A stretch of 64,000 nt of DNA from Pristiophorus japonicus (lineage: Eukaryota): NCBI RefSeq assembly GCF_044704955.1, contig NC_091984.1, positions 179,614,001-179,678,000 on the forward strand, in the 5' to 3' direction. The stretch's first letter is position 1. Every line of letters begins with the position of its first letter. Of this stretch, positions 1-64,000 are shown piece by piece. A program made the position numbers and the translations under genes. Below the pieces are notes generated by a model. That model saw nothing but the letters and a program-made list of their open reading frames with translations, was not told the DNA's origin and searched no databases.

Positions 1-1667
1 CTGGTCGGGGTGGATCATGTGGTCCAGCACGGCGCCAAGGTGAGCAGACATCGCCCTGTTGAAGATTTTGTAGTCCGTGCTGAGGAGGGAGACCGGGCGC
101 CAGTTCTTAAGGAGGCGGAGATCGCCCTTCTTAGGCAGCAGGATGATGACTGCCCTGCGCCAAGAGAGGGGCATCTCCCCGGTCGCCAGACTTTCCCCCA
201 GGACCCGCGCATAGTCGCCCCCCAGAACGTCCCAGAACGCCCTGTGGAACTCCACGGTCAGCAGGTCCAGCCCCAGGGCTTTTCCCCTCGAGAGCCGGTC
301 GAGGGCGCCGGTCAGCTCCGCCAGGCTTAGCGGAGCTTCCAGATTTTCAGCGCCCTCCCGGCTAACCTTCGGCAGGTCCTCCCACAAAACTCTACGTGCT
401 TCCTCGCTGGATGGCTCCGGAGAGAACAGAGCCCCGTAATATTCACGGGCCCTGTTGTTGACGCCCTCCGGATCCGAGACGAGAGAGCCGTCGTCGACCA
501 GCAGCGTCAAGAGCTGCTTACGGACACTCTGCCTTTTTCCAGCGAGTAGAAGAAGGGGGAGCCGCGGTCCACATCACGCAGGAACCAGATCTGCGACCTC
601 ACGAACGCGCCTCGGGACCCGACGAGCTGCAGGTCCTTCAGCGCGGCCTTCTTCACTTCGTACACCGTCCGCAGGGCCGGGTCCTCGACAACTTGATCGA
701 GACGGGACTCCAGGTCAAGCACCTCTTTTTCTAGGCGCCCGACCCTGGCCGCCCGCCTCTTGGTCGACCCCCTCGCGTACTCTTGACAGAAGACGCGTAC
801 GTGAGCCTTGCCCACGTCCCACCATAGCCTCAAGGAGGGGAAGCCCCCCTGCTTCCTTCTCCAGTGGGCCGAGAAACGACGGAACGAATCCTGGAACCGC
901 ACATCTTCCAGCAGCTGGTTGTTAAAATGCCAGTACACGGACCCCGTCCTCGCGCGGAGCAAAGCGAGCTCCGCCCACACCAGGTGGTGGTCCTAACATG
1001 GCACCGGCCACATGGAGGCCGCCGGGACGCAGGAAACGTATGCCCGAGACACATAAAGGCGGTCGATTCTGGACCATCCTACTCCAGGCCTCACCCAAGT
1101 AAAGGCGCTGGAGTCGGGGTGGAGATTTCGCCAGACGTCCACCAGGTCGAAGAACCCGACCAGGTCCCTCAACTTCTCCATCGCCGTCATGCTCTGCGGG
1201 GCACCGGAGCGGTCCCTTGCCTCGAGGGTGCAGTTAAAATCCCCCCCGAGGGCAATGCAGTCGCCGACATCGACGGAGCTAAGAAGAGCGGACACTTATT
1301 GGAAGAAGCGCGTTTGCTGCGGGCCGGGCTGAGGGGTGTACACGTTCACGAGATGGAGCGGCATGTCCCCCAGGTGAACCGTGATGTGCAGCAAGCGGCC
1401 TGGCATGGGCTCCTCGACCCCCAAGATCTCCAGCTGAAAATGCGGGACCAGCAAGATGGATACCCCACAAGAAGTGGTGGTGAGGTGGCTCATGCGGACC
1501 TCTCCTTGCCATTCCAGGAGCCACGTGGCTTCGTCTCCCGGAACGGTGTGGGTTTCTTGCAGGAAGCACACCGCATATTTCCCCTCCCGCAGGGATGAAA
1601 ATTTGTTAAATCTACGGTGTGCCTCTCTGCCGCCGTTGATGTTGAGGCTGGCTATGGTTATCTTCAT
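1..1667 (-). pseudogene. Copy A ORF2 5' part (APE endonuclease and linker), disrupted
   Basis: ORF fragments 1296-1688, 993-1295 and 507-980 carry LQETH, GGDFN and RIDRLY motifs, split by stops and frameshifts. Confidence 0.85.
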
Positions 1668-1679
1668 GACAAAAGCATA

Positions 1680-3639
1680 GTGCAACATCTACCTAACCTA
1701 TTGTGGGGGAGGGGAGTGGAGTCGTTTGTTGACCTCCACTCCTTCAGCGTCCCAGCGAGGAACCTTTTGAGACGGCGCAGCTCAAGGCCTTGCGCCTTTG
1801 ATAACGGCCCGCCCGCGGCCATGGTTTTAATGGCGGCGCGGACGGACGCGATGAGCAGCCCCGGCTCAGACCATTTTTCCCGGGCCAGATGGGCTCGGTT
1901 GCGGCAACCCTGGCTCTGGGCCAAAAAGTCCCGGAGTTCCTTTACAGGAATGAGGGGGGACTCAGCAGCGGGCACGAGGAGATCCACTGCCTCACTGGTG
2001 ATGGACTCAAAATCTTCTTCTGAGTCCCCCACCAAGTCCCCGTCCCCCTCCGGGAGGTCACCGCCAGCAGCCGGCCCGTCGACCGCACGAGGTATGACAA
2101 ACGGCCCGGCCGCTCCATCCAACCCTGGCTCTGTCCCGATCCCACCCCCAGGATCGTCAGCAGAGGAGTCCCCACTGGGCTCTTTTAAAAGTGGTGCTGG
2201 ATCACGAAGCGACAGCGGAAGGGGTTCCTCCTCTGCCCCAGGAACCGGGGAACAGAGAGTGACCTGGCCAAAGTAATTCTCCAGGTCCTCCAATACCACA
2301 GCTCCAAAGTAGGGGGCGAGGGTTGGTGGTCTTCCCCTTCCCCGTCGCCACCCCCGGCCCAGCGTGGACAGAATTGTTAAAATTGTTCATATTTTCCATT
2401 TCTTCCGGGCTGAGCGAATCCCGCGGGAAGTTGGTTAATAGCTGGGCGGGCTCAGGTTCAGAATTTTCATCCCCGCCCGCCTCAGTACCCGGGATGCTCG
2501 ACCTGATGGCTACGCATTCCTCCGCTGGCCCCACGCCCCCCACGACAGGCAGATCTTCCACGCCATCCCCGGGAGCCAGAGGCTGGGAAGCCTCGACTGT
2601 CTCACTCTCCCCGGGGACAGATTCCTCCTGCCTACGCCGCAGTTTGGGGGCGCTGGTGGGGGACGCGGGACACGCGGCGGGCATGTTATCGGCGTAAGTC
2701 GAGAGGACGACCTCCACGCCCGGCACCCCGCGCTCGCTGGTGATGGGGATGGGCTGAGCGTGGTAAACAAATTGTCTGGCGCACTGAGGGGACCCGCCTC
2801 GAGAGTTTCGCCTTCTTCCGCGCCTTCTTTCCGATAAGACACTCTCCCTCCCCCCCGCCGGAGGCCGTGAAAACAAAGGCCCCCGATGATGCCTGCACAC
2901 CTACGGCTCCCGGCACGCGGACGCAACTAGGGGGACGGGTGGCAGCGGCGCCAGCCTTGGCTGCCTTCAGTGATTTGGCGGCCTTGGAGGCGGGGCAGTT
3001 TTTACGAACATGCCCCACCTCCCTACAGGCATGGCACCGCACGCCGTCCCACGTCCAGAAGACGCAGTAGGCAGTCCCCTCGTGCACCACATTAAATGAT
3101 CCCTCCGTTGTCTCCTCCCACGCCAGCCAGGCAAAAAGTTGGCGGCGGAAGGAGAACACGTGGCGCAGGCTGCTCTCCCTGAGCCCGAGCGGTATGGGGT
3201 TGATCCCCGACCTTACCTCCACCAGTTGGTGTAGGTGAGGGAGGATGAGCTCAGCAGGAACAAAGGGCGGGACATTTGAAAGGATGACCCTCTGCGCGGT
3301 GGCCTCGAGAGGTTCCACCGGCAGGAACGTCCCGCCCACCGTGAGCCCCTTTTCAAGGGCCAGGGACACCACCCGCTCCGACCCCAGGAAGAATACAGCC
3401 TTCCCAGACATCTTGGAGGTTGCGACAATGGCCGAGGGGCCGACTACCCCAGCCATCACCCGCACGCACTCCTCGATGCTCATTGTGGGGTGAGTGTAGC
3501 TCTTGACCCCGTGTTTTTTTGTTATAAGTCTGAAAGGTGTCAGGGCAGCAGGAGGCACAGGAGGCGCCGTGGATGTGGACGCCGCCTGCGCATATGTCTT
3601 TGCTGGCTGTGCCACCGGCGTGGATGAGGTCGCCATCAT
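1680..3639 (-). pseudogene. Copy A ORF1 (zinc-knuckle nucleic-acid-binding protein), frameshifted
   Basis: ORF 2686-3639 contains VILSNVPPF and the CCHC knuckle. The acidic, Pro-rich C-terminal half continues in other frames. Confidence 0.85.
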
Positions 3640-4799
3640 GGGGTCCCTTTAAGGGCCACAGCCACCCAAAGTCACAGGCCTTAATGGTCTTAAATGGCCT
3701 CATTGGTGTTTGAACAGAGGGAGCTCTAAAAGAGGCACACCTCTCCCCTAGTTGACAATTGGGGAGGGGCCTTGCTCCCTCTGCTCAGTTGTCTTAATTG
3801 GTTTTTAATTAGGAGGAAAGGGGCTCTCAGAGAGAGAGGGGAAAGACAGAGAGAGAGAGAAAGTGAGTGGGGGTGGGACAGAGGGAAGCTGTGAGGGCAG
3901 GTCTCCCCTCACAGCGATGGGTGGGTGTTTTTCTTGGGGTGCACTCCCCAGAAGATGGAAAACAAACACAGTCTTTGTAGATGGTCTTCGGGTGGGGGGG
4001 AGAAGATGTCTTCACCTGGGACAGCTGGAGCCACCCAGGCACACACCCCCAACGATGTTAAATAGGTGATTAATAGTTCTTCAACCAGGTAGCTCCAGCT
4101 ATCCCAGGCTAGGCAATGGGGGAGGGGTGCTTCAGTCGTGTGTGGGGCTGAGCTGTAAGCAAGACCCCCACACACACTTCCACAAACACCCCGCCCCCCC
4201 CCCCGCGATGTTCTGGCCCTCTAGCAAGTCTTCTTTCCACCCCCCACCGATACAACAAAGTCTTTAGGGGAATGCACCAAAACACACCGACCTTTGCTTG
4301 ATGAAGTTTCTCCCTCCTTCCACACTGGATACTTGTTCTTTTTTCCCCTTCTCTCCAAATCTCTGCAGCAGTATTAAAGGTTGTTGAATTTTCCGCTCTC
4401 CTCCTCTCCCTCTGGATGGATTGGAATGTAGAAAGCCCCCTCCTCCTCTTCCTGGGCTGTTTCACAGGGCTCACAACAGGCTTTCCAGTCAGGAGCAATA
4501 GCAGGGAGTTCCTTCTCTCACAGCAGCACAGCTCCAACTGAATAGGCCACGCCTCCAAAGCTCCACAATTGGTCCACAGAACTCTTGGGAGGAAACGAAA
4601 ACATTAAATCGTGGCCCCCCGATCTGGGGGACGCACCAAACATTTACAAGGCTCTTTTTTTTGGGTTTTTTTGTGTTTTTTATTTAAGTTTTTTTTTGGG
4701 CACCAAAATCATATTTTTTCTCCAAGAGCCCCCTACAAAAGGGGAGGGGGACACTGAAAACACCGGCAATTAAAACAAATTAAACTTTAAAACATAAAA

Positions 4800-7700
4800 T
4801 CAAATTAAAATTTGGTTGCCGGGCGTGATGATGCACTCCAGTCCCTCCCGTGCCCACCTCTCGCGGAAGGCCACGAGCGTACCGGTGGACACCGCGTGCT
4901 CCATCTCCAAGGACACCCTGGCACGGATGTACACGCGGAAGTGAGGCAGGCAGTCAGGTTGAACGACCCTCTCGACCGCCCGCTGCCTGGACCGGCTGAT
5001 GGCACCATTGGCCGTGCCTAGGAGCAGTCCTACGAGGAGACCCTCGGACCTACCCGCTCCCCGCCGCACAGGGTGCCCAAAGATCAGGAGTGTGGGACTG
5101 AAGTGCAGCCAGAATTTCAGGAGCAGCCCCTTTAAATAATAAAACAGGGGCTGCAACCTAGTGCATTCGATAAAAACATGGAACACGGACTCTTCCAGAC
5201 CGCAGAAATTGCAGGCGGCGTGGGAGCCCATGAACCGGCTTAAAAATTTATTGCACGGCACTGCTCCATGCACCACCCTCCAGGCCAAGTCCCCGATAAA
5301 TACTGGGAGGACTCCCGCGTAGAGTGCCCTCCATCGGGGACACCCACCTCCTCCGGACGGCAAGATGGTACGCCATGGCGTGTCGGGACGGCAGGCGATG
5401 ATGGCAAAATTGAGGGTGTGCAGGAGCAGCCCGTACAGGAAACCCCTCCGCGCGGAACTGAAAGGCATGGAGGGGATTTCCCCGAGGCAGCTCAAGTTGT
5501 GAGGCGCCGGCTCCCGAGGGAGGTTCCGGGGTTTGGCGCCGATGATGAATTCCGTCCAGACGGGGGTCAGTTCGGACGGGATCTCCCCACATGCTTGAGC
5601 CTCCTCGATGCACCTAACGGAGTCAGGGCCCAGAGCTGTTTTTAGCGACTCGATGGCATCGGCCGCGCGGCGGACGTCGGCCGTATTTAGGCGCCGTGCC
5701 TGCGTGTCTGGCGCCATCCAGCCCACTCCTCTGCCATCGAGCAGGTCCCTGACACTAGTCACCTCACCAGCCACAGCCCTCTCGTCCGACTGCCAACTAA
5801 AACCTCGGTCATGGAGGTACGGATTCCCGAGCAGCGGCTCGTGCAGGACAGCCGCCACTCCAGCCGGTGGAGAGCTGCGTTTGATGGAGACTTTGTTTCA
5901 GACCCTGGTAAGTTCCTTGTAAAAGACAGGCAGCTCCTGGAAGGCGGTCCTGACGCCCCCCATGCTCACAAACAGGAGCTGCGTGTCGTAGTTGAGGTCA
6001 TGCTGCTGGCGGAAACAATACGGCGCCAGAGCACGCCACCTAGAAGGGGGTTCGACGTAAAGGTATCTCTGCAGGGTCTGAAGATGGAAAGTCGCGACTT
6101 GGGTGTTGACGCACACCAACGACTGACCGTCCTCCCCAAGCGGGAGCCTCAAGACCGCGGCAGAGACCCAGTGCTTCCTGTTGTTCCAGAAGAAGTCCAC
6201 CAGCTTCTTCTGTATCTTGGTGACAAACGCAGGGGGAGGGGTCAAAGTGACCAGCCGGTACCACAGCATGGCGGCCACCAGCTGGTTTATGACTAGCGCT
6301 CGACCCCTGTAGGACAGCACTCGGAGCAGTCCTGTCGAGCACCCTAGGCGAGCGGCGACCTTGGCCTCCAGCTCTTGCCAGTTTGCTGGCCAGGCTTCCT
6401 CGTTGGGGCTAAGGTCGACTCCCAGATAGAGGAGATGGGTCGTGCTCCAGGCAAAAGGCCTGAGCTCCTCCGGCTGGGAGTCCACCCACCACTGACCCAC
6501 CAGGAGTCCGGAACATTTTTTCCAGTTGATCCTGGTGGAGGATTCGGCCGAGTAAATCTCCTGGCACTCACGCATCCTCCGCAGGTCAGTGGGATCCTCT
6601 ACCGCGAGGAGCACGTCATCGGCGTAAGCCGAGAGGACGACCTCCACGCCCGGCCCTTGCAGAGCCAGTCCCATCAACCTCGTCCGCAGGAGGCGCAGGA
6701 AAGGCTCCACGCAGATGGCATATAACTGGCCGGATATGGGGCATCCCTGGTGCACCCCTCTCCGAAAGAGAAGGGGCGCCGTCAAGGACACGTTAACCTT
6801 TATCAGACACTCCGCGGCGGCGTACAAAAGTCGGATCCGGGCGACGAAATGCATCCCGAACCCGAAAGCGCGCAGAGTTCCAAACAGATAGTCGTGATCC
6901 ACCCTGTCGAACGCCTTCTCTTGGTCGAGAGATAGGAAGGCGACCGCCAGACCAGTCTCCTGGGAATGATGGATGAGGTCCCAGACCAGATGGATGTTAC
7001 CGTGGATTGTCCGGCCCGGGACCGTGTAGGACTGGTCGGGGTGGATCATGTGGTCCAGCACGGCGCCAAGGCGAGCAGACATCGCCCTGGCGAAGATTTT
7101 GTAGTCCGTGCTGAGGAGGGAGACCGGGCGCCAGTTCTTAAGGAGGCGGAGATCACCCTTCTTCGGCAGCAGGACGATGACTGCCCTGCGCCAAGAGAGG
7201 GGCATCTCCCCGGTCGCCAGACTTTCCCCCAGGACCCGTGCGTAGTCGCCCCCCAGGACGTCCCAGAATGCCCTGTGGAACTCCACGGTCAGCCCGTCCA
7301 GCCCCGGGGCTTTAACCCTCGAGAGCCGGTCGAGGGCGCCGGTCAGCTCCGCCAGGCTTAGCGGTGCTTCCAGATTTTCGGCGCCCTCCGGGCCAACCTT
7401 AGGCAGGTCCTCCCACAAAACTCTACGCGCTTCTTCGCTGGACGGCTCCGGACAGAACAGAGCCCCGTAATATTCACGAGCCCTGTTGTTGACGCCCTCC
7501 GGATCCGAGACGAGAGAGCCGTCGTCGGCCAGCAGCATCAAGAGCTGCTTACGGATACTCTGTCTTTTTTCCAGCGAGTAGAAGAAGGGGGAGCCGTGGT
7601 CCAGATCCCAAAGGAACCGGATCCACGACCTCACGAATGCGCCTCGGGACCCGACGAGCTGCAGGTCCTTCAGCGTGGCCTTCTTCGCTTCGTACACCAT

Positions 7701-8698
7701 CCGCAGGGCCGGGTCCTCGACGACTTGACCGAGACGGGACTCCAGGTCGAGCACCTCTTTTTCTAGGCGCCCGACCCTGGCCGCCCGCCTCTTGGTCGAC
7801 CCCCTCGCGTAATCTTGACAGAAGACACAGACGTGGGCCTTACCCACGTCCCACCATAGCCTCAAGGAGGGGAAGCTCCCCTACTTCCTTCTCCAGTCGG
7901 CCCAGAAACGACGGAACGAGCCCTGGAACCGCACGTCCTCCAGCAGCTGGTTGTTAAAATGTCAGTACGTGGACCCCCTCCTGCGCGGAGCGAAGTGAGC
8001 TCCGCCCACACCAGGTGGTGGTCCGAACACAGCGCCGGCCGCATGGAGGCCGCCGGGACGCAGGAAACGTACACCCAAGACACGTAAAGGCGGTCGACTC
8101 TGGACCATCCTACTCCAGGCCTCACCCAAGTAAAGGCGCTGGAGCCGGGATGGAGATTTCGCCAGACGTCCACCAAGTCGAAGGACCCGACCAGGTCCCT
8201 CAACTTCTCCATCGCTGTCATGCTCTGCGGGGCACCGGAGTGGTCCCTCGCCTCGAGGGTGCAGTTAAAATCCCCCCCGAGGACAATGCAGTCGCCGACG
8301 TCGACGGAGCCAATAAGAGCGGACACTTCTTCGAAGAAGCGTGTTTGCTGTGGTCCGGGCTGAGGGGCGTACACGTTCACGAGATGGAGCGGCACGTCCC
8401 CCAGGGGAACCGTGACATGCAGCAAGTGGCCTGGCACGGGCTCCTCGACCCCCGAGATCTCAGGCTGAAAATGCGGGGCCAACAAGATGGCCACCCCACA
8501 AGAAGTGGTAGTGAGGTGGCTCATGCGGACCTCTCCTTGCCATTCCAGGAGCCACGTGGCTTCATCTCCCGGAACGATGTGGGTTTCTTGCAGGAAGCAC
8601 ACCGCATATTTCCCCTCCCGCAGGAGCGAAAAATTGTTAAAACTAAGGTGTGCCTCTCTGCCGCCGTTGATGTTGAGGCTGGCTATGGTTATCTTCAT
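4800..8698 (-). pseudogene. Copy B ORF2 (endonuclease, reverse transcriptase, zinc finger), interrupted
   Basis: ORFs 7862-8842, 5898-7865 and 4800-5858 with KNWRPVSLL, LDQEKAFD, YADD and YLGV motifs. Confidence 0.9.
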
Positions 8699-8719
8699 GA
8701 CAAAAGCATGAAGATAACT

Positions 8720-10807
8720 TATTGTGGGGGTTGGAGTGGAGTCGTTTGTTGACCTCCACTCCTTCAGCAGCCCAGCGAGGAACCTTTTGAGCTGGCGCAG
8801 CTCAAGGCCTCGCGCCTTTGATAAGGGCCCGCCCGCGGCCATGGTTTTAGCGGCGGCGCGGACGGATGCGACAAGCAGCCCTGGCTCGGACCATCTTTCC
8901 AGGGCCAGATGGGCTCAGTTGCGGCGACCCTGGCTCTGGACCAAAAAGTCCCAGAGTTCCTTTGCAGGAATGCGGGGGGACTCAGCGGCGGGAATGAGGA
9001 GATCCACCACCTCACTGGCAATGGACTCGAGATCTTCTCCCTCATCCCCCACCGAGTCCCCGTCCCCCTCCGGGAGGTCGCCGCCAGCAGCCGGCCCGTC
9101 GACCGCACGAGGTACAGCAAACGGCCCGGCCGCTCCATCCAACCCTGGCTCCGCCCCGATCCCACCCCCAGGATCGTCGGCAGAGGAGTCCCCACTGGGC
9201 TCTTTTAAAAGCGGTGCTGGGTCAGGAAGCAACAGCGGAAGGGGTTCCTCCTCCACCCCAGGAGCCGGGGAACACGGAGAGATCTGGTCAAAGTAATGTT
9301 CCAGGTCCTCCAAGTACCCCAGCTCCAAAGTAGGGGGCGAGGGTTGTTGTTCTTCCCCCTCCCCGCCGCCACCCCCCGGCCCAGCGTGTACAGAATCTTT
9401 AAAATTGTTCATATTTTCCGTTTCTTCCGGGCCGAGCGACTCCCGGGGGAAGTTGGTTAATAGCTGGGCGGGCTCAGGTTCGGCCTTTTCGGCCCCGCCC
9501 GCCTCAGTCCCCGGGACGCTCGACCCGGCGGCAACGCATTCTTCCGCTGGCCCCGCGCCCCCCACGACAGGCAGATCTTCCACGCCATCCCCAGGAGGCA
9601 GAGGCTGGGCAGCCTCGACTGCCTCACCCTCCCCAGGGATAGATTCCTCCTGCCTACGGCGCAGCTGGTGGGGGACGCGGGTCATGCGGCGGGCACCGAT
9701 TCCTCCACGGAGGGATGTTGTTCCCCCTCCGCCTCATTGGAGTGGCGCCTCCTTTTGTTCCTGGGGGAGCACGGAGGCAGGGAGACCTCCGTGTCTGCCG
9801 AGGCCTCCCGCTCCACTCCCCCCTATTTCTTATCTTGCCCGCGCCCAAACCCCTTTGCGGTATTGGTCAAGGGCTCGGGCACGGGCTCAGGGCACCCCGC
9901 GCTCGCCGGTGACGGGGTTGGGCTGAGCGCGGTAAACAAATTGTCTGGCGCACTGAGGGGACCCGCCTCGAGATGTTTCGCCTTCTTCCGCGCCTTCCTT
10001 CCGATGAGACGCTCTCCCTCCCCCCCGCCAGAGGGCGTGAAAAAAAAGGCCCCCGACGATGCCCGCGCACCTATGGCTCCCGGCACGCGGACGCTACTAG
10101 GGGGAGTGGTGGCGGCGGCGCCAGCCTTGGCCGCCTTCGTTGGTTTGGCGGCCTTGGAGGCGGGGCAGTTCTTGCGAACATGCCCCACCTCCCTACAGGC
10201 ATGGCACCGCACGCCGTCCGACGTCCAGAAGACGCGGTAGGCAGTCCCCTCGTGCACCACATTAAAATTGCCCTCTGTCATCTCCTCCCGCGCCAGTCGG
10301 ACAAAAAGGTGGAAGCAGCAGGAGAACACATGGCGCAGGCTGTTCTCCCTGAGGCCGAGCGGTATGGGTTTGATCCCTGACCTCACCTCCCCCAGTTGGT
10401 GTAGGTGAGGGAGGAGGAGCTCAGCGGGAACAAAGGGCGGGACGTTTGAAACGCTGACACTCTGCGCGGTGGCCTCGAGTGGGTCCACTGGCAGGAACGT
10501 CCCGCCCACCGTGAGCCCCTTTTCAAGGGCCAGGGACACCGCCCGCTCCGACCCCAGGAAGAATACAGCTATCCCACACATCTTGGAGGCTGCGACAATG
10601 GCCGAGGGACCGACTACCCCAGCCATCGCCCGCATGCACTCCTCAATGCACATTGTGGGGTGAGTGTAGCACTTGACCCCGTGGTTTCTTTGTTATTAGT
10701 CTGAACGGTATCAGGGCAGCAGGAGGCGCAGGAGGCGCCGTGGATGCGGACGCCGCCTGCGCATATGTCTTTGCTGGCCCTGCCACCAGCGTGGATGGGG
10801 TCACCAT
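8720..10807 (-). pseudogene. Copy B ORF1, frameshifted
   Basis: ORFs 9823-10653 (CCHC knuckle) and 8915-9685 are homologous to copy A ORF1. Confidence 0.85.
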
Positions 10808-11755
10808 CACGGGGTCCCTTTAAGGGCCATACCCACCCCAAAGTCACAGGCCTTAATGGTCTTAAATGGCCTCGTTGGTGTTTGAACAGAGGGAGCTCTA
10901 AAAGAGGCACACCTCTCCCCTAGTTGACAATTGGGGAGGGGCCTTGCTCCCTCTGCTCAGTTGTCTTAATTGGTTTTTAATTAGGAGGAAAAGGGCTCTC
11001 AGAGAGAGAGGGGAGAGACAGAGAGAGAGAGAAAGAGAGTGGGGGTGGGAAAGAGGGAAGCTGTGAGGGCAGGTCTCCCCTCACAGCGATGGGTGGGTGT
11101 TTTTCTTGGGGTGCACTCCCCAGATGATGGCAAAACAAACACAGTCTTTGTAGATGGTCTTCGGGTGGGGGTAGAAGATGTCTTCACCTGGGACAGCTGG
11201 AGCCACCCAGGCACACACTCCCAACGATGTTAAATAGGTGATTAATAGTTCTTCAGCCAGGTAGCTCCAGCTATCCCAGGCTAGGCAATGGGGGAGGGGT
11301 GCTTCAGTGGTGTGTGGGGCCTAGCTGTAAGCAAGACCCCCACACACACTTCCACACATACACACACCCCCCGCGATGTTCCGGCCCTCGAGTTATCTTC
11401 TTTCCTCCCCCCACCAATAAAACAAAGTCTTTCGGGGAATGCACCAAAATACACCCACCTGTTGAAGATTGTAGAAATGGCTCTCCCTCCTTCCACACTG
11501 GATGGTGTTTTCTCAGGTTGTTGTTCTTTTCCCCCTCTCTCCAACTCTCTGTAGCAGTAATAAAGTTGATAAATTTTTCTGCTCTCCTCCTCTCCCTCTG
11601 GATGAATTGGAACTGTAGTAAGCCCCTTCCTCCTCTTCCTGGGCTGGTCTCAGGGTTCTCTCTGGGCCTTCCGGCAGGAGCAACAGCAGGGAGTTCCTTC
11701 TCTCACAGCAGCACAGCTCCAACTGAATAGGCCACGCCTCCAAAGCTCCACAATT

Positions 11756-12760
11756 GGTCCACAGATTCCCTGAAAGTCGCAGGCAGGTGGATAAGTTAGT
11801 TAAGAAGGCATATGGAATGCTTGCCTTTATTGGCCGAAGCATAGAATATAAGAGCAGGGAGGTTATGCTTAAATGGCATAATACATTGTTTAGGCCACAA
11901 ATGAGTGCTGCTTGCAATTCTGCTTGCCGTAGTATAGGAAGGACGTGACTGCACTAGAGAGGTGCAGGAGAGATTTACTAGGATGCTGCCTGGAATGGAG
12001 AATCTTAGTTATGAGGATAGATTGGATAGGCTGGGTTCTCATTGGAGGAGACCTCATTGCGGTGTACAAAATATTGAGCGGCCTGGATATAGTGGATAGC
12101 AAGGGCCTTTTTCCATTGTTTGAGGTGCCTATTATGAGCGGGCAGAGTTTAAAGTGGTTGGTGGAAAGTTTCGAGGGGTTTGAGAGGGGGTCTTCTTTAC
12201 GCAGAGGGTTGTGGAGATCAGGAACTCACTGTCTGAAAGAGTAGTGGATGCAAAAATCCTCACCACATTTAAGAGATCGTTGGATGGGCACTTAAAGTGC
12301 CGTGACCTGCAGGGTTATGGACCTAGAGCTGGTAATTGGGATTAGACTGGATAAACTCTTGTTGGTTGGGGCAGATATGATGGTAATACTGCAGGAAATC
12401 ACATACGGCCAGGATGATCTCCTGGACTAGTTTCGATTGCCTGGATGGATCGGAGAGGAGGTTTCCCAGATTTTGTCCCCAAATTGACCTGGGTTTTTAT
12501 CAATTTTTATCTCTCCCAGGAGATCATATGGCTTTGGCTGGGGTGGAGTGTAGAATGTTTCAGTGTGGGGGGTGTCGCAGTTGTGTGGGGTGGACTGTTT
12601 GGACTTTGTGCTCTTTACCTTTCCGCCATTGTTCATTGTTCATAGGTTTATATGCAAGCTTCAGGGCTGCTCACCGAGGGCCATGCGGCGCTTTGTCGGC
12701 CGACGTGGACATGATGGGCTGCAATGGCCTTCTTCTGTGCTGTAAATTTCTATGTTTCTA
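11756..12760 (+). mobile_element. CR1-type LINE 3' fragment (host of the Tx1 insertions)
   Basis: Encodes VKKAYGMLAFIGRSIEYKSREVML and GDLIAVYKILSGLD. Ends in a TTTCTATGTTTCTA tail. Confidence 0.8.
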
Positions 12761-12945
12761 CATTTATATGTTTCTTAACTGTGAAATAAATCTGGTGCAG
12801 ATTTCACTAAATATAGGTCCTACACTATTACAGTATTCGGTTTTAACTAAATGTAGCAATGATACCTAAATGCAAAGTATCTCGTGCAGTTTAAAAGGTC
12901 AATTATGTGATCTTAATTGTCCTGCTTTGAAACGTTGTGACTGAC

Positions 12946-13320
12946 ATAAGAACAAAAGAAATAGGAGCAGGAGTAGGCCATTGAGCCCCTCGAGCCTGCT
13001 CCGCAATTCAATAAGATCATGGCTGATTTGATCTTGACCTCAACTCCACTTCACTGCCCACTCTCCATAACCCTTGACTCCCTTTTCATCCAAAAATCTG
13101 TCTATCTCCACGTTAAATTTATTGATTGGCGCAGCCTCCACAAGTCTCTGGGGTAGAGAATTTCACACATTCACGACCCTCTGAGGGAAGAAATTTCTCA
13201 TCATTTCTGTTTTAAATAAGCGACTGCATATTCTGAATCTTTGGCCCCTAGTTCTAGATTCCCCATGAGGAGAAACAACCTCTCTGCATCTACCCTGACA
13301 AGCCCTCTCAGAATCTTAAA
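12946..13320 (-). mobile_element. CR1 LINE 3' end fragment
   Basis: Begins with an ACATAAGAAC tail plus ATAGGAGCAGGAGTAGGCC, shared with other copies in the window. Confidence 0.8.
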
Positions 13321-13395
13321 GTTTTAGTAAGAAACGCAGTTACCAGAAACTGCTCATTGTTCATCGTCCAATGGGCGCCTTCAAAAGGATAAAAC

Positions 13396-13449
13396 ATTTG
13401 CATATCTAATAAAATGGTGAGATTTCATTGGTCCAACCTTTGATATAAA
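13396..13449 (+). promoter_or_regulatory. Candidate Ig-type promoter: octamer ATTTGCAT (13396-13403) and TATAAA (13444-13449)
   Basis: The octamer is in the light-chain-promoter orientation, about 100 bp before an ATG at 13501 and upstream of the V-J exon. Confidence 0.45.
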
Positions 13450-13500
13450 GCACGACATCGATCAATCAAAAAGATAACATTTCCTACATTCACCTTTACA

Positions 13501-13537
13501 ATGGCAGCTGTTGCTCTTACAGAAGAAACTCTTTTAG
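13501..13537 (+). pseudogene. Candidate degenerate leader exon for the V-J exon (MAAVALTEETLL)
   Basis: ATG...TTAG|GTGCGC is a phase-1 donor matching the phase-1 acceptor at 14231. The peptide is only weakly hydrophobic. Confidence 0.3.
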
Positions 13538-13555
13538 GTGCGCTTACAGAAGAAG

Positions 13556-14010
13556 AACATAAGAAGTAGGAGCAGGTGTAGGCTATCTGGCCCCTTGAGC
13601 CTGCTCGCCATTTAATAAGATCATGGCTGATCTGAACTTGGCAGCAACTCCACTTCCCAGCCCTCTCCCCATAACCCTTGACTCCCTTATCTTTCAAAAA
13701 TCTGTCTATCTCCAAGTTAAATATATTCAATGACCCAACCTCCACAGCTCGCTGGGGTAGAAAATTCCAAAGATTCACGACCCTTTGAGAGAAGAAATAC
13801 CTCCTCATTTCCGTTTTAAATGGGCAACCCCTTATTCTGAAACTATACTCCTTAGTTCTAGATTCCCCCACAAGGGGAGCCTGTCAAGTCTTCTCAGAAT
13901 CTTATACTTTTCAATAAGATCACCTCACATTCTTCTAAACTCCAATGAGTATAGGTTCAACCTGCTCAACCTTTCTTCATATGACAACCCCTTTATCTCA
14001 GGAATCAACC
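13556..14010 (-). mobile_element. CR1 LINE 3' end fragment
   Basis: Encodes FKTEMRRYFFSQRVVNLWN. GAACATAAGAA tail. Confidence 0.85.
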
Positions 14011-14231
14011 TCGGAATCAATCTTGTTCTGCTCCGGCTAACAATTGGTCTGAAGGACAAGTGTCTTGGAAATAATTGCAATCTTCTTTACCATAAAGAAT
14101 TAGTGAAGTGGAGCGAAAGCGTGATTCAAAACGTTTCTAATCTGAACTAAATGTTCGATGTCGGCGTGAACTTATGTACGCCTTTGTTGATAGGCTGATT
14201 TTTAATAACAACATGTGTATTTAATTCACAG

Positions 14232-14562
14232 AAATGAGCGCGCAGCTCAAATTGATGCAGCCAGATCCAGAGTCCACTACACCAGGACGAACCGTTACCC
14301 TGGACTGTACAATCCAGGGAGCCAGCCTCTCAGAAAGTTATGCTTAAACAGAGGTGTGGCAGTGCCCCGAGGTTTGTCCTGAAGGATACCGGTCAAAGAG
14401 TCACCGGTATCCCAAACAGATTTACAGGCCTGGCAGACGAAATTACCAACGTGGCATATTTCACCATCACTAACGTGGAATCGGAGGAGGACGCTGTTTA
14501 TTACTGTGCAACATCTCACAACAGCTCCCAATTCGGTAGCGGGTCCAGGCTGAATGTTCTGA
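14232..14562 (+). pseudogene. Germline-joined Ig V-J exon (Ig light-chain/VpreB-like), frameshifted pseudogene
   Basis: Acceptor ttcacag and donor A|GTAAGT, both phase 1. Reads EMSAQLKLMQPDPESTTPGRTVTLDCTIQGASLSESY, then a frameshift (conserved Trp missing, TAA at 14345), then LKQRCGSAPRFVL...GIPNRFTG...ITNVESEEDAVYYC...FGSGSRLNVL (J motif FGxG). No RSS seen. Confidence 0.88.
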
Positions 14563-15894
14563 GTAAGTAACATATTTATGCTTCATAAAATAAATGGCTT
14601 GTAAAATGGCGAATTTAAATGCGGAGTTTAAATTGCTCTATTTGCCCTTTTATTCAACTAAGCTGTTCGTTCCGAGACCGGACCACACCCGGAATGGCCT
14701 GATTCACCTGCTGTCAAACATGAATCAAACCATACTCGGGCATTTCTGTTTACCTTTTCGCTTGAATCTCTGCCAAATCGAAATGTTATGTAAAAAAAAT
14801 AATTCCACTTTCAAATATACTTTCGGTGTAACGGGTTCCTCTTTGCAAGCTCTTCCCTGTGACAGAATCAGGGAGTGACAGCGACGTGTAAGTGGAGGAC
14901 GCAATACGAAGCAATTGCTCTTAAAATTGCTCCTTTTCCAAAACTCTTTCTTGATGCTCCCCGACCTTCAGCGTCCATAGGTAGAAACGTACTCTTATGA
15001 GCAGAATTGTAATTTACAGCTTGTAATGGATGGGATGTAGTGTGTATGGGGCTAACAATCTATCCTTTTATCATCAACAAATAGCATGGTAATCCCACTG
15101 TTCATTCGGATCTATCCCCAAGGCAGAAAAGGACTATAGGGCTCAGGCTAAAACTATTTATTATGAATTGATTTTAAGATATATAGGTTATGAAAAATGA
15201 AAAATTAATCTGATGATAATTATCAATATAGTACTTAAAGTTGTTCTTATACTTTCAACCATTTCTAATACTAAAGTCTCTTTTTAGCATTCTAACAACT
15301 GTTTCCCAGAAATCAATAACGTGGGCAAGTCTAGCTCCAAGGAGTTCCATTTCACCATGAGGTGGGCTGGATGTTTGGAAATGGCCTCTGGTTTTTCTAA
15401 TTGCACTGGGTCCAGGCAATTTCTCATAACTCCGTTCAAAACAGTCTTTCCGTCGTATTGCAGTACTTTTTCAATTATCCCGGACCTTTTCTCAACAGAC
15501 GGTTTAATCAATATCATTTATTTCTATCACGGGCTGAATGAAAATTGCAAAGCAATTATTGTGGCTGTCTGACCAGTTGTTTCATTACATCAGAATGTTG
15601 CCAACCCTCATTGGAATTTCACATCTGGATAGGCCATTATTTTTGTGAAATAATACCGTCAACCATCCGCCCCACGTCAGTCAATAGCCCACAATTTCTG
15701 TGGCAATGGGGCTTGAATTTTCGAGCAGTTTGTCTGATCTCCGCCTTGATCTTGGTGGAAGGTCAAAGGAAACCACATAGAAACGGGTAAACGTCTCCCA
15801 TATTTGTGTCGATATTCCATCACTGTTACAGTGGGAAATCGGAGAATCGGGGAATCGGGGAAATGCTAGGTGAATACGGTCTCCAGACCGACAT

Positions 15895-16680
15895 AGCAAC
15901 ATAGGAACAGAAGTCGCCCATTTCGTCCCTCGATCCTGTTCCGTCATTAAATGAGAACATGGTTGATCTGCGACCTAACTCCCAATAGCGCCTTTAGCCC
16001 ATATCTATTAATACCTTTAGTTAAATCCCCAATTTAAAATTAATAATTGATCTAGCATCAATTTCCATTTGCGAAGAGAGTTCCAAATTTCTACCACCCT
16101 TTATATCTAGAAGTGTTTCCTAATTTCACTCCTTAAAGGTCGCGGTCTAATTTTTAGACAATGCCCCGAGTCGTAGAATCCCAAACTAGCAGAAATCGTT
16201 CCTCTCTATCTATCCTATCTGTTCCCCTTAATATCTTGAAAACTTCGATTAGATGACCCTTACCCTTCTAAATTCTAGGCAATACAAACCTAATTTGTGT
16301 AATTTCTCCTTGTATGTTCTGGTAAACCTGGCTGCACTCCCTCCAAGGCCAATATAGGTGTGGTGCCCCGAACTGCTCAAGGTATTGCAGGTATGGTCTA
16401 ACCAGGGCGTTGTATAGCTGCAGCATAACTTCTACCACATTGTATTCTAGTCATATAGATATAAAGGCCAGTATTCCATTAGTCTTTTTGATTATTTTCT
16501 GTACCTGTTCATGGCATTTTAATGATCTATGTACCTGAACTGGACCGCCAAGTCTCTTTGGACCGCCACTGTTTCTAGCTTTTCACCATTTCATTAGTAC
16601 CCTGTTCTATCGTTTATAGGTCCAAAGTGGATGACCTCACAGTCGCCTATATTTAAATCCATTTACCACAGTTTTGCCCA
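15895..16680 (-). mobile_element. Degenerate CR1 LINE 3' fragment
   Basis: AACATAGGAACAG tail and similarity to the other CR1 RT C-terminal pieces. Confidence 0.7.
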
Positions 16681-17781
16681 TTCATTTTTGCAATACCTTT
16701 TGACGCTCAAGCGAAAGAGCAAAGGAATGCCAAACGGAAGCAGCAACATACGCTGTTTTGAAACTAAGAGGCCTGGCCTAGCTACAATTTAAATAAAAAG
16801 TTAATGCAGACATTTTATAATTTGAAACAGGATTAACCTGTTTCTGTCACAGTTGTTATCAGGCAAAGCGTGCAGACCTATTATTAAAGCAAAGTAAATC
16901 ATGCTCCGATATAGTCAGTCAAAGCGCCGGGAAAGGTCCTAACCGTAACTCTTGCCCTTTCTTCCTAAATGGTAAATAATGTCCTATCTTTCCACCTGCA
17001 CAGTAGCTTCCCAGACATATACCGCTGCAGGCAATTTTGTTGTGTATCCATGGAAGTCACTCTTCGCTCATAAACAGAATCACTACTGAAAACATCGTCC
17101 CCGGCTTTGAGTTTTCTCAACGCCTCTACAACGTTTTTTTTTAATACGGAACATTAACCCTATTCGTTAAATGTTGGCGTCCCCGACCAATCAAATGCGC
17201 CTTTCTATTGCTTGCACACGGGTGACCGTCGTCGTAATTCCATCGTAACCATAATTCCGCCTCTGCAGCAATGCAGGCTGTGTCACAGCGGGGAAGATTT
17301 GAAATTTCATTCATGTTTTAATATTCCTGCACAGGCTTTTAAAAAAATCTGTACATGAGGATGGGGTAAAGCCCATTGTTGGATTCACGGCGGGGGTTGA
17401 ATTTCCGCGGGAGTTTTTGCGGTTTCCGCGGCACTTTGGCCGGACGAACGGGGAGAACCCTGCGAAAACTCACCCCTGCACACCAATTAGCAAGATATAT
17501 CCACATTCAGTAGTGTTTAGTATTTACAACCGTTGAACTGCGAAGATAATTCTCCCAAATCTCCCGCTGTAATTTCGGCTTAAATTACAAGGGGAGATTT
17601 TGGTAACCTCCGGGACAGAAATTGACAATAGTGATGTGGTTCGAATGGATACAGTGACCCATGAAGCTTGCTTTGGAGTTTTCTACGTTACCTGGCACAG
17701 TTGAACATTTGTGATTTACTGAGTTAAAGAGCTAGGCCCTAACATTACGCAATTTCGGCGGAGGTGTTAAACCTCCGGAGA

Positions 17782-18279
17782 TGTATTGTATATAGGGTTA
17801 ATTATGATATTTCGACATTTACAGTGTGTTTCTGCTCCATGCCTTGTGGAATGTTGTTGATGCAGAGAGAGAGAGAGAGACTGACCTTGAGGCACACACC
17901 AGCTTGTTTATGGAACGGTCGGCGCCTCGAGATCTCATGCTTTGTGGAAGAGCAGCTGGGGCCTTATAGATTAGGAGTTGGCCATAAGCCATATGCATCC
18001 ATGTTTGTTCAATAGTATAAAGGAACGGATTGTCCAGTAGCTCTTTGAACTTCATCTTGGACCGTGATTCGCGAGCGGTGCCGGGACCCCCAAGGCTCCT
18101 AACCAGCCGTCGTTGCAGAGTTCCCGACGGGCAGAAGGCCGTGAGCTTTGTTGCATCTTATCATACTTCTCTTTTCTTCATAAACTGTATTATTATTGTT
18201 TCTTTTCTCTCAGTGAACGGTATTTTATCTTTACTTCATTTGTCTTGTCTCTTATTTAACATTCATCCAGATCCCGAAC
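17782..18279 (+). repeat. ERV 5' LTR (3' end deleted)
   Basis: Matches 25309-25822. TATAAA at 18016. Lacks the last ~28 bp of the 3' LTR. Confidence 0.9.
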
Positions 18280-20052
18280 AGGATCTGGTAAAATGTTTAA
18301 GAGAAAAGACAAGAAGCAGTCTCCTCCTGCGGGATAGAATACCAGGGTGGAGCACGAGGGATGAGGGTTTTGGCTCTCTTGCCAATGTGCTAGCCTGGTT
18401 TGGACCCCTGCTACATTGGGATATGCAGTTATTGGAACAGAGCAAAGATAGAACCGTACCCCACGTGGTACTGTCTCTCCTGGAGGAAGCGGGAGAAAAG
18501 TAGTCACCCACAAATGGATGGATTTTGTTAACAGCATTAAGGGTGATGTGTAAACAACTTAAGGAAAGTGAAGCAGAAATCCTACAGTTAAAAACAGCTG
18601 TTAAGGTTTTGGAAAGTCAACACTCGACCCTGACTGAAGCGGTCCGCACTGCACAAGAACGGGCGGACAAGGCAATGAACAATCAGAAACTTTAATATGC
18701 TGTCTGGCGACAGTACAACATTTTTTTAAAGCCAGACGACAGAAATTCCAGTTGGATTTGAAATATATCTTTTGTACTACACTGATTTGCTGCTGCATGT
18801 GGCATGCATTTGCTCAATCAGAACCCAGTGAGTGTTTAAAAGCCAATGCAAAATCATGTGTGGAATGTATACAAGCTGGAAAAAATTGTAGATGGTGCAC
18901 CAAAAATATCTGGTGCTCGTCTGACTCAGAATATGAGTGGACAGATGGAGAGGGGAGGGGGATTGGGAGGAAACTAAAGACCCTCCCCCATACGCTCCAA
19001 GCACGAAAGCTAGAACCCTTATGACAAGTAAGACGAAACAGCAAGATGGGGAACAGCCGTAACCACTAGAGGGGTGTGTGACTTCACCATTAGTGAGTTA
19101 CAAGAAATAGAGTCTCGATTTCGCCAAAAACCCGGGGAATCATTGTCAAAATGGCTAACCCAGATTTGGGACCAGGGAGCATCAGGCGTAATACTTAACC
19201 CCGAAGAGTTAACAAAAATGAGGTCTATGACTACGGACCACCATATCACAGCAGTGCTACAGAATGTTCAGGGCACAAGTTCGCTATGGGACATGGTTAC
19301 TACAGGGGTCCGGCAAAAATATCCCTCTGCATTTGATTGGGAAGGTGAGGTAAAACCTTGGAATACTATGGCGGAGGGTGCGATACAGTTGCGCAACATG
19401 GCAACACAGGGAGGATTATATCACCAACCATATGGGGGGGCCAGATCAGGAGCTTTTTACGGCAGGAATGCAGAGCAGGCTGATGAAGAGTGGCCCTCCT
19501 ATGATGAGGGGTGCGCTACTCGCATTATTGGGACCAGCCCAAGGGCAGCGAGTGGGGCACGCTTGCCTATTGTTAGGACAGTTAGAGGATGTAGAAGATA
19601 GTGTGCAAGAGTCGAGAACAGTTAATGTAGAGGGGGATCGGGACCAGCAACAAGGTTCGACCTCTGAGAAAGGTACAGGGTCAGGAACGACAAAAAAAAG
19701 AATTACGCGGAGGGACATGTTCACGGCTTTACTGAAGGCAGGGGTCCCCAAGGACAAAATTGATGGAATCCCAACAGCAGCGATGTATTCTATGTGGAAG
19801 CAACACTGCGTCCCAGGAACAGGGAAGAGTGAAAGGAGGGAGGTAAGGGAGACTAAGTCGGATAGCGATAAATCTGTGGATGCGGAGAAACTACCTCCCA
19901 CTAGCCTATACCCCAACGTAGAAGAGCTGTGGGAGGCTAGTAATCCCCTCAACTACGGGTGTCGCCGGGATTCGGGAGTACTCCCCGTTAGACCCACATC
20001 AACCCAAGCTCCCAGGGACCTGAGGCCACACATTCCGATTACAATACATTGA
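18280..20052 (+). pseudogene. gag: ERV gag (disrupted), running into the pro N-terminus; carries an ITGB1-derived insert
   Basis: Coiled-coil segment RADKAN-EQSETLICCLATVQ, NIW motif, and DFTISELQEIESRFRQKPGE...IWDQG resemble MuERV-L/Fv1 gag. Confidence 0.8.
18752..18907 (+). pseudogene. ITGB1: Captured processed fragment of integrin beta-1 (signal peptide plus start of PSI domain)
   Basis: [52 protein letters not shown] aligns with the vertebrate integrin beta-1 N-terminus (human, from memory: [51 protein letters not shown]). Confidence 0.88.
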
Positions 20053-23000
20053 TGGGGGGGAACATACAAAAAAATGTTGCTTTACTAGACACAGGGGCAG
20101 AAGTTACTAATATCCATGGAAATCCTAGGAAACACACAGGACCCGTATGATAATTAACGGGTTCAGAGGGGCAGAAACGCCCGCTGTCCGAACAACTATC
20201 AGAATGACGTTGGGAAATGGGCCTCCGCGCTGGGTAACGGTCTTAATATCAGCAATAAAGGAACATATTATTGGGTTGGACCTTTTAAAGGGAACCACAC
20301 ACAACACCTCGTTCCAGCGATTCTCATTCGGGATACGGGCGATCACTGTGATTGCAGGGGAAGCAAAGTGGGAACCAGTGGTAATACCACGGCCATCATG
20401 TATAGTGACTGTGAAACAGTACCGAATACCTGGGGGACACAAAGAAATAGGGGAAACCATACAAGGGCTCTTGGAGGCGGGTATCATTAGACATGCGGTG
20501 TCCCCCTACAATAGCCCTGTTTGGCCTGTGCAGAAACCCGACAAAAGTTGGAGGATGACTGTGGACTACCGACAACTGAACAAATTTGGCCCTCCCCTGG
20601 CAACTGCTGTCCCAGATGTAGTAACTATAACAGAGCGGCTGTCTGAAGAAGGTGCGGAGTGGTATGCGGTAATCGACCTGGCCAATGCCTTTTTCTCCAT
20701 TGCAATAGCGGAACAATCCCAGGACCAGTTTGCATTCACTTGGGAAGGGAGGCAATACACATTTAAATGCCTACCTCAAGGTTACCTAGATAGCCCTACC
20801 CTATGCCACGGATTGGTGGCCCAGGACCTGGACATATGCACGTTTATCTCCTAATGTCTCACTGGCACACTACATCGATGATGTACTAATAAGGGGTCCC
20901 ACCGAGGCAGTGGTGTCTGAAGGCCTAGCTACTTTAGTCCAACACATGCGAGACAGAGGCTTGGAGATAAATCCGAAGAAGGTGCAGGGCCCTAGCCAGA
21001 CTGTCCAGTTTCTGGGGATCTAATGGTCTCGGGGTGAGCACATGAAGAATAAAATTCAAGAAATGGCCACCCCCACGAATAAAACAGTGACACCAAGTTT
21101 TGTGGGACTACTGGATTACTGGAGGAGACACATACCTCACCTCACGATGTTAGAAACATAGAAACATAGAAAATAGGTGCAGAAGTAGGCCATTCGGCCC
21201 TTCGAGCCAGCACCGCCATTCAATGAGTTCATGGCTGAACATGCAACTTCAGTACCCTATTCCTGCCTTTTCGCCATACCCCTTGATCCCCCTAGTAGTA
21301 AGGACTACATCTAACTCCTTCTTGAATATATTTAGTGAATTGGCCTCAACAACTTTCTGTTGTGGAGAATTCCACAGGTTCACCACTCTCTGGGTGAAGA
21401 AGTTTCTCCTCATCTCGGTCCTAAATGGCTTACCCCTTATCCTTCAGGGTATTAAAACCGCTGTATGCCGTAACACGAAAAAAGGGCCACTTCAAGTGGG
21501 GAAAGGAATAGCACGTGGCTGTTGATGCAGCCAAAGAAGCCGTAGCTCAAGCTTTACCCCTAGCCCCGCGAGTGCCTGAGCAGCCTTTTGAGCTACAGGT
21601 ATCCGTTACCAATGATACTGCAGGATGGAGTTTGTGGCAGGTTCAACATGGCACTCGTATACCATTAGGGTTCTGGTCTAGAAAATTGACAGATTCTGCT
21701 ACTCGTTACACTCCATTTGAGAAACAATTATTAGCATGTTATTGGGCCCTAACAGAAACAGAAGGACAGACAGGGGACGACAAAGTCAGTTTAAGACCAG
21801 ACCTACCCATATTATCCTGGGTTCTCTCAGAAAATGAGACACACAAGGTCGGGCGAGTGCAGCAAAGCTCCATAGTGCGCTGGAAATGGTACATCGCAGA
21901 CAGAGCATGTAAAGGAAAAGAAGGAATCACCCGACTACATGAGCATGTCGCTGAATACCCACAAACAGCTGAGAGTGAACTTACGCAGTCGTCTGACAGT
22001 TTAACCAAAGAGTCACCGATCTCCTGGGGCGTGTCTTTTGAACAGTTAACACCTGAAGAACGTAGCCATGCCTGGTTTACAAATGGCTCAGCGGTCTGGC
22101 AAAATGGCCTCGGTGATGGCGAGCCACTGCCTTCAATCCAAAAACCCAGACAATTGTGCATGATGAGGGCGTGGGAGGCTCCAGCCAGCTAGCAGAACTA
22201 GCAACTCTAGTCCTTGCATTAGAAGAGGAACAGCAAAAAGTACACATATATACTGACTCACGGGCAGTAGCCAATGGCATGGCGAGCTGGATGCGAAATT
22301 GGCATGAACATAACTGGCAAATAACTGGGAAAGACTTGTGGGGAAAGCACCTTTTGGAACAATTATGGTCCAAAGCCCAGAAGATGACAATAACTGTATA
22401 TCATGTGGACGCTCACATGAAAAACACTTCAAAGACCTCTGAACATAATAACACCATTGATAATATAGCACGGGCTGTCAAAGAGGCGGAAGAGGAAGAA
22501 TATGGCATAGGCAAGTGGGCCCACCATAAATCTGGACATTTGGGCATTCAGGATACGATACAATGGGCAAGAAATAGGGGGTTACATTTGACTATGGACG
22601 GTGTTAAACAGATCATAAACTCCTGTGAAATTTGTCAAAAGGTGAAGCATTTTCCCCTACAACGACAACCATATTAAGAGAGGAACTCAACCAGCACAAA
22701 TATGGCAAGTTGATTATGTAGGACCTTTACCATTGCAACAACGGTTCCAATATTTGCTCACTGCTGTTGATACCTATTCTGGACTTTTGATAGCTTATCC
22801 AGTTACTAAAGCGAATCAACAAAGTACGATTAAAGGACTGGAGAATTTAATCACATACTACGGTGAGCCAGCAGAAGTACAGTCCGATAATGGGTCACAC
22901 TTCACAGGTCAAACAGTGCAACTGTGGGCGGTAGACAACGAGATCTATTGGATGTTTCACATACCTTACTATCTGCAAGCTGCAGGGTTAATAGAACGCA

Positions 23001-23338
23001 TGAATGGACTACTTAAGCAACAGATTAAAATATTAACTCCCACTAACACATTGCAAGGGTGGTTACCACAAGCTGTACGCAATCTGAATCACCGACCATT
23101 GCAGGGGGGGGGGGGAACTCCCATAAGCCACATGTTAGGCAAAGTTAGTGTCCCTACTGAGTTAGTGACTCAGGACACAGTTTGTGAAGGAGGAAAAGTG
23201 TGGGTGCAGTACCCCCAGAAACCCTTACAAGCAGGGGAAATCTTAGCGAAAGGAGAAGGAAACACTTATTGGGTGCTCCTGACTGGTCAAGATATTCCTC
23301 TCTGTGTTGACAAGGGTAAATTGACTAAATGGGGCTGA
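20053..23338 (+). pseudogene. pol: ERV pro-pol (protease, RT, tether, RNase H, integrase), disrupted
   Basis: LLDTG at 20082-20096; YNSPVWPV, WRMTVDYRQLN, DLANAFF, LPQG; YIDD at 20871; FEKQLLACYWAL; WFTNGS and SQLAEL; HHKSGHLG...CEIC; VDTYSG, SDNGSHF, IERMNG. Confidence 0.92.
21151..21444 (-). mobile_element. CR1 3' end inserted into ERV pol
   Basis: (AGAAACAT)n tail. Nearly identical to 32442-32755. The pol reading resumes after it (LKPLYAVT). Confidence 0.88.
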
Positions 23339-23380
23339 ATTAAGATACTTATGCTTCCTCCCACAGGGATTCTGCCCAAA

Positions 23381-25284
23381 ATGGTGACTTACCAACTCGT
23401 GCTGGCCAGTCTCTGTGTCTCGTTATCTGTGACTGTGCTGCTTCCATCCTCAAACACAGCATGGAATGGCTGTATAGGATGGTGGTTAGCTAACACTGAT
23501 CGTACGCAAGACAATTTTACCTGTCCTTCCGGACAAGCCTGCATTATAGGACACTGGAGCATCACTTGTGATGCATGCGGGTACTGGGGAGGCCCAGGAC
23601 AGGTGCTATTAACAGTAAGCACGGGGGCCAGCAACACGTTATCAATCAAGTGGCAAAAAGATATGACAATGATATGCAATGTGCACTCTAATGTGTCGTT
23701 ATTGCACAACGTCACATGGTTAAGGAGTTGGGCCCGCAACATTACGTCAAGCAATGACACTATGTCAGACGAAATTAAGTTAAATGCGTCTCTATGGTAT
23801 AGATGTACAAATGCCTCCGTAATCACTGGTAGGGGTATTATGGGCCACTTGTGGTCAATGCATGTAATTAAGCATTCCAAGAGCCCCGTGGATCATTTGT
23901 AACGACTACACTCTACATTTACACCTGTGCTTACATCCACACCCATATTAAATCTCACACTACAAGTCGATTATGCGGACAAGCCGTCTGACACTTGTAA
24001 TATAACAACAATTAAAGCAAATCTGAAAACGTTAGTGAGACAAAGGCGTGATATATTAGCCACAATATTAGGAGGTGTAGGAACAGGAATAGGAGCATTA
24101 AACTCTATGGATATCGAGATCTTACAAAACAAAATACAAAAGGTAGGCAGACTCACTGGAGATGCAATTCAATTGCGAAATGCATGGAACAGAGGTCTCA
24201 CAGAACAGATGTTTCTAGTTGGCTGTCGGACGTAATGCGATGGGAACACATAGATAAAACTATTCGAGATAGGGAGTGTCACCGGGCGACAACAAATATT
24301 AGGTCATCACACACAATGCATGTTTGAAGAAGTAACCCGGCAATTATTAAGGGCCGAGTTAGAACGTATTGCCATGTCAGGGCATGCAGATAGTTGGAGC
24401 AAAATATTCCACTTCGGCAACAGAAATCTAGGGGTAAAACCTGATATGCAACATACACATTGTGATGACCAGGGGTGTAACTTCACCATGAGAATAGTCA
24501 ATATCACAAAAAACAACATTTGGTGCCAGTTTATAGTGCTTCCCCATCTGTATGGCCAAAATCTATGGGTACCCGAGTTCAAGGGTGGATGGATTGTTGC
24601 TAGCAATAGAACTCACCAAGCTCAAGATTGTCAAATATGGCCTTTCGGTATGGTGTGTCCTTTGCACACACCTGTGTTTGAACCATGCTCTCTACAGCAT
24701 ACAGCAGGAACATGTTTTTGGAGCACTTGTACCATACAATGATACAATATTAAATGAAATCGGACAGAATCATGTTTGTATTACTAGTGTCTATCCCATT
24801 TATCTTGACGGCATCCGTAAAGATCCTCCTCTAAATGCTTGCTTTAAAGATGTGTATACCATATATGACCTTCATTCTAAAATGCACCTTCCTAGGCATT
24901 ACTAACCTTCCTCCCACTATAGACCTAACTCGTTCAGCTCAATTTCTAAAAGATAATCGAAAGGTCACTGACGAATTGAGCAAACGAGGGCATACTCTTC
25001 ATACTCTGCAAGTTGCTATGAGTTACAGTGAAGGTGCCTTGGCCAGAGTTGCGACAACGGTCACTGACCTTACGGTACACCATTGGTGGGACATCTTTTA
25101 CGGATGGTCACCAAAAGCATCCGCCACTTTGAAGCTGTTAATACATCCTATCGTTGTTTTACTCATTGCGTTATTACTGATATTACTGCTTGGATGTATT
25201 CTTTGGTGTAGATTGCGGGCGTTGCTTGCGCATACTCAATGTGTAACTGATGCATTACGCCTTCAACTTGATTATATTACTTAG
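23381..25284 (+). pseudogene. env: ERV env (signal peptide, furin site, fusion peptide, TM anchor), disrupted
   Basis: Splice-acceptor-like cttcctcccacag just before the ATG. Signal MVTYQLVLASLCVSLSV; RQRR|DILATILGGVGTGIGALN at 24038; anchor HPIVVLLIALLLILLLGCILW. Confidence 0.85.
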
Positions 25285-25308
25285 AATGTCTAAATATCAA
25301 GGGTGGAT

Positions 25309-25850
25309 TGTATTGTACAGAGTTAATCACATAGGGTTAATTATGATATTTCGACATTTACAGTGTGTTTCTGCTCCATGCCTCATGGAATGTTGTTGAT
25401 GCAGAGAGAGAGAGAGAGAGAGACCGACCTTGAGGCACACACCAGTTTGTTTATGGAACGGTCTGCGCCTCAACATCTCATGCTTTGTGGAAGAGCAGCT
25501 GGGGCCTTACAGATTAGGAGTTGGCCATAAGCCACATGCACCCATGTTTGTTCAATAGTATAAAGGAACGGACTGTCCAGTAGCTCTTTGAACTTCACCT
25601 TGGACCGTGATTCGCGAGCGGTGCCGGGATCCCCAAGGCTCCTGACCAGCCGTCGTTGTGGAGTTCCCGATGGGCAGAAGGCCGTGAGCTTTGTTGCATC
25701 TTATCTTACTTCTTTTTTCTTCATAAACTGTATTATTATTGTTTCTTTTCTCTCAGTAAATGGTATTTTATCTTTACTTCATTTGTCTTGTCTCTTATTT
25801 AACATTCATCCAGATCCCGAACCTGGAACTATTATTATCGATCCAATACA
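25309..25850 (+). repeat. ERV 3' LTR (complete)
   Basis: TGTATTG...CAATACA inverted ends and an internal (GA)n. Follows the purine-rich tract. Confidence 0.92.
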
Positions 25851-27559
25851 GGAGGAATTTTAAACAAAGGCGTTAAAAAAAATCCCCTAAGCGTGCAAGA
25901 GACAGAGATAGCCATACATAATTAAGAATCCGCTCCAGGTAACTATTTCCAACATTTTACAGATATCGCTACCAGTAGCCTCCATGGACATTGATAAACC
26001 TCAGCTTAGCGATCTGCATAATGCACAAGAAATTCCGTCTAAAAATAATCATTATTGTAATAAGATTTCAGATCCTTAAAGGACAATGTGATATTTATAG
26101 TATTTGGCAGTATTTGACCAAAACCACTAAAGATTTATTTGTTACATTTTACGCTATTTGTTGCCGAAACTTTTGGACAGCTGGAAACCAAAGCTCGGGA
26201 TCATTCTAAATTTGTCTGTGGTTATATCACGTGACGAAGCAATCCTTGACTTTATTGCTCATTCATCCTCAAACTGATAAACAATTCTATATAACGCGCA
26301 ATTAACAATGATTTTAGATGTCGTGACATTTCTGTAAAAGTATGCTTGTAAAATAATAATCAATTAAAGGAAATGAGGTGAGGTTAAAATATATACCACA
26401 GTAAAGCACAATTGCTTTCCGTCCCATTGGTTCAAACTGTCTGGGCTCAGTGTATGCTAAATGTACAATGTCGAAGGTATTTGCCTCAGTTTTATACCAT
26501 GGGACATTTGTAAACAATGCTAGGACTAAGCAATCTAAAACGAAGCATTCCTTCGGCAACAGGGCTGCCGTATTTAAAATAACATCCCTGCGGTACAAAT
26601 GTATTTTTTGTTTGAAAGGTTTCACAGAAATGCAACAAAAAAAGTGTTCATCGGGAAATTGTCGACTGATTGGCAGCACGGACCCCGGATATATTAACCT
26701 TTTTTAATGTTTTTTTTCATTGAAATAACTCATGTTTCTTCATCTCTAGGGTTTAGAGTGGAGACTATCAATGGGAGTAGATATTTCGTTATTCTTTACA
26801 TTTTCCTATCTGATGTTAACATCTGATTTTCTCAATTCAAACATTGAAACACGCATCCTTTGTTCATTCTCGTCATAAATTATCGAGACAAAATTAGTTT
26901 AGTGAAATGACTCACTAAACCTCAGTCTATGACCTTGTGTCGAACATTAATAAAGAACATTGCTCCAAGTTATCTGAGCCTACACCCAACGTTCTTCCTC
27001 TTTATAGAGAATGTTGGAATCACTCAGCAGTCAGGCAGCATCTGTGGAGAGAAACTCCTTGTTTGAGGTGCTGAGTGTTTTCCAGCATTTCCTGTTTTTA
27101 TTTCAGATTTAAAGCAATTCGCAGCATTACGTTTATTTTATCTATACGTACTTGAATTTTGAAAGCTACCACTCTTTGATAATCAAGGATTCATTGCTTA
27201 TTATAACACGCTTTATACGACAGCCCCAGTGCCAAGTTTCAGGCTCTTCAACCTAACCTATCAATACTTTCTGAGTGAAACAATAATTTTACAATCTGGA
27301 ATTTAGGGGAAATCTTTTTCGTACACTCTGCTTGCACATGCCGTCAGCTATGTCGGACAACAATGTGCAATTTCGTGGGCAGGACAAACCGTACACAGGT
27401 ACAGGACTCACACACTGCAACTCCGAATCACACCAACAAATTCCATATTTAAATGGTGTAGTTAAAATATCTTATCAGTCAACTGCATTGGTCTATGTAA
27501 AACAACCCACAATTAATGCGATTCCTTTTTATTTTAGATCGACAGCCAGCCAATCCCAC

Positions 27560-29160
27560 CGTGTCACCTCTGCCTCCAGCAAGGGCACAGAACGTAATCT
27601 GGCTGGGGGACTTCAATGTCCATCACCAGGAGTGGCTCGGTAGCACCACTACTGACAGAGTTGACCGAGTCCTGAAGGACAAAGCTGCCAAACTTGGCCT
27701 ACGGCAGGTGTTGAGACAACCAACATGGGGTAAAACTTACTTTACTTCGTCTTCACCAATTTACCTGTCACAAATGCATCTGCCCATGGCAGTATTGGCA
27801 GGGGTGACCGCCACATGGTCCTTGTGGAGAAGTCCCGTCTTCACACTGAGGACACCATCCATCGTGTTGTGTGGCATTACCACCGTGCTAAATGGGATAG
27901 ATTCAGAACAGATCAAGTGGCACAAAACTGGGCATCCACGAGGCACCATCAGTTGCAGCAAAATTGTACTCCAGCACAATCTGTAACCTCATGGCCCGGC
28001 ATATTCCTTACTCTACCGTTACCAAGCCAGGGGACCAAACCTGGTTCAATGAGGAGTGTAGCAAAGCATATCAGGAGCATCACCAGGCCTACCTGAAAAT
28101 GAGGTGCCAACCTGGTGAAGCTACAATACAGGTCTGCATGCATGCTAAACAGAGGAAACAGCATGCTATTGGCAGAGTTAAGTGATCCCACAACCAACGG
28201 TTCAGATCAAAGCTCTGCAGTCCTGCTACATCCAGTCATGAATGGCGGTGGACATTTAAACAACTGGCGGGAGGAGGAGACTGTATAAACATTCCTATCC
28301 TCAATGATGGCGGAGCCCAGCACAAGTGCACAAAAGATAAGGCTGAAGCATTCGCAAACATCTTTAGCCAGAAGTGCAGAGTGGATGATTCATATCAGCC
28401 TCCTCCTGAGGTCCCCACTTTCACAGAAGCCAGTATTCAGCCAGTTCGATTCAGTCCATGTGATATCAAGAAATGGCTGAGTGCATTGGATGCAGCAAAG
28501 GCTATGGGCCCTGAAAACATCCCACCTGCCATGCTGAAGACTTGTTCTCTAGACCTCGCCACACCTCTAGTCAAGCTGATGAGCTACAGCTACAACACTG
28601 GCATCTACCTAACAATGTGGAAAACTGCCCAGATATGTCCTGTCCACAAAAAGCAGGACAAATCCAATCCAGCCAATTAGAGCACCATCAGTCTATCTCA
28701 TCATCAGCAAAGTGTCGGAAAGTGTCATTGACAGTGCCATCAAGCGACACTTACTCACCAATAACCTGCTCACTAATGCTCAGTTTGGGTTCCGCCAGGG
28801 CCACTCGGCTCCAGGCCTCATTACAACCTTGGTCCAAACATGAAAAAAAGAGCTGAATTACAGAGGTGAGATGAGAGTGACTGCCCTCGACATCAAGAAA
28901 GCATTTGGCCGAGTGTGGCGTCAAGGAGCCCTAGTAAAATTAAAGTCAAGGGGAATCAAGGGAAAACTCTCCACTGGCTGGAGTCATACCTAGCAGAAAA
29001 GAAAAGGATTGTGATTTTTGGAGGCCAATCATCTCAGCCCCAGGACAACTCTGCAGGAGTTCCTCAGGACAGTGCCCATGGCCCAACCATCTTCAGCTGC
29101 TTCATCACTGACCTTCCCTCCATCATAAGATCAGAAGTGGGGATGTTCGCTGAAGATTTC
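27560..29160 (+). mobile_element. Degenerate CR1/L2-group LINE (EN-RT fragment, second family)
   Basis: Motifs WLGDFNVHHQEWL, KAMGPENIP, PVHKKQDKSNPAN and AGVPQDS..GPTIFSCFI. Confidence 0.8.
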
Positions 29161-29754
29161 AATATTCATTTCTATTCACAAGTACTGCTCGCTACAACCT
29201 TTGCAATGGCAATTGGGATGGGCAATAATTGCTGGCCTCACCAGCGACGCCCACATCCCATGAACACTAATCCAACTATTCATATGATGGACGCCTCAAA
29301 TGTCCTCGCTACTAGCCTTCCTGTCTCCACTTTTGAGAAACATCAGCATATTCAGAATTCCACAGCCTTCATCCTCTCAGGCACAACTCCCCTCACTATT
29401 ATACCCAATCTATGCCAGCTTCTATGCTTCACCCAGTCAGCTTCGAGATGTTTGTCCTGACGTACGAATCTGTGACTGGTCTCAACATATGATATTTCAG
29501 CAGCTTCTTCAGTTCTACCCACATGTTCTGCTTCTTTCGCTCCAGATTACTGCTTGTTCCGGGGTATCTCAGCTCCACCAACAAAGCCGATCATTCAATG
29601 ACCACACCCCTACTCTAATGATGTGCCTTCGAATATAGGATTGTCTTGCTACTGGTTTCCCTGTCTTTAAAGGCCCCCTCTCACCCCTCCCCCAAACACA
29701 CAATAGACAAAGACAGTAACACACTAACACACACGGACACAATCTAAATAAGAA

Positions 29755-30425
29755 TATAAGAACATAAGAAATAGAAACAGGAGTAGGCCATACGGCCCCT
29801 CGAGCCTGCTCCACCATTCAATAAAATCATGGCTGATCTGATCATGGGCTCAGCTCTACCTTCCTGCCCGTTCCCCATAACCCCTTATCTCTTTATCGTT
29901 TAAGAAACTGTCTATTTCTGTCTTAAATTTATTCAATGTCCCAGCTTCCAAAGCACTCTGAGGCAGCGAATTCCACAGATTTATAACCCTCTGAGAAAAG
30001 AAATTTCTCCTCATCTCAGTTTTAAATGGGCGGCCACTTATTCTAAGATCATGCCCTTTAGTTCTAGTCTCCCCCATCAGTGGAAACATCCTCTCTGCAT
30101 CCACCTTGTCAAGCTCCCTCATAATCTTATACGTTTCGATAAGATCATCTTTCGTTCTTCTGAATTCCAATGAGTAGAGGCCGAACCTACTCAACTTTTC
30201 CTCATAAGTCAACCCCCTCATCTCCGGAATCAACCTAGTGAACCTTCTCTGAACTGCCTCCATCGCAAGTATATCCTTTTGTAAATATGAAAACCAAAAC
30301 TGCATGCAGTATGCCAGGTGTGGCCTCACCAATACCCTGTACAGCTGTAGCAAGACTTCATTGCTTTTATACTCCATCCCCTTTGCAATAAAGGCCAAGA
30401 TTCCATTGGCCTTCGTGATCACTTG
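29755..30425 (-). mobile_element. CR1 LINE 3' fragment
   Basis: ORF 29856-30422 encodes the RT C-terminus (LVRPHL, FFSQRVINLWN). AACATAAG tail. Confidence 0.9.
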
Positions 30426-31889
30426 CTGTCCTCCTCTTTCGCTTAAGTTCGATATTTCTCCTTATTACACGGTGCTCTGCACACAGTAATAGTTCATTAC
30501 CTTTAAATTGTTATTTGCATTCTAATACATAGATAACATAAATATCTCTTAGCTGTTGTACACAAAGCACTCGTTCGCCGGTTACTTGTGCCTCAAGTCC
30601 ATCCTCAATTCAAAGTTGCTTAATTCAAATAATTGAATAATTCATTCATAGCAATAGATTCCTACTTTTCTATTTTGTTTACATTGTTAAATCAAATTAC
30701 TGAATAAGTAATTTTACAGTAATAAAGGACTTTGAATTATCAGGACCTGAACGACCATTTTCCCTTCGCCCTTGATAAACCTCAGCTAATCCAAATTTCC
30801 GCGGTGTGGTACGGTAGAAAATGCCTTTTCCATTCATGTAATGCCGATTTATCGCCACCAGAGAACGCCAGAGCTCCTGATAAGTCACGGTCATTGATTC
30901 AGTAAAATGGGACGCTGTAAAGAGGCGCACAATATGTTAACATCACCAGACCGATATGAGTACAGTTAACACGTGGTAATTTTATGAGGAGCAGAAAATA
31001 CGTTTCTTAAGAAAATATTATTTAATTTTGTAATTTGGAGCATTTAAATTAAAATGGAGGATTACAGCATGAAATGCAACTTCATTTATTGTTGAAGGGC
31101 AGAATTAAGGACACGGTGATTTGTGTTTATCCACTTGGCGGCCGATCGTCAGATAACTGTTCGCACGGTCTGAACATCAGACTCTGATTTTACAGTCTGC
31201 ACTTCACTTCCACCAAACCATGACCAAGATAATTTCATTAAACACACCAGGACCTAACAAAGAGTAGATTCAAACTGATTCTCAGATTATGGCAGAGCTG
31301 CTTAATGATTATTTCACATAAGTCTATACTCCTGTAGATGAAGCTTAGATTCTACATGAGGGGTGCTCCGTATTGAACAGCATTACTAATATCAACATCG
31401 ATCGTTGAAGAGCATAAGCCTTCAGCACTACAGCCCTACTCATGAACCTGCTCTTGGGCCTGGCTGAAACAGCTTCTTGTAGGTATCGGATGTACAGCGC
31501 TCATGTGAAGTGGGGCTTCATCTGCAGGAGTATAGACTTATGTGAAATAATCACATAGCCTTGCTGTTTGTAGTACGTTCAGCCATTTCTTGATATCACG
31601 TGGAGTGTATCAAATTGGCTGAAGACTGGCTTGTGTGACGGTGGAGGTCTCAGGTGGAGGCATCGGCGCTTCTGGCGGAAGACGGTTGCAAACGCTTCAG
31701 CCATATCTTTTACACTCTGGTGGTGGGCTCTGCCATCATTAAGGATGGGGATGTCCCATTCGTTTTTTAATTACCCACCACCATTCACGACTGGATGGGC
31801 AAGGACTACAGTTCTTAATATTTTACTCCAATTTCTAGACCTGCCATTTAAATTACAAAACATTACATTTGATCCCTCACATGCTTTAT

Positions 31890-32290
31890 TCTGGGTTCAA
31901 ATACCACTCCAAGGATTTGAGCCCATAAATCTAGGTTGACACTCCAGTGCAGCGCTGAAGGAGTGCTGTAATGTCGGAGATGCCCTCTTTCAGGTAAAGC
32001 GACATCCTGACTGCTCTCTCTGGTGGGCATAAAAGATCCCTTGGCACTATTTTGAGTAAGAGCAGGGGAGTTCTCGCTGGTGTCACGGCCAATATGTATA
32101 CCTCAACAAACATAAAAACAGATTTTCTGGTCATTATCACATTGTAGAAGTTGCTGTACACAAATTGGTTGCCACTTTCCCCACGTTACAAATGTCACTA
32201 CACTCCAAAAGTACTTCATTGGCTGCAAAGCACCTTGAGATATCTGGTGGTCGTGAAAGGCGCTATATAAATGTAATCTTTATTTCTTAG
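31890..32290 (+). mobile_element. SINE of the Deu-domain (SacSINE/AmnSINE-like) type
   Basis: AAAAGATCCC..GGCACTATTT..GAGCAGGGGAGTTCTC core and an AAAGGCGCTATATAAAT 3' tail, recognised by pattern only. Confidence 0.55.
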
Positions 32291-32441
32291 ATGTGATTGG
32301 TTGCTTGTGGGATCACTTAGCTTGTCTACATCCTGCTGCTTCTGCTTTTTAGAATACATGCAATCCTGTGTTGTAGCTTCACCAGGTTGGCACCTCATAA
32401 GAACATAAGAACATAAGAAATAGGAGCGGGAGTAGGCTATT

Positions 32442-34793
32442 TAGAAACATACAAACATAGAAAATAGGTGCAGGAGTAGGCCATTCGGCCCTTCGAGCCT
32501 GCACCGCCATTCAATGAGTTGATGGCTGAAAATGCAACTTCATACTCCATTCTCCATTCAGTACTCCATTCCTGCTTTCTCGCCATTTCCCTTGATCCCC
32601 CTAGTAGTAAGGACTACATCTAACTCCTTTTTGAATATATTTAGTGAATTGGCCTCAACAACTTTCTGTGGTAGAGAATTCCACAGGTTCACCACTCTCT
32701 GGGTGAAGAAGTTTCTTCTCATCTCAGTCCTAAATGGCTTACCCCTTATCCTTAGACTGTGACCCCTGGTTCTGGACTTCCCCAACATTGGGAACATTCT
32801 TCCTGCATCTAACCTGTCTAAACCCATCAGAATTTTAAACGTTTCTATAAGATCCCCTCTCATTCTTCTGAACTCCAGTGAATACAAGCCCAGTTGATCT
32901 AGTCTTTCTTGATATGTCAGTCCCGCCATCCCGGGAATCAGTCTGGTGAACCTTTGCTGCACTCCCTCAATAGCAAGAATGTCCTTCCTCAAGTTAGGAG
33001 ACCAAAATTGTACACAATACTCCAGGTGAGGCCTCACCAAGGCCCTGTACAATTGTAGTTACACCTCCCTGCCCCTGTACTCAAATCCCCTCGCTATGAA
33101 GGCCAACATGCCATTTGCTTTCTTAACCGCCTGCTGTACCTGCATGCCAACCTTCAATGACTGATGTACCATGACACCCAGGTCTCGTTGCACCTTCCCT
33201 TTTCCTAATCTGTCACCATTCAGATAATAGTCTGTCTCTCTGTTTTTACCACCAAAGTGGATCACCTCACGTATATCCACATTATACTTCATCTGCCATG
33301 CATTTGCCCACTCACCTAACCTATCCAAGTCACTCTGCAGCCTCACAGCCTCCTCCTCGCAGCTCACACTGCCACCCAACTTAGTGTCATCCGCAAATTT
33401 GGAGACACTACATTTAATCCCCTCGTCTAATTCATTAATGTACAATGTAAACAGCTGGGGCGCCAGCACATAACCTTGCGATACCCCACTAGTCACTGCC
33501 TGCCATTCTGAAAAGTACCCATTTACTCCTACTCTTTGCTTCCTGTCTGACAACCAGTTCTCAATCCACGTCAGCACACTACCCCCAATCCCATGTGCTT
33601 TAACTTTGCACATTAATCTCTTGTATGGGACCTTGTCGAAAGCCTTCTGAAAGTCCAAATACACCACATCAACTGGTTCTCCCTTGTCCACTCCACTGGA
33701 AACATCCTCAAACAATTCCAGAAGATTTGTCAAGCATGATTTCCCTTTCACAAATCCATGCTGACTTGGACCTATCATGTCACCTCTTTCCAAATGCGCT
33801 GCTATGACATACTTAATAATTGATTCCATCATTTTACCCACTACTGATATCAGGCTGACCGGTCTATAATTCCCTGTTTTCTCTCTCCCTCCTTTTTCAA
33901 AAAGTGGGGTTACATTGGCTACCCTCCACTTCATAGGAACTGATCCAGTCTATGGAATGTTGGAAAATGACTGTCAATTCATCCGCTATTTCAAAGGCCA
34001 CCTCTTTAAGTACTCTGGGATGCAGTCCATCAGGCCCTGGGGATTTATCGGCCTTCAATCCCATCAATTTCCCCAACACAATTTCCCGACTTATAAGGAT
34101 TTCCCTCAGTTCCTCCTTCTTACTAGACCCTCTGACCCCTTTTATATCCGGAAGGTTGTTTGTGTCCTCCTTAGTGAATACCGAACCAATTGGTCTGCCA
34201 TTTCTTTGTTCCCCGTTATGACTTCCCCTAATTCTGACTGCAGGGGACCTACATTTGTCTTTACTAACCTTTTTCTCTTTACAGATCTATAGAAGCTTTT
34301 GCAGTCCGTCTTAATGTTCCCTGCAAGCTTCCTCTCGTACTCTATTTTCCCTGCCCTAATCAAACCCTTTGTCCTCCTCTGCTGAGTTCTAAATTTCTCC
34401 CAATCCCCGGGTTCGCTGCTATTTCTGGCCAATTTGTATGCCACTTCCTTGGCTTTAATACTATCCCTGATTTCCCTTGATAGCCACGGTTGAGCCACCT
34501 TCCCTTTTTTATTTTTACGCCAGACAAGGATGTATAATTGTTGTAGTTCATCCAAGCGGTCTCTAAATGTCTGCCATTGCCCATCCACTGTCAACGCCTT
34601 AAGTATCATTTGCCAATCTATCCTAGCCAATTCACGCCTCATACCTTCAAAGTTACCCTTCTTTAAGTTCTGGACCATGGTCTCTGAATTAACTGTTTCA
34701 TTCTCCATCCTAATGTAGAATTCCACCATATTATGGTCACTCTTCCCCAAGGGGCCTCGCACAATGAGATTGCTAATTAATCCTCTCTCATTA
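32442..34793 (-). mobile_element. CR1 LINE ORF2 3' part (continues at 38111)
   Basis: ORFs 32558-33052, 33059-33934 (YLDFQKAFD, KFADD) and 34142-34876 (SDHN). Confidence 0.92.
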
Positions 34794-35099
34794 ACGCCTA
34801 ATTTGTAACCTGCGCCTGATTTTTTAATGTGTAGACAAGGTTTTTTCAGTTCTACAAAAATCTTCACTTGCTCCATTCTAAGTTAGTTTGGAGTACATTT
34901 TCACTGTGGAAACTTTGAAATCAGGCGTCAGTGGCCGTACACGCCCCCTTTTGAAGAAAAAATTCTGTTCCAAAGTGAAACTGTTCTAACTGACTAGAAC
35001 TGCAGAAAAAAAAATGTGGAGAATTGCGATTTCTAAGATAGTCCGTTCTCCACCAGTTACTCCTAAAAATCAGGCGCAAATCATGTGGAAACTTGGGCC

Positions 35100-35980
35100 C
35101 TAAAAGTGTGTTCTTAGGCTACTGAACAGTTCAATACGGGAATTACAGTCTCGGTCACAGGTGAGACAGACAGTCATTGAAGGAAAGGGTGGGTGGGGAG
35201 TCTGGTTTGTCACCGCTCCTTTCACTGCCTGCGCTTCCTCTTGGCAATGAGACTCGAGGAGCTCAGTGCCCGCCTGGATGCTCTTCCTCTACTAAGGCAA
35301 TCTTTGGCCAGGGGACTCCCAGGTGTCAGTGGGGATATTGCATTTTATCAAGGAGGTTTTGAAGGTTTCTTTGAAACGTTTCCTCTGTCCACCTGGGGCT
35401 CACTTGTCATGTAGGAATTCCGAGTAGAGCACTTGCTTTGAAAGTCTTGTGTGGCCCGCCCAACAGAGCTGGTCGAGTGTGGTCAGTGCTTCGATGCTGG
35501 GTATGTTGGGCTGATCGAGGACACTAACGTTGGTGTGTCTGTCCTCCCAGGGGATTTGCATGATCTTGCGGAGACATCGTTGGTGGTATTTCTCTAGCGA
35601 TTTGAGGTGTCTACGTATATGGTCCACATCTCTGAGCCATACAGGAGGGCGGGTATCACTACAGCCCTGTAGACCATGAGCTTGGTGCCAGATTTGAGGG
35701 CATGGTCTTCGAACACTCTCTTCCTCAGGTGGCCGAAGGCTCGCTGGTGCACTGGAGGCAGTGTTGAATCTTGTTGTTGATGTCTGCCCTTGCTGATAAT
35801 AGGCTCCCGAGGTGTGGAAAGTGGTCCACGTTGTCCAGGGCTGCGCCGTTGATCTTGATGACTGGGGGGCAGTGCTGTGTGGCGGGGTCAGGTTGGTGGA
35901 GGACCTTTGCCTTACGGATGTTTAGTCTAAGGCCCATGCTTTCGTATGCCTCAGTGAAGATGTTGACGATGACTTGGAGT
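35100..35980 (-). mobile_element. RTE-clade LINE 3' fragment
   Basis: GLRLNIRKAKVL...VDHFPHLGSLLS and LEKYHQRCLRKIMQIPWEDRHTNVSVL...LCWAGH. Confidence 0.8.
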
Positions 35981-38110
35981 TCAGTCCGAGAGGCGGGAGT
36001 TCGTGGAGTCGGGAGGCCTATAAAGGCCCAGTGGCAGTGAGAGGCGGCGGCAGTCTGAGAGGCGGGAATTGGTGGAGTCGGTAGGCCTATAAAGGCCCAG
36101 CGGCAGCGAGAGGCGGGAATTCATGGAGTCAGGAGGCCTATAAAGGCCCAGCCAGTGCAGCTTCAGCAGGGAGGCAAAAAAGAAGTAGAAAGAAATTAAA
36201 AGGTGACGTCACAGCCAAGGGGGTTAGTGACTGGCTGGTGACTGGTGAGTAGCTTTTCTTTTTTCTTTTCTATATAAGTAAGTAACCTTTAGCATTGTTG
36301 TTGCCAATTTAAGAGTATCGAAGGGTTAAGTCATGGCAGGAGAGCTCGAACACGTGTTATGCACCCCCTGTACTATGTGGGAAGTGCATCCGCCTGCAGA
36401 ACCTGACGGACCGCATTGCGGCACTGGAGCTGCGGATGGATTCACGCCGGAGCATCCACGATGCTGAGAATGACATGAAAAGCACGTTTAGCGAGTTGGT
36501 CTCACCACAGGTAAAGGGTACACAACCAGATAGTAAATGGGTAACCAACAGGAAGAGCAGTGCAAGGAAGGTAGTGCATGGGTCCTCTGCGGTCATCCCC
36601 CTGCAAAACAGATACACTGCTTTGGGTACTGTTGAGGGGGACGACTCATCAGGGGAGGGCAGCAGCAGCCAAGTTCATGGCACCATGGGTGGCTCTGCTG
36701 CACAGGAGCGCAGGAAAAAGAGCGGGAGAGCTATAGTGATAGGGGATTCAATTGTAAGGGGAATAGGTAGGTGTTTTTGCGGCCGCAACTGAGACTGCAG
36801 GACGGTAGTCCAAGTCAGCATGGATTTGTGAAAGGGAAATCATGCTTGACAAATCTTCTGGAATTTTTTGAGGATGTTTCCAGTAGAGTGGACAAGGGAG
36901 AACCAGTTGATGTGGTGTATTTGGACTTTCAGAAGGCTTTCGACAAGGTCCCACACAAGAGATTAATGTGCAAAGTTAAAGCACATGGGATTGGGGGTAG
37001 TGTGCTGACATGGATTGAGAACTGGCATGTCAGACAGGAAGCAAAGAGTAGGAGTAAATGGGTACTTTTCAGAATGGCAGGCAGTGACTAGTGGGGTACC
37101 GCAAGGTTCTGTGCTGCGGCTCCAGCTGTTTAAATTGTACATTAATGATTTAGACGAGGGGATTAAATGTAGTATCTCCAAATTTGCAGCTGACACTAAG
37201 TTGGGTGGCAGTGTGAGCTGCGAGGAGGATGCTATGAGGCTGCAGAGTGACTTGGATAGGTTAGGTGAGTGGGCAAATGCATGGCAGATGAAGTATAATG
37301 TTGATAAATGTGAGGTTATCCACTTTGGTGGTAAAAACAGAGAGACAGACTATTATCTGAATGGTGACAGATTAGGAAAAGGGGAGGTGCAACGAGACCT
37401 GGGTGTCATGGTACATCAGTCATTGTAGGTTGGCATGCAGGTACAGCAGGCGGTTAAGAAAGCAAATGGCATGTTGGTCTTCATAGGGAGGGGATTTGAG
37501 TACAGGGAGGTGTTACTACAGTTGTACAGGGCCTTGGTGAGGCCACACCTGGAGTATTGTGTACACTTTTGGTTTCCTAACTTGAGGAAGGACATTCTTG
37601 CTATTGAGGGAGTGCAGCAAAGGTTCACCAGACTGATTTCCGGGATGGCGGGACTGACATATCAAGAAAGACTGGATCAACTGGGCTTGTATTCACTGGA
37701 GTTCAGAAGAATGAGAGGGGATCTCATAGAAACGTTTAAAATTCTGACGGGTTTAGACAGGTTAGATGCAGGACGAATGTTCCCAATGTTGGGGAAGTCC
37801 AGAACCAGGGGTCACAGTCTAAGGATAAGGGGTAAGCCATTTAGGACTGAGATGAGGAGAAACTTCTTCACCCAGAGAGTGGTGAACCTGTGGAATTCTC
37901 TACCACAGAAAGTTGTTGAGTCCAGTTCGTTAGATATATTCAAAAGGCAGTTAGATGTTGCCTTGTGGCTAAAGGGATCAAGGGGTATGGGGAGAAGGCA
38001 GGAGTGGGGTACTGAAGTTGCATGTTCAGCCATGAACTCACTGAATGGCGGTGCAGGCTCGAAGGGCCTACTCCTACTCCTGCACCTATTTTCTATGTTT
38101 CTATGTTTCT
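35981..38110 (+). mobile_element. Internally deleted CR1 LINE (5' UTR, ORF1 esterase fused to the ORF2 RT half, tail)
   Basis: ORF1 zipper plus IVIGDSIVRG (SGNH esterase) joins at ~36807 directly to SQHGFVKGKSCLTN. (CTATGTTT)n tail. Confidence 0.9.
35985..36150 (+). repeat. Three tandem ~50-70-bp repeats in the CR1 5' UTR
   Basis: GAGAGGCGGGA..TGGAGTC.G.AGGCCTATAAAGGCCCAG occurs three times. Confidence 0.8.
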
Positions 38111-38853
38111 ATTACACAACACCCAGTGTATGATGACCTCCCCCTAGTTGGTTCCTCGACATATTGGTCTAGAAAACCATCCCTTATGCACTCCAGGAAA
38201 TCCTCCTCCACCGTATTGCTTCCAGTTTGGTTAGCCCAATCTATATGCATATTAAAGTCATCCATGATAACTGCTGCATCTTTATTGCACACACCCCTAA
38301 TTTCCTGTTTGATGCCCTCCGCAACATCACTACTATTGTTTGGAGGTCTGTACACAACTCCCACTAACATTTTTTGCCCTTTGGTGTTCTGCAACTCTGC
38401 CCATAGATTCCACATCATCCAAGCTAATGTCCTTCCTAATTGTTGCATTAATCTCCTCTTTAACCAGCAATGCTACCCCACCTCCTTTTCCTTTTATTCT
38501 ATCCTTCCTGAATGTTGAATACCCTTGGATGTTGAGTTCCCAGCCCTGATCATCCTGGAGCCACGTCTCTGTAATCCCAATCTCATCATATCTGTTAACA
38601 TCTATTTGCACAGTTAATGCATCCACCTTATTACGGATACTCCTTGCATTAAGACACAAAGCCTTCAGGCTTGTTTTTTTAACACCCTTTGCCCTTTTAG
38701 AATTATGATGTAGTGTGGCCCTTTTTGTTTCTTGCCTTTGTTTACTCGGTCTTCCACTATTGCTTTTTACCTTTCTACCATCAGTTTCTGACTCCATATT
38801 ACTTCGCCCTGTCTCGCTGCTTAGGTTCCCATCCTCCTGCCATATTAGTTTAA
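38111..38853 (-). mobile_element. CR1 ORF2 endonuclease part (continuation of 32442-34793)
   Basis: LCLNARSIRNK, ITETWL, GGGVALLVK, VYRPP and DFN motifs. Confidence 0.9.
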
Positions 38854-38856
38854 ATC

Positions 38857-39158
38857 TCGAGCCTGCTTTGCCATTTAATAAGATCATGGCTGATGTGATC
38901 ATGGATTCAGCTCACTTCCCTGCCCGCTCCCCATAACCCTTTATTCCCTTATCACTCAAAGATCTGTCTATCTCCACCTTAAATATATTCAATGACCCAG
39001 CCAACACAGCTCCCTGAGGCAGAGAATTCCACAGATTTACAACCCTCTGAGAGAAGAAATTCCTCCTCGTTTTAGTTTTAAACGTGCAGTCCCTTATTCT
39101 GAGACTATGCCCCCTAGTTTTAGTTTCCCCTATGAGTGGAAATATCCTCTCTGCATCC
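38857..39158 (-). mobile_element. CR1 3' fragment
   Basis: Encodes RRNFFSQRVVNLWNSLP. Confidence 0.85.
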
Positions 39159-39208
39159 TTTTTAGGTTTGCATGGTGTTGCTCCTGGTATGCTCTTCGAC
39201 ATTCCTCA

Positions 39209-42200
39209 TGTTATGTATTTAACCCCTTGCAACCTGTATTACACTATCACCAGAGGGCCTACCTGTTGGAATCCAAAGGGATCCCAGCATCCCTTGGGAG
39301 CACGGTATATAAGCAGGCCACCAACAAGGTACCAGCACTCTGAAATCTTATTAAAGGAGCTAAGGTCACACTTGCTCATTGTACACAGTACTCAGTTTCA
39401 TCCTTTATTGTGAACGCATCAATTGGCGATGAGGTAATGAACAACAGCGTGAAAATGCAAAGAACAGTTGGTATCCTGGAGAAGTTCTCAGAAGGGGACA
39501 ATTGGGAGGCCTTCATGGAGAAATTCGCCCAATACTTCGTGGTCAATGAGCTGGAAGGGGACGAGAACATTGCCAAACGAAGGGCAGTCCTCCAAACTGT
39601 CTGTGGGGCAACAACCTATGGCCTCATGAAGAATCTCCAGCAAAACCAACAGCTAAATCCTATGAAGAATTGTGTACGCTGGCCTGGGAGTACCTAAATC
39701 CTAAGGAAAGCATTTTGATGGTGAGATATCGCTTCTACACGTGTCAATGGTCGGAGGGCCAGGAAGTGGCGAGTTACTTCGCCAAACTAAGGCACCTCGC
39801 AGAACATTGCGAATTTTAGGGATTCCTAGGACAAATGCTTAGAGACTTTTTTGTACTGGGCATTGGCCATGAGGTAATCCTTTGCAAACTGTTGATAGTT
39901 GAAACTCCGAATCTAAGTAAAGCCATAACTATAGCCCAGGCATTTATGTCCACCAGCGACAACCCCAAACATATTTCGCAAAGTAAAGAAGTTTCAGCCA
40001 GTACTGTGCATAAAGTAACATCATTTTCAAGCAGAACGTACATGCCGGCTGCTGCTGCACGACCTCAGATAACCCTGAGTCCGCCATCAATCGTTAATGC
40101 GAGGCAGTTAACACCTTGTTGGCGCTGTGGACCCTGCAAACCACCACATTACAGAGGAAGATCAATCCACTGTGGATCAGGCTGAACTGGAGTCTCGTAC
40201 CGAGGAGGCAGAAGTGTACAGGGTACACACATTCACCACGAAATGTCCACCACTAATGTTGAAAGTTGAACTGAACGGAATTCCAGTATCTATGGAACTG
40301 GACATGGATGCGAGTCAGTCCTTAATGAATAAAAAGGCCTTCGACAGGCTGTGGGGCAACAAGGCACACAGGCCCAAGCTCAGCCCCATTCTCACCAAAC
40401 TAAGGACTTACACCAAGGAACTGATCCCTGTAATTGGTAGTGCAGAAGTCACAGTCTCCTATTATGGAGCAGTACATGAACTCCCACTATGGATTGTGCC
40501 AGGGAATGGCCCCACATTGTTAGGCGGAAGCTGGCTGGGAAAAATCCGCTGGACCTGGGATGACATCCGAGTGCTTTCATCCATCGACGACGCCTTATGT
40601 GCCCAAGTTCTGAGCAGATTTCCATCGTTGTTCGAGCCAGGCATTGGAAGCTTTTTGGGAGTGAAAGTGCAGATCCATTTGGTTCCCGGTACACGACCCA
40701 TCCACCACAAGGCATGGGCGGTACCGTATATGATGTGTGAGAAAGTGGAAATTGAGCTGGACAGGCTGCAGCGAGAAGGCATCATCGCACTGGTGGGGTT
40801 CAATGAGTGGGCCAGTTCAATTGTCCTGGTACTTAAAGAGGACAGCACGGTCAGAATTTGTGGGGACTATAAAGTAGCGATTAACCATTTTTCGCTACAG
40901 GACCAGTACCCACTACTCAAGGCAGACAACCTAGTTGCGACCCTGACTGGAGGAACGATGTTCACCAAGCTGGACCTGACCTTGGCCTACATGACACAGG
41001 AGCTGGATCATCTGCATCAACACGCACAAAGGTCTGTTCACCTATAACAGATTCCCGTTTGGGATTCGGTCAGGCGCGGCAATCTTCCAATGGAACATGG
41101 AGAGCCTGCTAAAGTCGGTTCCTTGCACAGTGGTTTTCGAGAACGAAATACTGGTTACAGGTCAGGACACCCTTGAGCACTTGAAGAATCTGGAAGAGGT
41201 TCTTTGTCGGTTGGATCGCGTGGGACTCAGGTTGAAACACTCGAAGTGTGTTTTCCTGGCACAGGAGGTCGAGTTCTTGGGAAGAAAAATCGCGGCAGAT
41301 GGCATCAGACCCACCGACGCCAAGACGGAGGCCATCAAGAATGCACCGAGACCACAGAACGTGATGGAGCTGCGGTCGTTCCTGGGACTCCTTAACTATT
41401 TTGGTAATTTCCTACCTGGGTTAAGCACCCTGCTAGAACCTCTACATGCGCTACTGTGCAAGGGAGACGACTGGGTATGGGGCAATTCACAAGAGGCTGC
41501 CTTTAAGAAAGCCAGGAATCTGTTGTGTTCAAACAAACTGCTTTTCTTGTATAACCCTTGTAAACGATTAGTCCTAGCTTGCAATATCATATGGGATCGG
41601 GTGTGTGGTTCAACAGGCTAATGAATCCGGAATTTTGCAGCCGGTCGCTTATGCGTCCAGGAATTTGTCCAAGGCCGAAAGGGCCAACAGCATGTTTGAA
41701 AAAGAGGCTCTGGCGTGCGTTTACGGGGTAAAGAAAATGCACCAGTACTTATTTGGCCCCAAGTTTGAGCTTGAAACTGACCACAAGCCGCTCATATCGC
41801 TGTTCTCTGAGTGCAAAGGGATTAACACAACGCCTTTGCCTGCATCCAAAGATGGACGCTCATGCTGTCGGCATACAACTATGTAATCTGCCACAGACTG
41901 GGCACAGAGAACTGCGCTGATGCTCTCAGTCGGCTACCATTGCCCACCACCGGGGTGGAAATGGCACAGTCTGCAGACTTGCTCTTGGTAATGGATGCAT
42001 TCGAAAATGAAAAGTCCCCCGTTATGGCCCGCCAGATCAGGACCTGGACCAGCCAGGATTCTTTAGTATCCTTGGTTAAAAAAAATGTGTGCTCCATGGG
42101 AGCTAGTCCAGCATTCCAACAGAGATGCAGGAGGCAATTAAGCCATTCCACAGGCGCAAAGATGACATGTCCCTGCAGGCGGACTGTCTGTTGTGGGGCA

Positions 42201-44033
42201 ATCACGTGGTCTTGCCCAAGAAAGGCAGAGATACATTCATTTGTGAACTGCACCGCACCCACCCAGGAATTGTAATGATGAAAGCCATAGCTGTATCCCA
42301 TGTGTGGTGGCCCGGCATTGACTCAGATTTAAAGTCATGCGTGAGCCACTGCAACACTTGCTCTCAGCTGAGCAATGCACCCAGAGAGGCACCGCTAAGT
42401 TTGTGGTCGTGGCCCTCCAAACTGTGGTCGAGGATCCATGTGGACTATGTAGGCCCATTTCTAGGCAAAATGTTCTTGATTGTCATGGATGCTTACTCAA
42501 AATGGATTGAATGTGCAATAGAAACATAGAAACATAGAAAATAGGTGCAGGAGTAGGCCATTCGGCCCTTTGAGCCTGCACCACCATTCAATAAGATCAT
42601 GGCTGATCATTCCCTCAGTACCCCTTTCATGCTTTCTCTCCATACCCCTTGATCCCCTTAGCCATAAGGGCCATATTTAACTCCCTCTTGAACATATCCA
42701 ATGAACTGGCGCCAACAACTCTCTGTGCCAGGGAATTCCACAAGTTAACAACTCTCTGAGTGAAGAAGTTTCTCCTCATCTCAGTCCCTTATCCTAAGAC
42801 TTCCCCAACATCGGGAACATTCTTCCCGCATCTAACCTGTTCAGTCCCGTCAGAATCTTATACATTTCTATCAGATCCCCTCTCGTCCTTCTAAACTCCA
42901 GTGAATAAAGGACCAGTTGATCCAGTCTCTCCTCATGTCTGTAAGCACATCCACGGCCACTATTGAAAGCCTACGAGCCATCTTTGCCATGCACGGCCTG
43001 CCTGATGTCCTAGTCAGCAACAATGGGCTGTGTTTCACCAGTGCTGAATTCAAGGAATTCATGACCTGCAATGGGATCAAGCACGTCACATCTGCCCCAT
43101 TCAAACCCGCATCCATGGCCAGGCAGAACGAGCAGTTCAGGCCATCAAAGCTTGAAATGCCTGTCGGAAGGCTCCCTGCAGACCCGACTATCCCAAGTGC
43201 TGCTCAGCCACCGCACCAGACACCACTCATTCACCAGGGTTCCCCCAGCCGAGCTGCTCATGAAAAGGCGCTCAAAACAAGGCTCTTTCTTGTCCACCCT
43301 GATCTCCATGATCATGTGGAGTTCAGGCAGCATCAACAAAGTGTGTACCATAACCGTGTAAATTTGTCACGTGATATTGAGGTCAAGGACCATGTGTTTT
43401 TACTCACTTATGGACATCGTCCAAATGGCTCACTGGCACAGTCATAGCCAAAGAGAGGAGTAGGGTGTTTCAGGTCAAATTGGCCAATGGACTAACGTGC
43501 AGAAAACATTTGGACCAAATCAAATTGCGGTTCACCAACAGCTACGAACCACCCGACGAAGACACCACCGACTTTGATCCTCCAACACACACACAAGTGG
43601 CAACCTACATTATGTTGACCACGAAGCTGAATTCATCATCCCCAGCAGCCCGGCAAGGCCGGCTACCCAGCAGGCCAGTGAAGAAGTAACCAACTCATCC
43701 ATAACCTTTGAATTACCCGCATTTGTACCGAGGCGATCGACAAGGGAACGAAAAGCCCCAGATCGTCTCACTTTGTAAATAAGTGTACTATTGACTTTAC
43801 AGGAGAGTGATGTTATGTATTTAACACCTTGCAACCTGTATTACACTACTGCCAGAGGGCCTACCTGTTGGAGTCCCAAGGGATCCCAGCATCCCTTGGG
43901 AACATGGTATATAAGCATGGTATATAAGCAGCACCCACGAGGTACCTGCACTCTGGAATCTTATTAAGGGAGCTAAGATCACACTTGCTCATGTACATAG
44001 AACTCAGTTTCATCCTTTATTGTGAACGCATCA
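39209..44033 (+). mobile_element. Gypsy/Ty3 LTR retrotransposon, complete outline, decayed
   Basis: LTRs 39209-39421 and 43811-44033 (TG...CA). Perfect TSD CCTCA (39204-39208 and 44034-44038). PBS-like TGGCGATGAGG. gag (LRDFFVLGI), then PR, RT (RICGDYK), RH (ETDHKPL) and IN (HPGI..., RIHVDY) in Gypsy order. Confidence 0.93.
42519..42935 (-). mobile_element. CR1 3' end inserted into the Gypsy integrase
   Basis: (AGAAACAT)n tail. Integrase sequence (SKWIECAI / MSVSTSTATIESLR) resumes on the other side. Confidence 0.88.
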
Positions 44034-44039
44034 CCTCAT

Positions 44040-44700
44040 TCAACCAGGGTTGCTTTCCTGGCTTCATGGAAATGGTAGAGTGAGAGATATGCCGGGATAT
44101 GAGGTTACAGATTGTGATGGCATACTGTTCTGCTGCTGCTGATGGCCCACAGCGCTTCATGGATGCCCAGTTGTGAGCTGCTAGATCTGTTCTGAATCTA
44201 TCTCATTTAGCACGGTGGTAGTACCACACAACATGATGGAGGGTGTCCTCAATATGAAGATGGGACTTTGTCTCCACAAGGTCTATGCGGTGGTCACTGC
44301 TATCAATGCTGTCATGGAGAGGTGCATCTGTGATAGATAGTTTGGTGAAGATGAGCTCAAGTAAGTTTTTTGCTCGTGTTGGTTTTCCCACCACGTGTCG
44401 CAGGCCTAGTCTGGCATTTATATCCTTCAGGACTTGGCCAGCTCGGTCAGTAGTGGCGCTGCCAAGCCACTCTTGGTAATGGATATTGAAGTCCCTGCCC
44501 AGAGTGCATTTGCTACCCTTAGTGCTTCATCCATGTTCAACATGGAGGAGTTCTGATTCATCAGCTGAAGGGAGCGGTAGGTGGCAATCAGCAGGTGATT
44601 TCCTTGCTCATGTTTCACCTGGTGCCATGAGACATCATGGAGTTCTGGATTCTGTGAATCTGACTATGTCAGGCTATTACTTGAGTAGTCTGAGGGACAG
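44040..44700 (-). mobile_element. Degenerate CR1/L2-group LINE endonuclease fragment (family of 27560-29160)
   Basis: SDHRIDLVETKSHLHIEDTLHHVVWYYHRAK matches ORF 27815. Confidence 0.75.
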
Positions 44701-47296
44701 CGCTCCAGACGTTAGTGAAGAAGACTTTGCAGGGTTTTCTGGGCTGGGTGTGCCTTTGTCATGTCCGAATCCGGTCGATGCTGCGTTGTTCATCTTATTG
44801 TTTTTCCTAGCAGTTTGCGTGGTTTGCTAGGCCATTTCAGATGGCAGTTACGAATCAAGCACGTTACTGTGCGTCTGGAGTCACATAGAGGTAAATACGA
44901 CAGATTTCCTCCCCTGAAGAGCATTAGTGAACCAAATGGGGTTATAAACAATCCGGTAGTTCCGGCGTCACTATTACTGACACTTGCTTTATATTCCAGA
45001 TTTAGGTAATTAACTGAATTTAAATTCCATAGCTGCCCTGTTGGGATTTGAACACATGTCTCATTAGTCCAGGCTTCTGGATTACTAGTACTATGCTACC
45101 GTTCCTCAGATTCAAGTTCTTTAGAAAAACACAATACCGTGGCTAGAGATCTGCTGCAGTAATTACGTTGTGTATATGTAGATTGATCCACGTCATTGAA
45201 CGTTTTGAATGGCGTTGACATAGATCCCGAAAGGCAAACAGACATGCAGCTCAGTGAAGAGTAGGCCGGGGCGATACAGTGGAGGACAGGCCTTCTTATT
45301 TCACCACAGTCGGCTGCAGAACTCATTGATCAAGTAGCATAAGAGTCAAACTTTTTATTTCTTGAACAGAATCAGGAGGCAATGCAGTTGCAGGCAGGAG
45401 AGTTGTTGGGTCAGCTCCAAACACAACGGAGGCGTGCGCGTGGCGGCTGGTAATGCAGCAAATAATGTTAGAGATTTAACTGCCCAGGGAGGACTGGAAA
45501 GTACAGGATGAAAGGTATTGGAAAAGGGCCCCATGGCAAATCACAGCTGAAGGTTTGGGGAAAGCGAAAGAGGAAGCTTCGTACTCATTCACAGTTTAAA
45601 GTTGAAAAGTCCCTTTATGCGGAAGGGGGGCGCAATTATGTCAGCCACAAAGGGGACACCAACATGACCAGGATTAGATAGTCTTATGTGTTTTACCTGC
45701 TCTGGAGGAGACATGGAAGGTCAGATGCTATACTCCAGCGGGTAAATTAGCAAACGGTTCATCGGGCATGTCGCTCGTGAATCAGTGAGGACAACCTTTG
45801 CTGAATCCCATGGGCAGCGTGCAGCTACTGCTTCAGGATAAAGCTGTCAGTGGTTACTAGTTTGGGTCTACGCAGACAATGTAGTGTCAGTTAGGTGATG
45901 TAAGCAGATCCTATTGAAGAATGCATGGGACCAGAGTTGAATTAAGTGCTCAGGTACAAGAGCCATGTCTGCGATTACGTTTCATTTCACGATAAATTTT
46001 GCCCTGTTCATTCATATATTATCTATTAAATAAAAAAGTTTGTTGGATTACATTTGACCTCCTCTCATCAGAGTGTTTTTCAGTCCTCCTTCTGTAAAAT
46101 AGCATGTGTGAGATTACATTAGCCAGGATACACAACCCGGGCTTTCATTGTTACCCGTGGTCGGCCACGATAACTAGATATTGGACAGTAAAGGTACACG
46201 TGGGGCCTGCTTATGTGTATGCTTGGTGACTGTGAACACAAGAGAATGTCGAATAGCTGGAAACAGGGCGACCGGAAATTTTTAACAATATTAGGCTAAT
46301 GCTGCAGTGCTCTGAAGTTCCAACTATGCAGATTACTGAGGAACAGAAGATATGGAGTTGTACTCTGAAACTTGAGATGCTAGACCTGACCTGGGATGCT
46401 TGATATTGGAGGAGTTTCATCCCCACTGCTTACATTCCTTACATCGATAAGAAGCGCATTTCGCAAAAAGTTACTCGGACCTAACAACATTCACAGCAAA
46501 AAAAAATCAACCTACCATCATTAAAACGTATATTTCAAAAATAAGAATCAAGTTTATAATCAGAATTATATTTCCGTTATGGCACTTCGTCCTCGTTCCC
46601 GCGCTAGCTATAGTGGCCAAGCTGAATATCTCATTCGAAAAGGTTACTCAAACTAAATATTGAATGGAATAATCCTTTCTCCGGAGTTTTAACTTCATAT
46701 GTTTGTCTTCCTTCTCGGATGTGAGTGTTGCTGACAAGGCCAGCATTTATTACCCACAATCATTTGCCCAGCAGCGATTTGTTAGAACTGGGTGTTTTGC
46801 GAGGCCACTTCAGCGAGCAGTTCATTGCCAACCACGTCGATGTGGGACTGGAGTCATATGTAGGCCAGACAGGGTAAGGGTGACAGATTTCCTTCCCTAA
46901 AGGGCATGAATGAACCAGAAGCATGTTTACACCAATACGACAGCTTCATATCACAATTACTGATAGTTTTTTATTTCCAATTTTGCTTAACTGAATTCAA
47001 ATTCTCAATCTGCCATGGTGGGGTTTGAGCTCACGCTCTACGGATTATTAGTCCAAGCTTCTGGATTACTCGTCAATAACATAACCACAACGCTACAGTA
47101 CCCTGAATGATTTGCAACCAGAAAAGCACAAAATGAATAACACAAGTTAAGGGTTATCCTTCACACCGGGAGCTCCGCAGTCAGAGAGGAATCGGGTGTC
47201 TTGGCAGTCAGAGAGCAGAGGGTGGCAGAGAGCCCAGATTAGTTAAAGGTCACTCTTTTCACAATAATACTGAATACAAACACATTCTCGGAGTTT

Positions 47297-47437
47297 ACTT
47301 CCTGTACCAGCTACTTTGTGTGGCCGTGCTGACGGCATCAACCCTTTATTTCTGTCTGTATGATTGGCAGGAACCGAGAGTAGAAAAGCAGTCATTGCAG
47401 CAAGAATTGTAAATCACCGCTCAGAGCTCAACTTCCG
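47297..47437 (+). promoter_or_regulatory. Candidate promoter of the IgV receptor gene (ETS-type motifs)
   Basis: ACTTCCTG at 47297 and ACTTCCG at 47431, just upstream of a hydrophobic ATG-initiated ORF. Short motifs, weak evidence. Confidence 0.3.
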
Positions 47438-47531
47438 TCAGTATCTTTTAGCAAGGTTCGATCTATTTTAACTAATGGATTTTTACAATGTTAACTACAC
47501 GCAGAATTTGAGTTTATATTTTCCGACAATT

Positions 47532-47609
47532 ATGGGCAATTTTAACTTTAGTTTAACTGGATTTATTTTACTCGTCCATTCGATTTTTCTGCAAATCTTT
47601 TCGGCTCAG
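47532..47609 (+). CDS. Candidate leader exon of the IgV receptor (MGNFNFSLTGFILLVHSIFLQIFSAQ)
   Basis: Signal-peptide-like. It would need a GC donor (CAG|GCACGT, phase 0) joined to the acceptor at 48020. Confidence 0.3.
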
Positions 47610-48063
47610 GCACGTTTGGACAAATTGAAACCCTCCAATGATGTGACAACAACCAGGACAACACGTGAAGTGGGGGGGGGGGAGGAATTAAAGCCTTAAA
47701 TTGATTATTTCCGCACTGAAGTCGCAGGTATTGGCTATCGCTTGCTTCAACGCTGCTACTTCTGGTGGGCGACAGTTATTCTCAGAATACTGATCAGCAG
47801 AACCGAGCTTTGAAACCGACGCGTAACCTGCAAGCTGCGGGTGGTGTCTGCAGAGCGCCAAACTGCATGCACTCCACATCCGCGCCGAGTAGTGTGAGAG
47901 CTGAACAGTAACCGAATGTCTCAACCTCTGCTGACTCTTGCAAACCTCAGCTAATTTAATACGGATGATCTCCGGTGTTGCCTCGTCAACATGAATATTA
48001 TTACATTAATATTGACACAGATGTCTCCTTTCCGTGCAAGCTGGGCACTGACTGTTGCCGAAG

Positions 48064-48414
48064 GGATTTGGGTTGACCAGACCCCAAATTTTATCTCTGC
48101 ATCTGAAGGAGCGACCGCCACCCTGAACTGTGCCTATTTTGCTGATAAAATTCAAGACTTTGCAATCAACTGGCTTCACCAGCCAATAAATCAAACTAAT
48201 AAGACGTATATCTTTTACATGGATAAGATCACGGGGAACCTTTCAATCCAACTGGTAAATACAACAGACCAAGAACGAAACATAACCACAAACCAGTTAT
48301 CAATAACGAACATTCGGCAGCGAGACAGCGGCACATATTATTGTGAACTGATGATTCTGAGTCTACCTTGCACTGACCATTTGAGAGGGAAAGGAAGCAG
48401 TTTGATAGTAACAG
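48064..48414 (+). CDS. IgV (VJ-type) exon of a CD28/PD-1-family-like receptor; 5' boundary either 48021 or 48064
   Basis: IWVDQTPNFISASEGATATLNC...FAINW...NQTNK...LSITNIRQRDSGTYYC...GKGSSLIVT, open throughout. Donor ACAG|GTAGGT is phase 1. Recalls PD-1 (EGDNATFTC..FVLNW..NQTDK..NDSGTYLC). Confidence 0.88.
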
Positions 48415-49973
48415 GTAGGTTGTGTAATATAAGTTTCAAATGTGGAACTATTTATAGCATTTAATTGTAATTCAACCTGTCACATCCAGGGCGTCGAGGG
48501 CTATGGGGAACGGGCGGGGAAGTGGAGCTGAGGCCAAGATCAGATCAGCCATGATCTTATTGAATGACGGAGCACCCTGTTCCTATTTCTTATGTTCTTA
48601 TCTTTGCATTCATGACCAAGTGTTTATTAATTTTGTGAAAGTTAAGGCAGTTGGACATCGGGCTGAGTTCCATGATCTCAGCCAGGAGCTAGGGATTATG
48701 AGATACCACTGGCCATGCCCACCGGCTACGGAGGGAGAATCAGCAGTCACAGGACTGCGGCTCCTGGTCATTACTCAGTGTCAGTAATGTTTTTTGGAAC
48801 GTGCGAGGGTGTGGGCGTGTGGGGCCAGGAGCGAGCTGGGCGAAAGAGAATGGAGACTTGGGAGAAGTGAAGAGGAGCGATCGGTATCGGTGCAACGCTA
48901 CACCCAGCAGCAAATAACCCATTTTAATTTAAACGTTATTTTCTGATTGGTATTACAGTGATGTGCAATATTTCCAGACACAATTGTAAATAGATAGTTA
49001 GCTAGCCTTTCCAACAATTACTCGGTTCTTCTCAATATTACCTCGCAACCAGAATTTGCAGTCTCCTTGATCCACGTGAGAACTTTGAATGTCAAAGCTG
49101 CTGCGCATGAACGTCATTATATGTTTGGAGAGTAACTCTATTGGTGATTACTGTACATTCCACGCCAATACATATGTGACTTGGATTAACATCCTCAGGA
49201 GGATGTAGTGACCTCTAGATTTAATCTCTTGCGATGAGAATGTTGAGTCTTTCATGTGCAAATCTATGGTTGTAAACAGACAAAAATGTAATTAATCCGT
49301 AATGTTGTTGACTGTTCCTAACTTCACTGAGAATGTTGCGTTTTGCTGAAGTCGTTTTTGACTTTTATGTTTTCTGATTGTTGCTGCACAACGTATTTCA
49401 AGGAAAGCAGTACAGATGGCACAAATAAGTACTGCGGCAAACCAACCAGACTTAATGTTTCCCGTAAATGTTATCGCAGATGCCCGGCATAGTATTGTTA
49501 ATTTGTAACGCACTGTAATGAGGGCGAACAGTCGGCAGCCAACGTGTAAACGGTTCAAACTTAGAATTTTAAACACTGACTGTCCAATCACGTCCTGGGA
49601 TATTAAATACTCAACTCTCAACTTTCTGGAAATTCATCTCTCGGCGGTTTTAGAAGAGATGTTAAATTTATCATTTTAAGTGGGAGAACATTTCACCTAA
49701 AACAACCGAGAGGGAAAATTCAGACCAGCGCCTCGGCATAACATCAGGGTTCCAGAATTTTAATTCGTGCTTTCGTCATTTGATTAAAGGTTATAATGTG
49801 AAGATAACCCATAACAACATATACACCGTGGGGTTATCTCACAGCGAGAGATGCAATAACAGTAATTTGTCTTTTCCTTGTTTTCAATTAAAACCACATT
49901 AGTTGAAGGACGTGTAGTTTGGTGGAGGTGTGTACTTTCAATTGTGATCAATACATGCAAATTTCTTTTAAAG

Positions 49974-50081
49974 AATCTGATTCCTGCAAAATCAAAAACT
50001 CGTGGCCTTATCTGCTGCTGTGTCTGTTGGTGATTTTATTCCTTATTTTACTCTTAGCTGTATACAGCTGGAAAGCGAAAC
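49974..50081 (+). CDS. Stalk/transmembrane exon of the receptor (ESDSCKIKNSWPYLLLCLLVILFLILLLAVYSWKAK)
   Basis: tttcttttaaag| acceptor and C|GTGAGT donor. 108 nt, phase 1-1. Uncharged TM helix and a stalk Cys. Confidence 0.85.
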
Positions 50082-52008
50082 GTGAGTATTATACTTCCAT
50101 TACCAAAGTTAGATGCATATATCCTACTTTCACTATAAATATCAAATAGTCTGATAAACTAATGTAATTATGTATTTTAACAAATGGTTGAGGTCTACCG
50201 GAGTCTCTGTTACTGTTCGTGTTCATAGAATGATACCAATCATAGAAAGATACCCATAAAAGGGGGCCATTCGACCCATCGTCTCTGTGCCGGAATGTGT
50301 TATATATCTGCTTAAATATGGTAACTGGAATATGTAAAAGCTTGTAATTGCGGTAAAGTTTTAATAACATTAATTTATAAGGAAAAGACAATTTATCATC
50401 TCAAGTCTACCATTTCTACAAGCCCTGAGATAAAGTTTTATAAAATGGACTTGCACCTAAACGTAATCTACCCAAACTCAAATTATCAATCGATCGCCAC
50501 ATATCCACTCATTAACCAATGATGACATTTTCTTACTTACAACAAGGCACCAGCTATCGTATATCACAGGATAATAGTTATCTATATCCTCACTCGAGTG
50601 TTCCTGTAAACGCCACCACTACCTTAAGTAGATATTTGCCCCATTTTATTTTTCAAAGTTATCTGTTTTATTTTCTAGAAGTTTGTCCAGCTACTCTGCA
50701 GTACAATTGTACTTGTGTTTGCTCATTCGAGGCTCACAGTCCAACCCTGTTTATATTTACATTGTACTTGTCTCTCTGCAGTTCAAGATCTAGATTTTGA
50801 CCCAAGGTTCCTTTTCTAAATGAAAATATGTCGAGCTCAGCAAAGTGTTCCCAACTCTCAGTCCAACGCATGATTATATATTTTTGGAGGTACAATGTAC
50901 AGTCTCTATACAATGATGTACACAAGGTTAGAACAGCTTGTTCTTCCGGATTATAAAACATCTCTAGATGTAACCTAGCACTGTTTCACCTTGTTAATAG
51001 CTGGAAATTTTAATTGAAATAATCACACTCAAGCACTTTTATTCAACCTTTATACATGAATGCCCTCTTGTGATGTATCTCCGCGTTTACCGGGTTGTGC
51101 TTACCTGGTCCCACGATTTTCACTGTCCTAGTAAAAACTTGCACCGATACGTGGTGTACACGATTCATGTTTTCTGTCCCAATATAGATGACTTCACAGC
51201 TATTCAAATTGAATTCCATTTGGTGTCCTTAGACCATCTGCCCCAATGGTTCACAACTGTATGAATTCTCAATTCCCCATATGCTCAAACTATGCATAAT
51301 ATTACACCTAGGCGAAGTTAGTTCCCTCATTGTGAATAGCATTACAGAATATATAGTTAAACTCTGCTTTAATTGTCGTATGTATAAGGCTACAGTGTAT
51401 GGTGTGGTTAGGTTCTGTTATCTCTATTGTTGCATCTAACCATCTGTGTGTATATTGCAGTCTATAGTGCAGTTAGACTAATACCGCTAATATAAAAGCC
51501 TGGTAAATGTATTCAGTAGCTTTGTTATAAGGGTCCGTTGATTTTTTTTTATGTTCTACAATTTATTGAAAAACATTGAACCGTAACCTCTTGTAAATCT
51601 CATTAATTCTCATACAGCGATAAGACAAATCTAGAGTAATTCAGTATTGGGCTTCCGTGGGCTGCAGTCCACAACTCAATGTCGCGTCGTTGTGTAGCAT
51701 TTGCAATTCAGTAAAATTGATCCGTGGTTCTGGTCCCAACGTAGAGTTGCTCCATGTTTTGTCACCTATTCTGCATAAAATATTTTTGCACTTCCAGTTT
51801 AAAAGATTCTAGTAGCAACAATTCTTTAGAATCTTGCAAATAGATAATACTGAGAGTGGCCGAATAGACGTGCTCACACTGCAGGCCGTTGCAATACATT
51901 GAATGGTCGGTCTTCTGTCTTCTGCTGAGAATAAAGTTAATTAGTTACATTTGTAGCATAACGCAAAAGTTTCGCATATGATGACACTCGGTTGTTTTGT
52001 AATTCCAG

Positions 52009-52058
52009 AGAAACAGTTAGTTGAATCCAGCTCTTCGTCTACTGGGACCGCCCCAGAG
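52009..52058 (+). CDS. Short cytoplasmic exon (QKQLVESSSSSTGTAPE)
   Basis: ttttgtaattccag| acceptor and GAG|GTACTG donor. 50 nt converts phase 1 to phase 0, exactly linking the TM exon to the next exon. Confidence 0.7.
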
Positions 52059-53193
52059 GTACTGTACCTCTAATGATTATGTTTAACACAACCGTAACTT
52101 TGCACAGTTTGGGTTTTAATCTGATGTACAAGCAAAATAAACCAGATACTATGCAACAGAATGTTTCTGTTAAGATTTAGCAGTAGTTACTGATCTTTTC
52201 TTCCATTCTTCGGTAGTTTTCCAGCATGACTTTTTGCTTTGTAATTCCTTTTTAATTCAAGCAGAATCATGTTAAGATCCAATCGTTGTTTTTAAGAGTT
52301 ATCACGAAAAAACAATGTAAAAGGACAAGGACCATGGTGCAAAACAGCACCTAGAATGAGAAAAGCAAATTGCAGCTCGATATAAAACAGCAAACAGTGG
52401 TGACACCAACAAGAAAGAAAGCAATAACGTTAATTTATATCGCGCCTTTCGGGACTCCATACAGAATTCCATACAGCGTTTCGCGGATTTACGTTTGAAA
52501 CATGTGTGTGGGGGGTGGGGTGGGGATAATTTTAATCTAACTCGCTGGGTGGGAAAGTAAAGCGATCACTGTCGTTAGGTAAAGAGCTGTGTTGTTATGT
52601 GGACAATGTGGGGCTTTAAAATGATGAAGATTGTAGGAGGAAGGGATACTGAAGTCGTTGAGGAGTTCAGCACCAGTAATTTACGGGCAGGTGGTCCCGG
52701 TCTCCAGTCGTAATTTTCGGTGGAAAGGCCTTCAGTGCGTCTGGATGCCAACACGTGGACTGTGCAGGACGGAACGCCGGTTTGTGGACGGATTATTGGC
52801 AGCTGAGAGGATATAGGACAGGAGGAGCGTTGACCTAACAGTATGGATAAAATAGAAAGGGAGCAGGCAGAGAGAGAGAGAGAAAGCGAGCGGCTTGAGA
52901 CGTCAAATGTACAGTTTACAATTGTTAACCATGTACTGAAATTAACTTCACAATATTTAAATTAGAACAACTGCCTTGTTCATTGCAGACCAAATCTCCT
53001 GGTGGTGTCATTTCTAATGTTTAAGTAATATCTCTGCAACATTTATGTTAGATTTTAATTATGCAAAATAATCCTACAAGATTAGCATTACAATATCTTA
53101 CAGAGAAAATATCGGACTGTACTTAAGACACTTTTTGTGCCCGTCAGAAGGTCATTAAAGCTCGCGTTTATTAATACTGCTGTTTTTTCTCAG

Positions 53194-53334
53194 GACACTT
53201 CAAGACCGGACAGAACAACATATGCGACCGTGTTGTCTGCAAGAACGGCGGAAACCCCGCAGAATGTAAAATTGGAGATCGTTTATTCTGATCCACTGAT
53301 AGAAGGGAAGGCACCCAATGCGTTTACAACGAAG
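53194..53334 (+). CDS. Cytoplasmic exon with ITSM (TTYATV) and ITIM-like IVYSDP
   Basis: tgttttttctcag| acceptor and AAG|GTAGTT donor. 141 nt, phase 0-0. Confidence 0.8.
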
Positions 53335-53424
53335 GTAGTTAGCATAAACAGTAAACGCAGACTTCGAACTAAATGAGAGCGAATTCAGCCAGAAATCCAG
53401 TTGCACAGCCCTCATTGGATAATA

Positions 53425-54285
53425 TCATAGAATCATGCAAATGTACAGCACGGAAGGAGGACTTTTCGGCCCATCGTATCCGCGCAGCGGACAAAGAGAT
53501 TTCCAGCCTAATCGGACTTCCCAGCTCTTGGCCCAGTAGCCCTGTAGGTTACTGCACTTCAAGTTCACATCCAAGTACTTTGTAAAAGTGGTGAGGATTT
53601 TTTCCTCTACCACCCTTTTCGGCAGTCAGTTCCAGACACCCACCACCCTCTGTGAGAAAAAAAATCCCCTCAAATCCCCTCTAAACCTCGTACCAATTAC
53701 TTTAAATCTATGCCCCTCTGCTAAGGGAAATAGGTCGTTCCTATCCACTCTATCTAGGCCCCTCATAATTTTGTACACCTCAATAAGGTCTTCCCTCAGC
53801 CTCCGCTGTTCCAAAGAAAACAATCACAATCTATCCAAACTTTCCTCATAGCTAAAATTCTCCTGTCCAGGCAACATCCTCGTAAATCTCCTCTTTACCT
53901 TCTCTGGTGCAGTCACATCTTTCCTGTAATGTGATGACCAGAATTGCACCCAGTAATCAAGCTGTGGCCTAACTAGTGTGTTATACAGTTCAAGCATAAC
54001 CTCTCTGCTCTTGTATTCTAAACCTCCGCTAATAAAGGCAAGTATTCCATATACATTTTTAACCACCATATCTACCTGGCCTGCTACCTTCAGGGATCTG
54101 TGGACAGGCACTCCAAGATACCATTGTTCTTCTACACTTCTCAGTGTCCCACCATTTAATGTGTATTCCCTTGCTTTGTGAGCCCTCCCCAAATGCATTA
54201 CCTCACACTTCTCTGGATTGAATTCCATTTGCCACAGTTCTGCCCATCTGATCGCACAACCAATTTTTCTATCATCCGCAGTCTT
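53425..54285 (-). mobile_element. CR1 LINE 3' fragment in a receptor intron
   Basis: ORFs 53824-54294 and 53626-53823 encode the RT C-terminus. Confidence 0.88.
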
Positions 54286-54543
54286 CTTAATCATAATTAT
54301 AAATAATAATCATCATTAATTATAATTTAATGCAACCAGCATGATGCGCCAAATAAGTACGTTTTTAACATGAATCGTGTGAAATGTACCTACCGCTACA
54401 TTACAGTCAGTTTAAAGTCACACCTAATTTATTGTAACGTGTGCAGATTAATATCATTAAAATGGTAAATACCTGCTCGCTAAATTCTCCATATCGCAAA
54501 ATGCGGGCAATAATTGCGTTGTCTGTATGTGCTACATTTACAG

Positions 54544-54678
54544 GCGGAATATTCAACTGTGAAGATCTGCAAAGCAAAGGCGAAGACACAAAGTGGAAAT
54601 GGAGAGCAAATAGTTTACTCCCTGCTACAGTTTAATGAGACTAACAAAGCTCAGTTTCCGACACCCTGCATGCAGTAA
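54544..54678 (+). CDS. Terminal coding exon with AEYSTV and canonical ITIM IVYSLL
   Basis: catttacag| acceptor, phase 0. Reads AEYSTVKICKAKAKTQSGNGEQIVYSLLQFNETNKAQFPTPCMQ-TAA. Not in the ORF track. Downstream AATAAA at ~55388. Confidence 0.78.
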   Translation, partial: AEYSTVKICKAKAKTQSGNGEQIVYSLLQFNETNKAQFPTPCMQ

Positions 54679-55805
54679 GAGGCAATCTACAGTCAGTTAC
54701 TATTTCTGACAGAACCTTCACGTTAAACCGAAAGCAAAATATTGCGGATGCTGGAAATCGAAAATAATAACAGAAATTGCTGGAGACGCTCAGCAGATCA
54801 GACAGCATCTGTGGAGAGAAAAACACAGCCTCATTCTCATCTCCCTTTGCCTTGCACCATTATTTTTTTTCTCGTGCAATCATTCCTGCCCTCCACCCTA
54901 TCACAGACCTCTCCATTTTGTTGTATTCCCGCCGCCGCCCCGAACCCCTCCCGCCCTTTCCCTGACTCTGTACTTGCTAAGAAACTGTTCATCTCCAACA
55001 TTTTCCAGATCTGATGAAAGGCGGTATATCATTACAAACACTTTGCATTGGGCTCCTGTCTACAGCCACCTAGTCACGATTTACAGCGAAACGTCCATAG
55101 TTCTGAAACCAGAAAGCTGCCGATACTCACTGGGAAAGGTGCCAAGGCACCAACTCCGCCGTTAAACTGCAGCAGTTCCAAAGCGGTTCAATCTTAAAAT
55201 GCTTCAGGTCGCAATCGCTACCTCCTCTCCGCAGCCTTTCAAACCTTTAACGTTCTTCCCAGTGTTTCCATGTTAATACCGTCCTAGTACGCTGAAAATT
55301 AACCTTTGTCCCATCTCGATGGCACGCTTGGGATAAGGGCACTATGCAATAGAAAAGAAAACTATGAAAAGAGAAAGGAATAGTTTAAATAAAGATACAT
55401 AATCACACACCATATTGTTACTTTGTTTGCAGACAGCAGCACACCGCGCAGCACCACGCGTCTGGGTAAAACGCCCACATATATTACCAGAAAAGAAATG
55501 AACTGCAAACGCAGTCTGTCACATAATACCTACAGCGGGTTTCGCTGTCTACACAGTAATAGTAATACAGCTCATCGTTCGTGACTTACTTTCATATAGA
55601 AAGGGGGGGATTCAAATACTTTTTGTATGCTTGTATGTGAATGAACTGAGGGCACAGGGTGTGTCCGTGTAACGGAGTGTGCTGTCTTCAAAATGTATTT
55701 AACGCTGATAATTCAAACAGATAGAGAAGCGATGTTTTAAACGTTATTACTCCATAATTAATAGGGGAATGTCCTTATTTTGGAAGGATTGGGTCGAAAT
55801 TTCCA

Positions 55806-57145
55806 GCGCATTTGAAAAGCAGTGACAGGATCGGTCCAAGTCAGCGTGGATTTATGACAGGGAAATCATGCTTGACAAATCATCTAGAATTTTTTGAGGA
55901 TGTAACAAGTAGAGTTGATAAGGGAGAACCAGTGAGTGTGATGTATCTGGACTTTCAAAAGGCTTTTGACAAGGTCCCACACAAGAGATTAGTGTGCAAA
56001 ATTAAAGCACATGGTATTGGGGGTAATGTATTGACTTGGATAGAAAACTGGTTGGCAGACAGGAAGCAGAGAGTCGGAATAAACGGTTCCTTTTCAGAAT
56101 AGCAGGCAGTGACCAGTGGGGTGCCACAAGGTTCAGTGCTGGGACCCCAGCTATTTACAATCTTCATCAATGAAATAGATGAAGGAATTGAATGTAATAT
56201 TTCTAAGTTTGCAGATGACACTAAACTGGATGGTGGTCTGAGTTGTGAGGAGGATGCTAAGAGGCTGCAGGGTGAATTGGACAGGTTAGGTGAATGGGCA
56301 CATGCATGGCAGATGCAGTATAATGTGGATAAATGTGAGTTTATCCACTTTGGTGGCAAATACAGGAAGACAGAATATTATCTGAATGTTGACAGATTAG
56401 GAAAAGGGGAGGTGCAACAAAACCTGGGTGTCATGGTACATCAGTCATTGAAGGTTGGCATGCAGGTACAGCAGGCGGTGAAGAAGCCAAATGGCATGTT
56501 GGCCTTCATTGCTAGAGGATTTGAGTATAGGAGCCGGCAGGTCTTACTGCAGTTGTACAAAGCCTTGGTGAGGCCACCCCTGTAATATTGTGTTCAGTTT
56601 TGGTCTCCTAAGCTGAAGAAGGACATTCTTCCTATTGAGGGAGTACAGCGAAGGTTCACCAGACTGATTCCTGGGATGGCAGGACTGACATATGAGGAGA
56701 GACTGGATCAACTGGGCTTGTATCCACTGGAGTTTAGGAGAATGAGAGGGGATCTCATAGAAACATATTAAATTCTGACGGGATTGGACAAGTTAGAGGT
56801 AGGAAGAATTTCCCGTTGCTGAGGAGTTCCAGAACCAGGGGACACAGTCTAAGAATAACGGGTAAGCCATTTAGGACCGAGATGAGGAGAAACTGCTTCA
56901 CTCAGAGAGTGGTTAACCTGTGGAATTCACTACCGCAGGGAGTTGTTGAGGCCAATTCGTTCGATATATTCAAGAGGGAGTTAGATATGGCCCTTACGGT
57001 CAAAGAGATCACGGGATATGGAGAGAAAGCAGGAAAGCGGTACTGAGGTTGAATGATCAACCATGATCTTATTGAATGGGCTGCAGGCTCGAAGGGCTGA
57101 ATGGCCCGCTGCTGCACCTAATTGCTATGTTTTTATGTTTCTATT
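55806..57145 (+). mobile_element. CR1 LINE 3' part (RT)
   Basis: YLDFQKAFD, GVPQGSVLGP and KFADD motifs; ATGTTTCTA tail. Confidence 0.92.
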
Positions 57146-57460
57146 CTGCTGGTCAGCATGTGAATCTCCGCCCATTAAAGCGAATGAGCAGTAACTGGCG
57201 TTCTGGCGATTGCCCAATCGGCATGTCGACCGCCTGGAAATTCGACAGGTGTACTCCCGATCTCCCGCCATAACTTTGGCGGAAGCGCAGGAGAAACTGT
57301 AAACGGCCGCTTTTAACCATTTGACCCGAGAGTTCCGCCGATCTCCCGCAGGAGAACGCACCGGCGAAATTTACAGGCGAAATTGTGTGTAAAATCGATG
57401 CAAGGAAGCGACACGCACAGTGCAACAAAGGAATGGCGTCCACCAATTCCCGATTGCTGC

Positions 57461-58496
57461 AATGCTCTCAATAAAATATTTGCATTCTTTTATGATATCA
57501 TCTACATTATTCTGGATTCACACACAGAACTGACAAGGAAAATGTTGAACGCAAATTTTGAGGCTGCTCGCGATAAATAATTTGTTGCAATATGTTGAAA
57601 AATAAGATTACATTGGGTTATTTTTGCATCCACATCTAATTCACTGGTTTAATGCCAAAGTGTATCTACATTTGTTCATTATTTATGTTCTCCAAAAGCC
57701 CAGTTCCATATTTTTTTAAACGGATATCAAGATAATTTTACTGATACTTGAAATTTTAAATGTCCAGCCAAGTAATTAAAGCTGATCGCTCATAAGAGAG
57801 ACTGAGAGAAAAGGAGAAATGGTATGCGCGATAGAGAAAACTGAACAGAAAGGGCGAAAGATAAACGGGATTTATGATTACTCCAAGTAATGCATGAGTC
57901 AAAATTCATTTTGCAATTCATAGGTAGAATGTTATGGCCCATGGTGGGAAACTGCGCTTATGCATCTTTCCGAAGCTGAGAATTTAGCAAGTTTAGTAAG
58001 TTTGGTGAAACTCCAACGCAGTCTCACCGCAACACACCTACTTATTGTAGCTATCTCTGTACAGGACTTAGGTGTATGTGTGCCATCAAATGGAACTTAG
58101 TAATAGCAAGACAGGTCTTAAAGGTCACGATTGCTAAATTATATTTTACACTACATCCTCTGATTGCAAAAATAAAACCACAATGTGATATGCAGAATGT
58201 TTTCTGACCACCTTTGAGGCTTGTTCAAAGAAGTGACTAAGATTAAAGGGCGAATGTTACGAAAATAAATGAAGTACACCACTGCCTTGCATCATCTTAA
58301 GTGATTTAAACTAGTGAATTAGATGTGGATGCAAAAATAACCCGATTTAATCTTATTTTTCAACATATTGCAACAAATTGTTTATCGCGACCAGCCACAA
58401 AATTTGCGTTCAACATTTTCCTTGCCAGTTCTGTGTGTGAATCCAGAATAATGTAGATTATATCATAAAGAATCCTAATATTTTATTGAGAACATT
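57461..58496. repeat. Long inverted repeat: arms 57461-57652 and 58306-58496, ~650-bp spacer
   Basis: The arms are reverse complements over ~190 bp with scattered mismatches. Confidence 0.9.
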
Positions 58497-58610
58497 TATC
58501 TATATATACAAAAATACAATCGAATTTATTTGCCTATTTGAAACTGAGCTGAGTTTCGGACCCCATAACCTCTCCAGTGCAAAGACCACCTACTTGCACC
58601 TCTGTAAAAT

Positions 58611-59280
58611 AAGAACATGAGAAATAGGTGCAGGAGTAGGCCACCTGGCCCCTCGAGCATGCTCTGCCATGTAATAAAATCATGGCTGATCTGATCATAG
58701 ACTTTGCTCCACTTCCCTGCCCGCTCCCCATGTCCCGTTATTCCCTTATCACTCAAAAGTCTGTCTATCTCCGCCTTAAATATATTCGATGACCCAGCCT
58801 CCACAACTCTCTGGGGCAGTGAATTCCACAGATTTACAACAATCTGAGAGAAGAAATTCCTCCTCATCTCAGTTTTAAATGGGCAGCCCCTTATTCTGAG
58901 ACTATGTCCCCTAGTTTTATTTTCCCCTTAGAGTGGAAATATCCTCCCTGCATCTACCTTGTCGAGCCCTCTCATGATCTTATATATTTTGATAAGATCA
59001 CCTCTCATTCTTCTGAACTCCAATGAGTATAGGCCCAACCTACTCAACCTACCTTCATAAGTCAATCCCCTCATCTCCAGAATCAACCTAGTGAACCTTC
59101 TCGGTCTCCAAGTATATTCTGCCTTAAAAACAGAGGCCAAAATTCTATGCAGTACTCCAGGTGTGGCCTCACCAACACCCTGTACAGTTGTAGCAGGACT
59201 TCTCTGCTTTATACTCTATCCCCCTTGCAATAAAGGCCAACACTCCATTTGCCTTCCTGATTACTTGTTATACCTGCATA
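58611..59280 (-). mobile_element. CR1 LINE 3' fragment
   Basis: RRFTRLI, EFRRMRGDLI and FFSQIVVNLWN motifs; AAGAACAT tail. Confidence 0.88.
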
Positions 59281-60279
59281 TATCGTCCACCTCCACCCCT
59301 GCCTCAGCATATCTGCTGCCAAAACCCACATCCATAATTTTGTTAGCTCCAAAACTCCCCTGACCCACCTCCCACATTCCACTCTCCATGAACTTGAGCT
59401 CATCCAAAACTCTGCTGTGCATCATGGGCCATATTTTGCATCATCTATGGGTACTTAGAGATGCGCACATGCTCATTAGGGCCGTGCAAGTTATGATTTT
59501 TTGAAGTGCACGCATGAAATTCAGGAAGTTACAGATTCTTGACAGAACCAACGCACCCCAGGGAAATGGACATCCGCAGATGGAGATTTGGGCTATTTAC
59601 CCAACTTCTGCCTGGTGAATGCCCATGAAGTCTCCTGGTAAAGTACCCCGTAATTCCTGCTTTTTCCAGCGTAAGAGTTTAAACGAACATTTTTTTAAAA
59701 TTTAAACATGCAAATACCTGTACAATAAGGTAAAGCAATGTTTAGCCCTTTTAAAATATTTAAATTTATTTTTCAAAAGTTTAATTTTTGCTTTAAATAT
59801 TTAATTAAATGGCACGTTAATTAATTAAAAACATGTTTACAAATTGTATTTCTTTGATGTGTACATGTATTTTGGGGATATTTCCATTCATGTTTCTAGG
59901 AATTCTGGATAGGATGAATGGGGATCCCTTCTTTCATTACTTGGGCCAGCTCACGTGATCTTAGGGGTGGTTGTGAACCGCCTGCGCCTCTGCGGTATTT
60001 GAGCCTCTAATTCTGGATACCCAGAGAGGCCGTGAGACTCTGTACCTCCCAGATCAACAGGTTCGTGGGCATTTTATTTGTGGATCAGAGGCTTTTCCCA
60101 CCGGAAGTCTCCGACCACAAATTCAAGGAGATTCTAACTTGCACCAAGTCCCGCTCACCACTGTGCTCTCTGACCTACGTTGGATCATGATCGACCAACA
60201 CCTCCAATTTAAAATTCTCATCTTTGTGTTCAAATCTCTCCATAGCCTAGCCATTTCCCTGGGATATTTTTGTGGAGAC

Positions 60280-63200
60280 TGTAATGTCCTTACACACTAC
60301 TATAAATTTACACGAGGCACATTCTGCAGACAAGGTCACTCTGTGACCTGAACCTTTATTCACAGGACCAAGAAGTGATGACCCTGCGTGGGACCTCCCT
60401 TTATATACCTGGATGACCAGGTGAGGAGTGTCTCCCATAAGTTCACCACCTGTGGTCAGGGTGTGCATTTCTTAGGGGTATACAATATGCAGTGTTGTTA
60501 AGAAGGTTACAGTTACATTAAGGTTACATACATGACATCACCTCCACCCCCCCTCCCCCAATGTCTTATGGGGTCAAAAATTAAGTCTGTCAGGCGGTCA
60601 ATGCTCTCTCGTGGAGCGCTGCAGTTGGGGCTCTGGTTGTTGAGCCTTGGCATGCATCTCCTTCACCTGTGGTGATTCCAGCTTGTCCGGGCTGGCCGCA
60701 GGGACTGTGCATGCTGCTGAATGTTCATGTTGTTCGTTCACTGGCGGTGGTGTGGACAACATCTCATGGTCTTCCTCAGGTTCCTCAGTGTCCATGCTGA
60801 ACCTTTTATTTTACTTGGTCCAGATGCTTGCGACATATCTGTCCATTGTTAAGTCTGACCACCATGACCCTATTCCCCTCTTTGCCAATTACAGTATCCT
60901 CAAGCCACTTGGGCTCCAAAGTGTGACTAAGAACAAATACAGGGTCATCGATTTCTATACATCTCCCCTTTGAGTTACGGTCATAGCACTCATTTTGGGA
61001 CAGGTGCTTGCCCTCAACAATGTCTGACAGGACAGGATGAATGAGGGACAGCCAAGTTTTGAGTGTACATTTCATGAGTAGTTCCACGGGCGGGACTCCC
61101 GTGAGCGAATGCGGTCGGGACCTATAGGCCAGCAGGAGCCGTGATAGGTGGCATTGAAGGGAGGGTCCTTGAATCTGGAGCATGCCCTGTTTTATGATTT
61201 GGACCGCACGTTCTGCCTGGCCATAGGAAGCCGGCTTGAACGGTGCCATCCTGACATGTTTGATGCCATTACCCGACATGAACTCCCGGAATTCATAGCT
61301 AGTGAAACACGGGCTGTTGTCACTGACCAGGATGTCCGGCTAGCCGTGGGTCACAAAGACCACACGCAGACTCTCCACAGTGGTGGATGTAGTGCACGAA
61401 TTCAATATGATGCACTCGATCCATTTCAACAACAATGAGGAACATTTTTCCCATGAACGGGCCAGCGTAGTCTACATGAATTCGTGACCATGGCCAGGGC
61501 CACGGGCTGAGTGGGGCCTCCCTGGGGGCATTGCCCAGCTGGGCACACGTCGTGCACCTGCGAACACAGTGTTCCAGGTCTGAGTCACTTCCCGGCCACC
61601 ATACATGTTACCCGGACAATGGCCTTCATTAGAACGATGCCTGGGTGCTCGCTGTGGAGTTCCCTGATGAATGCTTCCCTTCCCTTCTGGGGCATGACTA
61701 CCCAGCTGCCCCATAGTAGGCAGTCAGATTGGATGGAGAGCTCATCTATCCATCTGTGAAACGGTCTGACCTCTCGGGGCATGCTCCGTGAGCGGGCGCC
61801 CAATCCCGGCAGGGCACATTTCTTAATCAAGGATAGGAGGGGATCTCTGTTGGTCCAGATTTTGATCTGTGATGGGCTGTGATGGGGGAGTCTGCACTGT
61901 CAAAGGCTTCAATGGCCATGACCATCTCAGTGCTTTGCTCCAATGCCCCCTCAGTGGTGGCCAGTGGAAGCCTGCTGAGCGTGTCAGCGCAATTTTCGGT
62001 GCCTGGCCGGTGCCGTATGGTGTAGTCATAAGCAGCCAGCGTGAGAGCCCATTGCTGTATGCGAGCTGACGCATTGGCATTGACAGCCTTGCTGCCTGAC
62101 AACAGGGGTGTTAACGGCCTGTGGTCCGTTTCTAACTTGAATCTTCTGCCAAAAAGGTACTGGTGCATTTTTTCACCCCGTAGACACATGCAAGTGCTTC
62201 CTTTTCAACCATCCCATATCCCCGTTCTGCTTGGGAGAGCGACCTGGAGGCATAAGCCACAGGTTGGAGTTGGCCCTCATCATTCCTCTGCTGCAACATG
62301 CACCCAACCCCATAGGATGATGCATCACATGTCAAAACCAATTTCTTACTGGTGTTGTACAGAATCAACAGCTTATTAGAACAAAGTAAGTTCCGCGCCC
62401 AATTGAAAGCCCGTTCCTGACAGTCCCCCCAAAACCAATCACAACCCTTACGCAGGAGCACGTGTAGCAGCTCCAACAATGTGCTTAAGTTCGGCAGAAA
62501 GTTCCCGAAATAGTTCAAGAGTCCCAGAAATGAACGCAACTCCAATGTGTTGCCGGGCCTGGATGCACGATGAATCGCCTCCATTTTGGATTCGGTAGGC
62601 CGGATCCCATCTGCGGCAACCCTCCTGCCTAAAAGCTCGACCTCTGGGGACAAAAACACACACTTGGACTTCTTTAGTTGCAGGCCTACCCAGTCCAGTT
62701 GGCGTAGCACCTCCTCCAGGTTGTGGAGGTGTTCCTCGCTGTCTCGACCCGTGATAAGGATGTCGCCCTGAAATACGATTGTTCCAGGGATGGATTTGAG
62801 CAAGCTTTCCATGTTCCCTTGAAAGATAGCGGCCGCTGATCGAATGCCAAATGGACACCTGTTGTAGACAAACAGCCCCTTGTGCATGGTGATGGTGGTC
62901 AGTAGCTTGGATTCTTCGGCCAGTTCCTAGGTCATGTAGGCTGAGGTGAGATCCAACTTGGTGAATAGCTTGCCACCTGCCAGCGTGTCAAAAAGATCCT
63001 CCACTCTCGGAAGCGGGTATTGGTCTTGTAGTGACACTCGGTTGATAGTTGCCTTGTAGTCGCCACAGATCCTGACTGAGCCATCCATTTTTAGGACAGG
63101 GACAATGGGGCTTGCCCAGTCACTGAATTCAACAGGTGAAATTATGCACTCTCTTATCAACCTGTCCAACTCACTCTCAATTTTCTCCTGCATCACATAC

Positions 63201-64000
63201 AGCACAGCTCTGGATTTGTGGTGCATTGGCCTGGCGTCCGGGGTGATGCGTATCACTACCTTTGAAAGTCCCGACACCAGGTTGAAATAGTGACTCAAAT
63301 TTCTGTAGGACATGTGAGCATGAACTTCGCTCCACAGATGAAATGGCATGCACATCCCCCCATTTCCAGTTCATCTAGGCTCGCCAGCTTCTCCCCAAAA
63401 GCACGGGACCATTTTCCGCGACAATCCAGAGTGGCAGCCGGTTCTCTGATCCATTATGTGTGACCACCAACAATGCACTGCCTAGCACTGGGATGATCTC
63501 TTTGGTGTATGTCTGTAATTGCGTGTCAATGCGTTCTAGTTTGGGTCTGCTCGCTCTGAGTGGCCATAGTTTCTCGAATTGTTGGACACTCATAAGTGAC
63601 TGGCTGGCCCCTGTGTCCAGCTCCATGCGTACCGGGATGCCGTTTAATAGGACTTTCATCATCATAGATGCCGTTTTGGTATATGAGCTGTGGATGTTTG
63701 CCACATGAACCTGCTGAACTTCAGCGTCCATTGCTTTGTCCCAAGCATCAACCTGCCTTGCAGACCCCTCTTCTGGTTCATCTGCCTCATAAATTAGCCT
63801 CGCTGTGGGCTTTCTGCACATTCTGGCTAAATGTCCACTGAAGTTACAATTTCTACAGATAAATTGTTGAAACCTACAGATTTTTGCAGCATGTCTGCCC
63901 CCGCATCTCCAGCATGAGCTGAGATTGTTGTGAACAAAAGGGCTGTTACCAGGCATTGCTCTCTGACTGTCTCTTTGATTACTTTTGAGCACTCTGTTAA
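60280..64000 (-). mobile_element. Gypsy/Ty3 LTR retrotransposon (3' LTR 60280-60537, pol, gag end; truncated by the window)
   Basis: TG...CA LTR with an adjacent purine tract. Zinc knuckles (CWRCGGRH, CRNCNFSGHLARMC), LDTGAS, RICGDYK, TCDASSYG, ETDHRPL and integrase GQAERAV. Confidence 0.92.

Follow-up and report, generated by a model that had tools for sequence, protein, structure and literature searches.

Acutely transforming retroviruses carry gag-onc fusions, in which host coding sequence is read in frame with gag. That LTR elements can take up spliced host RNA is already known, as set out in the accessible parts of two reports (PMC5131818, PMC4299795). One of them names RSV src and v-kit as captures and describes crocodilian endogenous retroviruses (ERVs) that took up KIT-ligand and nectin3 as near-whole ORFs, between pol and env or instead of env, in 9 and 6 copies and under purifying selection (Chong et al. 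2014, PMC4299795). The other describes LTR-mediated retroposition, where part of a spliced host mRNA lies in the internal ORF of an element and the chimera is recopied; its published signature is internal ORF replacement with microsimilarity at the switch points, which fall anywhere in the mRNA (median 6 bp, at 25 of 29 junctions), and FAM8A1 in HERV-K is cited there (Tan et al. 2016, PMC5131818). In an amphibian ERV, an intronless OGFr gene is present in 2331 of 4552 copies, carriers and non-carriers occurring together and the carriers having mostly kept env; the accessible part of that preprint describes neither an in-frame gag fusion nor exon-exact ends (bioRxiv 10.1101/2021.11.23.469661). 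Pseudogenes derived from circRNAs consist of a few 5′ exons without poly(A), lie near LTRs and are defined by a back-splice joint (Dong et al. 2016, PMC4897178).

Here we describe an ERV of Pristiophorus japonicus in which a fragment of the host gene for integrin beta-1 (ITGB1) sits inside gag. With LTR-mediated retroposition it shares an intronless host sequence that replaced part of an internal ORF, two LTRs, the absence of LINE hallmarks and retroposition of the chimera in further rounds; it differs in that the joints lie on exon borders, the 3′ one without microhomology, that only 69 nt were replaced and that the gag frame was kept (PMC5131818). The crocodilian captures likewise concern an ERV outside classes I and II and are present in several copies, whereas here the cargo is a gag-internal fragment of 52 codons, the copies are far more numerous and no clear selection is seen (PMC4299795). 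High copy number is not new, because the OGFr capture is already abundant in the part of the preprint cited above. The back-splice joint that defines circRNA-derived pseudogenes is absent from the ITGB1 insert. Compared with gag-onc viruses, the cargo lacks a signalling part, being a signal peptide and half a PSI domain; downstream of the insert gag resumes, and the donor gene yielded no provirus remnant. Searches of the openly accessible literature returned no paper describing this ITGB1 capture. What is unusual is that the gag swap is small and in frame, that both ends are exact to the exon, and that donor, parent and chimera have survived side by side.

The window, that is, the whole stretch of 64,000 nucleotides that was analysed (starting at G000:C8:179614001 in the 5.9-Gb genome), contains a broken, class III-like provirus at 17782-25850 (Table 1). 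Its two LTRs are 94.9% identical, and the 5′ LTR lacks the U5 end together with most of the primer-binding site. Two variants of this site occur in the family directly after the 5′ LTR (L099-L138), and both presumably resemble tRNA-Ser 3′ ends. Stops and frameshifts disrupt the 5′ part of gag in the window copy, and the column that terminates gag (window 19954) reads TAG in 50 of 55 copies; the protease frame runs on past it. The env-like region is probably env, judging from its position and its hydrophobic C-terminus; no Pfam env match was found in it. Compared with the PDB, the RT of the window copy ranks foamy-virus Pol first (82 bits) and MLV RT at 72 bits, and a 5-bp target duplication (at most one mismatch) flanks 24 of 25 testable full-length copies. 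The class III-like assignment derives from this PDB ranking and these duplications, and we take ERV-L/ERV-S to be the label of the family. Duplications of 5 bp are typical of ERV3/ERV4 (Table 1 of PMC4299795), which have no gag zinc finger and either a dUTPase in pol (ERV3, sometimes lost) or none (ERV4); the ORFs of the broken window copy gave no zinc-knuckle or dUTPase Pfam match, and ERV3 and ERV4 are not separable thereby.

Table 1. Parts of the provirus, in window coordinates.
Feature	Coordinates	Strand	Remarks
5′ LTR	17782..18279	+	starts TG; preceded by GGAGA (17777-17781)
gag 5′ part, viral	18293..18751	+	5′ junction reached at ...CAG; also in insert-less copies
Captured ITGB1 first coding exon, 70 nt, signal peptide	18752..18821	+	initiator is TTG here
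Captured ITGB1 second coding exon, 86 nt, N-terminal half of PSI domain	18822..18907	+	3′ end is exactly the host splice donor
gag 3′ part, viral	18908..19956	+	IW.SSDSEYEW, proline-rich stretch, capsid-like region
pro-pol, broken	19957..23338	+	RT with YIDD, RNase H, integrase (Pfam matches)
Host repeat (common), inserted later into pol	21153..21449		mostly specific to the window copy
env-like region, broken	23339..25284	+	kept in the window copy; deleted in most carriers
3′ LTR	25309..25850	+	ends CA; followed by GGAGG, a 4/5 match to the 5′ flank

Elsewhere in the window, an Ig V-set ORF (14256-14570, + strand, Pfam E 4.4e-7) lies 3.2 kb upstream of the provirus and continues directly into a J-like FGSGS motif and then a GTAAGT donor; it looks like a germline-joined VJ light-chain gene. 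A GC-rich (~60%) tandem duplication occupies 1-4000 and 7032-11134, with a period of ~7.0-7.2 kb and units 88-98% alike.

The ORF at 18638-19024 is open through the block and reads as quoted in the initial annotation, in frame within gag. The block matched integrin beta-1 in the PDB with E 6e-11, beta-2 and beta-8 reaching 3.6e-4 or worse; Pfam PSI_integrin gave E 7e-5, under the curated cut-off, and the best protein matches of the insert were integrin beta-1 of sharks, rays and chimaera. Integrin-beta genes of the genome were located by family searches; among them, the canonical ITGB1 on C5, with exons that align over the whole of P0001, is the donor. The host-derived block, 18752-18907, corresponds exactly to its first two coding exons (70+86 nt), here called A (G000:C5 250040852-250040921, minus strand, ttTCAG/ATG...TCAG/GT, the slash marking a border) and B (G000:C5 250035363-250035448, minus strand, AG/ATCC...AAAAAT/GTAAGT), each flanked in the host by AG before and GT after. 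The insert begins with the first base of exon A, at the ITGB1 initiator as annotated, and ends with the last base of exon B, so that the exon boundary which had only been placed nearby proved exact. The intron of 5,403 nt that lies between these exons in the host gene is absent from the insert, confirming the spliced ITGB1 source that had been proposed. The host origin of the annotated interval (18719..18930) therefore stands, with narrower limits: 18719-18751 and 18908-18930 are viral, both being present in insert-less copies, and no 5′ UTR, once suspected at 18719-18751, was captured.

The window insert is 93.5% identical to host exons A and B, and the mean over 69 full-length inserts is 94.5%; for exon A alone, identity is 90.8% in the window copy and 98.6-98.7% in copies L002 and L011. 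The initiator ATG is kept in 65 of 76 copies with the insert (carriers), the TTG being a change private to the window copy. No other parts of ITGB1 were found in the 42 provirus stretches tested. Exons A and B are joined across 5,403 nt in contigs of three public runs from related organisms, contigs so swamped by intron repeats that expression and exon 1 are unreadable from them; the large DNA-like run X20 showed no A/B joint, a weak negative. A diverged ITGB1 paralog lies head to head with ITGB1, ~227 kb away (G000:C5 250.27-250.32 Mb; L039, L033), and its exons match P0002 at 100% in several blocks. This paralog is excluded as the donor because its exon A is only 72-75% identical to the captured one. 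Its exon B is ~1 base from that of ITGB1, its exon A being far more diverged, which suggests gene conversion or strong constraint. A candidate ITGB1 exon 1 is provided by a CpG island ~51 kb upstream of exon A (L142 7960-8330, G000:C5 ~250.092 Mb, minus strand), with donors AAG/GTAAGC and GT/GTGAGT.

What did the block replace? In 15 of 15 fetched loci of the insert-less type (native copies), the same flanks enclose a native segment, mostly of 69 nt, which in copy L078 reads IDRSKVRALVAGPTWDPARWDGD; the annotated replacement of the VRAL...WDP..W.G segment is thereby borne out. Five of 118 loci were dropped (2 without the ERV, 3 with truncated inserts), and the 113 aligned comprise 76 carriers and 37 native copies, some odd native variants having been added by hand. 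The insert measures exactly 156 nt in 69 of the 76 carriers and the native segment 69 nt in 34 of the 37 native copies. A clean insertion without loss was considered and rejected, the empty-site pattern having 0 matches; the event was a replacement. The WDP..W.G motif occurs in 18 of 148 distant gag matches listed by HMMER, many of which do not span the region; given its presence in such distant relatives, carriers have lost a conserved gag element. Among the matches listed, no distant gag relative had both gag and integrin parts, and word-indexed protein searches returned integrins only or no match. The native 69-nt segment (e.g. in L078) starts with AT and ends with AC in the manner of a minor-class intron, probably by chance; we take it to be without a U12 donor consensus.

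A DNA search yielded 290 candidates; all 40 that were scored matched, and all 30 that were fetched lay inside this ERV. A junction pattern matched 97 times with the carrier-type base and 149 times with a different, native-type base. True carriers made up 20 of 20 carrier-type picks, one further carrier-type match being native, and the share of junction-matching copies with the insert may be put roughly at 35-40%. A pattern with a non-A base after the 5′ joint had 113 matches, mostly to an unrelated repeat, and this count was discarded. Immediately ahead of the 5′ joint, ~20 nt of the viral sequence recur in an unrelated abundant repeat (L049-L063).

Two silent differences from host ITGB1 are found in 69 of 69 full-length inserts, and therefore the capture happened once. 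The chimera is dispersed to many scattered sites beside its unmodified sister form. Flanks differ between copies, which have individual 5-bp target duplications, so that the spread occurred by retroviral integration, and the anticipated presence of the insert at several independent sites is upheld by the 24 of 25 testable copies. Frequent insert variants form nested yet mosaic haplotypes, in keeping with serial divergence of carriers. On flank trees (FastTree; star-like and weakly supported, some long rows coming from inserted repeats) carriers and native copies intermingle, albeit not to the extent expected by chance: 16 and 22 changes are counted, and shuffling gave at least 26 and 25, respectively. 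The window copy has an upstream variant in common with native copies L079, L095 and L138, which suggests recombination near the insert. The LTRs have diverged to a similar degree in both forms, the medians being 5.2% (15 carriers) and 4.9% (13 native copies; p 0.15). The same gag or pol deletions are common to several carriers, and therefore at least those copies moved in trans. LINE-like repeats are abundant and have inserted in several copies, once inside the insert itself.

Which RNA was captured, and how? The native joints read TTACAG/ATAGAT ... GGAGAC/ATCTGG and those of the chimera TTACAG/ATGGAT ... AAAAAT/ATCTGG, the host having TTTCAG/ATGGAT and AAAAAT/GTAAGT, with exon 4 beginning GCA. 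The inspection of junction microhomology proposed at the outset gave a divided answer: at the 5′ joint, 23 of 34 native copies have CAGAT (5 nt) in common with the intron-1 acceptor; the overlap at the 3′ joint is 0 nt with pre-mRNA or mRNA, and 2 nt if the template is taken to be a back-spliced circle. On a linear mRNA, both joints would fall on exon borders with a rough probability of 2e-4. That the ends are exact to the exon, and that the 3′ one lacks microhomology, points to a splice-bounded RNA as template. We favour, at a probability of roughly 0.58, a single gain by two RT switches onto a co-packaged splice-bounded ITGB1 RNA, followed by passenger-like, helped spread. The ITGB1 RNA would have been packaged with viral RNA, and RT would have entered it at the 3′ end of exon B without homology; that end would most simply be a free RNA end, either of a 5′-exon splicing intermediate or of a transcript cut there. 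RT would then have left at the start of exon A, returning to viral RNA through the CAG/AT microhomology, and the hybrid probably spread largely as a passenger, the native sister form supplying help. With the conserved motif lost, Gag is likely impaired and helper proteins in trans are likely; one env deletion seen in 20 of 40 long carriers and 0 of 20 native copies was likewise counted for trans-mobilisation. RT template switching, as first suggested, is thus the likeliest route, though the 0 nt at the 3′ joint contrasts with the published median of 6 bp and counts against it (PMC5131818). The literature search found no paper showing capture of a splicing intermediate, and the template is itself hypothetical here.

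Three side observations concern the same borders. In native copies as in carriers, the viral sequence at the 5′ joint has an 11-nt identity with the host where intron 2 ends and exon B begins (L041 950-958), at the acceptor of exon B and not of exon A. An intermediate of gag with exon B only was sought by pattern, and the 7 matches were the host intron and 6 unrelated sequences. L116 is an exon-B-only chimera in appearance only, a LINE-like repeat having inserted there.

A circular RNA of exons A and B, entered and left by RT at the back-splice joint after exactly one turn, would explain the absence of any sequence outside these exons, and it would supply AT as a 2-nt microhomology, which 34 of 34 native copies offer at their 3′ joint and 24 of 34 at their 5′ joint. 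In the mouse, flanking LTRs are over-represented around circRNA-derived pseudogenes, not all of which retain the back-splice joint (accessible part of PMC4897178), and circular ITGB1 RNAs, not necessarily of this exon pair, are reported in mammals. Against it, a pattern search of the genome found no copy joined by back-splicing (two matches with 2 mismatches lacked the exon pair), the longest insert among the carriers has 158 nt and so none is multi-turn, both switches would hit the joint of a 156-nt circle by chance at ~4e-4, and no back-splice joint is among the contig joints listed for the public runs of relatives; we consider this origin unlikely. Ordinary switching on mature mRNA, with exon-exact ends arising by chance and filtered for frame, is the simplest published mechanism (PMC5131818), and the candidate exon-1 donor, on which any 5′ microhomology with mature mRNA depends, would give 4 nt (AG/AT); at the 3′ joint, however, exon 4 starts GCA and leaves 0 nt of homology, and an exact landing on the exon end has a chance of ~0.6%, which makes this route quite unlikely.

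If the spliceosome had made both joints, by trans-splicing or from proviruses flanking exons A and B, the exon-exact ends would be explained directly, and the 5′ joint does read CAG/GT in four native copies, the 3′ joint AG/ in three. Yet native AT...AC is the commonest state (27 and 34 of 37) despite hand-picked GT/AG variants, copies with GT or AG form no common group but are dispersed over the trees, the 3′ joint lacks a preceding pyrimidine tract, an in-frame donor of better appearance lies 15 nt downstream and is unused, and ~310 kb around ITGB1 hold no family copy (3.6 kb near C5:250.30 Mb and one N gap excepted). This mechanism is distinctly improbable, readthrough from a somatic or since-lost provirus in ITGB1 being conceivable nonetheless. 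A T-type match 0.7 Mb from ITGB1 turned out to be a native copy. Lastly, a LINE-mediated retrocopy or a DNA-repair insertion in one provirus, multiplied by segmental duplication, could draw on the LINE-like repeats that have entered several family copies, but the insert has neither poly(A) nor a target duplication of its own and 69 nt were lost. As an account of the spread it is refuted by the different flanks and separate 5-bp duplications of the copies, and as a whole it is extremely improbable; a first event at the DNA level would be compatible with retroviral spread and is conceivable.

Is the captured piece used? Because its 156 nt keep the frame and the protease frame continues past the gag TAG, Gag-Pol could still be translated, and Pol would then likely be made through the insert. 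Signs of selection are sparse. Over the 69 full-length inserts the selection ratio is 0.71; variants present in at least 4 copies comprise 5 synonymous and 15 nonsynonymous changes, losses of PSI cysteine and tryptophan among them, and a stop codon occurs in 12 of 69 inserts, no stop being common to 7 or more carriers. No selection signal was found in gag of carriers or native copies, and shared capsid changes are 1 synonymous to 7 nonsynonymous. In pol, frequent shared changes are 8 synonymous to 6 nonsynonymous (p 0.007) and carrier-enriched ones 4:1 (p 0.0125), several thresholds having been tried, another of which gave 3:5 (p 0.40). This synonymous lean hints that carriers relied in cis on the pol they encode, which would speak against their having been passengers only. 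A secreted or glyco-gag-like product led by the signal peptide, as had been envisaged, is unsupported: the internal ATG, with C at -3, stands within gag at 459 nt from its start, and a purine-rich sequence without an acceptor tract for splicing precedes it. The gag-integrin chimera may or may not have been functional.

Among copies reaching the 3′ LTR (11 did not), 23 of 35 carriers have lost env, as have 2 of 14 native copies; these losses are not independent because 20 of 40 carriers have one deletion in common. A further reading, which we regard as unlikely, is that a splicing intermediate was captured and that the stolen signal peptide became an ER anchor for Gag, turning the virus into an env-less intracellular retrotransposon. 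There are precedents in mouse IAP, which gained an ER signal, lost env and became intracellular (PMC4643047), and in the SRP-dependent Gag of Ty1 (PMC3945221), as given in the accessible parts of these reports. The kept frame, the lack of any stop common to at least 7 carriers, the env loss and the synonymous lean in pol are consistent with an ER anchor, a correlation only; frequent signal-peptide changes are more hydrophobic in 3 of 3 cases, as are 18 of 39 rare ones, which is not significant.

As a fossil of host-gene capture the family is unusually complete: one genome preserves the ITGB1 donor, the virus as it was before the capture and numerous copies descended from the chimera, so both joints can be read to the base. 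A piece bounded by splice sites makes it testable by survey which RNAs retroviruses capture: mature mRNA, intermediates or circles. The family further indicates that an ERV lineage can spread despite the loss of a gag motif conserved in distant relatives, and it connects the loss of env with a signal peptide taken from the host; were the ER-anchor reading true, a host exon would have been repurposed as a viral assembly signal.
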